Counted from the first letter of the stretch, positions 1 to 64,000 are shown. The stretch: 64,000 bases of DNA from Ignavibacteriota bacterium (GCA_963801355.1 CAWDEM010000008.1:1856001-1920000), one strand, 5' to 3'. Numbers and translations are program-made. The notes: generated from the sequence alone by a model not told the origin.

Positions 1-1663
1 AGCCGTTGTACTTGGAGATCTCAGCGAAATTCGGATACACGCACCACTGCCCGATCTCGTGGCTGATGACCGGCACCGGGCGTTCCTGGATATAGGATCG
101 GTAGTCGGTAGTGGTTTCGGGAGGACGGGCGTTGATACGTGAGCCAAGGCCCTTACCCCATGCCTGGATGCGTGGCTTAGGAGTCACATGAAACTGGTTT
201 TCCGGGATCTGGGGCCAGCCGGCACCGGACGAATAGAGCCTGCGTGAGTCCAGTGCTTTGCAGTGATCGACCCATCGGGCAAGATACGCTCCGCTTTTTG
301 CACCGCCCGGCTCGTTGCCATAGAGCATGAATAAGAATGACGGATGATTTCCGTATTCACGAAGTATGCAGTCGGTCTCCGCATACACCCAGCGATCCAC
401 GGGCTTGCCGTCCCCCAGAGAAGTCGATTGGTTCGCCCAGGATGCAGCTTCGACGTGAAGATAGAAGCCCATCTCGTCCGCTGCCGCAAAGGCAGCTTCA
501 GGCGGGCACCAGGAGTGAAAGCGGAAAAGGTTCAGGCCATGGGCCTTCGCGGCGCCAATCACGCGCTTCCACGAATCGACGTCGGTTGGAGGATGACCAG
601 TCGCCGGAAAGATCGCGCATTCGAGCGTTCCGCGAAGAAACAGCTTTTGTCCGTTCAGCAGCAGCTGCGATCCCGCCGCAGATATATCCCGCAGCCCGAA
701 GGTCACTGATTTGCTGTGCTTCCCGCCATCAAGCACCGCAGTCAGCATGTACAGTGCCGGGTTGAATTCATTCCAGACGCGAGCAGTGTCGCCCATGGGA
801 ATCTTCACCGCAAATGACCCGCCACCGGGTTCCCATCCCACCCGGATTCTGACGCCGGGGCGATTGGCAACGGTCACGGTTATTGCGCCTTTTCCGGATC
901 GCCCCGTGACATTTCCAATCGTTCCCTGTACCTCCACGGTTCTGTTCGACGCATCAGGAGAGACCCGCAGATCGTCGATCCAGATGGGTGGTGTTGAGCG
1001 AAGTTCCAACCGTCCAACGAGACCGTTCCAGTTTCCCTGGGTATGATCTGTAATGCTGTGTGAATTCACTCCTATGTCCACGACAATGCTATTGTCGACA
1101 CGGACTGTGATTTGGTGCCGGCCGGGTTTCCGCGATGTTCCCAGGTCATACACATGCGGCGTGGAGAGGCTGGTATTCCTTCCCACTTCCCTGCCATCGC
1201 ACCACACTTGGGTCACCCAATGAGGTCGTTCGAGCATGAGCACGACCCGCTTCGTCCTCCAACCTGATGGCAGGTCGAAATCACGTTGATACCAAGCCGC
1301 GCCCGCGTAGTACTTGTCAGGCTGCAACCAGAACGGCACCTTGACCTGTTGCGAACGCCTGTAACGTTCGTAGTCCGGCGACGTGAACCAGGTGCTATCC
1401 AGGATGTCACCGGTCCACTTCGTCGCGGCAGTGACATCATCTCCGATCCCCCGCCCGGGCAAAGACCCCGGCAGAAGGATCGTCCCCGGAAGCAACCTGT
1501 CGAACCATCGTTCCTCGATCCCGACATTTGTGCGGTCGAGTTGAAACCGCCACTCACCAGCCAACGCAATTGATGCCTCCGCACACCGAGCGGAAGGGTG
1601 TGGAAGACAGCAAGCACAGATTATGGTCGGCACAACAACCAGGACGAAACGCAAGTGCTCCAT
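1..1663 (-). CDS. Glycoside hydrolase family 2 protein, runs off the left edge (absent from the ORF track)
   Basis: Manual translation from ATG 1663 (AGGAG upstream): signal peptide, LAGEWRFQLD, LERPHW, HSITDHTQGNWNG, FLRGTLEC, RFHSWCPP, NHPSF..GNE and SHEIGQW motifs; frame consistent to position 2. Confidence 0.9.
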   Translation of the reverse strand, partial: MEHLRFVLVVVPTIICACCLPHPSARCAEASIALAGEWRFQLDRTNVGIEERWFDRLLPGTILLPGSLPGRGIGDDVTAATKWTGDILDSTWFTSPDYERYRRSQQVKVPFWLQPDKYYAGAAWYQRDFDLPSGWRTKRVVLMLERPHWVTQVWCDGREVGRNTSLSTPHVYDLGTSRKPGRHQITVRVDNSIVVDIGVNSHSITDHTQGNWNGLVGRLELRSTPPIWIDDLRVSPDASNRTVEVQGTIGNVTGRSGKGAITVTVANRPGVRIRVGWEPGGGSFAVKIPMGDTARVWNEFNPALYMLTAVLDGGKHSKSVTFGLRDISAAGSQLLLNGQKLFLRGTLECAIFPATGHPPTDVDSWKRVIGAAKAHGLNLFRFHSWCPPEAAFAAADEMGFYLHVEAASWANQSTSLGDGKPVDRWVYAETDCILREYGNHPSFLFMLYGNEPGGAKSGAYLARWVDHCKALDSRRLYSSGAGWPQIPENQFHVTPKPRIQAWGKGLGSRINARPPETTTDYRSYIQERPVPVISHEIGQWCVYPNFAEISKYNG

Positions 1664-1687
1664 TGGGAGCCTCTCCTGTGAGGATTC

Positions 1688-1774
1688 TTACATCGAAAGA
1701 GCACCATTGACGAGGCACACCCCCTCGCCGAGCTTCTCGAGGATCTTGTACTGGGAAACAGTCTTGCCGATCAT
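1688..1774 (-). pseudogene. Ser/Thr kinase N-terminal stub (28 codons, first 18 kinase-like)
   Basis: Reads MIGKTVSQYKILEKLGEG, matching the starts of the kinases at 4812 and 38387, then unrelated sequence and TAA. Confidence 0.8.
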
Positions 1775-1862
1775 GGGACATCTAGACGGATGTGTATGAT
1801 CCCGACGGCACGGAGAATCAGCAATACGGTGGCAATATAGGGTAGGGTGGCATGGGAGTCAA
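1775..1862 (-). promoter_or_regulatory. Sigma70-type promoter plus conserved kinase 5' leader (copy A)
   Basis: TTGACT (1862-1857), 17 bp, TATATT (1839-1834); leader homologous to 4813-4899 and 38388-38475. Confidence 0.75.
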
Positions 1863-2305
1863 ACGGGTGTCGAACAGGCAGGGATATCAGGGTACCGCAG
1901 GAGCCCCCAAGAGAAAACCCCGAAGCACGGGAGTTCGCACTTCGGGGTCATTCGCTCCGCGAGAGGCTTGAAAACTCGAACTACATTCTCCTCAAAATCC
2001 CCATTGAAATCCACAATCTGGGGCACGGCCAGCGGCTCATTTGCATGGATGGTGAGCGTTTGCCAAAGGAGCTGGGGGTCACAAGTCAAGAAATCGACAG
2101 TTTGCGTCAGGTCGGCTTGGTCCGGCCCCTGCCACAGAAGCCGGAACCGAAGATCCGCATCGACTACTCAGCCCTTCAGCAGACATACCGCCGGATGCTC
2201 GCGGATGGCCCCTTCTCAAACCAGACCGAACTCGCTCGTCACCTGGGAGTCAGCAGGGTCTGGGTGAGCAGGGTGTTGAAGGGAATTAGGAGAAAGGCCG
2301 ACTGA
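1847..2305 (+). CDS. Small HTH DNA-binding protein of mobile elements (start uncertain, possibly remnant)
   Basis: C-terminal [35 protein letters not shown]; 5' part overlaps an att-like relic and an opposite-strand promoter. Confidence 0.55.
1952..1983 (-). repeat. Degenerate copy of tRNA-Asn 3' end (att-like)
   Basis: tcgctccgcgag-aggcttgaaa-actcgaacta versus tcgctccgcgag-cagg-actcgaacta at 31535; upstream agttcgcac.tc.gg.tc also matches 5992-6009. Confidence 0.6.
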
Positions 2306-2340
2306 TGTTGGCCATTCGGTGATGGGATCCCGCGTGAGGT

Positions 2341-2463
2341 CGGCAGGAACTTCAGGGCCACTGTGCGCGTGAGCTTCAGGTCCTCGGCCTTGTAGACGAC
2401 GCCCATGCCGCCTTCACTGAGTTTCGAGAGGATCCTGTCGTGGGAAACAGTCTGGCCGATCTT
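2341..2463 (-). pseudogene. Second Ser/Thr kinase N-terminal stub (41 codons)
   Basis: [41 protein letters not shown]; AAG sits where the paralogues have ATG; homology stops after FLP. Confidence 0.85.
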
Positions 2464-2505
2464 GGGGCTTTCCACAAGCGTATGAAGTCTGTCAGGTGAT
2501 AGATC

Positions 2506-4812
2506 TCAAGCTTCCGGTAAGGGCAAATTTATCCGTTTCATCAACTCCAGGAAGCGCGGGTCGGAATGCAGGAAATTGAAAAGGGGGTTTCCCCTTATTT
2601 CGGGGAACAGCGGGGCCCGCGGCTCGTAGTACAGCCACCGGATTGCTTCCTCCCTGTCGCCGAGAGCAGCGTGCAGTTCCGCCCGCCGCAAAGCCCACCA
2701 GGGAGTGGTTTTCAGTTGCTCTATTTCAGCCAGCACTTTCCGGGCATCCTCCACTCTGCCGGCTACCGCATAGGCAATGCCGATGTATGACCTGTATGCG
2801 GGCGCGACCTCTCCGGCCTTTTTGAATGCGGCAAAGGCATCCTCGAACCTGCGCTGGTCCGTATATGTGCGCCCCAGTACCATGTGGGCGATCGGATTGT
2901 TGGGGTCGATATCGATTGCCCTGCGGCATTCGGCGATGGCTTCATCGAAACGGCCCAGCCTGCGGTAGACATCCCCGAGCCAGGCTGTGTGCAGCGGCAA
3001 GAGGGGATCGAGTTCCTGGGCACGCTTGTGCTCGACGAGAGCCTCGTCCATCCGCCCGAGGATCACATGAAACCAGGAGAGATGGTAATAGGCGATCGCA
3101 AGATGGGGATTGATGCTGATCGCCTTCTTCATCAGCCGGATGGCTGATACCCAGTCATAGTCGTAGTACGCCTTGAGGAAGCCCAGCGGGACATAGGGCA
3201 TGTCCAGCGTGCTGTCTAGCTGGATGGCCCTCTCAACGGCAGCTCTTGCGAATGAGAGCGCTTCAGGCGGTGGGTCAGGACCGTGAGCGATCGTCATGTA
3301 ACCATGCGCCAGGCCGGCATAGGCCCTCGCGTCTCCCGGGTCCCTGTCCACGGCCTCCTTGAGGTATGCCAGGCCCTTCTTCTGTGCCTCCGGGGTCGCC
3401 TTGTTCAACCAGTACATCCCCCGGAGGTACGCCTCGTACGTTTCAGGGTCAACCGGCCGTGCCTTCGCGAGCTCTTCGGCCTTACCCGGGGTAAGCCTTA
3501 GCTTGAGCTGCGCTGCTATTGCGGAAACGATCTCGTTCTGGAGCGACAGCACGTCACGCAGCTCCCGTTCGTATCGCTCAGCCCAGAGCGAGCCCTCGGT
3601 CACCGGATCTATGAGCTGCGCGGTCACACGTATCGAGTTCCCTACCCGCACGACGGCGCCGGTCAGCAGGGCATCAACATTCAATTCCCTCGCGATCTCT
3701 CCGATGGGCGTTCCCTTCCCCTTGAATCGCATGACCGACGAACGGGAGATCACTCTCTTCAGACCGCCGGCCTTCGCGAGATCCGTGATCAGGGCATCGT
3801 GGATCCCATCGACAAGGTATTCCTGTTCAGCGTCCCCCGAGAGATTTTCCAGCGGAAGAACGGCAATCGACTCAATGCCACCCGCCTTCCAGACTCCGCT
3901 CCAGAAAAGCACCCCCGCAGCCACGAGGAGCAGGGCAAGGACAGCCCCGGCGTAGACGAGCGGCCTGTGAGTCACGACCAGCCTCCGGAGCCCGATCCTT
4001 TTTTCCGCACTCCCCGACAGCACATCCAGGTCCAGGAGTATCTCATCCGCCGATTGGTACCGTTCCTCCTTATCCTTCCGGAGGAGTTTCTGGACGAGCG
4101 CCTCGAGCTCAGCCGGGACCTCTGGGTTGTACTTTGTTGCCGGCGTGGGGGTGTCGTTCAGGATCGAATAGACCACCGCCGTCTCGTATTCCGACTGGAA
4201 CGGGAGCCGGCCGGTCAGAAGCTCGTACAGCACAACGCCGAACGACCAGAGATCTGTCCGCTGGTCAACCTCTTCTCCCCGTGCCTGCTCCGGTGACATG
4301 TACGTCACCGTGCCGGCTGTGCTGCCATCCCGGGTGAGTTGGGTGCGGCCGGCCAGTTTCGCGAGCCCGAAATCCATGATCTTGACCTGCCCGTCGGCGG
4401 TCAGCATGATGTTTGAGCTCTTGATATCGCGGTGGGTGATCTTCTTTCGGTGGGCAGCCTGGAGGCCCCGGGCAATTTGTCGAGCAAAGTCGAGGACTTC
4501 AGGAATCGTCCGCGACCCCTTCTCGATTCGATCCTTCAGCGTCATCCCCTCGACGTACGCCATGGCGATGAAAGGGGATCCGTCGGCCTCATCGACTTCA
4601 TAGATCGTGCAGATATTGGGATGGTCGAGTTGAGCGATGACCTGCGCTTCGCGGATGAGGCGAGCTTTCTCTTTCTCCCCGACGGTGGGAGGAAGGAACT
4701 TCAGCGCGACAGTGCGGGTGAGCTTCAGATCCTCGGCTTTGTAGACGACACCCATGCCGCCTTCGCCGAGCTTCGAGAGGATCCTGTAGTGGGAAACAAC
4801 TTCACCGACCAT
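2506..4812 (-). CDS. Hanks-type Ser/Thr kinase with TM helix, TolB-N-like domain and TPR repeats
   Basis: [35 protein letters not shown]; hydrophobic segment; IAVLPLENLS; TPR repeats. Confidence 0.95.
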   Translation of the reverse strand: MVGEVVSHYRILSKLGEGGMGVVYKAEDLKLTRTVALKFLPPTVGEKEKARLIREAQVIAQLDHPNICTIYEVDEADGSPFIAMAYVEGMTLKDRIEKGSRTIPEVLDFARQIARGLQAAHRKKITHRDIKSSNIMLTADGQVKIMDFGLAKLAGRTQLTRDGSTAGTVTYMSPEQARGEEVDQRTDLWSFGVVLYELLTGRLPFQSEYETAVVYSILNDTPTPATKYNPEVPAELEALVQKLLRKDKEERYQSADEILLDLDVLSGSAEKRIGLRRLVVTHRPLVYAGAVLALLLVAAGVLFWSGVWKAGGIESIAVLPLENLSGDAEQEYLVDGIHDALITDLAKAGGLKRVISRSSVMRFKGKGTPIGEIARELNVDALLTGAVVRVGNSIRVTAQLIDPVTEGSLWAERYERELRDVLSLQNEIVSAIAAQLKLRLTPGKAEELAKARPVDPETYEAYLRGMYWLNKATPEAQKKGLAYLKEAVDRDPGDARAYAGLAHGYMTIAHGPDPPPEALSFARAAVERAIQLDSTLDMPYVPLGFLKAYYDYDWVSAIRLMKKAISINPHLAIAYYHLSWFHVILGRMDEALVEHKRAQELDPLLPLHTAWLGDVYRRLGRFDEAIAECRRAIDIDPNNPIAHMVLGRTYTDQRRFEDAFAAFKKAGEVAPAYRSYIGIAYAVAGRVEDARKVLAEIEQLKTTPWWALRRAELHAALGDREEAIRWLYYEPRAPLFPEIRGNPLFNFLHSDPRFLELMKRINLPLPEA

Positions 4813-4899
4813 GGGAATCTCCACGTGCGTGCATGATTCCTACGGCAGGAACAATCAGCGGTACGACGACAAGATACGGCGGGGAACCGCCATAGTCAA
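4813..4899 (-). promoter_or_regulatory. Sigma70-type promoter plus conserved kinase 5' leader (copy B)
   Basis: TTGACT (4899-4894), 17 bp, TATCTT (4876-4871); hairpin ttcct-gccgt-aggaa. Confidence 0.75.
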
Positions 4900-5027
4900 A
4901 CGGGACGGGCGGACGGCTGACATCAGGAAGCTGACATCAGGAAAGTCGTACTTGCAGAGGGGTCCGAAGAGAGTCTGAAAAGACGAAGACTCAAAGCCAT
5001 CATCCCTCGGTGGTTTGAGTCTTCGTG

Positions 5028-5534
5028 TCAATCGCTCCCAGGCCGGGAATGAGAAAGAAGCTCCCGTAAGAAAAGCAGATCCAGTGCATCCTTCTCCCTC
5101 CCAGTCTGCTTCATTCGCAGGAGCAGGCGGGGAGACGCGAATGGGATTGGAACGCCGGCCACTTCGACAATAGTCACTTCCGACTGCGCCTCAGCGAAGC
5201 GAATACCGCCGGCCGAAAGCAGCAGGTCGACAACTATTTCGTCGGCCACGCGCACCACAACATATCGTTCGAGATCTCCCTCCCGAAGTTCGGTCACGGC
5301 TTTGTCCGGGAGTATCTCGAGCGCTTTGCGCACCGCCGCCTGGTTCTCCGGAGACGCATCGATGAGAAGGTCAACGTCCTCCGTACCCCGTACGAAGCCA
5401 GCTTGAATCATCGCCATGCCGCCGATGACGATGTACTTTGCCTTGCGTACGTTCAGTTCGCGGCAGAGGGTCAGCAAATCATTCAGGGTCGGCGGACGGG
5501 ATTCCGCCGCCGCGCCATCATCTTGATCGACCAC
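5028..5534 (-). CDS. Pol-beta-superfamily nucleotidyltransferase-like protein
   Basis: YIVIGGMAM..GFVRGTEDVDLL, VDLL and K.TGREKDALD motifs. Confidence 0.8.
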   Translation of the reverse strand: MVDQDDGAAAESRPPTLNDLLTLCRELNVRKAKYIVIGGMAMIQAGFVRGTEDVDLLIDASPENQAAVRKALEILPDKAVTELREGDLERYVVVRVADEIVVDLLLSAGGIRFAEAQSEVTIVEVAGVPIPFASPRLLLRMKQTGREKDALDLLFLRELLSHSRPGSD

Positions 5535-5686
5535 TGTTGACTTTCCTTGAAGCTGGAGAATCGATGAACGCCTTTAGGGATGAAGGGCTTCTTTCCGCGT
5601 AGAGACACGATGAGCTCCAGAAATGGAGCGGCCTGAAGAAGTCCTCCTCGTGAACGGCGTGAACCGACCACCTTCATTTCATTCAT
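5483..5686 (-). CDS. Small basic partner protein upstream of the nucleotidyltransferase
   Basis: 67 aa, overlaps the NTase start, contains PKGVHRFSSFKESQQW. Confidence 0.6.
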   Translation of the reverse strand: MNEMKVVGSRRSRGGLLQAAPFLELIVSLRGKKPFIPKGVHRFSSFKESQQWSIKMMARRRNPVRRP

Positions 5687-5740
5687 GGTTGCGCGTCAAA
5701 GTCGAAGATAGCTGATCGAATGTATCAGATATGGGTGTGA

Positions 5741-6040
5741 AAGGCAAGGCAACGAGAGAGGATAGATGGGGGCAAGGTAGACAGGAAGATCATGCAAGGC
5801 ATGCTTTCAGACTTCCTCTCGCTTTACGAGACATTCGACAAGGACCGGAAGAGACAGCTCAACCAGATCCTCTTTTCGGCCATTATCTCGTTCTTCAAGA
5901 GAGGGACCACAGAAGGAGAGCTTGAGCTGAGAATCCGTGGAAATGGCGTGATAAAGAAGACCTGGGAGGACATAAAAAAAGGGAACCCGATAGTTCGCAC
6001 ATCAGGTTCCCTTGGCTCCGCGAGCAGGACTCGAACTAAC
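5741..6040 (+). pseudogene. Probable C-terminal remnant of a large serine recombinase reading into the att site
   Basis: IDGGKVDRKIMQGMLSDFLSLYETFDKDRKRQLNQILFSAII resembles LSR tails; runs into GSASRTRT encoded by the tRNA 3' copy; no catalytic domain present. Confidence 0.45.
6015..6036 (-). repeat. att-like copy of tRNA-Asn 3' end (22 bp)
   Basis: gctccgcgagcaggactcgaac identical to 39347-39368. Confidence 0.9.
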
Positions 6041-6266
6041 GTAGAGTGCATCAACAAGGCGAATCTGAGCGGGATCCGGCACTTCACTCGCTCAGATTTT
6101 CGCCTTCTTCGCTATTTTGAACTAACGAGGGGACAATTAGGGGACAGTGAAAAACCACAGCGTCATGAGGAGCTCATGACGGGAAAGAGCACACACACTC
6201 AGAAGGACGCATAGCTCATCATGCGGCTGTTACGGTTTCTGATGATCGTCAATCAATCACTGCGTC

Positions 6267-6962
6267 TCACGCCATGTCAGCTGCCGCCGGGTTCCCGTCA
6301 ACCGCACCATCACTCGTCGGCAGGAGAATACTGACTACAATCATCGGGACGGCTTTGTTCTGAGCGATGAGATTGTCGAGGATGAAGTTCACCCGACCCA
6401 CCTTGAACCACGTCTCCTCTGTATCTGTAGTGCCACTGATCAAATAGAACACCGGGTATTTCTTGCTGTTCTGACAATATCCCGGCGGAGTATAGACGAC
6501 CAACGGACGAAGTTCATTCATCGACTTTGATTTGTAATAGCAGTGGGTGATCTCGCCGTGCAGAACATCCTGGGCGGCATATACTGCCGGCGTCTGGCCC
6601 GGGATATCGACCAAACTGCTCTTGAATCGTTCGTTTGGGAAAATATCAACATTGTTGGGATCACCAACCATGACACTATCGACAATGAAGAAGTATGGGT
6701 AGAGATTTGGTTCAACTGGGCCAAGCGTGATGCTCCATACGCCGGCAGTATCGCGCTTCAGGGCTTGTGGCTCCTTGATGAATTGAGAACTCAACTCGAC
6801 CTTCTTCGCACTGGGAGCTTTGAAATTGAACGTCACCGTTCGATCGGGGTGTACTATCGGCGATTCTACCGGTTGAACCCGTGGCCGCTGTGCGTTGAGG
6901 GCAACAGGCAGAGCGACCATGAAAGACAATACGACCGCGCTCAGTATCATTTTCCTTTCCAT
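6267..6962 (-). pseudogene. CBM48-esterase (CE1-like), C-terminally truncated
   Basis: Signal peptide, SPIVHPDRTVTFNFKAPSA, VYTPPGY, YPVFYLISG, ILDNLIA..PMIVV, then abrupt end with no GxSxG motif. Confidence 0.8.
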
Positions 6963-7033
6963 GTAACTATCCTTCATCTATGTTTGCTATAGCGAAGAAC
7001 CCTGGGACACGCACCCAGGGGTGTTCACGCTGA

Positions 7034-9442
7034 TCATTTTGTTTCTTCAAAGACCATTTTGTCAAGGTTCAAGTAGTCACCGTCTACGACCAGTTTCAGC
7101 AGATGTTGACCGGCATCAAGTTTCGCTGTTCTCTTCACCACTCGCCAGTTTTGAAATCCTTCTGTATTGGGGATCGATACAATCCCCGTCTTGTCTACAC
7201 CATCACATTCCAGATGCAACTTCCCACTGTCGTACGATGAAGCAACGTAGAATGAAACCTCGTACGATGTCGATTGGCTGACATTGACTCTGTATACCAT
7301 CCATTCGCCGGCATGGGTCCAACCCACATTGTAACCTCCGGCAGTGCATCTTTCGATGTCCACACCCTGGTTGAGGCGATATTGCCCGCCTTCATTGATA
7401 TCGTCTGTGTCATAGTGGGCATCACCCGGGCAACCAGTATCGAAGTCTTCAGCTTCAATGGTTCCCGGAATGGTATTCGGTTTGAAAGCTTCCTCCTTCA
7501 TCTCGCAGACCTCCTCAAGTCTCCAACCGAAAACTTGACCAACTTTCGATTTACGTACTCCCGCCTTGGTTCCTTCGGTAATGGGAGTGATCACGGATAG
7601 GCTGATATCGGGGAATTGCTTATTTGAAATATTGAACAATCCGTTGTGCGCATCTTCGATCTTCCAGATTTGGTTCTCTTCCGCTGCAAATGTCGACATT
7701 GCCAGGTCGTGACTCGTGATGCTGCACTCGAGGCCTTTTAGGCTATTTGCCCGGTTCAGAATTCTGTACAGACCCTTCCCTTCAGATTCCAGCTTCCATT
7801 GGTTTGCACTGTCCTTCCGTTTGCCGGAGAGTGTCAAATCTGAGCCAAGCACCAGACTGCGTGTGATATCGCCTGGCACGATGTAGTAATGCGGGGCGCA
7901 ACTAAGGTCAGCATAGGTATCGAGTCTGGGAATTTTGCCATCGAAGCGAAGCTTCAGAACGTATGCCAGGTCTTCGAAAGAACGTTGCTCGGGCAAACCA
8001 ACGTGGAGTCCTTCTGTGTCTTGCTTGAAAGTCAACCGCTGGTATTTTCCGACCTTGCCATCGATAAGGTCAACAGATTTCAGGTCCCTGCAGTCAATTC
8101 TGTGGGAAGACAGCGATGTGAGCAGGACTTCTTTTTGACCTTTTTCCCAACCGAGCAGAATTGCGTAGAGTGTGGAGTTGTCTTTCGATCTGGTGTAGCG
8201 AATATCTTTGGCTGTTCCTTCAGTCGGAGCCGCCATGATTCCATACGCAGCTCCCATTTTTGTAGGGCCTTCTCCGTATTTCTCCCATGCACGCGTTGCA
8301 TACACAGCCTCACCGTACTTTCCTAACCATGCACCCATGGCAAGCAAAACGTCTTTCTGCTCCTGCGGTATTGTGCCATCAGCTTTTGGAGAAATGTTGA
8401 GGAGCAAGTTCCCATTCTTGCTTATTCTGTCGAAAAAGCCATGAAGTATCTGTTTCCTGGAATAGTATCCTATTCCCTCGGTGTAGCACCAGCTTGACGC
8501 GCTGATTGCATCATCGGTAAGCCAGTAGTCGTTGGTAATATCGGCGGGACCTCCGCGCTCGTAGTCCAAGACAGCGCACTTGCTGTTCAGGCCATCTTTG
8601 TATGTGGCTACCACTTCCTTGTTCCATTCAGCAGCTCTATTGTAGTAGTAAGCCAGGAATTGTAGAAGGACGGGTTCTGAAATAGCCCGAAGGTTGAAAT
8701 CCTGCCAAACGATGTCGGGTCTATAGTTATCGATAATCTCCTCAAGCTTGCCTAACCAAAAGGCTTCGTTTTTTTCTTTTCCCTGCTGGCCGTAAAGCAT
8801 GTGAAGTTTTGGATCATTGGTTTGAGGCACTGTGGAATAGTATCCGGTAATGTTGTAAGCGTGATGCATAGAAAGGAATACTCTCATATCTTTCTTGCGA
8901 ATGGCATCCGTCAACAAACCCACCAAATCAAGTTTCGGACCCATATCTTTTGCATTCCAGGGATTGATCTTGCTTGCCCACATCGAAAAGCCGTCGTGAT
9001 GCTCAGCCACCGGGCCGGCAAATCTGGCTCCTGCTTCGGCAAAGAGCTGCGCCCATTCTTCAGGGTCGAATTTGCCTCCTTCTGACTTGAGTCTAGGTGC
9101 AAACTGTACAAAACCACCTTGTCTGTCCTTTGCTCCTGTTATGAAGTTGCTGTATGGCCACTCAGACACGTCGCCATATGTCTCAGTATGGTGCTTGTAC
9201 TCTGGAGACCCCCCTATGTACATACTGCGAGGATACCATTCGTTTGAAAATGCCGGGACAGAGTACACTCCCCAGTGGAAATAGATGCCAAGCTTGGCAT
9301 CTTTGAACCACTCGGGGACCGGGTTCGACTTCTCCAATGAGGAAAAACTAGGTCGAAAACTTGGCTTTTGAGCTTGACCAAAGATGCTGACGGTCAGTCC
9401 TGCAATACACAGCAATAGGAGAACTGCTGATGTGCATTTCAT
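7034..9442 (-). CDS. GH29 alpha-L-fucosidase with ricin-like and CBM6-like C-terminal domains
   Basis: PEWFKDAKLGIYFHWGVYSVP, EHHDGF, WQD, SKNGNLLLNISP; IPGTIEAEDFD. Confidence 0.92.
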   Translation of the reverse strand: MKCTSAVLLLLCIAGLTVSIFGQAQKPSFRPSFSSLEKSNPVPEWFKDAKLGIYFHWGVYSVPAFSNEWYPRSMYIGGSPEYKHHTETYGDVSEWPYSNFITGAKDRQGGFVQFAPRLKSEGGKFDPEEWAQLFAEAGARFAGPVAEHHDGFSMWASKINPWNAKDMGPKLDLVGLLTDAIRKKDMRVFLSMHHAYNITGYYSTVPQTNDPKLHMLYGQQGKEKNEAFWLGKLEEIIDNYRPDIVWQDFNLRAISEPVLLQFLAYYYNRAAEWNKEVVATYKDGLNSKCAVLDYERGGPADITNDYWLTDDAISASSWCYTEGIGYYSRKQILHGFFDRISKNGNLLLNISPKADGTIPQEQKDVLLAMGAWLGKYGEAVYATRAWEKYGEGPTKMGAAYGIMAAPTEGTAKDIRYTRSKDNSTLYAILLGWEKGQKEVLLTSLSSHRIDCRDLKSVDLIDGKVGKYQRLTFKQDTEGLHVGLPEQRSFEDLAYVLKLRFDGKIPRLDTYADLSCAPHYYIVPGDITRSLVLGSDLTLSGKRKDSANQWKLESEGKGLYRILNRANSLKGLECSITSHDLAMSTFAAEENQIWKIEDAHNGLFNISNKQFPDISLSVITPITEGTKAGVRKSKVGQVFGWRLEEVCEMKEEAFKPNTIPGTIEAEDFDTGCPGDAHYDTDDINEGGQYRLNQGVDIERCTAGGYNVGWTHAGEWMVYRVNVSQSTSYEVSFYVASSYDSGKLHLECDGVDKTGIVSIPNTEGFQNWRVVKRTAKLDAGQHLLKLVVDGDYLNLDKMVFEETK

Positions 9443-9477
9443 GGCTGCTTGCCTGTCTGAAGATCAACAATTCTAGC

Positions 9478-9630
9478 TACGGGCATCACTCCGATGCCCC
9501 GCTTATCACACTCGCGTACAAAATGCCGTAGTCTTGCCGGGAGAGCATCTTTGGCCTCCGTATACACTGCATACGGAACAAAAACACGCACCTGATGGAG
9601 ATTGAGACTCTTCGCCAAGTCAAGATCCCA
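9478..9630 (-). pseudogene. Internal fragment of a clan GH-A (GH5-like) hydrolase
   Basis: Manual translation WDLDLAKSLNLHQVRVFVPYAVYTEAKDALPARLRHFVRECDKRGIGVMPV. Confidence 0.5.
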
Positions 9631-9681
9631 CTTGTCTTTCCACTCGTTATCTCTCCTTCCATTACTGCAGACATCGACTCG

Positions 9682-12294
9682 TCAAAAATCTATGACAGCC
9701 TCCTTCCCCGAATACCCGATCGTCTTGTCGAGCATCGAAGACGCTTCAACACCTGTTCCTTTGTTTCCTCTGACTAAGACAATTCCGAACGTGTGTGTGT
9801 TTGGCTTCCCCGGGTAGGATCCTTTGCGTGCACCAATAGTCAACCTTTTTCGCGCGTCGTTCCATTTGAAGGTGATCAGAGAATAGAGTCCCTTCTCATA
9901 GTCATAGTTGTTGTTTTCATCCTCGTAGAGCGTGAACACGCCGTCAGCTCCGGGATAGATTCTTATTTCAATGGGGTCGTTCTTTTCCGTGGAGTATTGA
10001 ATGAATGGCCCCATCGGAATGATGGATCCTGCCTTGACCAATAGCGGAATCTTGTCCAGAGGAGCAGCGACTCTTGTCGTGTGGGCTCCAGCAAAGCGTT
10101 TGCCGGTCCAGAAATCATACCAGCCAGCACACACTGGCAAGTACACATCCCACTCAGCTATGTTTGGTTCAGTAACCGGAGCAACCAGAAGCGCCTTCCC
10201 GAACATGAATTCATAAGGATGACTTAAAGCAGAAGTGTCTCCACAAAAGTCCATGACCAACGGCCGCATGATGGTCGACCCTTTGCTTGTAATCTGCCAC
10301 GCCTCGGAATAGATATATGGAAGGAGACGATATCGGAGGTCAAGCATCTTCCGCATGTTCTCTTCAACCCTCTGTCCATACTTCCAGGGCTCGGTTTCAG
10401 ATTGATAGCCATGAATGCGAAAGATGGGATTGAAAGCACCCCACTGGTACCACCGGGTGAGGAGCTCATGGTAGTTTGTGTCGGCGTATTGCGATTGGCC
10501 GGGTCGGAAAAAGCCGCCGATGTCGGTCGTCCAATATGGCAAACCGGTAATTGTATAGTTCAGTCCGGCCATAATCTGCCGTCGGTACGAGTCCCACGTT
10601 CCCCCAACATCGCCCGACCAGTTGATCGTCCCATACCTCTGTTGCCCGAGAAAAGCCGATCGAGTAAGGATACAAACACGTTTATCGGATGTCGCCTTGC
10701 GCTGACCTTCGTACACGGCTTGACTGACGAACAAAGGATAGGTAAGGCGATACAAGTCACCGACACCGAGATAATTTCTCCTGCCTGACAACCCATCGTT
10801 CTCAGGTTCCGTCGCATCCATCCACCATGAATCGACACCGTGGACGAAGAGATTCTCGTTCAGGGCATTCCAATGATACTCACGAGCCACCGGGTTCAAC
10901 ATATCAAGCCAAGGGCTCTCAGGGAGAAAGAGGTTCTTCGCGACGTAGCCTTTGCCGATGTCAGAGTTTTTGTCCACATTCTCCCAGACCGAAATAGAGA
11001 GATGCGCATGCAAATCGTGGAGCGTCTTGATGAATCCCGTCGGATCGGGATAGTTCGCTTCATCGAACTTCATGACGCCCCAACCGTACTTCCCCCAGTA
11101 TTGCCAGTCCTGCACAATAACATCCATGGGAAAGTGTCGTTTCCGAAATTCCTCCACGGTTTCCACAAGATTCGCACTTGACGTATAGCGTTCACGGCAT
11201 TGCCAGAAGCCATAGGCCCAACGGGGCAGCATCGGGACATTGCCGGAGAGGTTCCTGTACGTGGCGATCACGCTGTCGGCCGAAGGCCCATAGAACACGA
11301 CGTAGTCGAGCAGCTTCGCATTGGGAGAACGGAATGTGGTACGGTCCTCATCTCGTTTCCAGGCCAGTGTTGGTTTGTTGGTTGCCCGGCAGACCAATTG
11401 TACCGTGTGTGTTCCGGCATTGAGGTGTACGCGTGCACAGGCAGTCGGCGGCAACCAGAAATTGGTTATGTCGAGGCACGGCTTGCCATCGAGAACAACA
11501 AGCTGACGATTGTCCATGTTGCCCACGTCGAGAAAAATGGCATAGCCGCCATCCTCCTCAACACTGAACTCACCCTTATACAGTGCCTGCTTTGGGGATA
11601 CCTTCTGTGTACCCGATGTTGTGGTGACTTCAGCCACCTTATCATCCCGGGACGATGATTGATTTACTCTTTCGAGGGGAACGACATTGTCGGCAGGATT
11701 GAAATCCGTGAGTCCGTACTGGTGCCAAAGCAGTCCATACCCTTTGCTGGAGTACACGAAGGGAACTGCTATTTGGGAGTTCACCTGGATCAGGCGACGC
11801 GTCACACCTTTCAGGTTGTAGTGCCCGTCCTGGAATTGCCCCAGTCCAAAGAGACTCTCATCCGATGGAGATTCGAAGGCCAACTCCGCTTTGTAGCACC
11901 GTTCACTCATAATAGTATCGGGCAGCAGTTTCCGGGTTCCTCCTTTTTCACCAAGGAACATATTCCCCGCACTATCCTCAAACCATAGTTTGCCGTCCTG
12001 TTTGTCAAGAACAACACCCATGTGTTTGAGTCGTACCTCGAGTCGTAAAGGCAAATCGGAGATCGCAAACCCGGGAGTTCGAGCGCCTGAAGACAGGATA
12101 AGCTCAGGCATCCGTGCGTCACCATCTTTGAAGAACTTGATCCTGACAGCATTGTCAGTCAAAGGACAAATGCTGAGTGTTCCGTCCGGCAGAGTGATGT
12201 TCACTCTATCAGAGAGCTGTTCATACCCTCGTACGGTTTGTCCCAAACAAAGCGACGGAAGCAGGATAATTGCCAAACAGAAAATATATTTCAT
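9682..12294 (-). CDS. GH31 alpha-xylosidase-like enzyme with PA14-like insertion
   Basis: GFWQCRERY, IVQDWQYW, WWMDATEPE, WSGD, RWYQWGAF, YEDE motifs. Confidence 0.92.
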   Translation of the reverse strand: MKYIFCLAIILLPSLCLGQTVRGYEQLSDRVNITLPDGTLSICPLTDNAVRIKFFKDGDARMPELILSSGARTPGFAISDLPLRLEVRLKHMGVVLDKQDGKLWFEDSAGNMFLGEKGGTRKLLPDTIMSERCYKAELAFESPSDESLFGLGQFQDGHYNLKGVTRRLIQVNSQIAVPFVYSSKGYGLLWHQYGLTDFNPADNVVPLERVNQSSSRDDKVAEVTTTSGTQKVSPKQALYKGEFSVEEDGGYAIFLDVGNMDNRQLVVLDGKPCLDITNFWLPPTACARVHLNAGTHTVQLVCRATNKPTLAWKRDEDRTTFRSPNAKLLDYVVFYGPSADSVIATYRNLSGNVPMLPRWAYGFWQCRERYTSSANLVETVEEFRKRHFPMDVIVQDWQYWGKYGWGVMKFDEANYPDPTGFIKTLHDLHAHLSISVWENVDKNSDIGKGYVAKNLFLPESPWLDMLNPVAREYHWNALNENLFVHGVDSWWMDATEPENDGLSGRRNYLGVGDLYRLTYPLFVSQAVYEGQRKATSDKRVCILTRSAFLGQQRYGTINWSGDVGGTWDSYRRQIMAGLNYTITGLPYWTTDIGGFFRPGQSQYADTNYHELLTRWYQWGAFNPIFRIHGYQSETEPWKYGQRVEENMRKMLDLRYRLLPYIYSEAWQITSKGSTIMRPLVMDFCGDTSALSHPYEFMFGKALLVAPVTEPNIAEWDVYLPVCAGWYDFWTGKRFAGAHTTRVAAPLDKIPLLVKAGSIIPMGPFIQYSTEKNDPIEIRIYPGADGVFTLYEDENNNYDYEKGLYSLITFKWNDARKRLTIGARKGSYPGKPNTHTFGIVLVRGNKGTGVEASSMLDKTIGYSGKEAVIDF

Positions 12295-12417
12295 TGTTTT
12301 TCTACCTGTTCATAGATGGTCTCACCATTGCTTGAATCACAACCTGTGCCGACTGGAGACCTTCGGAGGTCGCGGAAAGGTAGTAGGACATTTGATAGTT
12401 GACGCCAAACACATGAG

Positions 12418-12574
12418 CCACGACGCGTCATTGTATTCCGGTCGTTCAGCGCCTGTCATTTCACCGCGCAGAATCGCCAGGTCGAATCACACGATTGGAC
12501 TTGTCTCGGTACCCCTGCGGCCGCACATTCACAGATCATAAGTCCCACAAGAAGCGCACGCGCCGCACGTTCAT
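12418..12574 (-). pseudogene. Frameshifted N-terminal stub of a GH2-type gene
   Basis: ATG overlaps the upstream stop; pieces PRQVQSCDSTWRF and TGAERPEYNDASW lie in different frames. Confidence 0.55.
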
Positions 12575-15021
12575 TGTGATTTCCTTCGAAGAGATTCTGG
12601 ATTCTCTTTAGCCCCGGCAATGATGGTGACATGTGCGTCAGGCAATCCCGGCGAGCTTGTCGTGAGGTTGATGCTGCCTGCGCGTTTCGTGCTTCTGATG
12701 ACGACAAGCGCACGACCATGCCACGCTCTGCGCATTGTGCCGACATATTGATCAACGTCCTTGGTATCGGCATTCCCCACTCCGACAATAGTCCCCGGAC
12801 CGCTGATGCTGAATTGCATGCGATTCTGTGCATTCGGTTGCAGCGTTCCATCCTTGTCGTTGACTTCAATTCCAACAAACGACAGGTCTTGTCCATCTGC
12901 AGAGATTGTTCGTCGGTCCGGGCGAAGGGATATCCTGGAAGCACGCCCAGCCGATCGCAGGACGGTTCGTTCCGCTTCTTTGTTGTCTTGCACACCAACC
13001 GCCTCCAACTTGCCGGGAGCGTACGGCACATGAAATGTCGCTTTGAACTCCTGTTCTTCTGCTGTCGCTTGTTCGCCTACGAGTTCCCTATTCAGGTACA
13101 GTCGGACTTTGGGGTACTTTGAATACACCTCTACCTGGAGAACCTTTCCTTCGTACCCCGGCCAGGTCCAACTTTCCCATGTTGGCCAAACGGACCAAAG
13201 AGTCTCCTTGATTTCCAGCGGTTCCGGATTGGGTTCTCGAACAGCCATGTAGAGTTTTTCCGTGTTGTTGTTCAGCATGTTCCGATAATGGGAGACTGGT
13301 CTTCTCCATCCGATCAGATCAATATCACCGCACGATGCAGCGTGCCAAGGGAACAGATTACTCTCCCAGTGTTCGCCAGGTGCCTCGCCTGTGTAGTACC
13401 ATCGACCGATGCCGGATTCGCCAAGATAATCAAGCGCCGTCCACACGAAGTCACCAATGATGTAGTTGTGGCTGTATACCATTTTCCAACTCGAGAAGGC
13501 ATCTCTCGGATATGACTCCGTTTGAACGATAATGCGGCCAGGAACCCGCTCATGATCAGTCGGAGCCCGATTGAGTTGATAGTTATATCCGCCGATGTCA
13601 TGGACTGCAAAAAGCGAATCGAACATTTCCCACTCTTTGTCCCAGGTGGTCATCGCAGAGGTGACCGGACGTGTTGGATCATGTTCGCGGACACATTGTG
13701 CAAGCGATCTTGCCGTTTCAATAGCATCCGGTTTCTTCCGTTCGATGATTTCGTTGCCAGTACTCCAGAGAACAATCGATGGATGGTTTCGGTCACGTAA
13801 CACCATCGCTTCTATGTCCCGTTGCCACCACTCATCAAAAGAGAGAGCGTAATCGAAGGGTGTTTTGCTTTCTCTCCAACCGTCGAATGCTTCGTCGATG
13901 ACCATCATTCCCAATCTGTCGCACGCTTCCAGGAACGCCGTTGACGGCGGATTATGCGCAGTGCGAATCGCATTGAACCCAGCCGACTTGAGCAATTCAA
14001 TCCGGCGTTCCTCGGCACGATCAAACGCAGCGGCACCCAGACAACCATTGTCGTGGTGGACGCACCCTCCATTCAGCTTCACGGTCTTTCCATTGAGCTG
14101 AAATCCATTGTCCACAGAGAAAGCTATTGAACGTACTCCAAAGGTGGTATAAGTCTCGTCGATGAGACTACCGTCCTTCATCACTCGTACGTTCGCTTGA
14201 TAGAGATGAGGCGTTTCCGGTGTCCATAACGCCGGCGTCGTCATGAGAATGGTTTGGTTGAGTTCCTTTTCGCTTTTTGCCCGCAATTCTACTCGTATCT
14301 GATTCTCCCCTACCTTGTCTGCACGTGCTCCCAGAAGCTGAGTCTCAAGAATCACGCTTTGCGATGAGTCCGTTTCATTCGCCAGCAGCGTCGTAATCTG
14401 AACGGTTGCATTGTCAGTCGACTCCTCACGCGTTGTGATTCCTACTCCCCAAGTGGCAATATGCACGGGGTCGGTAACGACCAACCAGACATGCCGATAG
14501 ATGCCGGAACCACTGTACCAGCGACAGTTCATTTGATGTGAGTTGTCTACCCGCACGGCGAGGACATTCTCTCTGTTGAAGTCCAGGTAAGGCGAGAGGT
14601 CATAACGAAACGTGGTATACCCATACGGATGCACACCGAGAGATTTCCCATTGAGGAAAACCTCTGAACTCATATACACCCCTTCAAAACAGATTGATAC
14701 GCATTTGCCTTGCCACGACGGAGGAGCCCCGAATGTCTTTCGGTACCATCCCACACCCGCAGGGAAGAAGCCTCCGCCACCACCAGTCGGATTGTTCGGA
14801 CTAAGCCTACCTTCGATACTCCAGTCATGCGGCAAGTCCAGTGTTCGCCACTTCTTGTCGTCACAGTCGTTGGCACTGGCTGACGGTTGATCTCCCAGAA
14901 AGAACTTCCAGTTGTCATCGAAGAGTCTCGACCGTTGGACAATATCCTGGCCTTTGCTGCACACGACGAAGCTCAGGAGGAATACTACCGCTAGCGTCGG
15001 TTGTGTGAAAAATTGTAGCAT
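12571..15021 (-). CDS. GH2 beta-galactosidase
   Basis: LDLPHDWSIE, RWYSGSGIYR, GCVHHD, IRTAHNP, RDRNHPSIVLWSTGNE, GDFVWTALDYLGE. Confidence 0.93.
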   Translation of the reverse strand: MLQFFTQPTLAVVFLLSFVVCSKGQDIVQRSRLFDDNWKFFLGDQPSASANDCDDKKWRTLDLPHDWSIEGRLSPNNPTGGGGGFFPAGVGWYRKTFGAPPSWQGKCVSICFEGVYMSSEVFLNGKSLGVHPYGYTTFRYDLSPYLDFNRENVLAVRVDNSHQMNCRWYSGSGIYRHVWLVVTDPVHIATWGVGITTREESTDNATVQITTLLANETDSSQSVILETQLLGARADKVGENQIRVELRAKSEKELNQTILMTTPALWTPETPHLYQANVRVMKDGSLIDETYTTFGVRSIAFSVDNGFQLNGKTVKLNGGCVHHDNGCLGAAAFDRAEERRIELLKSAGFNAIRTAHNPPSTAFLEACDRLGMMVIDEAFDGWRESKTPFDYALSFDEWWQRDIEAMVLRDRNHPSIVLWSTGNEIIERKKPDAIETARSLAQCVREHDPTRPVTSAMTTWDKEWEMFDSLFAVHDIGGYNYQLNRAPTDHERVPGRIIVQTESYPRDAFSSWKMVYSHNYIIGDFVWTALDYLGESGIGRWYYTGEAPGEHWESNLFPWHAASCGDIDLIGWRRPVSHYRNMLNNNTEKLYMAVREPNPEPLEIKETLWSVWPTWESWTWPGYEGKVLQVEVYSKYPKVRLYLNRELVGEQATAEEQEFKATFHVPYAPGKLEAVGVQDNKEAERTVLRSAGRASRISLRPDRRTISADGQDLSFVGIEVNDKDGTLQPNAQNRMQFSISGPGTIVGVGNADTKDVDQYVGTMRRAWHGRALVVIRSTKRAGSINLTTSSPGLPDAHVTIIAGAKENPESLRRKSQ

Positions 15022-15078
15022 GCTCTGGTCATGTTTTGTGAGCGACTCGGGGCTCTGGGCCGAAGACCGGCTTTCCGC

Positions 15079-17499
15079 CTATGGTTGAATGACAACTTTC
15101 TTCCCATCGTACACAACGACTTTGTCATACTTTTCAACGGAACCCATCCCGACACCTTTGTTCTTCGAAACCCATACGATGTTGAATTTCCTCTGATTGA
15201 GCATTCCAGGGAAGGAACCGGTCCTCTCGCTGATTGTCAGAGCTTTCTTCGCATCGTCCCAGGAAAAGGCAATTGTGGAGAAGGCTCCCTTCTCATAGTC
15301 GTAGTTGTCCTTTTCATCTTCGTACAGCGTGAACTCGCCATCAGCTCCCGGATACACGCGTACTTCCAGACTCTCCCACTGCTTTTCGCCGGCATACTGC
15401 ACCTTGGGTCCGAGGGAAATCACCGAACCTGCTCTTACGTACAATGGTATCATGTCTATCGGGGTGACCTTGTTGACAGTGTGCCCGCCGTCATGCTTTT
15501 CGCCTGTCCAGAAATCATACCAGCCGGTACCTGCAGGCAGATAGACGTGCGTTGTTTTGACATTTCCGAAATTTGCGATCCGGGAGGTATCTTTTCCGCT
15601 TACAACCGTATCCACATACAAGGGTTGTGTCACCGGACACACCAGAAGCGACTTGCCGAACATGTATTCGTTGTCGGTATCCAGCGCATTTCGATCCTTC
15701 ACGAAATCCATCATGAGCGCGCGCATCATGGTGGATTGATGGGCAGTAACATCCCAGGAGGCCGAATAAATATAGGGCAGCAATGAATAACGCAGGGTTA
15801 TCGCTTTCTCGATCGCATCGTAGATCTTCTCGCCTTTCTTGCCAAATTGATAGATCTCACGGGGAGCATCAGTACCATGGGAGCGCATCATCGGGCAGAA
15901 TCCGCCGAACTGAATCCAGCGCACATACAGTTCGCGGTAGTTGGGATCGCTCAGTCCTTGGGGAAAATTCCAGAGGAAGAATCCGCCGATATCGGAGTTC
16001 CAGTACGGTACTCCGCTGAGCGAGAAGTTGAGCCCGGCAGAAATTTGAGCTCGTAGCGCACCCCATGATGCAACGACATCTCCCGACCAGGTATTCGACC
16101 CATAGCGTTGTTGTCCCGCAAACGCTGAACGCGTGAGAATGAATACCCGTTTGTCGGAGGAGGCCGAACGCTGATGATCGTAGACGCCGCCGACATGCAT
16201 TAGGGGAAACGCGTTTCGCACCTTGCGGAACGAGCCCAGGTATGTCTTGTTGTCGAAATCGGCGGGCTTGAAGTCCATGTGATCCGGCTCCGACGAATCG
16301 AGCCACCATCCATCAATGCCCAGCGAGAACAATCCCTTGTTCAGATGCTCCCAAAAAATCGAACGGGCTTCCGGATTGTAGACATCGTACACGCGCACAC
16401 CCGACGGGAATTTTGGGTCGGGGGGCCACTCGTCCTTTGAACTCATTGGCCATGTTTTGATATCGAACAACATGCCCTTCTTGCTCATGATCTCAAACTG
16501 TTTGGTCTTCGGACCGAAGGATGCCCAGACGGAAATGATGATGTGTGCATTTATGGAATGAATGCTGTCGATCATTTTCCTGGGTTCGGGAAACTCAGGG
16601 TTCATGAACTCCATGGCATTCCAGTGGAAGTTGTCTCCCCAGTACTGCCAGTCCTGAATGATGCCATCCAGGGGAACGCCCAGTTCACGATATTTCTTGA
16701 CTACGTCGACAGTCTCAAACTGACTCTTGTATCGCTCTTTGCTTTGCCAATAGCCGTACGTCCAGAGTGGAAACATAGGCACTTGCCCGGTGAGACCGCG
16801 CATCAGCGAGATGACCCCATCCGCATTGCCGCCATACATGAAATAGTAGTCAATACAATCGCCTACATCCGATGTGAATGATGTGCCTGCCGAGTCGTCG
16901 ACAAAGAGCGTCGGAGAGTAATTGTCCCAGAACAGCCCATATCCCTTGACCGACTGGAAGAACGGGACGTAGTCATCGGTATTGCCCTGGATCATGGTGA
17001 GGGTCTGGTTCCGTTGGCTCATCTTGCCTTTCTGTTGCTGTCCCAAACCGTAGATCGCCTCGTCTCTCTCTAGGACAAATGACTGGCATACGCTAAAAGT
17101 GTTTGTCCCAGCATCGTCGCGTGGTGCAAACATCTCCCCAGGTTCTTTTTCGCGCAACAACGGCACGCCCGATCGTGTCGCAAAGGCAATCTCTCCACTT
17201 TTCAAGTTCAGGATCACATGGATTCTCTCGGCTTCCACACGGAGTTCATCGCCGATCTGCCCTGCGTCAAATGGCACCTTGTCCGGGACCTGAACTACCG
17301 AGAGACTTCGCTTCGTAGAGAGTGTACCCTCAGGCGATTTCAGCACTCTCACAAGAGACGGACTGTAGAACTGAATCTCCGTGGTGACTGAGTGAATGGT
17401 CAACCGTACACCACTGTCGGTCTTCTGATACGGTTGAGCCCTAGCAGCCACGACAATGACCCAGAAAAATGATGCGATGGTCAAGAATGTCCTATTCAT
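15079..17499 (-). CDS. GH31 alpha-xylosidase-like enzyme
   Basis: GYWQSKERY, IIQDWQYW, WWLDSSEPD, WSGD, RSHGT. Confidence 0.93.
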   Translation of the reverse strand: MNRTFLTIASFFWVIVVAARAQPYQKTDSGVRLTIHSVTTEIQFYSPSLVRVLKSPEGTLSTKRSLSVVQVPDKVPFDAGQIGDELRVEAERIHVILNLKSGEIAFATRSGVPLLREKEPGEMFAPRDDAGTNTFSVCQSFVLERDEAIYGLGQQQKGKMSQRNQTLTMIQGNTDDYVPFFQSVKGYGLFWDNYSPTLFVDDSAGTSFTSDVGDCIDYYFMYGGNADGVISLMRGLTGQVPMFPLWTYGYWQSKERYKSQFETVDVVKKYRELGVPLDGIIQDWQYWGDNFHWNAMEFMNPEFPEPRKMIDSIHSINAHIIISVWASFGPKTKQFEIMSKKGMLFDIKTWPMSSKDEWPPDPKFPSGVRVYDVYNPEARSIFWEHLNKGLFSLGIDGWWLDSSEPDHMDFKPADFDNKTYLGSFRKVRNAFPLMHVGGVYDHQRSASSDKRVFILTRSAFAGQQRYGSNTWSGDVVASWGALRAQISAGLNFSLSGVPYWNSDIGGFFLWNFPQGLSDPNYRELYVRWIQFGGFCPMMRSHGTDAPREIYQFGKKGEKIYDAIEKAITLRYSLLPYIYSASWDVTAHQSTMMRALMMDFVKDRNALDTDNEYMFGKSLLVCPVTQPLYVDTVVSGKDTSRIANFGNVKTTHVYLPAGTGWYDFWTGEKHDGGHTVNKVTPIDMIPLYVRAGSVISLGPKVQYAGEKQWESLEVRVYPGADGEFTLYEDEKDNYDYEKGAFSTIAFSWDDAKKALTISERTGSFPGMLNQRKFNIVWVSKNKGVGMGSVEKYDKVVVYDGKKVVIQP

Positions 17500-17654
17500 G
17501 CCTTGAGTCCGTTCTTGAGTAGGGTTGATCTTCCGTTATCCATTTCCTAGAAAGTTGGATAGGAGCAACTATAGATGCATTTCCACCGGTTTTTTCTCCG
17601 GCAAGTGCAGGTCGCAGTTGGCCGTGCCCAGCTTAAGCGCCTGGTTAGCGGCCC

Positions 17655-20321
17655 CTACCGCTTCTCCTCAAGGCGCCCGTATATGTACTGACACGCAGTG
17701 TCGGTGCACCTTGAGAGCCGGAACTGCCCACCCGTGATGACGCTCTGGATCTTGTGAAGTGTCACTGGTTCGCCATCGATCACGAAAGCCACCTTCCCGC
17801 CAAGGTGCTCGCGTGTCAGTTTCTCCAACTTGCTCGACGCTTCGGACGTCAGTTCCAACCGCAACTCGGGGAAGCCGTTCTCCCCTTTGATCTGCAGCTC
17901 TGGGGTCCTGGCCAGAATGAGCGGCACATCGGCTGTTTTCGATAACAGCAGGTACCGGGGCTCGCCACGCTCGGTATCCCGCAGGAACTTGCAGTCGTAG
18001 TGCACGACCTGCTGCCCGGGGCTTGCGGCAGGAAGCGCAGCTGCGCTATCTTCCACCGCCAAGACTAGGTAGAAGCCGGTCTGGCGCATGTCGGCCTCTT
18101 CGTATCTATCCCCTCTGGCCAGTTGTCGATATAGGGCAGGATCGTACTCTTCCAGACCAGCGATGCTGTACAGATGATTGGCCGAAATCCAGGGCAGCCA
18201 GAACCGGTGGCCTCCGACACCGCGCCCGGGCCCACCCGGCCCCATGCGCCAACCCTCTTGTTGCCATCCGATGCCTTTCATGTCGTACTGGCGTCCCGGA
18301 AGAGCGACCATGGATTTGGTGTCGTGCAACAGTACCCGTGCGACATCGAGGTAATGCTGGTCCTTTGTGTAGCTATACAGCTTCGCATACGAGGGCACGG
18401 CCCAATCCAGGTACTCATCCACGCTGCCTGCAACGCGGGTCGTTATTCCCTGAACTCCGACGGTCGGCACGCCTTTCTTCCAGTGGAGATGCGCGTCCTC
18501 CGCATCGAGCGGCATCGGCAGGTTCCAGATCCAGATCCAGCTTTCGGCGAAGTCCGCTGCCGCTTTTGCACGTTCCAACCATTTGATCTCCTTGATTGAG
18601 TCATAGAGACTCAGATAGGCCTCCATGCTCAGCATTCCGGCTTCTTTGTCGGTGATGTTCGGATTGTCGCTGGCCCCGCCGACGAAGAGCCCTCGGGTTC
18701 CCCAGTTCGCCCAAACGTATTCTGCTGCACGGACGGCCGCCTGCCGATACTTGGGATCGCCCGTCTCCTCGGTCATCATGACGAGCAGTGGCACGGGACA
18801 GTAGCTCGTCGTTCCTGTCGACTCCGCGACCTCGCTGCTCCCGGGTTTCCATCGTCGAGGAAAAGATCCATCCTCCCTTTGCTGCACGATCAGCCAGTCG
18901 ACATACGACTTGACCCAGCTGAACCATTCTGGATGCTGGCGACCGAGGGCGTGCTCACGTCGATACGTCCGCATCAGCACGCGCATGTCTTCGGTTGCGT
19001 TCCGCAGCCAGGGGGCGAGCCAAATGTGGTCCCAAGGCTTTCCAGTGGCAAGATCGTAGCCTGTCGCCTGAAGCGGCACTGTTGGAAGGGCCTGGATCAT
19101 GGATGAAATAATCGCCAGCCCGATCCTGCGCATGTTCTGCCCACGGCCGGTACTGTCATGATCGCCTTCGCGCAACAACTGGTCCGCACACTCGATGTTT
19201 TTGCTTACGAAGCCCATCGCTGCCATCGTCCAATTCCACTGCGGGTGGTTCGTATCAAATGTCGCAACCGCAAATGGAATGGCGGTGCGCCCGTCAATAG
19301 TGGCGGCCTGCGCGGCTAGGTGGTCCGTCAGAACGCGACGGATCTGCTCGACGTCGATAGTGGTGATCGCGGGTTTCAACGTGCTCCACGCCCATCGCCA
19401 GGTGTTTCGAGTGACGTCTCGAAACGACTCGTTGAGACCGAATCGAACATCCACCTCGTAACTGTGGGCGACTCCATCAGAGATCGGATGGAAGCGTCGG
19501 ATCCATCGTGGTTGCATCGGTGCGTTGGGACCGAAGGCGTACATACTCATTGTCCCGGGAAAGTGGAAACCGAACTCGATTGGACTCTCGTCTGCCTGCC
19601 ACGCCCCGAATGCGCCGAATTGAAATCTCCCATCGATCATCACATCGCTCGAAAGCTTCGTCTCTTCGACGGTCGATTCGCCTCGCGGTGAAGGATCCAG
19701 TAGAGCCACCGAGGAGCCGTTGCTGAAAGAGAGCGCAAACAAGGGAGCCGGGAGAATATCTTCGCGCATGAGGAATCGCCGCGCGGCGTAGTTCATTGTT
19801 CCGCCGGGAGAGCGGTCGCCATTGTACGCAACGTCACCGTACAACGCACCTGGAGCCAGGCAATTTACGTCAACCCAGCGCACGGAAGGATCGACCGCAA
19901 GCACGACAGACGAATTGAAACCACCTGGAGCATTCCCCACCACATCCACCGTCCGCCGCACCGAAACCACCGCTCCGGCCACGCTCCACTGGTCGTTCAC
20001 ACGAAACACAACATTGTCGCCGTATGCGATTTCGGCGCGTGCATCGAAACCCGAGGCTGACTGCTGAACTGCTGTGTATCCGGCTGCAAGCTCGCGGATA
20101 TCCTCTTCGGTCCGAAAGACCTCGATCTGTGCAGGCTTCAGTTGCGCCATTCGGGGAGCGATGCCATCAGACATTTGGATACCCCACTCCCCTCCTGCAG
20201 CACGGACGAACGAGACCGTTGCCCCGGTCTGCAATCTTCCAAGTTCCACCCGATCGCCTTGTTGCGCGAAGACCGCCGAGGCTGTCAGACATAACTCAAG
20301 TATCACGCATTTGCCCAACAT
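17655..20321 (-). CDS. Secreted uncharacterised protein (six-hairpin glycosidase-like) with SecDF-head-like C-terminal module
   Basis: Signal peptide; QQREDGSF, YRQAAVRAAEY, DNPNITDKEAG, WLERAKAAADF helical repeats; tail LELTSEASSKLEKLTREHLGGKVAFVIDGE..IQSVITGG. Confidence 0.7.
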   Translation of the reverse strand: MLGKCVILELCLTASAVFAQQGDRVELGRLQTGATVSFVRAAGGEWGIQMSDGIAPRMAQLKPAQIEVFRTEEDIRELAAGYTAVQQSASGFDARAEIAYGDNVVFRVNDQWSVAGAVVSVRRTVDVVGNAPGGFNSSVVLAVDPSVRWVDVNCLAPGALYGDVAYNGDRSPGGTMNYAARRFLMREDILPAPLFALSFSNGSSVALLDPSPRGESTVEETKLSSDVMIDGRFQFGAFGAWQADESPIEFGFHFPGTMSMYAFGPNAPMQPRWIRRFHPISDGVAHSYEVDVRFGLNESFRDVTRNTWRWAWSTLKPAITTIDVEQIRRVLTDHLAAQAATIDGRTAIPFAVATFDTNHPQWNWTMAAMGFVSKNIECADQLLREGDHDSTGRGQNMRRIGLAIISSMIQALPTVPLQATGYDLATGKPWDHIWLAPWLRNATEDMRVLMRTYRREHALGRQHPEWFSWVKSYVDWLIVQQREDGSFPRRWKPGSSEVAESTGTTSYCPVPLLVMMTEETGDPKYRQAAVRAAEYVWANWGTRGLFVGGASDNPNITDKEAGMLSMEAYLSLYDSIKEIKWLERAKAAADFAESWIWIWNLPMPLDAEDAHLHWKKGVPTVGVQGITTRVAGSVDEYLDWAVPSYAKLYSYTKDQHYLDVARVLLHDTKSMVALPGRQYDMKGIGWQQEGWRMGPGGPGRGVGGHRFWLPWISANHLYSIAGLEEYDPALYRQLARGDRYEEADMRQTGFYLVLAVEDSAAALPAASPGQQVVHYDCKFLRDTERGEPRYLLLSKTADVPLILARTPELQIKGENGFPELRLELTSEASSKLEKLTREHLGGKVAFVIDGEPVTLHKIQSVITGGQFRLSRCTDTACQYIYGRLEEKR

Positions 20322-20350
20322 CCAGTATTCCTGCTCTATCAAGTTGAAGT

Positions 20351-22942
20351 CTATTGAACCATGATCCTTGTCTGCTTCAAGTCTTTTGTATCGGAACTGT
20401 TCCCGTACCACACCTCGTAGTCGCCCGCAGTCAGAGACATCTTGCCGCTGCCCCTGTCGTAAAACTCAAACGCGGTATGAGGAAGGTTGACAGTTGCCTG
20501 TCGGGTCTTGCCGGCAGCAACGTCGACCCGCTGAAAGCCCCGCAAGGTTTTCAACGGCCCGTCGGCGTCGTTCACCTTGCGGACATACACCTGAACGATT
20601 TCCGTGCCGTTGCGTTTGCCCGTATTTGTTACAGGTATTGTAAGCTGAACGCTTTCGTCTTTCTTGATCGCAGTTTTGCTGATTGTGGCGTTGCCGATCG
20701 AGAAGGTCGTATAGCTCAACCCGAATCCAAACGGAAAAAGGGGATCGGACATGAATCGGTACGTTCGCCCTATCATGGAATAATTCTCGAAATCGGGCAA
20801 CTGCTGCATGTTCTTGTAGAAAGTGATGGGCAACTTCCCCGATGGGTTATAGTCGCCAAAGAGCACGTCTGCGATTGCCTGACCGCCGGATTCTCCGGCA
20901 TACCAGGCCTGAAGAATGGCATCGCAACTTTCCGTTTCCGGCACCAATCCGATCGCCGAGCCCGAGCAATTGATGAAGACGACCTTCTTTCCGGCCTGTT
21001 TGAGCGCTTTGAGGCAATTGCGCTGCACTTCCGGAAGTTCAATGTCGGTACGGTCGCCCCCCTTGAAACCAGGCAGCTGGATTGGCATTTCTTCCCCTTC
21101 CAATTGGGCAGAGATGCCGCCCGCAAACACAACCACATCAACACCTTTCAGCTTCTCGATCAGGGCATCGTACTGGACAGGCACTTCCTTACCAAAATTC
21201 ATGCTAAGACTGGCCGTCCAGTTTTCGATCTGTCTGAAATGGGCTTCGATCTTGTATTCTTTCCCTTTTTCAACTTTGTATGCAACACGCTTCGGAAGCG
21301 GTCTCCACATATAGATTCTGGTGAGCGTGTCACCATTCACGGTCAGCACAAATCCTCCACAGGCCTCCAGTTTGAATGCGATTTCACCCGATTGCGAAGG
21401 TTTGAAGATCGTCTCGTATTTGGCGGAGAAATTCTCCAGATGAACGCCCGTGCTGAATTCATGCTGTCCGAACGTGGTGAGCTTGATCGGATGAACGATC
21501 TGTTCGGTGACGGCAATTTCGCCCTTGGATTCACGGTTGTTCCAATACGTCGCCTTAATACCTGGCTTGCCTTCAATGGAACATTCACCAATCGCGCTGA
21601 CAGTGACCATATTATCCGCTAAGTCACACCCTTTGTCGTAGACAATCTTGGTGGTAGGGAGTTTGGTTTCTATGCCTTCGAGAATGGTAATGGTCTTGAA
21701 GGGTGTGCCATTGTAGTTCCCCCACATCAGAGCCTGATCGTCAGCGTTTGCTCCTATGACTGCGATTCTATTCACCGACTTGGACAGAGGTAGGATTTTG
21801 TTCTTGTTGTGCAGGAGGGTCATTGACTCACGGGCCATCTCGAGAGCCAGTTTCTTGTGTTCCTCACAATTGACCACCGACAAGGGGATCTTCGACCAGG
21901 GAACCAAAGCGTCATCGTCCATCTCTCCGAGATCCAAACGACCAGCCAACACACGCAACAGATGCCTGTCAATTTCCTGTTGAGTAATCAGGCCCCGCGT
22001 GACGGCATTAGGCAATTCCTTAAACGCATAGTCATATCCACACTCGACATCGGTTCCCGCCAATACACCTTTGGCAGCGGCATGGGTCGCATCGGACGAG
22101 ACCTTGTGGCTCTGATAGAAATCGGATATTGCACCACAATCGGAAACAACCAGGTACCTGAAGCCCCAGTCGTCGCGGAGGATACTCTGTAGCAAGCGTG
22201 TACTGCCACAGCAAGGCTCATCGTCCAAACGCTGATATGCACACATGATCTCACGGACATCAGCCTCCTTGACCAGCGATTTGAATGCAGGAAGATAGGT
22301 CTCGTACAAATCACGTGGATCCACATTGTTGAGGTTCAGCGTATGGCGGCTCGACTCCGGACCCGAATGCACAGCATAGTGCTTGCCACAAGCGAGAAGT
22401 TTCCGGTATTTGGCGTCGGAAGGACCCTGGAGTCCCTTCACAACAGAAACGCCCATGCGCGATGTCAGATAGGGATCTTCACCGTAGGTCTCCTGACCTC
22501 TTCCCCAACGCGGATCACGGAAAATATTCACATTGGGCGTCCACACTGATAGGCTCAAGAAACGTTTGTTCTCTTGTCCTCTTCGTCTTGCCTCGTTGTA
22601 CTTGGCGCGAGTTTCGTCCGAAACAGCGTTGAAAATACGATACACCAGTGCGTCGTCGAACGAGGCAGCCATGCCAATCGGTTCCGGGAACACAGTAACA
22701 CTATCGGTATTGGCAAGACCGTGAAGCGCTTCGCTCCACCAATTGAACTTCTTAATGTCCAGGCGCGCAATGGCATCTGATTCATCGCACATCAAGGCCG
22801 CTTTTTCACTTAGTGTTAAACGGGCCACCAGGTCTTTGGCCCGCTCTTCGGAACTCAAGCTGGGGTTTTGATATGGCAGTGTCTGTGCCCACAAGCCCGT
22901 GGAGACTGAAACGCTCAAGACAAACAATAGTACCCTCTTCAT
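20351..22942 (-). CDS. GH3 beta-xylosidase/glucosidase with PA14 domain
   Basis: WWSEALHG, RDPRWGRGQETYGEDP, KHYAVH, VVSDCGAI; Fn3 C-terminus. Confidence 0.93.
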   Translation of the reverse strand: MKRVLLFVLSVSVSTGLWAQTLPYQNPSLSSEERAKDLVARLTLSEKAALMCDESDAIARLDIKKFNWWSEALHGLANTDSVTVFPEPIGMAASFDDALVYRIFNAVSDETRAKYNEARRRGQENKRFLSLSVWTPNVNIFRDPRWGRGQETYGEDPYLTSRMGVSVVKGLQGPSDAKYRKLLACGKHYAVHSGPESSRHTLNLNNVDPRDLYETYLPAFKSLVKEADVREIMCAYQRLDDEPCCGSTRLLQSILRDDWGFRYLVVSDCGAISDFYQSHKVSSDATHAAAKGVLAGTDVECGYDYAFKELPNAVTRGLITQQEIDRHLLRVLAGRLDLGEMDDDALVPWSKIPLSVVNCEEHKKLALEMARESMTLLHNKNKILPLSKSVNRIAVIGANADDQALMWGNYNGTPFKTITILEGIETKLPTTKIVYDKGCDLADNMVTVSAIGECSIEGKPGIKATYWNNRESKGEIAVTEQIVHPIKLTTFGQHEFSTGVHLENFSAKYETIFKPSQSGEIAFKLEACGGFVLTVNGDTLTRIYMWRPLPKRVAYKVEKGKEYKIEAHFRQIENWTASLSMNFGKEVPVQYDALIEKLKGVDVVVFAGGISAQLEGEEMPIQLPGFKGGDRTDIELPEVQRNCLKALKQAGKKVVFINCSGSAIGLVPETESCDAILQAWYAGESGGQAIADVLFGDYNPSGKLPITFYKNMQQLPDFENYSMIGRTYRFMSDPLFPFGFGLSYTTFSIGNATISKTAIKKDESVQLTIPVTNTGKRNGTEIVQVYVRKVNDADGPLKTLRGFQRVDVAAGKTRQATVNLPHTAFEFYDRGSGKMSLTAGDYEVWYGNSSDTKDLKQTRIMVQ

Positions 22943-23082
22943 AGTACACCTATTGATGAATTTTTCGGGGTTGATTTCGGTCCGTTGTTTGAAGGTGCGC
23001 GTCCGGCGACGCTTGCCATTGATGCTGGGGTATCATTCCTGGCGTCTTGGCAGCGGTCAGAGCATCCCTCGCATCGATGCCT

Positions 23083-23280
23083 TCACTTGGTTTCACATAC
23101 CCTCAGCAACCTGGCACCATGGTTCCTCACATCCAGGGATATCACATCCTTGAATTTGCCGATATCCTTCTTTGCCCAGAGGTCACGAACGTCGCATGTC
23201 CCCTCCAATCCAAGTTTTTCTGGCTTCAACGATATCCTGACTGAATCCCCCGGGGGAGACTGTTTTCTCGTCATGGTCAC
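23083..23280 (-). pseudogene. C-terminal beta-sandwich fragment of a GH27 alpha-galactosidase
   Basis: LGLEGTCDVRDLWAKKDIG...VRNHGARLLRV; no catalytic domain. Confidence 0.65.
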
Positions 23281-23419
23281 TACTCCCGATAACCGCCAGA
23301 TATGCGGTCCATTTTTCCTGACCCGCCGGCATCTGCCGGCGATAGTGCATCATCGTTGCTACGTACAGAGTTGGTGCAACTGATCCAGTGAGCTTCTACT
23401 CGATTGCCAAAGGAATCAA

Positions 23420-24769
23420 CTATTCGAAGCGAATCCAGTCTACTTCAACTTTGCCGCCATTGCTGAGCACCACAATTAGGTTGTGAATTCCCGGGCGAAA
23501 TCCTGTTACCGGTGAGTTGATGACGCCCCATCCGTTGCCTCTGGGAATCTCCACCCGGGCTGCCAGGGGGCCATCAACTTCGTCAAGCCGCACCTCCAGA
23601 GTACCCCCCGTTTCCGATGAGGCCCGTGCGCGGACGATACCGAATTTGTGGTTTCCGAAATCGACACTGTTGCACTGCATCCATGCATGTGCGGTATCGA
23701 GGATGGCTTTCCAGCCTTCAAATCTCTCGAGTGTGTCGAGAAAGTCTATTGACGCGCCGTAAACACTCTTGCGGCTGTATCTGTCGATCTGAATGTTCTT
23801 CGAAGCATCTGTCAACCCGACACCACGCAGTGTGGGAACGACTTTCCTAATTGTGCCATCGTCGTTGAAGAACAGACTATCAACTCTTACGGATCTGTTC
23901 TTGTCAAAATGCGGAGAGAGATCATTATGATGGTAGAAGAGGTACCATTGATTCCTGAACTCGATAATCGAGTGTTGATTGGTCCAGCAGCCCGTCGGGG
24001 ATTCATCCATTATCACTCCGGCGATCTTGAAGGGCCCCATGGGATTGTCAGCAACCGCGTATTCGAGTCTTTCTGTGCTGTCCTGTACATGCGGATAGGT
24101 CATGTAGTAGATGCCCTTCCGCTCAGACAGATATGGACCTTCCTTGAGGCCCTTTTCGGGCAGACCCTGGATTACCTGCGGATCACCATCAATTTCCAGC
24201 ATATTCTCCTTCAACTTCGCGGCATAGATGTTTCTCGCTGCCCAATACAAATACACCTGCCCATCCTTGTCGATGAACGGATTGGGGTCGATTCCATGAA
24301 CATTCTTCATGGGCTCCGCCTGCGCAACAAATGGTCCGTAGGGTCTGTCTGAGACAGCAACGCCAACGCGGAAACCTCTTCCATAAGAAGTATCCTTCGC
24401 CGGGGCCGGGAAGTAGAAGAAATACTTGCCGTTTCTCCAGACAGCATCCGGAGCCCACAGGCTGTAGGCTTTGGGATGCGCCCAGGGGATTTTCTCCTGG
24501 CTGAGAATAACGCCATGGTCAGTCCAGTCGACTAAATCGACGGAGGAGAAGACATGATAGTCCTCCATACAGAACCAGCCGACACGGCCCCACCCTTCGG
24601 CAGCAAGAATGTCATGCGAAGGATAGAGATAAACTCTGCCTTCAAATACCCGTGCAGAGGGATCTGCTGTGAACTGATCCGTGATGATCGGATTCTGGCC
24701 GAACACGGTCCCTGTGACAGCTGCTGTCAGAACAACGAGTCTGAACGGCCAATGACGACAGTCTCCCAT
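23420..24769 (-). CDS. GH43 xylosidase/arabinofuranosidase with CBM6
   Basis: NPII..FTADPSA, YLYPSHD, WAPD, IDP, KEGP, TNQHSI; C-terminal VDFG..EVRLD..VDWIRF. Confidence 0.9.
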   Translation of the reverse strand: MGDCRHWPFRLVVLTAAVTGTVFGQNPIITDQFTADPSARVFEGRVYLYPSHDILAAEGWGRVGWFCMEDYHVFSSVDLVDWTDHGVILSQEKIPWAHPKAYSLWAPDAVWRNGKYFFYFPAPAKDTSYGRGFRVGVAVSDRPYGPFVAQAEPMKNVHGIDPNPFIDKDGQVYLYWAARNIYAAKLKENMLEIDGDPQVIQGLPEKGLKEGPYLSERKGIYYMTYPHVQDSTERLEYAVADNPMGPFKIAGVIMDESPTGCWTNQHSIIEFRNQWYLFYHHNDLSPHFDKNRSVRVDSLFFNDDGTIRKVVPTLRGVGLTDASKNIQIDRYSRKSVYGASIDFLDTLERFEGWKAILDTAHAWMQCNSVDFGNHKFGIVRARASSETGGTLEVRLDEVDGPLAARVEIPRGNGWGVINSPVTGFRPGIHNLIVVLSNGGKVEVDWIRFE

Positions 24770-24815
24770 AACCGTTGCCCCATCACATTGCCCAGTAGTG
24801 CTGTCGCTTTTCCAT

Positions 24816-27296
24816 CTACTCCGAAACAAAGGTGTATTCAACTCCCGGTGCGGCTTCGATATCATACAAGAAGGTATTCCTCACCTTCACCGTTTCGCTC
24901 CCGGCCTTCGGGGAAATCACTGGCCTCTTCGCTGGAGGCACCTGGTAGAAAGCATTGCTGTTCTCCCCTTTCGCCGAACGAAGCGCCACGTTACCTTCAG
25001 CTTTCAGGGGCGAGTATGAACGTAGACGGCAATTACCTCCAAGGACCGATTTGACTACCAGCCGGGCAATCTTTCCGTTTTTCCATTCCATCGTTTCGAT
25101 TTCAAATCCGCCGCGGGCACGAAGGCCGTTGACACTTCCCTCCTTCCAGACATCCGGCAATGCAGGGAGCACGAAGATTGCACCGTCGTTGCTTTGCATG
25201 AGCATTTCAGCGACGCCGGCAGTGAAGCCGAAATTCCCGTCAATTTGAAATGGAGGATGAGCATCAAACATGTTCGGATAGGTACCGCCGCCAGCAGAAT
25301 AGTCGATGTGCTCGTAATCCAGTTCTTCAACCAGTTTCACTTGGTCTTTGATGAGCGCATATGCATGATTGCCGTCCAGGAACCGGGCCCACAAATTGAT
25401 CTTCCAGTTCATCGACCAGCCGGTTGACGCATCACCCCGGAAGAGCAGCGACGTACGCGCAGCATGGAAAAGCTCAGGTGTCCGGAACGGAGAAATCTGA
25501 TTCGATGGATAGACCCCGTACAGGTGGGACACATGCCTGTGGTGGTCTTCGGGGTTGTCCCAATCCTCAATCCACTCCTGCAGTTGCCCGCGTTGACCAA
25601 TCTGCATCGGAGGGAGTCGTTTCAGAGTCTCATCCACTCGAGTGACAAAATCCTCGTCGACATCAAGTATCCTGGCTGCTCGTACCGTCTTTGTGAAAAG
25701 ATCGAAGAGCAGCTGATTGTCCATTGTCGTACCGGCGGAAATGGACGATTCGCCATGGGATGAGGGGCAATTCTCGGGAGAAACAGACGGACACACTACC
25801 AGCCAATCGTGACCGGGGTATGCGACCAGGAAGCTCAGAAAGAATTCAGCCGCACCCTTCATGACCGGGTAAACGGATGCAAGATACTTCTTGTCGCCGT
25901 TGTATTCGTATTTTTCCCAGAGATGTTGAGAAAGCCATGCGCCGCCCATTGGCCACATCCCCCAGAAAGAGCCATCTACCGGCCCGTTAATGCGCCAGAG
26001 GTCGGTATTGTGATGCAGCACCCAACCATGTACGCCATACATGACTCGTGCAGTCTCTGTTCCCGTTTCGGCAAGTTCCCGTATCATCTGCATCAACGGC
26101 TCATTCATCTCACTGAGGTTGGTGACCTCAGACGGCCAGTAGTTCATCTCGGTATTGATGTTGACCGTGTACTTGCTGTCCCACGGCGGATACAGTCGGT
26201 TGTTCCACAGCCCCTGTAGTGTTGCGGGTTGGCCGCCCGGCTGGGAACACGAGATGAGAAGATACCGACCGAACTGGAAGTACAGAGCGGCCAATTGCGG
26301 ATCGTTGCCCTCGGCAAACCGTGCAATGCGCACGTCGGTTGGATTCTGTACAGAATCCGTTGCTCCCAAATCGAGGCGTACCCGGTTGAAATACTTCTGA
26401 TATGCTGCAATGTGATCGCCCAGTGCCTGCTCGTAGTTCTTCTGCAAAGCAGATTGCAGATAGTGGGCTGCAGCGGCGCCGGCATCCGCACTGATGTCGG
26501 CATAGGTCTTGAAGCTGGACGCGAGAGAGACATATATGGTGGCCACATCTGCATTCACTACGGACAGTGCTGTATCGGCGGCCTGTATTACTCCGCCTTG
26601 AGCAAGAATCTTCACGACGGCGTGAAATCGCAGCTTGCCCTTTACCGAATCGCAGTCACCTGTGATGCCGGACATGACCAGTTCGTCATGCCCCTTTGTC
26701 GAAACAGTGACTGCAGCAGGCCTGCTCATCATCGCGGAAAAGCTGATCGAGCCGGGTCTCTCCGCAGCAATGCGTACAACGATGACCTGGTCGGGAAAGG
26801 AAGCAAACGCCTTGCTCTCATAGCGGACTCCGTCAACCTTGTAGCGAGCCGTTGCCACCGCCTTTTCGATATCGAGCTCCCGGTAATACTCGGTATAGCC
26901 TTCATGGGCCGGAAATGACAGAGTGAGCTCTCCAACTGTCTGGTACGGCATCCCGCTTGAAGTCCGACTGATGAATTCCTGGTTGACCAGATCCTGCGCC
27001 TCTTTGTACCTGCCAGCGAAGACGAGTCTTCTCACTTCCGGCAGTGCCGCTCTGGCATCAGGATTGTCATTGCGATTTGGCTGGCCGCCCCAAACGGTGA
27101 TTTCGTTCAGCTGAATTGTTTCCCTGCAGGGGTCTCCGTACACCATCGCCCCCAAGCGGCCGTTACCAACCGGCAAAGCTTCGACCCACTGTCTGGCAGG
27201 ATGGGTATACCAGAGTTTCAGCAAAGAATTACTATGGGCACTTGCACCATTGGCCATCGCAAGACTGAACACGAAGATCAGCAGTCTTCTTTTCAC
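24816..27296 (-). CDS. GH95 alpha-1,2-L-fucosidase family
   Basis: ALPVGNGRLGAM, QFGRYLLIS, NINTEMNYW, HRHVSHL, HPPFQIDGNFG; GTG start after GGGAG. Confidence 0.93.
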   Translation of the reverse strand: MKRRLLIFVFSLAMANGASAHSNSLLKLWYTHPARQWVEALPVGNGRLGAMVYGDPCRETIQLNEITVWGGQPNRNDNPDARAALPEVRRLVFAGRYKEAQDLVNQEFISRTSSGMPYQTVGELTLSFPAHEGYTEYYRELDIEKAVATARYKVDGVRYESKAFASFPDQVIVVRIAAERPGSISFSAMMSRPAAVTVSTKGHDELVMSGITGDCDSVKGKLRFHAVVKILAQGGVIQAADTALSVVNADVATIYVSLASSFKTYADISADAGAAAAHYLQSALQKNYEQALGDHIAAYQKYFNRVRLDLGATDSVQNPTDVRIARFAEGNDPQLAALYFQFGRYLLISCSQPGGQPATLQGLWNNRLYPPWDSKYTVNINTEMNYWPSEVTNLSEMNEPLMQMIRELAETGTETARVMYGVHGWVLHHNTDLWRINGPVDGSFWGMWPMGGAWLSQHLWEKYEYNGDKKYLASVYPVMKGAAEFFLSFLVAYPGHDWLVVCPSVSPENCPSSHGESSISAGTTMDNQLLFDLFTKTVRAARILDVDEDFVTRVDETLKRLPPMQIGQRGQLQEWIEDWDNPEDHHRHVSHLYGVYPSNQISPFRTPELFHAARTSLLFRGDASTGWSMNWKINLWARFLDGNHAYALIKDQVKLVEELDYEHIDYSAGGGTYPNMFDAHPPFQIDGNFGFTAGVAEMLMQSNDGAIFVLPALPDVWKEGSVNGLRARGGFEIETMEWKNGKIARLVVKSVLGGNCRLRSYSPLKAEGNVALRSAKGENSNAFYQVPPAKRPVISPKAGSETVKVRNTFLYDIEAAPGVEYTFVSE

Positions 27297-27381
27297 AAGT
27301 GCTCCCTTCCTTGGGATGAGATTCGCATGCACAGTGATCGTACGCCGTTCTGATATCATGCTGCCAGAGGGAAGGACTCCT

Positions 27382-29769
27382 TCACTTGGGCCTGGAGTTG
27401 GACTGACCAGGCCCCTGAGTTGACGCCAATGTTGAGTTCGTTTTTGTCTCTACCCAGAACTTGGTGCGGTGCTGCAGGACGAAAGCGTCGCCGGTGACTT
27501 CGAATCCTCCAGACAACCGGATATCATCCGATGAGCTTCCGATCATCACTGTAGAGTATCCCGGCTCCACCACGAGGTTCATATCCTTGTCGTAGAACGC
27601 GAGGAGCTCCGTTGGCAGCCTGAACTCGACATGTTGCTTTTCGCCGGGGAGCAGATGAACGCGCAGAAATCCCCTCAGCTCTTTGACTGGCCGCGTCACG
27701 CTGGCAACAGCATCAGATGTATAGAATTGAACCACTTCGTCAGCCGGAACATTGCCGACGTTGGACACTATACAGCCGATCGCAACAGCTCCTGGTGCAG
27801 CAAGGTGCCCGGGAGAAATAGTCAGGCCCGTATACTCGAATTGTGAGTAGCTCAGGCCGAAGCCAAAGGGGAACATCGGTTTACAAGGAGCATCGGTATA
27901 GTCGTGCCAGAGATGCGATTTGCCGGCCGACGGCTTATGCGCATAGAATACAGGCACCTGACCCACATGTGCCGGAAACGTCACGGGCAGCTTTCCCCCG
28001 GGGGAGACTGCGCCAAACAGGATGTCTGCGATGGCATTGCCTCCCTCCTCGCCTGGCTTCCACGCTTCTACCAAGGCCTGGACTTTCGGAACGATTCGTT
28101 CCAGCACAAGCGGCCTACCATCAACCACGACAACGACCATCGGAGTGCCTGTCTCCGCCACGGCAAGGATGAGGTCTTCCTGGACACCGGGCAGCAGCAG
28201 CGTGGCGCTGTCCCGTTCTTCCCCAGCCGTACAGTCCTTTATGAATCCAGATTTGCCACCCACGACGGCGATCACAACGTCTGCCTCCCGGGCCGCCTGG
28301 ATCGCTTCGGTAAATCCGGACTTATCCGATCCTACGACAGAGCAGCCCTTAGCGTAGATTACGCGCGAAGTGGGTGCGACCTGTGCTCTAATACCTTCGA
28401 GAACCGTTACGACGGAAACGCTCGGGTTCGGCAAGCCTGCGAGTGATTCGAGCGGGAGATGCTCGTCGAATAGCTTGCGATGTTCAACAATCGATGAATA
28501 GCTGTAGTCGCCGATAAGCGCACGCCAGCTGTCACCTGACGGGCCGACGACAGCAATTGTGCCGGCGTCGTTGCGCAGCGGCAGGAAACCTTCTTCATTC
28601 TTCAGCAAAACGATGGACTCACGCGCAACTTCCCGCGCAGTTCTGCGATACACGGGCGCATCAAAACTCTCAAGAGTGATGGAATCACCTGGGAACGGAT
28701 TCTCAAAGAGACCAAGCTGCAATTTCATCCGAAGCACACGTGACACGGCCCGATCCAGGACCATTACGGGGACGTTGCCGCGGTCAATCATTGCACGCAG
28801 TTCTTGATTGAAGCAATCGGACAACGGAAGCTCAATATCGATCCCAGCTTCGAGTGAAAGCGCTCCGGCTTCAGCCAGAGATGCGACGACACAGTGATAC
28901 TCTTTGAGCATTTTAATGGCTTCATAATCCGAAGCGACGACTCCCTCGAAGCCCCACTCATCTCTCAGGACTGCCGTCAGAAGTTGATACGAGGCCGCGC
29001 ATGGGATTCCATCGATCTCATGGTAGCCATTCATGACCGACATAATTTGCGCAATGCGGACTGCTGCCTCGAAGGGGTACAGATAGACTTCGCGAAGTTC
29101 ACGCTCAGGTATGCGGGCAGGCGACCAATTCAGTCCGCTTTGCGGGAGTCCATACCCCACAAAGTGCTTGGCTGTTGCCGCCACCCGCCGCTCACCGGGT
29201 TTGCCCTGGAGTCCTCGGATGTAGGCGCAGCCGAGAACCGAGATAAGGCACGGATCTTCCCCATACGTCTCTTCTACCCTTCCCCATCTTGGATCCCGGG
29301 CGATGTCAAGAACCGGAGCCAGGGCCTGACCAATTCCATTCATTGCCAGCTGATCATGCAGGATGGACGCCATCTTCTCGACCAATGTGGGATTCCATGT
29401 AGATGCGACGCCAATAATCTGCGGGAAGATCGTGGCGTCCCTCGTCTGGTACCCCATCAGGCACTCTTCGTGCATAATCGCCGGAATTCCAAGACGCGTG
29501 TTTTCCAGCAGGAATCTCTGTGCCTCGCGCACAAAGGTCGCAACCTGAGGCGGATGGAGATCTGTACTGCCTCCAGGTCGCGTGATATGTCCAATCCCAT
29601 TGTTCAGTAGTCGTTCCGCCTTGTCGCGGGAGAATCGCTCAACGTTCTCCATCACAAGATGGCACCACACCGAGCGAATCTGAGCCATCTTCTCATCGAG
29701 TGTCATGCGTCGAAGAAGATCAGCGACGCGGTCATCGATGGTTTTCGAAGAGTCCTTGTAAGGGTCCAT
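27382..29769 (-). CDS. GH3 beta-glucosidase/xylosidase without signal peptide
   Basis: HEECLMG, RDPRWGRVEETYGEDP, KHFVGY, VASDY, GKLPVTFP. Confidence 0.92.
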   Translation of the reverse strand: MDPYKDSSKTIDDRVADLLRRMTLDEKMAQIRSVWCHLVMENVERFSRDKAERLLNNGIGHITRPGGSTDLHPPQVATFVREAQRFLLENTRLGIPAIMHEECLMGYQTRDATIFPQIIGVASTWNPTLVEKMASILHDQLAMNGIGQALAPVLDIARDPRWGRVEETYGEDPCLISVLGCAYIRGLQGKPGERRVAATAKHFVGYGLPQSGLNWSPARIPERELREVYLYPFEAAVRIAQIMSVMNGYHEIDGIPCAASYQLLTAVLRDEWGFEGVVASDYEAIKMLKEYHCVVASLAEAGALSLEAGIDIELPLSDCFNQELRAMIDRGNVPVMVLDRAVSRVLRMKLQLGLFENPFPGDSITLESFDAPVYRRTAREVARESIVLLKNEEGFLPLRNDAGTIAVVGPSGDSWRALIGDYSYSSIVEHRKLFDEHLPLESLAGLPNPSVSVVTVLEGIRAQVAPTSRVIYAKGCSVVGSDKSGFTEAIQAAREADVVIAVVGGKSGFIKDCTAGEERDSATLLLPGVQEDLILAVAETGTPMVVVVVDGRPLVLERIVPKVQALVEAWKPGEEGGNAIADILFGAVSPGGKLPVTFPAHVGQVPVFYAHKPSAGKSHLWHDYTDAPCKPMFPFGFGLSYSQFEYTGLTISPGHLAAPGAVAIGCIVSNVGNVPADEVVQFYTSDAVASVTRPVKELRGFLRVHLLPGEKQHVEFRLPTELLAFYDKDMNLVVEPGYSTVMIGSSSDDIRLSGGFEVTGDAFVLQHRTKFWVETKTNSTLASTQGPGQSNSRPK

Positions 29770-29910
29770 TTGAGTTGCAGAGATTCTTTTGCTATCTATG
29801 TAAGATTGTGGATTCGTATTCGCCGCTACCTACATCAACAACCGTTGAGCTACGATCCCTCTCCGACTGTATTCCTTCCCATCAACGTGCTTTCGTTTTG
29901 AAGGCGTCAG

Positions 29911-29945
29911 TGCAAAGTTAATCAATTTGTTCAATGAGTCGCAAG
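29911..29945 (-). promoter_or_regulatory. Possible promoter of the CAZyme cluster (Bacteroidota-type TAnnTTTG)
   Basis: TAACTTTG at 29920-29913 in an AT-rich patch ~150 bp upstream of the first gene. Confidence 0.4.
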
Positions 29946-30104
29946 CCATCAAGATATGCTCCTTTCCTCCGCGTCATCCAGGTCGCAATAGCCAATAATC
30001 CATTGAGGAATCCGAGAGTGAGTGCAAATCAGCACAACTACATGGTCATCACTGGTGGTCATCAATAGCGAATGATCCACGTGGCATTGGCTGCGGACGG
30101 GATA

Positions 30105-30250
30105 TTAACGAGGAGCGTTTCCGGCTTAACCAGTGTCAGCCGGTGTTTGATGTCAGCTGCCCTGTTCAGGACAACGAAAAACAACTTGTCGTATATGTTG
30201 AAGAGAGAATAGTCCTTTTTGACCGGAAGGCATGAAAGAAGATACAGATC
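30105..30250 (-). pseudogene. Transposase (integrase-core type) N-terminal remnant
   Basis: FFHAFRSKRTILS joined to FNIYDKLFFVVLNRAADIKHRLTLVKPETLL; nucleotide similarity to 34680-34830. Confidence 0.65.
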
Positions 30251-30285
30251 AAGGTGCCGAGGTCCCCCCTATGCGGTCTGAGATG

Positions 30286-31152
30286 TCACACCACCGCCTG
30301 TTTCACGGCCCCGCTGCTGTCTGCCGTACGCGTCACCTTGGCAATATCGATGCTCTTGTAGAGTATGATGATCTGCAGGAGCTCCGCCGGCATCAGCACG
30401 AAGAATCCGATGAACGATAACACCACTGTCAGAAACAGACAGCCCGCAATGATCTCGAACAGACCGGCGTATCCGGCGATGCTACCGACGACCGGGCGAA
30501 GTCGCCGAAGTGCAACTCCATACACGATCATGATGCCACCGTAGGTGAACGCCTCCGCCCCCAGGATGAATGCGTCTTCCGTCGGTCCGTTGAACGCCGA
30601 CGCAATATCGTATGCGATGACTACGACATTCCCAATGATCAGCACAAAGGAAGTGATCCTCAGCAGATAGTTCGCAGAGAGCCCTCCCAGTGCGACAAAT
30701 CCTCGTTGGAAGAGAACAAATGCGACCAACACCGCGACTTTCATCACGACATAGTACGCCTCGCCGACGATCAATCTGCCTTCCTGGAGTCTGATGACAT
30801 CGGCCGCCCCCTCAAACAAGCCCAGCATGAAATAGAGAATCCCTGAGATCCAGGCAATGGTGATCTGGTTGTAGAGGAGGTCGGTATTATCTGTTTCGAG
30901 CAGGAGGAGTTTTCGTAGTGGATTCGCCGGCACACGAGCGCCGGTGTCTTCGTTCTCTGCGATCGTACTGAGATCGTAGTCCAGGGCAGCGAGGATCGTT
31001 CTGATGGTGAAAACCCTTGGGGTCACCTCTCCCGTTTCGATCCTCTGGAGTGTCCTGACGCTGATGTTGCATTTCTCGACTAGTTCCTCCTGCGTCAGCC
31101 CTTTTCCTTTCCGCAGTTCGAGGATTTTCTTCCCCAATTCCGGCTGTCTCAT
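30286..31152 (-). CDS. XRE-family HTH protein with multi-pass membrane domain
   Basis: LRKGKGLTQEELVEKCNISVRTLQRIETGEVTPR followed by several hydrophobic segments. Confidence 0.88.
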   Translation of the reverse strand: MRQPELGKKILELRKGKGLTQEELVEKCNISVRTLQRIETGEVTPRVFTIRTILAALDYDLSTIAENEDTGARVPANPLRKLLLLETDNTDLLYNQITIAWISGILYFMLGLFEGAADVIRLQEGRLIVGEAYYVVMKVAVLVAFVLFQRGFVALGGLSANYLLRITSFVLIIGNVVVIAYDIASAFNGPTEDAFILGAEAFTYGGIMIVYGVALRRLRPVVGSIAGYAGLFEIIAGCLFLTVVLSFIGFFVLMPAELLQIIILYKSIDIAKVTRTADSSGAVKQAVV

Positions 31153-31534
31153 GAACGGTCCCTTCCTGGAGTTGCCCGCAAAGTAGCTTCCCGGAAGGCC
31201 TTTGTCCATCACTTTGTCCCGGATTTTGCCCGTCATTTGCACGTCATTTCGCGTGACCACACAAAAGCCTCTGCCGGCGTTCGCCAACAGAGGCTTCTGG
31301 TCTCAGTACAATTGCTCACCCTCGCATCGGAGTCCCTGCTGTAAGCAGCGAGGCCCTATGATTCGGCTTCCTGCAATATGGGATTCCCCACAGGGATAGT
31401 CAAGCTGGGGAATGCAATGACATCAGGAAGGCTCTGGAACGACATATCGGCCGAGAATGGAGACGCCCAAGCTCATCGCTTGGGCGCCCGTGCATCTGTT
31501 AACCTAACGAAGACTATTTGAGTCTTCGTATACC

Positions 31535-31558
31535 TCGCTCCGCGAGCAGGACTCGAAC
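31535..31558 (-). repeat. att-like copy of tRNA-Asn 3' end (24 bp)
   Basis: tcgctccgcgagcaggactcgaac identical to 39345-39368. Confidence 0.92.
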
Positions 31559-32327
31559 TAACACAAAACTCAAAATATGGAGAAATTCGGCACTGTTTGC
31601 GTCTCAGAGTTCTCCTTATGAACGGTTTTCACATCTCAAGGGTACAGTTACGGTACAGTGATGAATCGCAGCCCCAGAGAATTCCCGAGACGAAAGAAGA
31701 TTGACACAAACAAGAGACCGCTCCACACATGAGGCGGCTGTCACGGTTGTTGGCAAACAAATGGCGCGCCAGCTGAAAAACAGCTGTCACGCCATTTCCA
31801 AAAACCGTTCCGTTTCACCTCATTGCGTGACAGCCGCCGTGGCTCCCTCCGCGCCCGCGGCATCGTGCGTCCGCAGTGGAACTTAATAGCCCTGATACTG
31901 CATCCGCACCATACCGCTTTGCCAAAGCATGCAGAGCAATAACGCCTTCCCCTCGCTTCACTCGCAAAGTGCGCTCGTTCGCTCGGCGTCGGCGTAATTG
32001 CAGGCTCATCGGGCAGCGAATGTCGAGAACCTCACTTTTCCCCACCCACCACACACTACGTATGGTTTGCGTCCTCGCTCTGCATTTTGCATTTTACGTT
32101 GTGCGCTATTCCATAATCCTAACCACCCTCGATGCACACTGATCTCGCATTACAGGATTTCCCCCAACACGAGGAATCCTGAGTGCCGGCTTCAGACTCA
32201 GGAGAAGACGTACTCATCTGTGTTCTGATGGCCAATTTCCGTTTTGCGACAATGCAGGCAGCTTTCACACTTCTCTGTCTGTGACAACTACCGTTTAGAG
32301 AATTTTCATAAATGAGCGCTAAAGAAA

Positions 32328-33479
32328 ATGACAGAAAACCGCATTCGCCTAACCCGCCAGGAACTCTACGACAGAGTCTGGTCCACTCCGATCTCTCGTA
32401 TCGCGAAAGAATTTCGGCTCTCTGATGTCGGAATGTCAAAGATCTGCAAGCGCCACCAGATCCCAAGACCCGGCCTGGGTTACTGGGCACGAATTGCTCA
32501 TGGCCAGAAGCCAAATCGAGAGCCTCTGCCGCCTGCAAAACCAGGGGATTCAGAGATCATTGAGATCACCGTCGATCTGAGCAAATCAGAGGGTTCAAAC
32601 GCAGACAAGTTCGAAGACACAAAAGCCGAGCTTGAAAGGATTCGAAACCTACCGCAACCAGTGGTTGACATGTCATCCCGACACCTGAAACATCCTATGA
32701 TACAAGCACTGCAGAAGATCCGTCGCGAGAAGAAGCCTTCTCAAGAAGGCGAACTCTCAGAGGCCAACCGGAATCTGCCCAACCTCACGGTAGCGGCAGG
32801 TAGCTGGGATCGTGCAATCAGGATTCTGGATGCGATATTCACATACGCAGAGAAGATTGGATATGTTATAGCTGTTGAAGAAGAGGAAGGGACATTCATA
32901 CGTGTTCTGGGGGAGAATATCCAGATCCGTCTGAGGGAGACACTGAAAAGGAAGCCAAGGGTTCCTGCCTCTGGCACATTGGCGTCCTATGAGCCCAAAT
33001 TCGACTATGTACCAAGCGGAATCTTGTGCTTTTCGATCACAAACCTGTTTTCGAAAGCAGGCGCACAAACCGAATGGTCCGATACCCAGATATCAAGACT
33101 CGAGGATCGTCTGGCGGAGATATTCGAAGGACTAGTTGAAGCAGCCGCAAGATTCCGCGTTTGGCATCTTGATCTAGCACAGATGCACAGCCGATATCAG
33201 GAGGATGAACGCCTGAGAATCGAGAGGGAAGAGAGAAGCAGGCGGGAAAAAACACAGTTGGAGAAACTCCTCATCGAAGCCAACAGCTGGCACAAGGCAG
33301 GGTTGATTCGAGCATACGTCCAGGCAAGGCGTGAGGCCGAGATCAGAAAGAACGGTGAAATCACGCCGGCAAGCGACTCTGCCCGATGGTTTGAGGAAGC
33401 ATTGGCAATTGCCGATAGAATCGACCCCCTCCTCAACAGGGCGTCACAGGGAGAGGATGAGAAGGACTCAAGCGATTGA
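32328..33479 (+). CDS. Conserved hypothetical mobile-element-associated protein with N-terminal HTH-like region
   Basis: LTRQELYDRVWSTPISRIAKEFRLSDVGMSKICKRHQIPRPGLGYW; C-terminal W..A..IR.Y and W...A...ADRIDPL. Confidence 0.75.
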   Translation: MTENRIRLTRQELYDRVWSTPISRIAKEFRLSDVGMSKICKRHQIPRPGLGYWARIAHGQKPNREPLPPAKPGDSEIIEITVDLSKSEGSNADKFEDTKAELERIRNLPQPVVDMSSRHLKHPMIQALQKIRREKKPSQEGELSEANRNLPNLTVAAGSWDRAIRILDAIFTYAEKIGYVIAVEEEEGTFIRVLGENIQIRLRETLKRKPRVPASGTLASYEPKFDYVPSGILCFSITNLFSKAGAQTEWSDTQISRLEDRLAEIFEGLVEAAARFRVWHLDLAQMHSRYQEDERLRIEREERSRREKTQLEKLLIEANSWHKAGLIRAYVQARREAEIRKNGEITPASDSARWFEEALAIADRIDPLLNRASQGEDEKDSSD

Positions 33480-33620
33480 TTGCCTCCAGAGGCCTTGTCG
33501 CGCACCGGCGTGTGTTCTTTGGAGAGGACAGGGGTACTAAACTCCGTCGATCTCGACGGCGTATCAGCATAAGAACAAGAGCTGCCGAACGAGTTCCGTT
33601 TGACTCCTTGCACCTTGCCC

Positions 33621-33773
33621 TTTTTCGTGGGGCGGGGGGATTTGAATCCCCGGCCTCTTGCTCCCGAAGATTGCGGCAATCTCGGAATCCAGCGAAATGA
33701 GGCCAGTTTTGCAGATTTGAATTACATGGAGTGCATTGAATTACACAAATCGCCTACAATCTGTCTACAGTGA
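33621..33773 (-). repeat. ~153-bp direct repeat copy 1, containing the 3' half of tRNA-Pro(CGG)
   Basis: Highly similar to 38838-38991; minus strand TTCGGGA..GGGGATTCAAATCCCCCCGCCCC; paired tgaattaca and ctaca motifs. Confidence 0.9.
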
Positions 33774-33942
33774 CCAGAGCGAGAACAATCGATTCGCAGG
33801 CGCGAGATATATGATCGAGACAACCGCTGCAAGCTGAGCACCAATTATCCCGGATAGAATTTTGAAGGGACAGGTTCCTGTCACTCGACCTCCCATCTGC
33901 CACGCAAAAAAAATCAACGATGATCCCTGAAACATTCTCCCT

Positions 33943-34407
33943 TCACTTCGCCCGGGTCCAGGTCTCTGTCCTCCCAAGGAGAGGGATCAGGATGTACCCC
34001 CTCAACTCCATCGTGTTTTCGCTCACCAGCCTGAGCTTGCCGCGGTATTCTCCTCCGCCTTCGGGATCGTACACCCTCCCGTCCACCCAGACGCCATCCC
34101 CATCGTACACGAAGCCGTACACCATCTCCATACCCAGAATGGGCCGGCCGCGCAGTCGTTCGTCAGAATTCTGATCGTCAACTGCCGGCCTTCCATTCTT
34201 CTCGGGTTCTTTGAGCCAGACAATCTTGCCGAAGTACCTGTCGTCTGTCCTGTAGAGCGCGATACGTGCTTTGGCGTCGGCTGTAAGCCACTCGCCAAGT
34301 ATCCGATCGCCCTCGAGTGGAGTTTGCTGGCTCCAGGCGGGAGGTGCAGCCGACAAACATCCCGCAACCGCAAGGATGGAAAGAATTGATTGGGCGCACC
34401 GAGTCAT
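33943..34407 (-). CDS. DUF2147-domain secreted protein
   Basis: ILGEWLT, GKIVWL, D..N....LRGRPILG, W.DGRVYDPE.G..Y, LRGYI....GRTETWTR. Confidence 0.88.
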   Translation of the reverse strand: MTRCAQSILSILAVAGCLSAAPPAWSQQTPLEGDRILGEWLTADAKARIALYRTDDRYFGKIVWLKEPEKNGRPAVDDQNSDERLRGRPILGMEMVYGFVYDGDGVWVDGRVYDPEGGGEYRGKLRLVSENTMELRGYILIPLLGRTETWTRAK

Positions 34408-34546
34408 CTTGATCCTCACACAAGGGAAATGCATTTTGACGAAGAATACAGAATCGGAGAGCCAATCGCAATTCGAGAGTGCGATTCGGTTGCACCCGTC
34501 AGAGAATTGGTGCATGTCTGCCGGTAAGGAGGACTTATTCCATCCC

Positions 34547-34846
34547 TTACGCCGCCTGTCTGTAATAGTTGTGATGTAGCCCACCCAGAACAGGACTCAT
34601 GCAAACAGCACCCCCTGTCTTGTCCGGTTCACCTGGCTTTGGTATCTGTTGCTCATTCCCCTGATGCGGTCGCTGACCATTGAAGAACAACTTGTCGTGT
34701 GTATCGAATTGGACCCGGTTCTTCCTCACTCTCTGCAGCAGGATATCGTTTTCCTTCTTAAGCACCGCGTTTTCAGAGAGGATGATCCTTTTTGACCGAA
34801 AGGCACGGAGAAAGAAACGGGGCATGGTGGCGAGGAAGATTATCAT
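34547..34846 (-). pseudogene. Internally deleted integrase-core-type transposase
   Basis: N-terminal FRSKRIILSENAVLKKENDILL fused to C-terminal RPHQG..QQIP...PVLGGLHHNYYRQAA. Confidence 0.75.
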
Positions 34847-35004
34847 ATCCACTCTGAAAGTGGGGTATGCTTTCCAGAGCAAAATATTGGCACTCTAAAG
34901 TCAGATGGAATAAGACGGCATGTTTAAGACAAAGTAAGCCTCGTCTCCGGTGTGTATATTGTCGTGTCAACGAACAGTATACCACCACCAGAGGGAGGCT
35001 TACC

Positions 35005-35575
35005 ATGCACAGCGAATTTACAAAAGTCCAGTTCACCGGTCAACATGTCTACGTCGGGATCGATGTCGCACAGAAAGGTTGGAGGATCTGCATCTATGTT
35101 GGTCAGTCGTATCATAAGCGCTTCTCACATGGGCCGGACCCGAAAGTCCTGGTCGAGCACCTGCACCGGAACTTTCCCGGCGCGATCTACCACACTGTTT
35201 ATGAGGCCGGCTACTGTGGCTTCTGGATCCACCGGGAGCTCACGAGACTGGGAGTCCACTCCATGGTGATCCACCCGGCCGATGTGCCGACCACCGACAA
35301 GGAGCGGCACACGAAGACCGATCGTGTAGATGCAGCCAAGCTTGCCTGGGCCTTGGCCAACGGTGGCCTCCGCGCGATCTACGTGCCGGAGCGCGTGGCC
35401 GAGGAAGACCGGATGCTCGTCCGCATGTGAGCCACCTTTGTCTGCAAGCAGACCCGTAAGAAGAACCAAATCAAGGCGCACCTTCGCTGCTTCGGCGAGC
35501 AGCTGCCTGAGGACATCACGGACCGGTATTGGTCGCGGGCCTACATCCAGTGGCTCGAGTCCCCCCTGCCCACAC
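35005..35575 (+). pseudogene. IS110-family transposase, nonsense-interrupted and truncated
   Basis: DEDD RuvC-like motifs YVGIDV, YEAG, KTDRVDA; in-frame TGA at 35428 with homology continuing (KQTRKKNQIKAHL..WSRAYIQWL). Confidence 0.85.
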
Positions 35576-35792
35576 ATGGACCAAGGGCAATCTATCTCCC
35601 ACTGTGGAGAATGTGACTCCTCGGATTCTAACTGTGCGCACCACCCTTTTCGCACGTCGACAAATCTCCTCTGCTCACTTCATGATCGCACAGAACATCG
35701 CACTCAACTCATGATCCATGATGGCAGTTTGCAGCGGATGGAATATTGAAGAGGCACACGGGGGTCTCAGCGAAACCTCATCGTACTCGATG

Positions 35793-38387
35793 TCACCCAT
35801 ATTTTGCCAAAAGAGCCTGAAACCTCGGATTGCTCCTAAGCGGATCATAGATCGGGTCGAGCCGGAGGATGGGCACGGTGATGTATTTGGGTGCCTGAAG
35901 CGACAAAAGAAATTCCAGTTTGTCAAGTGCAGCGTCAAGTTTGCCGACCATGATATAGACCTGGGCCAAGGCTATGACTGGCCATACACCATCAAGGGCA
36001 TCCGTTGAGAGCGGAAGGAGCTCCACCGTAAGCTGTGCCTCCCGAAGGGCCGCCTCCCTCTGTCCAAGACCAGCGCAGACAATCGCTCGAGCGCGGTGAA
36101 GTATCCAGTCATCGGGTCTTTTGGCAATTTGAGGTTCTAAGAACACCCGGGCAGAATCAAATGAGGCAAACGAGCGCACCGAATCCTTCATGAAGCGGTA
36201 GATGAGTCCTTTCATTGGGATCATTTCTTCAGCAAAGGTCGGGTATGAGGGTATATCTGCAGGTGAATGATCCAGCCGGTCCAATGCCGATTGATACTTT
36301 CGTTCGTAGATATCCAGCAGGGTCAGCATTTGCCAGGCTTGGTACTGTGTTGGGGCTCGCTCAAGCGTGCTCCGGCTCTTCTCTGTGTCACCGCGCCACA
36401 GAAGGTACGTGTGAGCCTTGTTCACGTACGCGTGACGCTGGTCAGGCAGAAGAGAAATGGAACGGTCGAAATACCCTTCAGCCTCGGGATATTTGCCGAG
36501 TAGCTTAAGCGTGCCACCAATTTCCCTCGCAAGGGCATCCGCTTGCGGCTCGAGTGCGAATGCCTTCTTGAGACCTTCTAGTGCTTGTTCAAATTTACCC
36601 TGCCGTCTCCAAATGTAGGCAACATCGGCAAGAACGCCGCTCGCATTCGGGAGTTTCCTTTTGGCAACGTCAAATGCCTGGAGTGCCCGCCCATAGTCCC
36701 GGTAGCCGTAGTAGTAGTAATATCCGAGCGCGTGGTATGCCTCCGGCAGGTCCGCTTGGAGTGCAAATGCACGGTCAAGACAGCGCTTGGCCATAGAGAG
36801 GCGTTCCTTTGTCCGGTCGTGACCTTGCCAGTAGTACAGTAGATGAGCGTGTGAGAGCGCCGCATAGGCCAAAGCGAAGGTAGTATCAAGCTCAACTGCA
36901 CGTTCGAACATTTCGATCGCCATCTTGATTTTGGGGCCTTCGATTCCGCCGAGGGACCGACCTCGGAGATATGCCTGATAAGCGTCAAGGTTCTTCGTTG
37001 GAACCGCTTCAATAGTGCGTTTCTCACCTTCGCCCAATACGATATTGAGAGAGGTTACTACTCGCATGGCGATATCGGTTTGGACGCTGAAGATATCATC
37101 GAGCGTCCGGTCGATGTTATCTGCCCAGAGATGGGTGTCGCCTTTGACCTGGATCAGCTGCGGGGTAATGCGGATCCTCTGGCTGCTCCCGGTCTTCACC
37201 CACCGGATGGTCCCTTCAAGGATATAGTCCACGCCGAGCTCTTGGGCAACCAGAGGAAGTGTCTTGGAGCTCTTCTTATACTGCATGGCACTCTGCCGTG
37301 AGATCACTCCAAGTGTGCTGATCGAACTCAGCCGTGAGGTAATCTCATCGGTGAGTCCATCAGCGAAGTACTCATCCTCGGCGGAGCCGAGATTCTCAAA
37401 GGGAAGGACCGCGATCATCTTCAGCCGAGAGGGTGATCCCTCTTGACGGGAGAGGAGAACATAAGCTACAAGAGCCAGAGCAACCAAGCCAGCGACAGTG
37501 CCGTACCAGAAGAGCCTTCTGTTTCTTCGGCGAGCTACGGTTGAACGCTGGGTTAGTGCACCAATCTGTGACGTAAATCTCGAACATGATCGAAGATCAA
37601 CCAGGACCTCATCCATGTGCTGGTACCGACCACGGGGATTTTTGGAAAGGCATTTCTGCACTACCCGATCCAGCTCCATCGGCACGCCTGTTCTAAGGGC
37701 CGTGATGGGCTCAGGCTCGGAGTTGAGGATGGAATACAACAGTGCATTCTCGTACTCCGCCTCGAAGGGTCGCTTTCCCGTGAGCATTTCATAGAGAACG
37801 ATGCCCAATGACCAAATATCAGTCCGGTGATCTGCCGGGTCTCCTCGCGCCTGCTCCGGGGACATATAAGCCGCGGTACCGAGCGTGGAGCCCGTCTTAG
37901 TCAGCATCGTTCTATTACTCAACTTGGCCAAACCGAAGTCCACAATCTTTACCACTCCCTCCGAAGTCACCATCACGTTGGCGGGCTTTATGTCCCTGTG
38001 GACGATCTCATGTTCGTGGGCTTTAGCGAGTCCCTGCGCGATCTGCATGGCTATCCCCACGGCCTCCTCGATCTTCAACGGCCCGCGCTCGATCTTCTTT
38101 TTGAGCGTCTCGCCTTCGTACAAATCCATGACGATGAACAACTGACCGTCGGGGGTTTCATCGATGTCATGAACATTGCAGATGTTGTTGTGTTGAAGCG
38201 AAGAGGCTGCCTGAGCTTCGTGTATGAACCGCTCTTTGGCTTCGGGATCAGTAGTAAGGGCCGGAGGGAGGAACTTGAGGGCGACGGTGCGTTTGAGGCG
38301 CGTGTCTTCGGCCTTGTAGACAACGCCCATGCCTCCGCCGCCAAGATGCTCAAGGATTCTGTAGCGGGAAACGAGTTTGCCGATCAT
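35793..38387 (-). CDS. Hanks-type Ser/Thr kinase with TM helix, TolB-N-like domain and TPR repeats
   Basis: GGGGMGVVY, HRDIKPAN, DFG, YMSPE; IAVLPFENL; TPR repeats. Confidence 0.95.
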   Translation of the reverse strand: MIGKLVSRYRILEHLGGGGMGVVYKAEDTRLKRTVALKFLPPALTTDPEAKERFIHEAQAASSLQHNNICNVHDIDETPDGQLFIVMDLYEGETLKKKIERGPLKIEEAVGIAMQIAQGLAKAHEHEIVHRDIKPANVMVTSEGVVKIVDFGLAKLSNRTMLTKTGSTLGTAAYMSPEQARGDPADHRTDIWSLGIVLYEMLTGKRPFEAEYENALLYSILNSEPEPITALRTGVPMELDRVVQKCLSKNPRGRYQHMDEVLVDLRSCSRFTSQIGALTQRSTVARRRNRRLFWYGTVAGLVALALVAYVLLSRQEGSPSRLKMIAVLPFENLGSAEDEYFADGLTDEITSRLSSISTLGVISRQSAMQYKKSSKTLPLVAQELGVDYILEGTIRWVKTGSSQRIRITPQLIQVKGDTHLWADNIDRTLDDIFSVQTDIAMRVVTSLNIVLGEGEKRTIEAVPTKNLDAYQAYLRGRSLGGIEGPKIKMAIEMFERAVELDTTFALAYAALSHAHLLYYWQGHDRTKERLSMAKRCLDRAFALQADLPEAYHALGYYYYYGYRDYGRALQAFDVAKRKLPNASGVLADVAYIWRRQGKFEQALEGLKKAFALEPQADALAREIGGTLKLLGKYPEAEGYFDRSISLLPDQRHAYVNKAHTYLLWRGDTEKSRSTLERAPTQYQAWQMLTLLDIYERKYQSALDRLDHSPADIPSYPTFAEEMIPMKGLIYRFMKDSVRSFASFDSARVFLEPQIAKRPDDWILHRARAIVCAGLGQREAALREAQLTVELLPLSTDALDGVWPVIALAQVYIMVGKLDAALDKLEFLLSLQAPKYITVPILRLDPIYDPLRSNPRFQALLAKYG

Positions 38388-38475
38388 GGGAAACCTACAC
38401 AGGCGTGTACTATCCCGACGGCACAAGGAACCAACGGTACGGCGGAATAATACGGAAGGGGCGCACGATAGTCAA
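38388..38475 (-). promoter_or_regulatory. Sigma70-type promoter plus conserved kinase 5' leader (copy C)
   Basis: TTGACT (38475-38470), 17 bp, TATTAT (38452-38447); leader contains tgccgtcgggat. Confidence 0.75.
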
Positions 38476-38837
38476 ACAGCCGATTTCTACTGGGGCGATT
38501 GTCGCACACTGGGATCCGGAAATACGAAGGGATACACTCATACACTCAAAAGCCGCGACACCTTTGCGGCATCGCGGCTCGTCATCCCTCACAGCTGAGG
38601 CATGAAACCTTGCTCAGGTTTACAATTTCAAATCACAGCGTGGTCACCCTCACCATTTTCTTGCAGTGAATTCTGCTTTCTTCGTGCGGGATCTTGGCTC
38701 GGGGCCTCTTGGTCGCGGGCCAAGCGTCATCCCACACCTAGCGAAAACAGGGCACATTTGACCGATTATTGTGCACCAGGCGCACTAGAAAATACAGCCC
38801 ATGTACAGTCGCAGATCCAAGACGCCAAATAACCGCG

Positions 38838-38991
38838 TTTTTCGTCGGGGCGGGGGGATTTGAACCCCCGGCCTTTTGGTCCCGAAGATTGCGGCAATCT
38901 CGGAATCGAGCGAAATGAGGGCAGTTTTGCAGATTTGAATTACATGGAGAGCATTGAATTACACAAATCGCCTACAATCTGTCTACAGTGA
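38838..38991 (-). repeat. ~153-bp direct repeat copy 2, containing the 3' half of tRNA-Pro(CGG)
   Basis: Minus strand TTCGGGACCAAAAGGCCGGGGGTTCAAATCCCCCCGCCCCGA; no tRNA 5' half. Confidence 0.9.
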
Positions 38992-39314
38992 ATTCCGATG
39001 GGAGACACTTGACGTTGCTGGTTAAGATGCGGCTGTCCACTTGGGACGGTCACTATCGGCCTTGTAGATGACACCAACCCTACGCCGGAAAGGTCTTCGA
39101 GGATCCTTCCTCCTCAGGAAATGTACCGCCCTTCGCTCAAAACAAACCAGCTCACTCGACCCTTCCCTATCAACGAGTCCTTCGCCCACTCTATTCTCAC
39201 TTTTCGAATCGGTCCCCTGATCATTTGGCTAATGATGGAACTCTGGCTTGGATGGAATTTTGACGAGGGACAGCCCTTCCCAAGGGTACAATTACGGTAC
39301 AATCGTGTTCCCAC

Positions 39315-39345
39315 AAAAAAATCCCCTTTAGAATCAAGGGGATTT
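39315..39345 (-). terminator. Intrinsic terminator after tRNA-Asn
   Basis: Stem aaatcccctt/aaggggattt with a U-run on the minus strand. Confidence 0.7.
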
Positions 39346-39347
39346 CG

Positions 39348-39731
39348 CTCCGCGAGCAGGACTCGAACCTGCAACCCTGCGGTTACGGCATGCTCCCATG
39401 CTTTCGCATCGGTCCGGACTATCTCATCATCCTATGACTCGTCCTGCGTCGCAGGGGGTTCTTAGGATGCCGGGCGCTCGTGGGGCTTATTGGTGAGAAT
39501 CCTCATCCCCTAGTCTCTGCACGTTCCCCGCTACACATCTTCTCTTTGCGAGGCTTCGCTCAGGGTTGCCATGTCCCACGACAGTGAGATGTAGGGTTCC
39601 CTGAATTCACCCGGTTTTACACTCCCGATTACTCGAGAGCGCTGCTTTTCCTGCATGAACCTGCATATTTCCAAAGATCACGGCTCACACAGAGCTCACA
39701 GCCGCATGCTCTACCATTGAGCTATCGCGGA
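39348..39731 (-). tRNA. tRNA-Asn(GUU), split by an intron (exon 1 39731-39698, exon 2 39385-39348)
   Basis: Joined exons give a 72-nt cloverleaf TCCGCGA TA GCTC AATGGTA GAGC A TGCGG CTGT^TAA CCGCA GGGTT GCAGG TTCGAGT CCTGC TCGCGGA G. Confidence 0.95.
39386..39697 (-). ncRNA. Group I self-splicing intron (312 nt, no ORF) at anticodon position 35/36
   Basis: Exon ends in U and intron ends in G; P AATTCAGGGAA, Q AACCCTGAGC, R GTGCAGAGACTA, S GAGATAGTCC; P3 CCGGGTG/CGCCCGG, P8 CATCCTA/TAGGATG, P9 ATGC-GAAA-GCAT. Confidence 0.93.
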
Positions 39732-39809
39732 AAACATTTCAATATACCCATCCCCGGAGAAAATGTCAACAACAACAACACGAATCGAAAACCGGCCGGG
39801 ACCCGGTCC

Positions 39810-40979
39810 TCAAAGTTTGACCTCGAGCAGTCTCTTCGAACTTGCCCGGAGTTCCGTGAGTCCTGCAAGCAACACGACAATCGCAAGTATGTATGGCACG
39901 ACATGATTAATCTCGAAGAGCATTCCGGCAATAACCGGAGAAACCGCCATGCTGGCCGACATGATGGACGTCAGAATACCGATCGTCTCCCCACGCCGCA
40001 ATGGCCCCGCACCTCCGGCTACCTGACTCGTGACAACCACACGCAAAACCGCCTGTCCCGTTCCCAGTCCAAGCAGCCCCACGTAGAAGAGCGGAAGTAT
40101 CTCAACGGCAATGCAGACAAGCGCAACGACCAGAATCATCAGCATGATCTCCTGCAATCTGGCCTCATCGAACCTCTTCAACCAGAAGCGCTCCAGAAGA
40201 AACACCTGATTGACGACAACAACTACACCCACCACCGAAAATGCCATCCCCGCTGCGAAGGAACTGAACCCGAAGACATCTTTCACAAAAAGCGCGAACA
40301 CGGACTGCCCGATCACGAATGCAACGGCGAATGTCGTCCAGGTCACGTAGAGCGGACGCAATGGTTTGTCACGCCAGGCACGGATTAACGGCGACAACGG
40401 ATGAAAGTCGATCGCCTTCTCTTTGGAACGGTTGCGATTCGATTCCGGCAAGAAAAGAATCGCGCTCACTGCATTCAACGATGCCAGGATGCCTGCCACC
40501 CAGAACGGGAATACGTGCGAGACTTTGCTGAGCACGCCGCCCAAGATTGGCCCGAGGAGAAATCCGATCCCGAAGATAGCGCTCAAAATACCAAGATTTC
40601 TGGTCCTCTCCTTTTCATCCCTGGCAATGTCGACCATGTATCCCTGCGCGCTCGTGAAGTTGCCGGCTGCCGCACCATCGATAATGCGTCCCAGGAAGAG
40701 CATCCAGACCGATCTCGCGCTAGCGAATACGAACCAGCCGATCGCTGTGCTGATGATGCTCATAATGATCACCGGACGCCGGCCGATGCGATCAGAAAGT
40801 GCTCCAAGGAGTGGTGCGCTGATGAATGAGAAAACAGAGAACGACGCGAAGAGCAGCGTGACGACAGTGGGAGAGACCCCGAATTCCGTTGCGTAGAATG
40901 GCAGGATCGGAATGACAATCCCGAATCCCACAACGTCGACCAGAACAGTGAAAAATACGATATATGTTTCGCGTCGCAT
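39810..40979 (-). CDS. MFS transporter, TetA/DHA1-like
   Basis: DVVGFGIVIPILP, GALSDRIGRRPV motif A, GFLLGPILGG motif C. Confidence 0.9.
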   Translation of the reverse strand: MRRETYIVFFTVLVDVVGFGIVIPILPFYATEFGVSPTVVTLLFASFSVFSFISAPLLGALSDRIGRRPVIIMSIISTAIGWFVFASARSVWMLFLGRIIDGAAAGNFTSAQGYMVDIARDEKERTRNLGILSAIFGIGFLLGPILGGVLSKVSHVFPFWVAGILASLNAVSAILFLPESNRNRSKEKAIDFHPLSPLIRAWRDKPLRPLYVTWTTFAVAFVIGQSVFALFVKDVFGFSSFAAGMAFSVVGVVVVVNQVFLLERFWLKRFDEARLQEIMLMILVVALVCIAVEILPLFYVGLLGLGTGQAVLRVVVTSQVAGGAGPLRRGETIGILTSIMSASMAVSPVIAGMLFEINHVVPYILAIVVLLAGLTELRASSKRLLEVKL

Positions 40980-40985
40980 AAGGGG

Positions 40986-41651
40986 TCACTTCCCTCCCCT
41001 GCGATGGTGCAGTTGTACTGCAACCTGACTCAGCGGCACCTCCTCAAGCTCCATCATGACCAAAGCGTGATACAGCAGGTCCGCCACCTCCCACGCAATC
41101 TCGTCCTTACTGTGGTTCTTTGCTGCAATGATTACTTCCCCTGCCTCCTCGCCAACCTTTTTCAGGATTCGATCAATCCCACCGTCAAGCATCCTGACGG
41201 TATACGACCCCTCCGGGCGGTTCACCCTCCGGCTGTGAATCACACGGGCCACCTCCCCAAGGATCTCGCCCAGGGCGCCCCTATCTGTCTCTTCGACCAG
41301 AGACTTCTTCGCATCTCCTCCGATCGGCTCAGGCATCGTGCGATTCAGGTCGAAACAGGAGTATGTTCCGGTGTGGCATGCCACCCCCCTCTGCCGCACA
41401 CGTATAAGGAGCGCATCTCCGTCACAGTCCTGCCGGATCGCCACTACGGTCTGTGTGTTTCCGGAGGTCTCCCCTTTGTGCCATAATCTTTGCCTGCTCC
41501 TACTCCAAAAATACGTCTCGCCTGTTTCCAATGTCCGCTTCAGGCTCTCGCTGTTCATGTAAGCAAGCGTGAGCACCTCCCCGCTCTCTGCATCCTGTAC
41601 AATCGCAGGAATCAGACCCCGTTCGTCAAATCGCAGCTGGTCGTGATTCAT
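40986..41651 (-). CDS. hisIE: Bifunctional phosphoribosyl-AMP cyclohydrolase/ATP pyrophosphatase
   Basis: [42 protein letters not shown]. Confidence 0.95.
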
Positions 41652-42406
41652 CGTACCGGTACTCCCTTGTTTCTCAGGTATTCTTTGAGTTGTCCGATGC
41701 TCATTTCACGTGTATGAAAAAGGGAAGCAGCCAGTACCGCACTGGCTCCACCGGCCGTCAGAGCCTCGGCGAAATGCTCCAGTACCCCCGCACCTCCCGA
41801 GGCAATCACCGGAATGGAGACCACCGAGGTCACCGCCCGCAGCAAATCAATATCATACCCCACCTGCGTTCCGTCACGATCCATGCTCGTCAGGAGAATT
41901 TCGCCTGCCCCCCGCTGCTCGACTTCCCTGGCCCAGAGAAGTGCATCCCGGCCCGTCGCTTTGCGACCTCCGTAGATGAACACCTCCCACCCCTCCCCCT
42001 CCTGCTTCCGACGTGCATCGATCGCCGCGACGACACATTGTGTTCCAAACCGCTCTGCAGCTTCCGTCAGGACCTCCGGCCGCTGTACCGCGGCGGTATT
42101 CAAGCTGACCCTGTCCGCCCCTGCATTCAGCAGATGACGAACATCATCCGCAGTACGCACTCCACCACCCACAGTCAAGGGTATGAAAATGCTGTCAGCA
42201 ACGGACTCGATGACGTGGATAAGCGCTTTGCGTTCTTCATGCGAAGCGGTGATATCGAGAATCACCAGTTCGTCCGCACCTTCATCATTGTAAAACCGGG
42301 CGTGGACAGATGGATCGCCCATCTCGCGGATGTCAACGAAATTCACGCCTTTGACGACCTTGCCGTCACGAACGTCAAGACAGGGGAGTATGCGTTTGCG
42401 TAACAT
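41648..42406 (-). CDS. hisF: Imidazole glycerol phosphate synthase cyclase subunit
   Basis: [33 protein letters not shown]. Confidence 0.97.
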
Positions 42407-42507
42407 GGGGTGAGGTGCTTGATTTCAGGTCTAGTTTCCCGCCGGCTCGGGCTCAGGATTACAGGTCAAGGGTTAAGTGTCATATATCAAGGGACACGGG
42501 TACGGGG

Positions 42508-43233
42508 TTACGAGTTAAGGGACGCGATCAGCGTGCGAAGGTCAATCGCTTCTTCGTACAGCGCGCGGCCGATGATGACACCCGTGATGTGCCTCTGGTT
42601 CAGGCCGATAATATTCACGACATCCGCCGCGCACGAGATGCCGCCGGAAGCAATGATATCCATGCCAATCGTGCCCAGGTCTTTCAGCGTTTTGAGGTCG
42701 GGGCCGGTCATCATGCCGTCACGGGCGACATCCGTCTGCAAAACCTCCCGCACGCCAAGGTCGTCTAATCGCACGGCAACGTCCATCACATCCATGTCGG
42801 TCACATGCGTCCAGCCATGCGTGGTCACCTTACCGTCCACCGTATCCAGAGCAATAATGCAACGTTCGGGTCCTGTCTCCTCAAGAATTCCGGGCAAGGC
42901 TGCAAAATCCTGCAGGGCAAAGGTGCCAAGGACCACTTTTGCTGCGCCGGCATCAAAGGCCTCCCGGATCGCCTCACTCGAGCGCAGCCCGCCGCCGAAT
43001 TGCACAGCCACGCCTGTCTTTTCCACTATCCCCCGGAGAATATCGAGATTCCCGGATGAGCGCCCGAATGCCCCGTCGAGATTCACAACGTGAAGCTTCC
43101 GCGCTCCCTCGGAAACCCAGCGTATCGCCACGGCGATGGGATCCGCTGAATACTCCGTGACGGCATCGTCCCTCCCCTGCCGGAGCCTGACACATTTGCT
43201 CATCTTCAGATCGATGGCGGGTATGATGTCCAT
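42508..43233 (-). CDS. hisA: ProFAR isomerase
   Basis: IIPAIDL...CVRLRQG, LHVVNLDGA, GGGLRS, TDVARDG. Confidence 0.96.
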   Translation of the reverse strand: MDIIPAIDLKMSKCVRLRQGRDDAVTEYSADPIAVAIRWVSEGARKLHVVNLDGAFGRSSGNLDILRGIVEKTGVAVQFGGGLRSSEAIREAFDAGAAKVVLGTFALQDFAALPGILEETGPERCIIALDTVDGKVTTHGWTHVTDMDVMDVAVRLDDLGVREVLQTDVARDGMMTGPDLKTLKDLGTIGMDIIASGGISCAADVVNIIGLNQRHITGVIIGRALYEEAIDLRTLIASLNS

Positions 43234-43275
43234 GGCTGACTTTCGTGCGCGACCCGGGAGAGTGCGCGCGCGTTC

Positions 43276-43863
43276 TTATGTTCCGCAGAACGACCTCAAG
43301 AGATCCAGGCCTGCATTCTGCGATTTTTCGGGATGAAACTGCACACCGTATACGTTTGCCTTCTGAACAGCCGCCGAGAAGGTAATGCCGTATTCGGTCG
43401 TGGCTACGGTCCACTCACTCGCCGGAGCGTAGTATGAGTGCACGAAGTAAAAGACCCCGGTACCATCGGGGAACAATCGGGATGATTTTGTTGGGATGAC
43501 GTCGTTCCAGCCAATCTGGGGAACGTGCAGTTCATGCGAAAACCGTTTCACCGTTCCCTCGAAAATTCCCAATCCCTGAGCGCCGGGCGATTCCTCGCTC
43601 TCTTCGAACAGCAACTGCATCCCCAGACAGATTCCCAGGAGGGGACGCCCCTGCGTTGCGTAGTGCAGCAGCGGTTCGCGGAGGCCAAGGGCATCGATCC
43701 GCTTGACCGCCTCGCCAAATGCGCCGACGCCGGGAAGGACCAGAGTTCCCGCACCGTCAATCGCAGCTGCAGAGGGCGTAATCAGCACTTCCTCACCCAG
43801 CGATTCGAAAGCCCGCCGGACATTTCTGAGATTGCCCATGCCGTAGTCAACGACGGCAATCAT
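43276..43863 (-). CDS. hisH: IGP synthase glutamine amidotransferase subunit
   Basis: VDYGMGNL, LPGVGAF, GICLGMQ, YFVHSY, QFHPEKS. Confidence 0.97.
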   Translation of the reverse strand: MIAVVDYGMGNLRNVRRAFESLGEEVLITPSAAAIDGAGTLVLPGVGAFGEAVKRIDALGLREPLLHYATQGRPLLGICLGMQLLFEESEESPGAQGLGIFEGTVKRFSHELHVPQIGWNDVIPTKSSRLFPDGTGVFYFVHSYYAPASEWTVATTEYGITFSAAVQKANVYGVQFHPEKSQNAGLDLLRSFCGT

Positions 43864-44444
43864 AGCACACCTTTCGTCGAAGGGATCCCGTCACCACCGG
43901 TGGTGCGCACGGCTTCTCTCAACGCCCGGCCGAATGATTTGAACACTGCCTCCAACTGGTGATGAGCGTTGGTGCCGTACAGGAGCGCAACATGCAGGTT
44001 CATTTTTGCCTCGTTTGCCACCGCCTGAAAGAACTCCCGGGTCATTTCCGTCGGAAAGCCATTGATCATTTCGCGCGAGAACGTGGCAAGAAATGCGAGG
44101 TGAGGCCGTCCGCTGAGATCGATCACCGTGCGCGCAAGGGCGTCATCCATGGTGACAAAACCCGCACCGAAGCGTTCGATACCCCGTTTATCGCCGAGGG
44201 CCTCGTTGAGTGCGCGGCCGAAGGCCAATCCCACGTCTTCGATGAGATGGTGCTCATCGACATGAAGGTCACCTTGTGCTGCAATCGTCAGGTCCACGCG
44301 GCCGTGCTTACCTATATGCGCGAGCATATGATCGAAGAAACCCAACCCTGTGGCAATTGCTGTTGCGCCCGACCCGTCCAGTTCCATCGTGAGGCTGATG
44401 CGGGTTTCGGCTGTGGTGCGCTGCACACTGGCGGAGCGGCTCAT
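43860..44444 (-). CDS. hisB: Imidazoleglycerol-phosphate dehydratase
   Basis: GFFDHML, DEHHLIED, MDDAL, NAHHQLEAVFK. Confidence 0.97.
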   Translation of the reverse strand: MSRSASVQRTTAETRISLTMELDGSGATAIATGLGFFDHMLAHIGKHGRVDLTIAAQGDLHVDEHHLIEDVGLAFGRALNEALGDKRGIERFGAGFVTMDDALARTVIDLSGRPHLAFLATFSREMINGFPTEMTREFFQAVANEAKMNLHVALLYGTNAHHQLEAVFKSFGRALREAVRTTGGDGIPSTKGVL

Positions 44445-45499
44445 AATGCCTCCCGGATCGCTTGTAAGAACGCCGTATTTTCCTCCGGGGTTCCGGTGGT
44501 GACGCGCAAGCCCCGCCCAAGCATCGGATACGACGACACATCGCGAATGAGAATTTCCTTCTTGAGGAGCGACGCGAACACGTCGGCCGGTTTCCGGTTG
44601 AGGGATTCAAACAGGAGGAAGTTGGCAGACGACGGGTAGACCCTGCAATTCCGCAGTCTCATCAGCCCGGCCCTCACACGCTCGCGTTCATCGACGAGTG
44701 CTGCAATCCATCCCTTGACCTGGTCCCACCGTTCCAGAAGCACTTCAGCGGCGACAAGCGTGAAGATGTTCACGCTGTAGGGTAATTTGATCTTGTTGAG
44801 CTGGCGCGCAATATCCACCGGGGCGAGTGCATAGCCGAACCGGAGCCCCGCCGCACCCATGGCTTTTGAGAATGTCTGGAGAATGATCAACCGGTCGTAG
44901 CGCATCAACAGATGCCGGAGCGAGCCGGAGGCGAAGTGAATGTAGGCTTCATCGAGTATCACCAGGCTCTCGGTCTCTTCGATGATACGCACGACGTCCG
45001 ATTCGGACATCAGTGTCCCTGTGGGGTTGTTCGGCGAGCAAATCACAACCAGACGCGCCTCTGTTCGCCGGGCCGCGGCAATGATGCCGTCCACGCTAAA
45101 GGAAAAATCGGGCGTCATCATAACTTCCACGACATCCGCCCCCAGGCCACGCGCGAGAATCTTGTAAAGCGTGAATGTCGGTTGACTGATAACCAGTGTC
45201 TGATTCCGTTCGAGCACCGACATGAAAATGAGCTGCAAGAGATCGTTGGATCCGTTTCCCAGGAGCGTCCCATCCGGAACCCAGCCGGCGTAGGACGCGA
45301 TTGCCTCGATCTGCCGTTGAGGGACAAAAGCCGGATAGCGCGACCATTGCATTGCGCCGACTCGTTCAAGGATCTCCTCCTTGATCTCTGGCGGGAGCTC
45401 GAAAGGGTTCTCATTCTGATTCAGCTTGATCCTGTGCGGAAACTGCTTCAGCGTGTACTCGTCGAGCGAGAGAATTTCGGGCCTGATGAGCTCTCCCAT
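44441..45499 (-). CDS. hisC: Histidinol-phosphate aminotransferase
   Basis: KLNQNENP, PNNPTG, DEAY, TFSKA.G.AGLR; ATG coupled to the hisD stop. Confidence 0.95.
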   Translation of the reverse strand: MGELIRPEILSLDEYTLKQFPHRIKLNQNENPFELPPEIKEEILERVGAMQWSRYPAFVPQRQIEAIASYAGWVPDGTLLGNGSNDLLQLIFMSVLERNQTLVISQPTFTLYKILARGLGADVVEVMMTPDFSFSVDGIIAAARRTEARLVVICSPNNPTGTLMSESDVVRIIEETESLVILDEAYIHFASGSLRHLLMRYDRLIILQTFSKAMGAAGLRFGYALAPVDIARQLNKIKLPYSVNIFTLVAAEVLLERWDQVKGWIAALVDERERVRAGLMRLRNCRVYPSSANFLLFESLNRKPADVFASLLKKEILIRDVSSYPMLGRGLRVTTGTPEENTAFLQAIREAL

Positions 45500-46782
45500 C
45501 ACTGTCCTCTCCGGATGCGGACCGACGCTGCATGCCCCGCAAGCCCCTCGATGCCGGCCAGCACCTCGATGTGCGGCGCCAATTCCAGAAACCGCCGTTT
45601 CGTACACTGAATGATGTTGGTGAACTTAACAAAATCGTAGACGCTGAGTGCGGAACTGAACCGGGCTGTCCCCGACGTGGGCAGCGTGTGGTTGGGTCCC
45701 GCAAGGTAATCCCCCAGGGCTTCCGTCGACCACTCACCCACGAATATTGCACCTGCGTGTGTGATCCGCCGGACTATGTGCGAGGGGTTTCGCACAAGCA
45801 CCTCCAGGTGCTCGGGAGAAAATGCATTCGCCATTTCGATGGCCGCATCCATACTCTTGACGACAATGATGCAGCCGTTACGCTCGAAGGCCGGTCCTGC
45901 AATCGCCTTGCGCGGCGCGTCCAGAAGCTGCCGGTCGACTTCGGCTGACACGCGTCCGGCTAACGATGCCGAGGTGGTAATGCATACCGGGGAGGCAAGT
46001 TCGTCATGCTCCGCCTGTGCGATAAGGTCCGCAGCGATGAATGCAGGGTTCGCGGCCTCGTCGGCAATGACGACGACTTCCGTGGGGCCTGCGATCATGT
46101 CAATCCCGACAGTTCCGAATACCAATTGCTTGGCAGCGGCGACATAAGCGTTTCCAGGACCGGTGATCTTGTCCACGGACGCAATGGTCTGTGTGCCATA
46201 GGCAAACGCCCCGATCGCCTGAGCCCCGCCGATCCGGTAGACCTCCCCGACTCCGCATTCGTGGGCGGCAACAAGCACCTCGGGGAGAATCCTTCCCCCG
46301 GCGTCGCAGGGAGTGGCCATGACAATTTCGCCGACCCCTGCTATCCGGGCGGGCAGGGCATTCATGAGGACGGTCGAGGGATAGGCAGCCTTGCCACCGG
46401 GCACGTAGATACCCACGCGGGCGAGCGGAGAAAACCTCTGCTGCAGCCGCATACCATTCCGCCTTAATGTCCACGAACGCGGAAGCTGGCGCCTGTGGAA
46501 GCGGGTGATATTGGCAATGGCCTCCCGGAGGGCTCTCCGGTATCGGAGATCCACCTGCTCGTATGCGGAAGCAATTTCGGCTCCGGAAACCCTCAGGCCT
46601 ATCGAGTCGATGACCGGACAGTGCAGTGCGCGCGTGTACTCCAGGACCGCAGAATCTCCGCGCGCGCGGACGGCGTCCAGGATAGTACGGACACGATCAA
46701 GAATGGTGGAATCGGTTTCGCGTCCCCGGGAGATGCGCGCTTGCACCTCCTGGGGGTTTGCGGAATACTCAATGATTCGCAT
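45499..46782 (-). CDS. hisD: Histidinol dehydrogenase
   Basis: GIYVPGGKAAYPS, GGAQAI, GPGNAYV, IAGPTE, QAEHD, PEHLE, GDY.AGPNHTLPT. Confidence 0.97.
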   Translation of the reverse strand: MRIIEYSANPQEVQARISRGRETDSTILDRVRTILDAVRARGDSAVLEYTRALHCPVIDSIGLRVSGAEIASAYEQVDLRYRRALREAIANITRFHRRQLPRSWTLRRNGMRLQQRFSPLARVGIYVPGGKAAYPSTVLMNALPARIAGVGEIVMATPCDAGGRILPEVLVAAHECGVGEVYRIGGAQAIGAFAYGTQTIASVDKITGPGNAYVAAAKQLVFGTVGIDMIAGPTEVVVIADEAANPAFIAADLIAQAEHDELASPVCITTSASLAGRVSAEVDRQLLDAPRKAIAGPAFERNGCIIVVKSMDAAIEMANAFSPEHLEVLVRNPSHIVRRITHAGAIFVGEWSTEALGDYLAGPNHTLPTSGTARFSSALSVYDFVKFTNIIQCTKRRFLELAPHIEVLAGIEGLAGHAASVRIRRGQ

Positions 46783-47401
46783 AGATCACTCCGTCCAGAT
46801 CTGTCAGCAAACGCTGCACAGCCTCACGCTTTGTCTTCATGACCGTCCGGTTCACAATGAGTTTCGCACTCACCTGGGCCACCTCTTGCGTCACAATCAA
46901 GCCGTTTTCTTTCAACGTGCGGCCGGTTTCAACAAGGTCCACAATCGCATCGGCGAGGCCGAGCTGCGGGGCGATCTCCACGGATCCTTCCAATTTGACG
47001 ATGTGGACGTGGTCATTATGCTCTGCAAAGAACCGGGCGGCCGTTCGCGGATACTTTGTGGCGATCTTCCATTGCCCCCCATCCGTGAGCGGACGGTCGA
47101 GAGGGACGGCGACAACCAACCGGCAGAGGCCGATCCGCAAATCCAGCGGTTCATAGACATCCGGCTCGCACTCTCTGAGCACATCGCTGCCGACAACCCC
47201 CACATCGGCCGCACCCGATTCTACATAGGTCGGCACATCCGCAGGTTTCAATGACACGAATGCGAATCGATTGTCACAATCCGGGAAAGTAAGGCGTCTT
47301 GAGACCCTGGAAAGATCGATACGGATCCCGGCGCGGCCGATGAGGTCCATCAGCGCATCCTGCAAGCGTCCCTTTGGCAGGGCGAAGAGCAGTGTATCCA
47401 T
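46769..47401 (-). CDS. hisG: ATP phosphoribosyltransferase (short form)
   Basis: ALPKGRL, IATKYP, GSVEIAP..GLADAIVDLVETGRTL; 210 aa. Confidence 0.96.
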   Translation of the reverse strand: MDTLLFALPKGRLQDALMDLIGRAGIRIDLSRVSRRLTFPDCDNRFAFVSLKPADVPTYVESGAADVGVVGSDVLRECEPDVYEPLDLRIGLCRLVVAVPLDRPLTDGGQWKIATKYPRTAARFFAEHNDHVHIVKLEGSVEIAPQLGLADAIVDLVETGRTLKENGLIVTQEVAQVSAKLIVNRTVMKTKREAVQRLLTDLDGVIYANH

Positions 47402-48366
47402 TAGAGCGCTCCCGGTACGGCATCCATGGCAAGGGAGAATCCCACGGCGGGAAGGTCGACGCCGAATTCGCGTACGAGCGAGTCATAGCGGCCGCCGTTC
47501 CCCAGTTCCCTGTGTGCCCTGGCGCTGAAGAAGGTGAACATGATTCCGGTATAGTACTCCATCTCATCGATCTCCGTGAGGTCGTACACTATCCTGTCGG
47601 CCCACCGGGCGAGGGACCTGCCCAGGGAGCGCAAATGTGCGATCGCCGCCTGTGCATCGGATTGTGTCAACGCACCTTCAGCGACATCGAGGACGGACGC
47701 ATCGCCGATGCACCTCGCCAGAAGTTGCAGTTGATGCTCCGTTTCGGGTGCAGCTCCGATGTTCCGCAACTGATCCGCCAGGCCGCGGGCGTCCTTGTGA
47801 TCGATGAATGTCCTCACCCTTTCCCGGGCGGAGTCATCAAGCTGAAGCGTCGCAATCACACCCCGGAACACGTTTGCGTGATTAAGATGGATGCGCACGT
47901 CGGAGCACCCCAGCCTTTCCAGACACCGCATCGCGAGATCGATCACCTCGGCATCGCTGGATAGTCCGTTCGCTCCGATCAATTCGGCGCCGACCTGCCA
48001 TACTTCACTGTAATCTCCCCGCTTGGAGTCGGGCCGGCGGAACACATCGCCGCTGTACCAGAACCGGAGCGAACCAGTCGAGGTCCGAAGCCGGGATGAG
48101 ACGATGCGGGCGACCGCGGGCGTGAAATCTGCCCGGAGCGCAAGGAGGTGGTCTTCGCGATCGAGAAACTTGAATGCCCGTTCCCCGATGCTCTGATTGC
48201 CGCGCGTGTATGTATCAAGAAACTCAATCGTTGAAGGTCGGATTTCACCGTAGCCGGCCTTCGAGAACTCCGCTGCGAGGAGCGATTCTGCTGCCCGCCG
48301 TCGATCGGCTTCTTCGAAAAGCAGATCACGAAATCCGGAAGGAAGAGCAAGTAGTGATCGAGCCAT
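47401..48366 (-). CDS. hisZ: ATP phosphoribosyltransferase regulatory subunit
   Basis: HisRS-like LPSGFRD, LALRADFT, QVGAELIG, YYTG, GGRYD; directly upstream of short hisG. Confidence 0.92.
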   Translation of the reverse strand: MARSLLALPSGFRDLLFEEADRRRAAESLLAAEFSKAGYGEIRPSTIEFLDTYTRGNQSIGERAFKFLDREDHLLALRADFTPAVARIVSSRLRTSTGSLRFWYSGDVFRRPDSKRGDYSEVWQVGAELIGANGLSSDAEVIDLAMRCLERLGCSDVRIHLNHANVFRGVIATLQLDDSARERVRTFIDHKDARGLADQLRNIGAAPETEHQLQLLARCIGDASVLDVAEGALTQSDAQAAIAHLRSLGRSLARWADRIVYDLTEIDEMEYYTGIMFTFFSARAHRELGNGGRYDSLVREFGVDLPAVGFSLAMDAVPGAL

Positions 48367-48441
48367 ATGGCGACTAAACTCCGTCAAGGAACAAAGAGAA
48401 TAGGCATGTGTTGTCTGCGCCAGAACTACGTTATGCACCGC

Positions 48442-48483
48442 AAAAAGCAGAAAACCCCTCTTGGGGTTCCAAGAAGGGCTTTC
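48442..48483 (-). terminator. Attenuator terminator of the his operon
   Basis: aaagcccttcttgg-aacc-ccaagaggggtttt hairpin followed by a U-rich tract, downstream of the leader peptide. Confidence 0.8.
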
Positions 48484-48511
48484 GGAAATCTCTCACCGTA
48501 GACCGGTTCTC

Positions 48512-48589
48512 TCAACCACCAAGAGTCAGGCGCCCCGCGCAATGGCGGCGATGGTGATGATTCAGAACCGTATTTACTGTGTTTTTCAT
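48512..48589 (-). CDS. hisL: his operon leader peptide MKNTVNTVLNHHHRRHCAGRLTLGG
   Basis: 25-aa ORF with 4 His in 6 codons, between promoter and terminator upstream of hisZ. Confidence 0.85.
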   Translation of the reverse strand: MKNTVNTVLNHHHRRHCAGRLTLGG

Positions 48590-48597
48590 GACTTTTT

Positions 48598-48626
48598 AGT
48601 ATACAAAATGCACTTAAAAGAGTCAA
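48598..48626 (-). promoter_or_regulatory. his operon promoter
   Basis: TTGACT, 17 bp, TATACT. Confidence 0.8.
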
Positions 48627-48652
48627 TATATGAGGAAGCCTGACTTCAAAGT

Positions 48653-48694
48653 CTGGCTTTAAAGTCTGAGTTTTTCCTCAGACTTTAAAGCCAG
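48653..48694. terminator. Perfect 18-bp inverted repeat after the TonB receptor gene
   Basis: ctggctttaaagtctgag-tttttc-ctcagactttaaagccag. Confidence 0.65.
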
Positions 48695-48703
48695 GGCTTT
48701 TTC

Positions 48704-50998
48704 CTAGAGTTCAGCGCTGATGCCTATTGACGGGAGGATACCAATCGAGCTCTCGTCCATCTCCACCCGTTGCTCCCGGGCATTCCACCTGACCGATCCC
48801 GAATGCTTGTTGTTGTAGACGTTCTGGATGTCAACATAGGTGATCAACGTCCATGCCGCGAAATTCCATCGCCTATCCACCCGGATGTCAAGGCTGTGGA
48901 CAGCCGCTGTGCGTTCGCTGTTGTAGAGTGCGGTGTTCTGTGTCCCATTCGCATTGAACGGCGTGTACGGATGGCCCGACGCATAACGGAACTTCATGCT
49001 GGCTTCCCACTTTTCATTGAATTGGTAGCCTGCACTGACGTTGAAGATCACATCCTGGTCGTACGAACCGAGCCGTTCCACTCCGTCAAGGGACGTGAAA
49101 CGGGTGCGGCTGAGTGTCAGACTGGCAAGACCGTACAGCGGAATCTCTGAGAGTTTCTTCTGGAGGAGCAACTCCACGCCGAGAGCCCTGCCTTTTCCAT
49201 CGCTCACCAGGTGATCAAGACCGAAGGATGCGAAGCCCTCTTCGGAACCGCCGTAACCACCACCGCTATTTGCGAGGACAAGATATTGCCGGTCAAGGCT
49301 TGCGGCGTAGTTGCTGTAGACCTTCGTATACCCTTCGATGCGGAACCGGAGGTCCTCTCTGAACAAATGCTCGAAGCCCAGAATATACTGATCCGCTCGA
49401 ACATGTTTGAGGCCGAGATTTTCCGGGTTCGCAACCAGCCATACATATGATGGACTCTGATAGTACATGCCCGCGCTGGCGGTAATGTTCGTGAGAGGTG
49501 AGAGACTGTACGTCACTGCTCCCCGGGGGGCAAATGCGAACTTCTTGTCGATACGGTCGAAGTAGTCGCCCCGTCCCCCCAGAACCAATGTCACATTCTG
49601 GAACAGATGTTGAGTCAATTGCAGATACGCCGATCCTTTGGAACCCAGCGTCCGGAAATCCTGAACCTGCACGCTCAATGTGTCACCGAATGGCGTCACA
49701 AATCCCGGTAGCGCAAGGTTGCCATTGTAGCGTATGACCTTTGCCTGTGCACCAAAGGAGAGCTCTGTGTTCACACCGGTTTTCATGGTGACGTCAGCGC
49801 GCAGTGACGTCTCCCCCTCCTCTGAGCGATTGCTGAATATCGGCACGAGGAGCGAATCACGTTGAAGGCCGTTGTACTGCACAAAAGAACGACCGAGGGT
49901 GAACGTAGCAAATCCGCGATCGAAAAGATGTCTTAACGAGAAGCCCGACGCATACTGGCGCTGCGCCGTCCCGAGAACGCGCGAGTTGTCGAACCGGTCA
50001 TCGGCATCCCTGTCAAAGAAGTTCACGTCATCGATTGCGCCGACCGCCAGGAATGTCAACTCGTTGGATTTGTCAAGCGTGTAGTGCGCGCGTCCGAAGA
50101 AGTCCCAGTACTCCGGGACAAAACTGAACCCGGCTGCCTTGAAGATGAAATCGAGATAGCTACGGCGCGCGGAGAACATCACGCTCCCGTCCTGGGAGAA
50201 GGGACCTTCGACGTTGAGTCCGAACTGCGAGGCCGACACGGTGGCCTTGCCTCCGAAGCGGTCGCTGCGTCCCTCCCGCAGGTCGATGTTCAGCACGCTC
50301 GAGAGACGGTCGCCGTAACGCACACCAAACCCTCCGGTGGAGAACGCCGTTTCCCGGACAAAATCCAGATTGATGTAGCTGAGCGGTCCCCCGCCGGCAC
50401 CCTGTGTTCCAAAGTGGTTGATGTTTGGAATCTCGACGTTGTCCACTATAAACAGGTTCTCACTCGGGGCACCGCCGCGCACGACGAGATCGTTTCTCCC
50501 GGGCTGGGCTTGTGCAACTCCCGGAAGAACGGCAATGGCCCGAACGACGTCTTCAAATCCACCGGGAGATCTGCGGATTTCTTCGTAGGTGAGTTGCTGG
50601 ACGCTGACAGGTGCATCGGGGGTGCGCTGAAAATAGCCGGCACTGACCTCGACTCCCTCGATATCGATGCTTGCCTCGCTCAGGAGCAGCGATAATTCGA
50701 TCGGTCTGGCCGTCGAGACAACCACATCGCTCTCCAGGTGCGGCTCATATCCGACGAGAGAAGCCCGAACCTGGTACGTGCCGACAGGGATATTTGAAAT
50801 GCTGAATTCGCCGTTCTCATTCGAGGATGTGCCGATCTGGGTTCCGACAATCTGAACGATCGCTGCCGGGAGAGGCTCTTTTGTCAACTGCTCCAGTATC
50901 CTCCCTTTGATGGAGCCCGTTTGTGCAAAGGAAGCAGACGCCACGATGGTAAGGAGCAGCAGCAGAGGAATGATCTTTCTCAGAGGAGCTGTATTCAT
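48704..50998 (-). CDS. TonB-dependent receptor with carboxypeptidase-regulatory-like N-terminal domain
   Basis: Signal peptide, GSIKGRI..EPLPAA, LPGV..VVRGG..EN plug domain, beta-barrel pattern. Confidence 0.9.
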   Translation of the reverse strand: MNTAPLRKIIPLLLLLTIVASASFAQTGSIKGRILEQLTKEPLPAAIVQIVGTQIGTSSNENGEFSISNIPVGTYQVRASLVGYEPHLESDVVVSTARPIELSLLLSEASIDIEGVEVSAGYFQRTPDAPVSVQQLTYEEIRRSPGGFEDVVRAIAVLPGVAQAQPGRNDLVVRGGAPSENLFIVDNVEIPNINHFGTQGAGGGPLSYINLDFVRETAFSTGGFGVRYGDRLSSVLNIDLREGRSDRFGGKATVSASQFGLNVEGPFSQDGSVMFSARRSYLDFIFKAAGFSFVPEYWDFFGRAHYTLDKSNELTFLAVGAIDDVNFFDRDADDRFDNSRVLGTAQRQYASGFSLRHLFDRGFATFTLGRSFVQYNGLQRDSLLVPIFSNRSEEGETSLRADVTMKTGVNTELSFGAQAKVIRYNGNLALPGFVTPFGDTLSVQVQDFRTLGSKGSAYLQLTQHLFQNVTLVLGGRGDYFDRIDKKFAFAPRGAVTYSLSPLTNITASAGMYYQSPSYVWLVANPENLGLKHVRADQYILGFEHLFREDLRFRIEGYTKVYSNYAASLDRQYLVLANSGGGYGGSEEGFASFGLDHLVSDGKGRALGVELLLQKKLSEIPLYGLASLTLSRTRFTSLDGVERLGSYDQDVIFNVSAGYQFNEKWEASMKFRYASGHPYTPFNANGTQNTALYNSERTAAVHSLDIRVDRRWNFAAWTLITYVDIQNVYNNKHSGSVRWNAREQRVEMDESSIGILPSIGISAEL

Positions 50999-51201
50999 TG
51001 GGCAACTTCTAGGCATATGTATATATCGTTTAAATCGTACATTTCGAATATATATGATAACACGAAGTCTGCAAGAAATGTTCCCTGAGATTAAGACAGT
51101 TGCGTGCTCACGGTGCTACGCCAGAGGCAGGAAGATGCGAATCAAGTCCGGATTCACAATCGGCCAATGTGGCCAATATTAACCATAGGAGTCTGACCCC
51201 G

Positions 51202-51624
51202 TCATTCGTCTCCCCGCCTCCCGCTCTTTAGATGCCCCCTTCTTTTCTTCTCCTCCAACCGCCGCGCGTTGGAGGCTACGGTGCGCCGTGTGGGAATTCG
51301 CTTTTTCCGGACCTTCAAAGCGTCTGCTATGGTCTCCGCCATCCGCTGGATTGCCGCCTGCCGGTTCTGCCACTGGCTCCGGGATTCATCTGCCTGAACG
51401 CGCAGAACACCTTGACTGTCCAACCGGCGTCCGAGCCGCCGCAACAGCTTCTGCCGCTGCGACTCCAGGAGTGACGGTGATCCCGCGACGTCGAACGCCA
51501 CCTCGACGCGCGTCGAAACCTTGTTGACATTCTGTCCCCCGGGCCCCCCGCTGCGTGAGAACTTGAACGCCAACTCCGATAGGGGAATTGACAACGTCGA
51601 GTTTACCGGAACCTCATCTGCCAT
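51202..51624 (-). CDS. arfB: Alternative ribosome rescue peptidyl-tRNA hydrolase ArfB
   Basis: RSGGPGGQNVNKV, RSQWQNR, basic C-terminal tail. Confidence 0.93.
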   Translation of the reverse strand: MADEVPVNSTLSIPLSELAFKFSRSGGPGGQNVNKVSTRVEVAFDVAGSPSLLESQRQKLLRRLGRRLDSQGVLRVQADESRSQWQNRQAAIQRMAETIADALKVRKKRIPTRRTVASNARRLEEKKRRGHLKSGRRGDE

Positions 51625-51713
51625 TGACCCTGCCTTGCTCTTCGGTTCGCTTCTCGCTATAATATACAACAATACGAGAATCTCTTCACCTGGCAGCCCC
51701 TTCCTCAATGAGA

Positions 51714-51968
51714 ATGACGCTCAATACTTCCAACGGATATTCAGTCGAAATAGAGCAAATCGAAGGACTCGGCGCCCCCTGGATCGTGCGGTCGTACCAC
51801 AAGTTCGCCTTCTTGCGCCGCAAACTGAGTTCCGATTGGTTCCTGAACGGCGACCAGGCTCGCACATTCGCCGACCAACTCGTCAAAGATCTTCAGACGC
51901 AGGACGCATCCGTAGCCCTCATCAGGAGCCGCAAACCCGGATGGACCCTGCACCGGCCTGTTCACTAA
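51714..51968 (+). CDS. Hypothetical protein
   Basis: Short ORF divergent from arfB and co-oriented with the downstream transporter. Confidence 0.55.
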   Translation: MTLNTSNGYSVEIEQIEGLGAPWIVRSYHKFAFLRRKLSSDWFLNGDQARTFADQLVKDLQTQDASVALIRSRKPGWTLHRPVH

Positions 51969-52002
51969 TCCATTCACGACGTCAAAATCCCGGAGGACTC
52001 TG

Positions 52003-53508
52003 ATGGCCCGGACTCAGACAGTCGGCCTTCTGCGTTCCTACCCTCGCTCGTTCTGGATCGCGAACGTTATGGAGCTGTTCGAGCGAGCGGCGTACTACGG
52101 CATGAACTCAGTCCTCGCCATCTATCTCACGGCAAATGTCGCCGAGCGTGGTCTTGGTTTCACTGAGGAGTCCGTTGGTTTTCTCCAGGGCTTGATCTAT
52201 GCCTGCACGTACATCATACCGATTCTCGGCGGAGCGCTCGCCGATCGTTACGGCTACCGGAAGATGCTGCTCGTTGCATTCTCCTTGCTGACCGCGGGCT
52301 ACTTCGTCAGCGGCCAGATGTCAACGTACGGACTGGTCTTTCTTGCCCTTCTGCTGATGGCGACAGGATCCGGTTTGTTCAAACCGATCATCTCCGGAAC
52401 CATCGCACGGACGACCACGGAGCAAACTTCCGGGTTCGGGTTTGGTATCTATTACTGGATGATCAATCTCGGCGCGTTTCTTGCACCGCTCGTGGTCAGC
52501 TTTCTGCGGGGATTTTCATGGAGCCTCGTCTTTACGGCGTCGTCGATCTATTGCGCGTTGATGCTGTTGCCGGCCCTGTTCCTCTACCGCGAACCTCCCC
52601 GGCCCGAGAACACGAAATCACTCCGTGACGTGCTTGCAGGTGCCGCGCGTGTTCTCGGAGATGCGCGATTTATGCTGATGATCGTGGTCTACTCAGGCTT
52701 CTGGATTCTCTATTTCCAGAATTTCGGGTCCGTCCTCTGGTTTTTGCGCGACTTCATCGACCCGACGCCGGTGAACCAGGCTTTCGGCTCAATCGGCATT
52801 CCACTCCGCTTTGATGCCGAGCACGTCACGGTCATCAATGCCGGCACAATTATTCTCCTCCAGGTCTTCGTCAGTCGCATTGTGAAGAATGTCCGACCCC
52901 TGTATGCAATGGTCGGCGGTATCGGCATCGGCGTACTCGGATTCGTCTGCCTTTCATTTGCCACAACGGTGTGGGTGTTTATACTTGGCATTGCCGTGTT
53001 CTCGATTGGTGAAATGACGGCCCACCCGAAGTATTACAGCTACGTCGGGATCGTGGCTCCGCACGAAAGCAAAGCCGTCTACATGGGATATGCGTTTCTC
53101 TACGGGGTGATCGGCAGCTTGATAGGCTCAAACCTGGGCGGGGCAATGTACGAGTCGTGGCTCAAGCCACTGGTGGGGACCGGCGACACATCGGGTACGG
53201 CACGCGACTTCTGGCTTGTATTTGCTGCTCTCGGGCTCGTCGCCATGATCGGACTGATGCTGTACAACAGGTTCTTCGCTGAAAACACTCCCGCGGCAAA
53301 CCTGCATGCCCGGACGATCATGACCGGTATCTATGTCCTCCTCCTGGTCGTGGGAGCGTGGTTTTTCTACAGGGGGCTCTGGGGGGGACCCCAGCCTGCT
53401 TACAGAATGGTGGTTCAGGCCGCCCTTATGATTGCACTCGGAGCGGGTGGACTCGTAGTCTCCCTCAAATCTCGTCCAGAAGTTCCCCAAGCTGCCGCGG
53501 ATCGGTAA
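52003..53508 (+). CDS. POT/PTR-like MFS peptide transporter
   Basis: [10 protein letters not shown] (ExxER), [22 protein letters not shown]. Confidence 0.9.
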
Positions 53509-55582
53509 CGGGAAGCCGGCATACGAAGTTGGAACATACGTAGGCCGTCGCCTGTCCGGTTACCCGGCTGACCTGGCCGGCATAGGGAATAACCTTCGCC
53601 AGCCGATCCTGTTCCCGCGGATCCACCGGGATCAGCGATGTGCCCGGAAGGTACCGCGTGTCACACTCCTTCCACAACGCTTCGGTCAAACCGTCTCCAC
53701 TTTCCCCGGCGATGACAACCTGTGATGGCGGCTTCAGCAACTGTAATGCGGCAGCCGCCAGATGGGGCATTATCGAAGGCTGCTTCTCAAGCCAGGGGCT
53801 GAACGCGTTGACAGTTGCCTCTGCCCTGTCGCGGAATTCCTGCTCACCGGTCAAAGCGTTGAGTCGCAGCAGGTTCATGGCCGCAGTCGAATTGCCGGCA
53901 GGCTCGGCCCCGTCGTATTGTTCCCGCGTGCGCACGAGGATCGATGGATCCTGTCCGGAGGTGTCACAGAAACCGCTGCGTTGCGAATCCCAGAAGAGCG
54001 ATACCGCGGTTTTTATCAGCCCGATCGCGCGCTCCAGCCACGCAGCAATCCCCGTAGCCTCAAAGAGATCGATAAGACCTTCGGTGAGAAACGCGTAGTC
54101 TTCAAGGTGGGCTTCATGGCGTGCCTCTCCTTCCCGGTAGCGCCGATGGAGGAGCTTTGTTGCATCATCGAACATCGAACCGAAGATGAATGTCGCGGCC
54201 TGCTCTGCTGCTGTCCTGTAGCCGGGAGCGGAAAGCACCCTGGAACCGCGTGCAAGCGCACCGATCATCAGTCCATTCCACGCAGCAATCACTTTGTCAT
54301 CCCTCAATGGCCGGGGCCTGGTGCGTCTGATTTCCAGCAGCCGTTGACGCGCCGAAGCAAGCCGCGCGCGCACATCCTCGACCGGTACGCCTGCGAAGCG
54401 CGCCACATCTTCGATGGGGTGTGCAACGAAGAGTATGTTGCGTCCGGTGAATTCGTTCTGGGGATCGTGTGCAACGTTCCCATCGTCCTCCAGTCCATAC
54501 GCAAACGAAAACAGTGCCCCGTCGGGGTCGAGCGCCCGCATCACTTCTTTACGGGACCAGACATAAAATGCTCCTTCCCCCTGTTCTTCGGGATTCTCGG
54601 GCCGGGGACTGTCAGCGTCTTCCGCTGAAGCAAACCCGCCTGCCGGGAGCCGCAAATCCCGAAGGACGTAGTCAATAGTGTCCCGCGCCACGCCGGCATA
54701 GAAGGGGTCCCGGGAAATCTGCGCCGCGTCCAGATACGCGTGGACGAGCTGTGCCTGATCGTACAGCATCTTTTCAAAATGTGGAACACGCCATTCAGCA
54801 TCCACTGCATAGCGGTGAAAACCTCCCCCCACGTGATCGTGAATGCCGCCCATCGCCATGGCACGGAGGGTCCGTTGCGCCATTTCGGCGCCCCGGGAAC
54901 CCGGGGTGTGCTTGTGATAGCGGGAAAGAAACGTCAGCGTCACCGGCCGGGGGAATTTGGGGGCTCCGCCGAAACCGCCTGACTCCCCGTCAAAGGTCCG
55001 CTGAATCTGCTCGTAGCACAAATCCACCGCCGCACCAATCTGTAAAGGCTTTGCTCCTCCCGATCCTGCAACCTCCTCCAGGTACGCAATGATCTTGTCG
55101 GCAGACTCAAGAACATCATTCCGCTTGTGCAGCCAGATCGCCCGAACCCTGCGCAGAATTTCCGGGAAACCGGCACGCTCAAATCGGTTCACCGGCGGAA
55201 AGTAGGTCCCCCCATAGAACGGCTTCAGGTCCGGGGTCAAGAACATCGAGAGCGGCCACCCGCCCTGTATCCCCATGGCCTGCAGGGCGCCCATATACAC
55301 ACGATCGACATCAGGCCGCTCCTCACGATCCACCTTGATTGCCACAAACCCATCGTTGAGCAACTCCACTGTCTCTTCGTTTTCAAACGATTCGTGCGCC
55401 ATGACGTGACACCAATGGCACGTGGAGTACCCGATAGAGAGAAAAATAGGCTTGTCTTCACGGCGCGACTTCGTGAAGGCCTCGTCTCCCCATGTGTACC
55501 AGTCGACGGGATTGTGCGCGTGTTGCAGGAGGTACGGACTCTTTTCGTGCAGGAGTCGATTTGGCTTGCGTACCGGCATCAT
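53465..55582 (-). CDS. Thioredoxin-domain protein DUF255 (YyaL/SPATA20 family)
   Basis: [41 protein letters not shown]. Confidence 0.93.
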
Positions 55583-55857
55583 GTTTTTCCCAATGCTGTG
55601 CGTCCCCATCAAACACACAATGGATCGCTCAAGGTCCGCAACATGTGACAATCGTGGAAGGGGAAAATGTCAGCTCACCCGACAAAGATACTCATACACA
55701 GTGTCAAACGCGACCTCCCGGTACTCGCTCCATTGCATCAGTTCTTGTATTGCTGTATATTTGACACGGTCATTCCTACTCATATTCCCTCTCTCTTTCT
55801 CCGGGTAACGTTTTGGCTGTCATAGTCTTCTATCGCTAATTCACACACAGGATTTTC

Positions 55858-56508
55858 ATGAAGCTCGAATCTATCCTTCATGCCCTGATCCCCAAAGAGG
55901 CGAAATTCTTCAAGTATTTCGAGGAGGATGTTGAAAACCTTCTCCTCGCGGCAGGGGTTTTCAAAGGGCTGATGTCCGACGCGATCTCTCAAGCAGAGCG
56001 TGCACAGAAAGTTGCACACATTGAAGAATTGGAGCACCGGGGTGACGAGATCACCCACAAGATTTTCTCTGAAGTGGGGGCGACCTTCATCACACCGTTT
56101 GACCGGGAAGATATCCATGCCCTCGCATCCAAGCTGGACGACATTCTGGATTATCTCCGTGGAGCCGCAACACGGCTGATCCTCTACCGGGTGGAGACAA
56201 TCTCACCGGAAATGGAGCGCCTTGCCGTCCTGATCTATGACCAGGTTGTGGAATTACATAAGGCGATTCTCAATCTGAGTCATTTCAAAGATGGAAAGTT
56301 CATCCTCGACTCGCTCGTTCGCATCAACAGCATCGAGAATGAAGCGGATGATCTCTTCGAACGCGCCATTGCCGACCTGTTCGACACCTGTGTCGATCCG
56401 ATCAAACTGATCAAGACTAAAGAAGTTCTGGTGAGTCTGGAAACCGCGACAGACCAGTGCGAAGACGCCGCCAACGTCATCGAATCGATCATCGTCAAGA
56501 ATGCTTAG
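55858..56508 (+). CDS. DUF47 (PhoU-like) Pit accessory protein
   Basis: LEHRGDEITH, TFITPFDREDI, ENEAD, LETATDQCED. Confidence 0.92.
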   Translation: MKLESILHALIPKEAKFFKYFEEDVENLLLAAGVFKGLMSDAISQAERAQKVAHIEELEHRGDEITHKIFSEVGATFITPFDREDIHALASKLDDILDYLRGAATRLILYRVETISPEMERLAVLIYDQVVELHKAILNLSHFKDGKFILDSLVRINSIENEADDLFERAIADLFDTCVDPIKLIKTKEVLVSLETATDQCEDAANVIESIIVKNA

Positions 56509-56526
56509 GACGAACCTCCACCTCAC

Positions 56527-57525
56527 ATGATCACACTGGTTGTCGTCATAATCTTCTTTGCCCTGGTATTCGATTTCCTCAACGGTTTTCATGACGCCGC
56601 GAATTCCATAGCAACGATCGTCTCCACCCGGGTTCTCACCCCACGGCAGGCTGTGGTATGGGCTGCATTCTTCAATCTGGTTGCTGCCTTCGCTTTTGAT
56701 GTTCACATCGCCAAAACGGTCGGCAAGGGGCTGGTGGATCTCGCCAGCGTCAATGAATATGTGATACTCGCCGGACTCATCGGCGCGATTGCGTGGAATC
56801 TCATCACGTGGTACTTCGGGATACCTTCGAGCTCATCGCACGCGCTCATGGGAGGATACGGAGGAGCCGCAATCGCCAAAGTGGGATTTGGCGTCCTCAT
56901 CGCTGAGGGATGGGTAAACACTTTTTTGTTCATTGCCCTTGCACCGATCATCGGGATGATGCTCGGGTACCTGCTGCAGGTGATTGTGCTCTGGATTGTG
57001 CATGCGCGGGCCTACTCAAGGGTGGAGGGCACATTTAGAAAGTTGCAGCTTCTCTCCGCCGCACTCTACAGTCTCGGCCACGGAACCAATGATGCACAGA
57101 AGACCATGGGCATTATCACCGGCGTTCTGGTCACCAGCAGGATTATCCAGACATTTGAAGTCCCTGTATGGGTTGTATTTTCCTCGCACACAGCGATCGC
57201 ATTCGGCACGTTGTTCGGAGGATGGCGCATCGTAAAGACCATGGGCTCGAAAATCACGAAGCTTCAACCGACGGATGGTTTCTGCGCAGAGACGGCCGGT
57301 GGGATTACGCTGCTTCTGACGGCCTTCGGGGGAATTGCTGTGAGCACGACGCACACCATCGCCGGCGCCATCATGGGGGTGGGTGCAACGAAACGTTTCT
57401 CCGCTGTCCGCTGGGGTATCGCCGGAACAATGGTGTGGGCATGGATCCTGACTATCCCCATGTCAGCGCTGGTGGCGGCCGGCGCCTATTGGCTGATCGA
57501 GACGGTCAGGGCGCTGCGGGGATAA
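56527..57525 (+). CDS. pit: Inorganic phosphate transporter (PiT family)
   Basis: NGFHDAANSIAT, HGTNDAQKTMG, STTH. Confidence 0.94.
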   Translation: MITLVVVIIFFALVFDFLNGFHDAANSIATIVSTRVLTPRQAVVWAAFFNLVAAFAFDVHIAKTVGKGLVDLASVNEYVILAGLIGAIAWNLITWYFGIPSSSSHALMGGYGGAAIAKVGFGVLIAEGWVNTFLFIALAPIIGMMLGYLLQVIVLWIVHARAYSRVEGTFRKLQLLSAALYSLGHGTNDAQKTMGIITGVLVTSRIIQTFEVPVWVVFSSHTAIAFGTLFGGWRIVKTMGSKITKLQPTDGFCAETAGGITLLLTAFGGIAVSTTHTIAGAIMGVGATKRFSAVRWGIAGTMVWAWILTIPMSALVAAGAYWLIETVRALRG

Positions 57526-57598
57526 AGCAAAAGGGACCACTCAAGGTCCCGCGCATTTGACAATCGTCAAAAGACTATCGTCAATCAACAATAGGTTG

Positions 57599-57671
57599 TG
57601 GAGCTGACCGGGATCGAACCGGTGACCTCGTGAATGCCATTCACGCGCTCTCCCAGCTGAGCTACAGCCCC
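57599..57671 (-). tRNA. tRNA-Ala(GGC)
   Basis: GGGGCTGTAGCTCAGCTGGGAGAGCGCGTGAATGGCATTCACGAGGTCACCGGTTCGATCCCGGTCAGCTCCA, with G3-U70 pair. Confidence 0.96.
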
Positions 57672-57771
57672 GGGACAATTCTCCATTGAGAATGGAGAAT
57701 TGAGAAATATCCTTGAAAAAGGTACGATAATGCCGTTGAATATGCAACACTCCTTCGCTTTCAAAGGTCCG

Positions 57772-58182
57772 ATGCGCGCGTCAAAATGGTTCATTTTGGC
57801 CGGCCTACTCGTACTCGTTCTGACCGTAACGGGCTGCAAAGACGAGAACCCCGTGGACGGGGAGAGTCCGTCAAACATCGTGTTCCCCATCTCGAACGTC
57901 AGCTATGGACAGCAGGTCCAGCCGCTCTTCAATCAGACATGCACGCTTGCCGGCTGCCACGATGACGGAACGCATCAGAGCATGCTTTCGTTGACTTCCT
58001 ACGACAATCTGATGTACGGAGGTGCACTGGTGGTTGTGCGCAACAAGCCCGACGTGAGCATGCTGGTGTTGCGGATCCAGGGAAGTGTGGGCACCCGTAT
58101 GCCGTTGAACCGGAATCCGCTGAACCAGAACCAGATCAACGGTATTCGCGCATGGATCGGAGAGGGAGCACAGAACAACTGA
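57772..58182 (+). CDS. Lipoprotein with putative c-type cytochrome domain (CX4CH)
   Basis: Lipobox VTGC; VSY..QVQPLF...CTLAGCH, RMP, IRAWIGEGA. Confidence 0.7.
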   Translation: MRASKWFILAGLLVLVLTVTGCKDENPVDGESPSNIVFPISNVSYGQQVQPLFNQTCTLAGCHDDGTHQSMLSLTSYDNLMYGGALVVVRNKPDVSMLVLRIQGSVGTRMPLNRNPLNQNQINGIRAWIGEGAQNN

Positions 58183-58219
58183 CGACAGAGACAGCCGATC
58201 CCGCCTTGTGACACCTCAG

Positions 58220-59098
58220 CTACACCGACCGCGCGTCAGCCCCCCAGAACAGTTTCGCCCGCAGCACATCAAAGTATGTCCTGTCTTTCCTCTTCACCAG
58301 ACGCAGGGGGTACGAGGCCTTGCGGACGATGATTTCAATCGGAGGTTTCAGCAACGATTCTTCCTGTCCGTCAGCGGAGAGGAGGACTTCTCCACCCCTT
58401 GAGTTCACAGCAAGGCGTATCGAACTTGTAGCCGGTATGATCAGTGGCCGTCCGTTCAGCGAGTGCGGAGAGATGGGGGTGATGCCGATGACGTCGCAGG
58501 TGGGAATGACAATGGGCCCGTTGTTGGAAAGCGCATAGCCGGTAGACCCCGTCGGCGTCGATATAATCAGTCCGTCGCCCCGGTACGTAACCGCAAATGC
58601 CCCATCGATGTGCGTCTCCAGATCAATCATTCGCGAAGAACGGGATTTGTCGACAACGATGTCGTTGACCCCACGTATGACCGTGCCCGGTTGCGAGGGC
58701 ACCGTGGCTTCCAGCACAAGCCGTTCCTCAATGATATAGTTGTGGGCAATCAGGTCGGCAAGGGCATGGGGGATTTCTTCCGGGGAAAGCTCAGCCAGGA
58801 ACCCCAGCTTCCCCAGGTTGACGCCCAGAATGGGGGTAGCACGGTCACCGACCAGGCGGGCTGCGGAGAGAATAGTCCCGTCGCCCCCGAATGCGATCAC
58901 CATCTCCCCTTCATTGACACACCGTTCAACACTCCCGGCGCACCCGGGCGGGACTGGGTGCCCTGCGTCCTTCAGGAGGTCCGCGATATGGGAATCAACA
59001 ATGAAGCCGGCCCTGGCCCCGATCAGAGCGGAAATCAGGGAGGCCACCGCGTTGCTCAATTCCGGTTTTGCCAGATTGCCGATGATGGCAAATTTCAT
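58220..59098 (-). CDS. nadK: NAD kinase
   Basis: GGDGT, GVNLGKLGFL, DGLIISTPTGSTGY. Confidence 0.95.
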   Translation of the reverse strand: MKFAIIGNLAKPELSNAVASLISALIGARAGFIVDSHIADLLKDAGHPVPPGCAGSVERCVNEGEMVIAFGGDGTILSAARLVGDRATPILGVNLGKLGFLAELSPEEIPHALADLIAHNYIIEERLVLEATVPSQPGTVIRGVNDIVVDKSRSSRMIDLETHIDGAFAVTYRGDGLIISTPTGSTGYALSNNGPIVIPTCDVIGITPISPHSLNGRPLIIPATSSIRLAVNSRGGEVLLSADGQEESLLKPPIEIIVRKASYPLRLVKRKDRTYFDVLRAKLFWGADARSV

Positions 59099-59358
59099 AA
59101 TTGCTTCTCCTGGACGAACACAAGCTTGAGTTCCTGCAGTATCTGTGTAAGGAGCATTTCTTCGTCGGCGGCGAGATTTCCTTTGGTCTTCGCCTGCAAC
59201 ATGTCGAGTATATCAATGGTGTTTTCGGCGGCCTCGAGATTCTTTTCAATTTTGTCGGTGACCGGATGCTTCACTTTGCCGAGCTGCTGCATGGTTGCTG
59301 CGTGAAACATGACGATGAGCTGGGTAAACAGCAGCTGGTGCTTCTTCGCACTGTCCAT
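59095..59358 (-). CDS. DUF1844-domain protein
   Basis: A..QLG...P, A...IDIL.ML..KTKGNL...E...L...L.EL. Confidence 0.85.
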   Translation of the reverse strand: MDSAKKHQLLFTQLIVMFHAATMQQLGKVKHPVTDKIEKNLEAAENTIDILDMLQAKTKGNLAADEEMLLTQILQELKLVFVQEKQL

Positions 59359-59388
59359 GGGAACCTCCTCAGTCAGTGAATTCCTTCT

Positions 59389-60171
59389 TCAGGACACGTC
59401 CTGCTGTTCTCTGTTCTTACCGCTGCGTTCCCACAATTTCACGTACTTGGTGAACACATACACCGAGGAGAGGACCGCCAGGATAAAGCCTTCAAAGCCA
59501 TCCAGAAATCCCCTCCGCAGCAGATACATCTTCACGAATGTGAAAGGGGGTCTCAGCAGGATGTCCCGCAGCCTGAACGTGCGCCCTGCGGCGGCCATGT
59601 CGTCGGCGGCAAGTGATGTGTACCGGTTGAATTTGGCAAAATAGTGGTGCAGGTCCGGATCGGTGAGGTGCACAAGATCGTGCTGGGTGGACGCGGAGGC
59701 GCCATCCAGGTGCAGCTGTTCGTGGACGCGTGTCTCGCTGAAGTGCCCGGTGCCGCGCCTGAAGAGACGTACAACCCGCCCGGGATACCATCCGCTGTGA
59801 CGTATCCAGCGGCCGAGGAAATATGCACGCCGTGCGACCGCATAGCCGTTGATCGATCGTCCATCTTCCCGGAGGAGGTTCCGGATTTCTTCGGCCAGCG
59901 CGGGGGTGACTCGCTCGTCAGCGTCAAGCCAGAGGATCCAATCACCGGATGCTGCCGTCAGTGCCTGGTTCCTCGCCGCCCCGTATCCTTCCCACGCAAC
60001 GTCAATCACATTCGGCGTGAACGACCGGGCAATCTCCACGGTCCGATCGGCGCTGCCGGAATCCACAACGATCAACTCGTCAGCCCACTGGGCACTCTCA
60101 AGACAGGCGCGGATGTTGTGCTCTTCGTTGAGGGTCAGTATGATGACGGTCAGTGTGGCCATTGCAGTCAT
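59389..60171 (-). CDS. GT2 glycosyltransferase (KdtX/WaaE-like)
   Basis: IILTLNEE, VVDSGS.D, LDADE, VHE, GFLDG. Confidence 0.92.
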   Translation of the reverse strand: MTAMATLTVIILTLNEEHNIRACLESAQWADELIVVDSGSADRTVEIARSFTPNVIDVAWEGYGAARNQALTAASGDWILWLDADERVTPALAEEIRNLLREDGRSINGYAVARRAYFLGRWIRHSGWYPGRVVRLFRRGTGHFSETRVHEQLHLDGASASTQHDLVHLTDPDLHHYFAKFNRYTSLAADDMAAAGRTFRLRDILLRPPFTFVKMYLLRRGFLDGFEGFILAVLSSVYVFTKYVKLWERSGKNREQQDVS

Positions 60172-60177
60172 GCCGTC

Positions 60178-61359
60178 TCAGGTGGTTGATGGGGGAGGTG
60201 CAGCCATTCTGCCGACGGCCAGCGACATTCCGACCGTAACCCAGAGCAGGATGACCACCTCTTGATCGCCGAAGCTCCATTCCGTGAGGCCCATAACATG
60301 AAACCCCACGAACACCGCAAGAGCACCGAGCGCGACGGACCCGCGGAACCATTCATCGCGCAGGAGGGCGAACACCCGCCATTCCGTCACGGCGATCTTC
60401 ACGAAAAGCGCATACACCGCGCAAAAACCCACGATCCCGAGTGTGACGAGTATTTGCAGCGGCACATTGTGGAGATGACCGTGATGCTCCGGATTCACCG
60501 TTGTCGCATAGCGATCGTAGAGCTCCCGGAGGTCGATGTCTCCCACACCCACGACCGGATAGTTCGCAAAAATCGTGATTCCCGTGGACCAGAGCATGAC
60601 ACGCGTGGCGTTTTCCGGGTGGTGGACATCGGTGATGCTCGCAAGCCGTTGTTGTACGTACGGCGGGGCGAACAGGACCACCAGGGCGACCAGCAGGACC
60701 AGGGGTATGATCAGTTTGATGTTGCGGACGAGCGCAATGAACAGCATCCCCGCACCAGCCGCGAGATAGGCCCCGCGCGTCACAGTCGCATAGAGGGCGA
60801 TACCCATCGGTATGACCGCGAGCATCCCGGCGATACGCCACCGCAATGGTGTCCGCGGGTGCACGACAAACGGCAGGGTGAGCAGCAGGGCGATCATCAA
60901 CAGTTCAGATGTTGTCATGTAGAACTGGAAGATGCCCAGTCGCGTAACCTCTCCCGCGCCTTCCACGACCAGGGCCCGGACCAGCTTCCCGACGCCCAGA
61001 ATTGAGACCGCGGTGGCTGCGCCGAGCAGCGTCAGCACAACCAGCTTCGCCTTACCTTCGGATGTGATGTGTGTCGCGAAGAAATAGACCACGGCGATCA
61101 GCAGTAATCGTTTGGAGAAGAACAGCGACTGTGCGGCGTTCTCGGAGAATGCCGTGGAGAGAAATTCCGCCACAATCCAGGCGAGAAAGAACCAGTCATA
61201 CGGTGTCGACACGACAGACCATCGGCGCTCCAGAATCATCAGCAGGATCCAGCAGAGTGCCATCAGGCCCAATGACAGGGAATTCACGGCGATGGAGAAG
61301 TAGCATGAAGCGAGAAACAGCACCATCGCCCCATCCATCACACGGCGTACGGTGATCAT
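60178..61359 (-). CDS. O-antigen ligase family protein
   Basis: Multiple TM segments, TRGAY, R..LW, HLHN. Confidence 0.85.
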   Translation of the reverse strand: MITVRRVMDGAMVLFLASCYFSIAVNSLSLGLMALCWILLMILERRWSVVSTPYDWFFLAWIVAEFLSTAFSENAAQSLFFSKRLLLIAVVYFFATHITSEGKAKLVVLTLLGAATAVSILGVGKLVRALVVEGAGEVTRLGIFQFYMTTSELLMIALLLTLPFVVHPRTPLRWRIAGMLAVIPMGIALYATVTRGAYLAAGAGMLFIALVRNIKLIIPLVLLVALVVLFAPPYVQQRLASITDVHHPENATRVMLWSTGITIFANYPVVGVGDIDLRELYDRYATTVNPEHHGHLHNVPLQILVTLGIVGFCAVYALFVKIAVTEWRVFALLRDEWFRGSVALGALAVFVGFHVMGLTEWSFGDQEVVILLWVTVGMSLAVGRMAAPPPSTT

Positions 61360-61360
61360 G

Positions 61361-63205
61361 TCAGACCCGGAACTGGAGGTCAAATAACTTCTTATAGAGC
61401 CCACCCCGCTTTTTCAGGAGATCCTGATGTTTTCCTGTTTCAACGATCTTTCCGTCCTCAATCACGATAATCCGGTCGGCGTGCTGCACCGTCGACAGGC
61501 GATGTGCGATGACGATGGATGTCCGCCCGGTCATCAACCGTTCGATGGCCTCCTGCACGAGGATTTCGGATTCGGTATCAAGCGACGAGGTCGCCTCGTC
61601 AAGGATCAGTATCGGGGGATTCTTCAGAATCGCCCTCGCAAGAGCGAGCCGTTGTCGTTCGCCCCCGGAAATCTTTACGCCCCGTTCGCCGATCAGCGAC
61701 TCGTAACCGTTTGGCATCGCGCTGATAAATCCGTGGGCATTCGCGGCTCTCGCCGCCTCCTCGATCCGATCGATTGAGCAGTCTTCGAGCCCATACGCGA
61801 TGTTGTTCCTCACGGTGTCGTTGAAGAGAATAGTTTCCTGGGTCACGATCCCTATATTCTCACGCAGCGACTTCAACTCGACATCACGGAGGTCCAGGCC
61901 GTCTATCGTGATGACACCTCCCGTCGGGTCATAGAACCGGGGCACCAGATCTACGAGGGTGCTCTTCCCGGCGCCGCTGGGGCCAACCACTGCGACCACA
62001 TCGCCCTTGTTGATACGGAGCGAGACATCCCGCAGTACCGGATCTCCCTCGACATAGTGGAAAGAAACGTTGCGGAATTCTATCGCGGACTGGAAGACGT
62101 TCAGGTGCTTGGGCGATGCAGCATCCCTGATGCCTGGTTCTGTATCGAGGATTTCAAAGACCCTCTTCCCGGCGGCGGTGGCCTCCTGGATCCGGTTGTT
62201 CACCCCGCTCAGTTCTTTAATGGGTGGCATCAGCTGGAAGACCGCAAAGAGGAACCCCAGAAACTCGCTCGCCTTGAGGGCCTCATGCTGCAGGACCTGC
62301 ATGCCGCCGTACCAGATAATCACCGCGCCGGCGGCGGCACTCAGAAATTCCGTGGTGGGCGAGGCCAGGTTGCGTATCCGCGTCACCCTCAGGATCGTGT
62401 CGAGATACCCCTGGCCGACGCCGGCGAATTTCTTGTTTTCGAAATTCTCCATCCCGAACGCCTTCACCACCTTCACCCCCGATATCGTTTCGTGCAGTAC
62501 GGAGGTCAGGTCGGCAATGCGCTCCTGCACAAGGCTGGATTCCTTGTGCACCCGGCGCCCGATCCAGGCAATGATCACCGTGGCAACAGGAAACACCACG
62601 AACGCAATCAGCGTCATCTTCCAGCTGATGATGACGGTGATCGTCAGATAGACGGCGATGAGCAATGGCTCGCGGATCATCGTCTGAAAGGTCGCCGAGA
62701 TCCCGGTATTGATCACCGGCACATCGTTCATGATGCGCGAGATGAGATTGCCGGTGCGCTCGTTGCTGAAATAGGCGAGGGGGAGGGCATGGATGTGACG
62801 GTACAGGGCGTTCCGCACGTCGCGGATCAGTCCTTGCTCCACGGCCACCATCAGATTGGACTGCAGATACCCGAAGATGTTCCGGAAGAAGAAGGCAATG
62901 ACGACCACAATGCAGATATTGAACAGTGAATCGACGGGATTGGGGCGGAATACGAGTTGCTGGAACCCCGCAGCCAACCCGTCCTTGAGATTCACCAGCC
63001 AATCGGGGAGGAAGGAGACGCTGGATTGGCTCACGGCGGCGGCGGGTGCGGCCTCGGGCCGGAAGAACAATGTCTCCAGCAGCGGAATGGTCAGATAGAT
63101 CGACATGCCACTAAACAGGGAAAACAGAACCGAGCATGCCATGGATGCAACGAGCTTCAACCAATAGGGGCGCAAATACGTCAGCACACGTCTGTAGATC
63201 GTCAT
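61361..63205 (-). CDS. msbA: MsbA-like ABC exporter
   Basis: TM domain; GPSGAGKST, ISGGERQR, ILDEATSSLD, IAHRLST; LPS gene context. Confidence 0.85.
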   Translation of the reverse strand: MTIYRRVLTYLRPYWLKLVASMACSVLFSLFSGMSIYLTIPLLETLFFRPEAAPAAAVSQSSVSFLPDWLVNLKDGLAAGFQQLVFRPNPVDSLFNICIVVVIAFFFRNIFGYLQSNLMVAVEQGLIRDVRNALYRHIHALPLAYFSNERTGNLISRIMNDVPVINTGISATFQTMIREPLLIAVYLTITVIISWKMTLIAFVVFPVATVIIAWIGRRVHKESSLVQERIADLTSVLHETISGVKVVKAFGMENFENKKFAGVGQGYLDTILRVTRIRNLASPTTEFLSAAAGAVIIWYGGMQVLQHEALKASEFLGFLFAVFQLMPPIKELSGVNNRIQEATAAGKRVFEILDTEPGIRDAASPKHLNVFQSAIEFRNVSFHYVEGDPVLRDVSLRINKGDVVAVVGPSGAGKSTLVDLVPRFYDPTGGVITIDGLDLRDVELKSLRENIGIVTQETILFNDTVRNNIAYGLEDCSIDRIEEAARAANAHGFISAMPNGYESLIGERGVKISGGERQRLALARAILKNPPILILDEATSSLDTESEILVQEAIERLMTGRTSIVIAHRLSTVQHADRIIVIEDGKIVETGKHQDLLKKRGGLYKKLFDLQFRV

Positions 63206-64000
63206 GCCTTCCTCTTGAGGATGTTCAGCTCCGCGTTGGTGATCGGCGGGAGCTGGCCTTTTCCCTCTGCCTGGCGCATCCGGTATTCCCAGAGTTTGGC
63301 ATACATCAACATCGCATACGTGGCGTCCAGCAGGGCAAGAACAAAACCGTGGAAACCGTCCTTGTAGCCTTTTCTCGAAATAAACATGCGGAGGAAATGT
63401 GACAGAGGGTTCAGCATGAGATGATGCCACCGCACGTCGATGTCGGGGTGATCCTTCAGCTTGTTCGATACATGCAACGAAGTATACTCATTCATCTTCT
63501 CCACGTACGCATAGATGGTCTCGTAGGTGTGATGATAGAGATGCCCCTTGAGCTCTCCCCGCTTTCCTTTCGTATTGAATCCCCCGTGGATTTCCTGATG
63601 CTCGGGATAGTACCTGTCGCGCCGAAAAAATCTGAACTGGTTGTCGGGAAACCACCCGCCGTGTTCGATCCAGCGGCCGAAAGCACGGGGCTTCCGGACA
63701 AAACTGAAACCAGCGCACTCCGTTCCTTCGCGCAGCACCTTCTGCACCTCGTCTTTGAGCTCGGGGGACATCTCCTCATCTGCATCAATGACGAATATCC
63801 AGTCTCCCGTCGCATACCCGATCCCCCGCTCCACCTGCTTGCTCGTGCCGGGGTACTCGTGCTGGTAGACCTTTGCCGTATACTTCTGTGCCAGCGCTAC
63901 GGTCCCGTCGGTGCTGAAGGAATCGACGACAACAATCTCATCAGCCCAGCTGACACTCCCCAGACACCGGTCGATGTTGCGCTCCTCGTTCAACGTCACG
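63202..64000 (-). CDS. GT2 glycosyltransferase (5' end off the right edge)
   Basis: TLNEE, VVDSFSTD, IDADE, IHG, GYKDG. Confidence 0.9.
   Translation of the reverse strand, partial: VTLNEERNIDRCLGSVSWADEIVVVDSFSTDGTVALAQKYTAKVYQHEYPGTSKQVERGIGYATGDWIFVIDADEEMSPELKDEVQKVLREGTECAGFSFVRKPRAFGRWIEHGGWFPDNQFRFFRRDRYYPEHQEIHGGFNTKGKRGELKGHLYHHTYETIYAYVEKMNEYTSLHVSNKLKDHPDIDVRWHHLMLNPLSHFLRMFISRKGYKDGFHGFVLALLDATYAMLMYAKLWEYRMRQAEGKGQLPPITNAELNILKRKA

Follow-up and report, generated by a model that had tools for sequence, protein, structure and literature searches.

A group I intron splits the anticodon of the only tRNA-Asn gene found in an Ignavibacteriota genome between positions 35 and 36

Results and discussion

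The only tRNA-Asn gene that we found in the genome of an Ignavibacteriota bacterium (GCA_963801355.1) is very probably split by a group I ribozyme that belongs to a mobile intron family; this copy has lost the body of its endonuclease ORF. The gene lies on the minus strand of the window, by which we mean the whole stretch of 64,000 nucleotides that was analyzed (CAWDEM010000008.1:1856001-1920000). The placement of a group I intron between positions 35 and 36 is supported by a covariance-model match, by the cloverleaf restored on its removal and by covariation among relatives. Tentatively, we also suggest that this may be the first recognized copy of a large undescribed mobile family, characterized by its site at 35/36 of tRNA-Asn, by P7.1 or P7.1/P7.2 elements, by at least two endonuclease families and by its presence in more than ten phylum-level lineages.

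The split tRNA-Asn gene

An earlier note on this DNA, made from the sequence alone, had claimed that removing positions 39386-39697 gives a tRNA-Asn cloverleaf. This holds to the exact coordinates: with the exons joined there, ARAGORN returned a 72-nt tRNA-Asn(gtt) with a regular cloverleaf, and with its intron option it reads the unspliced locus as tRNA-Asn (gtt) i(35,312). Excision leaves a standard tRNA whose anticodon stem is intact and whose anticodon loop has 7 nt. Because alternative splice points give no 7-nt anticodon loop, the intron must lie between U35 and U36. The 3' exon does not encode CCA. Table 1 lists all features of the locus.

The gene is also one that tRNA finders miss, as the note had expected. 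In default mode, the sole ARAGORN call in the whole window is a tRNA-Ala elsewhere, and the tRNA-Asn is passed over. The tRNAscan-SE 2.0 paper (PMC8450103), which describes fMet and Ile2 intron cases, likewise says that the program is not designed to find such genes.

The sigma-70-like promoter ends some 10 nt before the first base of the tRNA and agrees with the consensus at 11 of 12 positions; it is the one site found, against a shuffle mean of 0.4, and is a consensus match only.

Table 1. Features of the split tRNA-Asn locus, in positions of the window
Feature	Position	Strand	Description
Sigma-70-like promoter of the tRNA gene	39741..39769	(-)	-35 TTGACA, 17-nt spacer, -10 TATATT
Split tRNA-Asn(GUU) gene	39731..39348	(-)	interrupted between anticodon positions 35 and 36
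5' exon, tRNA-Asn(GUU)	39698..39731	(-)	34 nt; ends CUGU; acceptor 5' strand, D arm, anticodon stem 5' strand, loop C32 U33 G34 U35
Group I intron	39386..39697	(-)	312 nt; first base G, last base G (39386)
P1 extension	39651..39692	(-)	8-bp stem, 39692..39685 with 39658..39651, and the loop it closes
Internal guide sequence	39642..39645	(-)	GCAG; pairs with exon CUGU (39701..39698) to form P1, 4/4 pairs
P2	39620..39641	(-)	9 bp, GUAA (GNRA) tetraloop
P3 5' strand	39608..39614	(-)	7 bp with 39476..39470; read from alignment
P4-P5-P6 domain	39521..39604	(-)	
P4	39604..39599 with 39565..39560	(-)	
P5	39595..39594 with 39570..39569	(-)	extension 39589..39584 with 39579..39574
P6	39559..39557 with 39523..39521	(-)	extension 39553..39548 with 39531..39526
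P7 5' strand	39511..39517	(-)	one bulged A; partner 39421..39416; expected guanosine-binding helix
Extra P7-P3' hairpin (P7.1-like)	39482..39510	(-)	outer stem GGGG/CCCC, inner GG/CC
P3 3' strand	39470..39476	(-)	
P8	39429..39468	(-)	6 bp and an extra 6-bp tip hairpin
J8/7 and P7 3' strand	39416..39428	(-)	conserved GAUGAGAUAGUCC block, invariant in relatives
P9.0 and P9	39387..39415	(-)	P9.0 is 39415..39414 with 39388..39387, 2 bp
3' exon	39348..39385	(-)	38 nt; starts UAACC; U36, A37, A38, anticodon stem 3' strand, variable loop, T arm, acceptor 3' strand, discriminator G
Intrinsic-terminator-like hairpin and T run	39313..39340	(-)	8 nt downstream of the tRNA

Group I identity and structure

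The assignment of the insert to group I agrees with Rfam model RF00028, which matches 39645..39395 on the minus strand over model positions 1-253 of 253 with 86.3 bits (E 1.4e-20) against a gathering cut-off of 50 bits. This intron is the sole match above the cut-off in the genome. Every helix of the core from P3 to P9, including the P3/P7 pseudoknot, was located in the window, together with three elements that the note had named, the GUAA-capped P2, the extra hairpin between P7 and P3' and the terminal G. P3 and the basal pairs of P5 and P6 were placed by hand from the columns of an RNAalifold alignment, not by script.

The helices consist of standard pairs throughout except for a single mismatch in P9, where six of seven positions pair under a GAAA loop and the remaining one is G.G; relatives have G.U or a standard pair at this position. 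At the 5' splice site U35 stands in a U.G wobble in P1, and the omega G at the other end of the intron directly follows P9.0. P8 is about 20 nt longer than in minimal relatives of 250 nt. By eye, P10 amounts to one pair at best, between U36 and the base just 5' of the guide.

The longest sense ORF in the intron (47 aa) has no match in Pfam or NCBIfam, and a 114-aa antisense ORF has none in Pfam. A blastn search with the whole gene returned no match among 50,697 phage records and none among plasmids.

Covariation among relatives

We aligned 53 distinct ORF-less copies of at most 266 nt with short exon flanks. RNAalifold recovered the anticodon stem, P1, P2, P3, P4, P5, P6, P8, P9.0 and P9 from this alignment; to these helices P7 was added as a pseudoknot, and one pair involving the terminal G was dropped. 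Over the resulting 61 pairs and 3209 cells, 98.7% form standard pairs. When the 3' partners were shuffled, 80.7% were paired and the observed value was reached in 0 of 500 shuffles, a control that ignores kinship; when the partners were slid by one to three columns, a control that accounts for kinship, 27-40% were paired. The structure was, however, derived from the same 53 sequences, so that the second comparison tends to be favorable to it.

Compensatory changes on both sides occur at 40 of the 61 pairs. They affect six of the seven modeled pairs of P2, all five of P3, six of seven in P9 and both pairs of P9.0, where 26 and 21 sequences have changed on both sides. The 8-bp stem of the P1 extension covaries in two genomes of the window's family (G001 and G015). 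The splice-site U.G and all six P7 pairs are invariant in 53 of 53 sequences, and the column of the terminal G never varies either; P7 being without variation, covariation neither supports nor contradicts it. By eye, most aligned relatives have a GNRA-type loop on P2 and a GAAA-type loop on P9. As read from these substitution patterns, the intron structure is under selection.

The hairpin between P7 and P3'

The hairpin between P7 and P3' is a trait of the tRNA-Asn intron family. Of 84 distinct segments that could be parsed, 63 hold one hairpin, 18 hold two and 3 were shortened by the pattern, a tally that leaves out 27 loci (24 with a GCGTCC variant of P3' and 3 with an unmatched P7). In the window's type it is a single composite hairpin, about 30 nt long, and the outer stem of the single-hairpin type shows double changes across relatives, with seven further variants besides the window's. 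Two-hairpin copies, in which the first hairpin is closed by a GNRA-type loop, come from records labeled WOR-3, Stahlbacteria, Elusimicrobia, Clostridia and Actinomycetota and from unnamed records.

Helices P7.1/P7.2 between P7 and P3' mark subgroup IA, and the classical tRNA introns belong to subgroup IC3, which has no helix there. Measured against the IC3 definition, the window's intron departs in having this hairpin and conforms in its GNRA loops on P2 (GUAA) and P9 (GAAA).

Predicted splicing

We infer the following course of splicing in vivo from the structure. Transcription from the gene's own promoter to its own terminator would yield a precursor of about 400 nt, in which the intron would fold into a group I core running from P1 to P9.0. 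P1 would form between C32 U33 G34 U35 and the guide GCAG, placing U35 in the U.G wobble, and free guanosine bound at P7 would attack after U35. The terminal G (39386) would then replace the guanosine, and the 3'-OH of U35 would attack after 39386, so that U35-U36 ligation restores the GUU anticodon. Because there is no convincing P10, it is probably the anticodon stem, still paired around the intron, that keeps the exons together. RNase P and CCA addition would finish the tRNA.

We looked for this locus in sequencing runs and in assembled metatranscriptomes. None of the runs contained at least half of the words of 39250..39850, the best being a DNA run at 0.31. The metatranscriptome contig sets X15, X16, X17 and X20 were compared at 85% likeness, and a contig was taken to bridge a joint if it had at least 31 letters on each side. 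A joint of exactly 39385 to 39698 occurs in one contig of X16, where the shorter side has 27 letters, and in one of X17, where it has 18. We rejected both as evidence of splicing, since their sides fall short of 31 letters and a tRNA-Asn gene without an intron in some other organism would give the same picture. Two records (X16 record 10 and X20 record 23) run from the 3' exon into the intron and may represent precursor RNA or DNA carry-over. Other joints in the P1 loop among these contigs belong to relatives with shorter loops or with inserts of ORF length.

The alternative that survives best, although we consider it improbable, is that the intron is real and needs a host protein, such as an RNA chaperone or a co-opted RNA-binding protein, for folding or for exon alignment. 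Many organellar group I introns are known to need protein help, and several traits of the window's copy would fit such a need: it has no maturase-like ORF, it combines a P9 mismatch with no clear P10, and its long P1 loop and extended P8 could slow folding. One review (PMC3984707) includes a section on protein factors for group I introns. Yet the core is compact and fully paired, with GNRA loops on both P2 and P9, and many lineages retain copies that have no ORF and measure as little as 227 nt, which speaks against a need for an intron-encoded protein. Moreover, small bacterial tRNA group I introns are known to self-splice in vitro. We favor self-splicing as the predicted behavior of the tRNA-Asn intron.

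Dependence on the sole tRNA-Asn gene

The genome (G000) comprises 4.8 Mb in 8 contigs, is rated 100% complete with a contamination of 0.14, and carries the window in a 3.0-Mb contig. Across the whole of it ARAGORN finds 47 tRNAs, which cover 19 amino acids and SeC, and no second tRNA-Asn in the 8 contigs, which answers the earlier note's question of whether this gene is the only one. The 34-mer of the 5' exon occurs a single time in the genome at up to 3 mismatches, and in the window's family all 11 genomes that carry the intron likewise match the 5' exon at one place only. Because no other tRNA-Asn gene was found, the reading of Asn codons would depend on excision of the intron from the predicted precursor, barring a gene in an assembly gap, which is conceivable in an assembly of 8 contigs.

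Such a gap gene is what a second alternative requires, namely that the split gene is a dead pseudogene and that the tRNA-Asn in use is encoded in an assembly gap or on an unassembled replicon. The fragmentation into 8 contigs leaves room for this, and decay does happen, as one related locus (L044) appears without P3' and half of P8. We nevertheless consider it very improbable: the completeness and contamination ratings, the ARAGORN census and the exon matches described above all speak against another gene, the core helices and both exons of the window's copy are intact, and so are its predicted promoter and terminator. A functional split gene remains our reading.

Distribution of the intron

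Among the genome of the window and 60 relatives, 14 of 61 have a group I match above the cut-off, and all 14 of these matches share the tRNA-Asn 3' exon junction. In the window's family, the intron is present in 11 of the 37 genomes sampled (G000, G001, G002, G004, G015, G017, G018, G020, G024, G031 and G033). It is therefore not rare in this lineage, contrary to the note's view that an intron of this kind would be unusual in an FCB-like genome. The window's exons are identical to those of loci labeled Ignavibacteriae, Ignavibacteriota or Bacteroidota, with which the description as FCB-like agrees. At ten loci of the family (G008, G009, G013, G016, G022, G023, G026, G029, G032 and G036) identical exons are directly joined. 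The family thus has at least ten empty sites; G019 also matched the 5' exon and falls outside the loci counted here. In one further genome, G028, the contig ends 18 nt past CTGT, in sequence that is not exon.

We also scanned contigs of one genome per species with a degenerate pattern running from J8/7-P7 through the 3' exon. The junction was found in at least 118 species records with labels from more than 10 phyla; within the window's class, 15 of 401 sampled genomes (G000 included) match, mostly from the window's own order. Among the matches listed, the labels include at least 52 Acidobacteriota types (Pyrinomonadaceae, Blastocatellia and one Chloracidobacterium), at least 15 Ignavibacteria types and at least 13 other Bacteroidota types. 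The same matches also include at least 5 labeled WOR-3, at least 4 each of Elusimicrobia, of Patescibacteria types and of Clostridia or Heliobacteriaceae, at least 3 each of Stahlbacteria and Krumholzibacteriia, at least 2 each of Actinomycetota and Proteobacteria, at least 1 each of Latescibacteria, Binatia and an archaeal label, and at least 8 unnamed records. All pattern-matched records are metagenome-assembled genomes, and some of their labels are doubtful.

The complete split gene was recovered at 109 of the 118 listed pattern loci; at the other 9 the stretch or contig ended or the script pattern was unmatched. With 13 loci from the relatives, this gives 122 listed loci, which are not all independent since a few loci of the two sets are identical. 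In 122 of 122 the intron lies exactly between CTGT and TAACC, and their acceptor and anticodon stems differ by lineage in a compensatory manner. An assembly or binning artefact that joined a tRNA to a foreign intron is the least probable alternative of all: the relatives are metagenome-assembled and some labels are unreliable (for example, the archaeal label of L100), but the CTGT/intron and G/TAACC junctions recur across the listed loci in independent assemblies, several of which place them on megabase contigs or in records titled chromosomes, and the window's own contig is of that size.

For some records the taxon label conflicts with the exon or intron type (L100, L085, L033, L058, L036 and L123). 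The 3' exon of L100, labeled Promethearchaeota, is identical to that of Clostridia-labeled L056 and to that of L085, and Heliobacteriaceae labels sit on exons of Blastocatellia type. These conflicts are likely to be binning or labeling errors rather than transfers.

Four weaker group I matches in three of the relatives (L015, L016, L017 and L018 in G039, G040 and G043) lie in 23S rRNA genes. At least one of them adjoins an ORF, and they form a family separate from the tRNA-Asn introns.

Endonuclease ORFs and probable mobility

Intron length over the 122 listed loci ranges from 227 to 879 nt, with 86 copies at or below 361 nt and 30 at 539-578 nt. In 34 of the 122, the P1 loop contains an endonuclease ORF, of the HNH type in 31 copies and of the LAGLIDADG type in 3. 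The HNH proteins are about 106-134 aa long and share 52-76% identity with the first sequence; in them, the CxxC, HH, N and CxxCH residues vary little or not at all. Some pass the Pfam HNH cut-off of 21.4 bits and some fall below it at 17.1-21.1 bits. Against solved structures, an HNH profile gave weak matches, the nearest at E 6e-4 to the HNH portion of a group II intron maturase and another to McrA (E 0.034). The LAGLIDADG ORFs, all in Acidobacteriota-labeled loci, encode 157 aa (L088), 221 aa (L112) and 220 aa (L127), with match E-values of 1e-34 for two and 5e-5 for one. Two HNH ORFs and one LAGLIDADG ORF submitted to NCBIfam found no match there. As LAGLIDADG takes the place of HNH in three copies, a second endonuclease family has invaded the same intron lineage.

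The HNH ORFs begin inside the 8-bp stem of the P1 extension, their last 11 codons span the P1 3' strand and P2, and their stop codon falls in J2/3. It is this ORF that has left a trace in the window. The note had stated that the insert has no homing endonuclease ORF, which is correct for the window's copy; what it left out is where the P1 loop comes from: an HNH ORF, of which G001, another genome in this genus, has an intact copy and the window a remnant. The 52-nt loop aligns with the ORF region of G001 over its first approximately 35 nt and its last approximately 22 nt, a body of about 250 nt is deleted, the frame is broken, and the junction lies near 39663/39662. Within the same genus, G002 has an ORF deletion with other end points and G004 has a different variant without an ORF remnant.

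Intron-bearing and intronless alleles thus coexist in the window's family, and empty sites beside copies that bear the ORF or have lost it by deletion are to be expected if mobile introns pass through a homing cycle. Under this model, the family would spread by homing into intronless tRNA-Asn genes by means of the HNH or LAGLIDADG endonuclease encoded in the P1 loop, and the window's copy, having lost the ORF body by deletion, would persist as a ribozyme only.

Two loci show irregular structures. In G004, the end of the 5' exon is partly duplicated at L004:1769-1900 (-), just upstream of the intron-bearing tRNA-Asn and beside a short perfect hairpin, and the duplicate leads into the initial bases of another intron variant. 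Homing or recombination in the past may have left this scar. In G028 (L149), a hairpin of this kind likewise comes after CTGT where the contig ends. The copy at L044:1907-2168 (-), with a P1 loop close to the window's, lacks P3' together with half of each neighboring hairpin, the 3' half of the P7.1-like one and the 5' half of P8. The intron there is probably broken, being either a decayed, non-splicing intron or an assembly error.

Relation to known introns

Group I introns in the anticodon loops of bacterial tRNAs are already known, and the mechanism proposed here is an ordinary one. The review PMC3984707 cites such introns in tRNA-Leu, tRNA-fMet and tRNA-Ile and names the Azoarcus pre-tRNA-Ile as a solved group I structure. 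The accessible parts of that review and of PMC8450103, PMC5733544, PMC2686568, PMC3362086, PMC4644332, PMC11809585 and PMC8155191 do not describe a group I intron in a bacterial tRNA-Asn. The openly accessible papers found to contain both terms deal with organelle genomes and bring up each term on its own. In openly accessible full text, no group I intron in a bacterial tRNA-Asn came to light, and an earlier report may exist. The note mentioned, without verification, reports of Asn introns at 35/36 in Patescibacteria; the occurrence fits the Patescibacteria-type records above, and no such report was among the texts found. Relative to the accessible literature, the use of tRNA-Asn as host, insertion at 35/36, a P7.1-type element, an HNH ORF within P1 and so broad an occurrence appear to be new. 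If the 35/36 tRNA-Asn reading and the claim of an undescribed family are taken together, neither the host gene nor the site would be among those of described bacterial tRNA introns, a proposition that we regard as quite possible and short of probable.

The nearest analogs are other small tRNA introns. The tRNA-Leu(UAA) introns of cyanobacteria and plastids (Anabaena/Nostoc type) are likewise small group I ribozymes in an anticodon loop, with a 5' exon ending in U, a U.G pair in P1 and a flanking anticodon stem, and they too are mostly ORF-less and patchily distributed. They differ in host tRNA, in site and in the P7-P3' hairpin of the tRNA-Asn family: the tRNA-Leu(UAA) intron lies between positions 34 and 35, belongs to subgroup IC3 and has nothing between P7 and P3'. 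The IC3 introns in Azoarcus tRNA-Ile(CAU) and Agrobacterium tRNA-Arg(CCU) are also compact self-splicing tRNA introns, splicing being a prediction for the window's copy, and the GNRA loops on P2 and P9 of the latter match their tetraloop-receptor architecture. They occupy other host tRNAs and sites, being inserted after position 36, and are without a P7.1-like element. We know of no endonuclease ORFs in them, whereas the listed tRNA-Asn copies carry such ORFs in 34 of 122 cases.

Endonucleases are known from elsewhere among related systems. The Synechocystis tRNA-fMet intron, said to have been treated by Bonocora and Shub in 2001, reportedly comes with a homing endonuclease. Its endonuclease belongs to a family other than HNH or LAGLIDADG, unlike the 31 HNH and 3 LAGLIDADG ORFs of the listed tRNA-Asn copies, and the position of the tRNA-Asn HNH ORF, which starts in the P1 loop and extends across the P1 3' strand into P2, also contrasts with that system. 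Phage group IA introns (T4 td, Twort type) resemble the tRNA-Asn family in having extra helices between P7 and P3' (P7.1/P7.2 by definition) and endonuclease ORFs in peripheral loops, and the WOR-3-, Elusimicrobia- and Clostridia-labeled copies have exactly two hairpins there. In contrast, the phage introns sit in protein-coding genes of phages, and the window's type has one composite hairpin rather than two.

Implications

If these readings are correct, all asparagine decoding in this organism depends on a guanosine- and Mg-dependent ribozyme step, because the intron sits in the only tRNA-Asn gene, and that step could serve the cell as a control point. It would be a new case of host and site: an essential tRNA with a single gene copy, whose second and third anticodon bases are brought together by the splice. 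The lineages that carry the undescribed family would be mostly uncultured.

The consequence for annotation is more immediate. Because default tRNA finders skip the gene, genomes will be reported as having no tRNA-Asn, and this affects Acidobacteriota, Ignavibacteria, WOR-3, Elusimicrobia, Patescibacteria and others. A missed tRNA-Asn affects quality criteria based on tRNA counts as well as inferences about decoding.

The family would also offer a whole homing cycle within one bacterial family and genus, with empty, ORF-bearing, independently ORF-deleted and probably broken copies. As possible tools, it includes very small natural ribozymes (from 227 nt) and a family of HNH enzymes of about 106 aa that presumably recognize the DNA of the tRNA-Asn anticodon arm.

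Neighborhood of the gene

Upstream of the tRNA-Asn gene, the minus strand carries an MFS transporter gene and one of hisIE type; the downstream neighbor on that strand encodes a Ser/Thr kinase with TPR repeats. Between the tRNA terminator and the start of the kinase-TPR gene (38427-39322, about 900 nt) there is no ORF longer than 86 aa, and an Rfam search of 38300..39900 matched nothing in this gap. Two TTGTACC-like words lie a few bases apart just after the terminator, at 39270-39320 (-), and could be a promoter or an operator of the downstream sequence. A similar pair is found downstream of the tRNA at three related loci (L003, L004 and L008).
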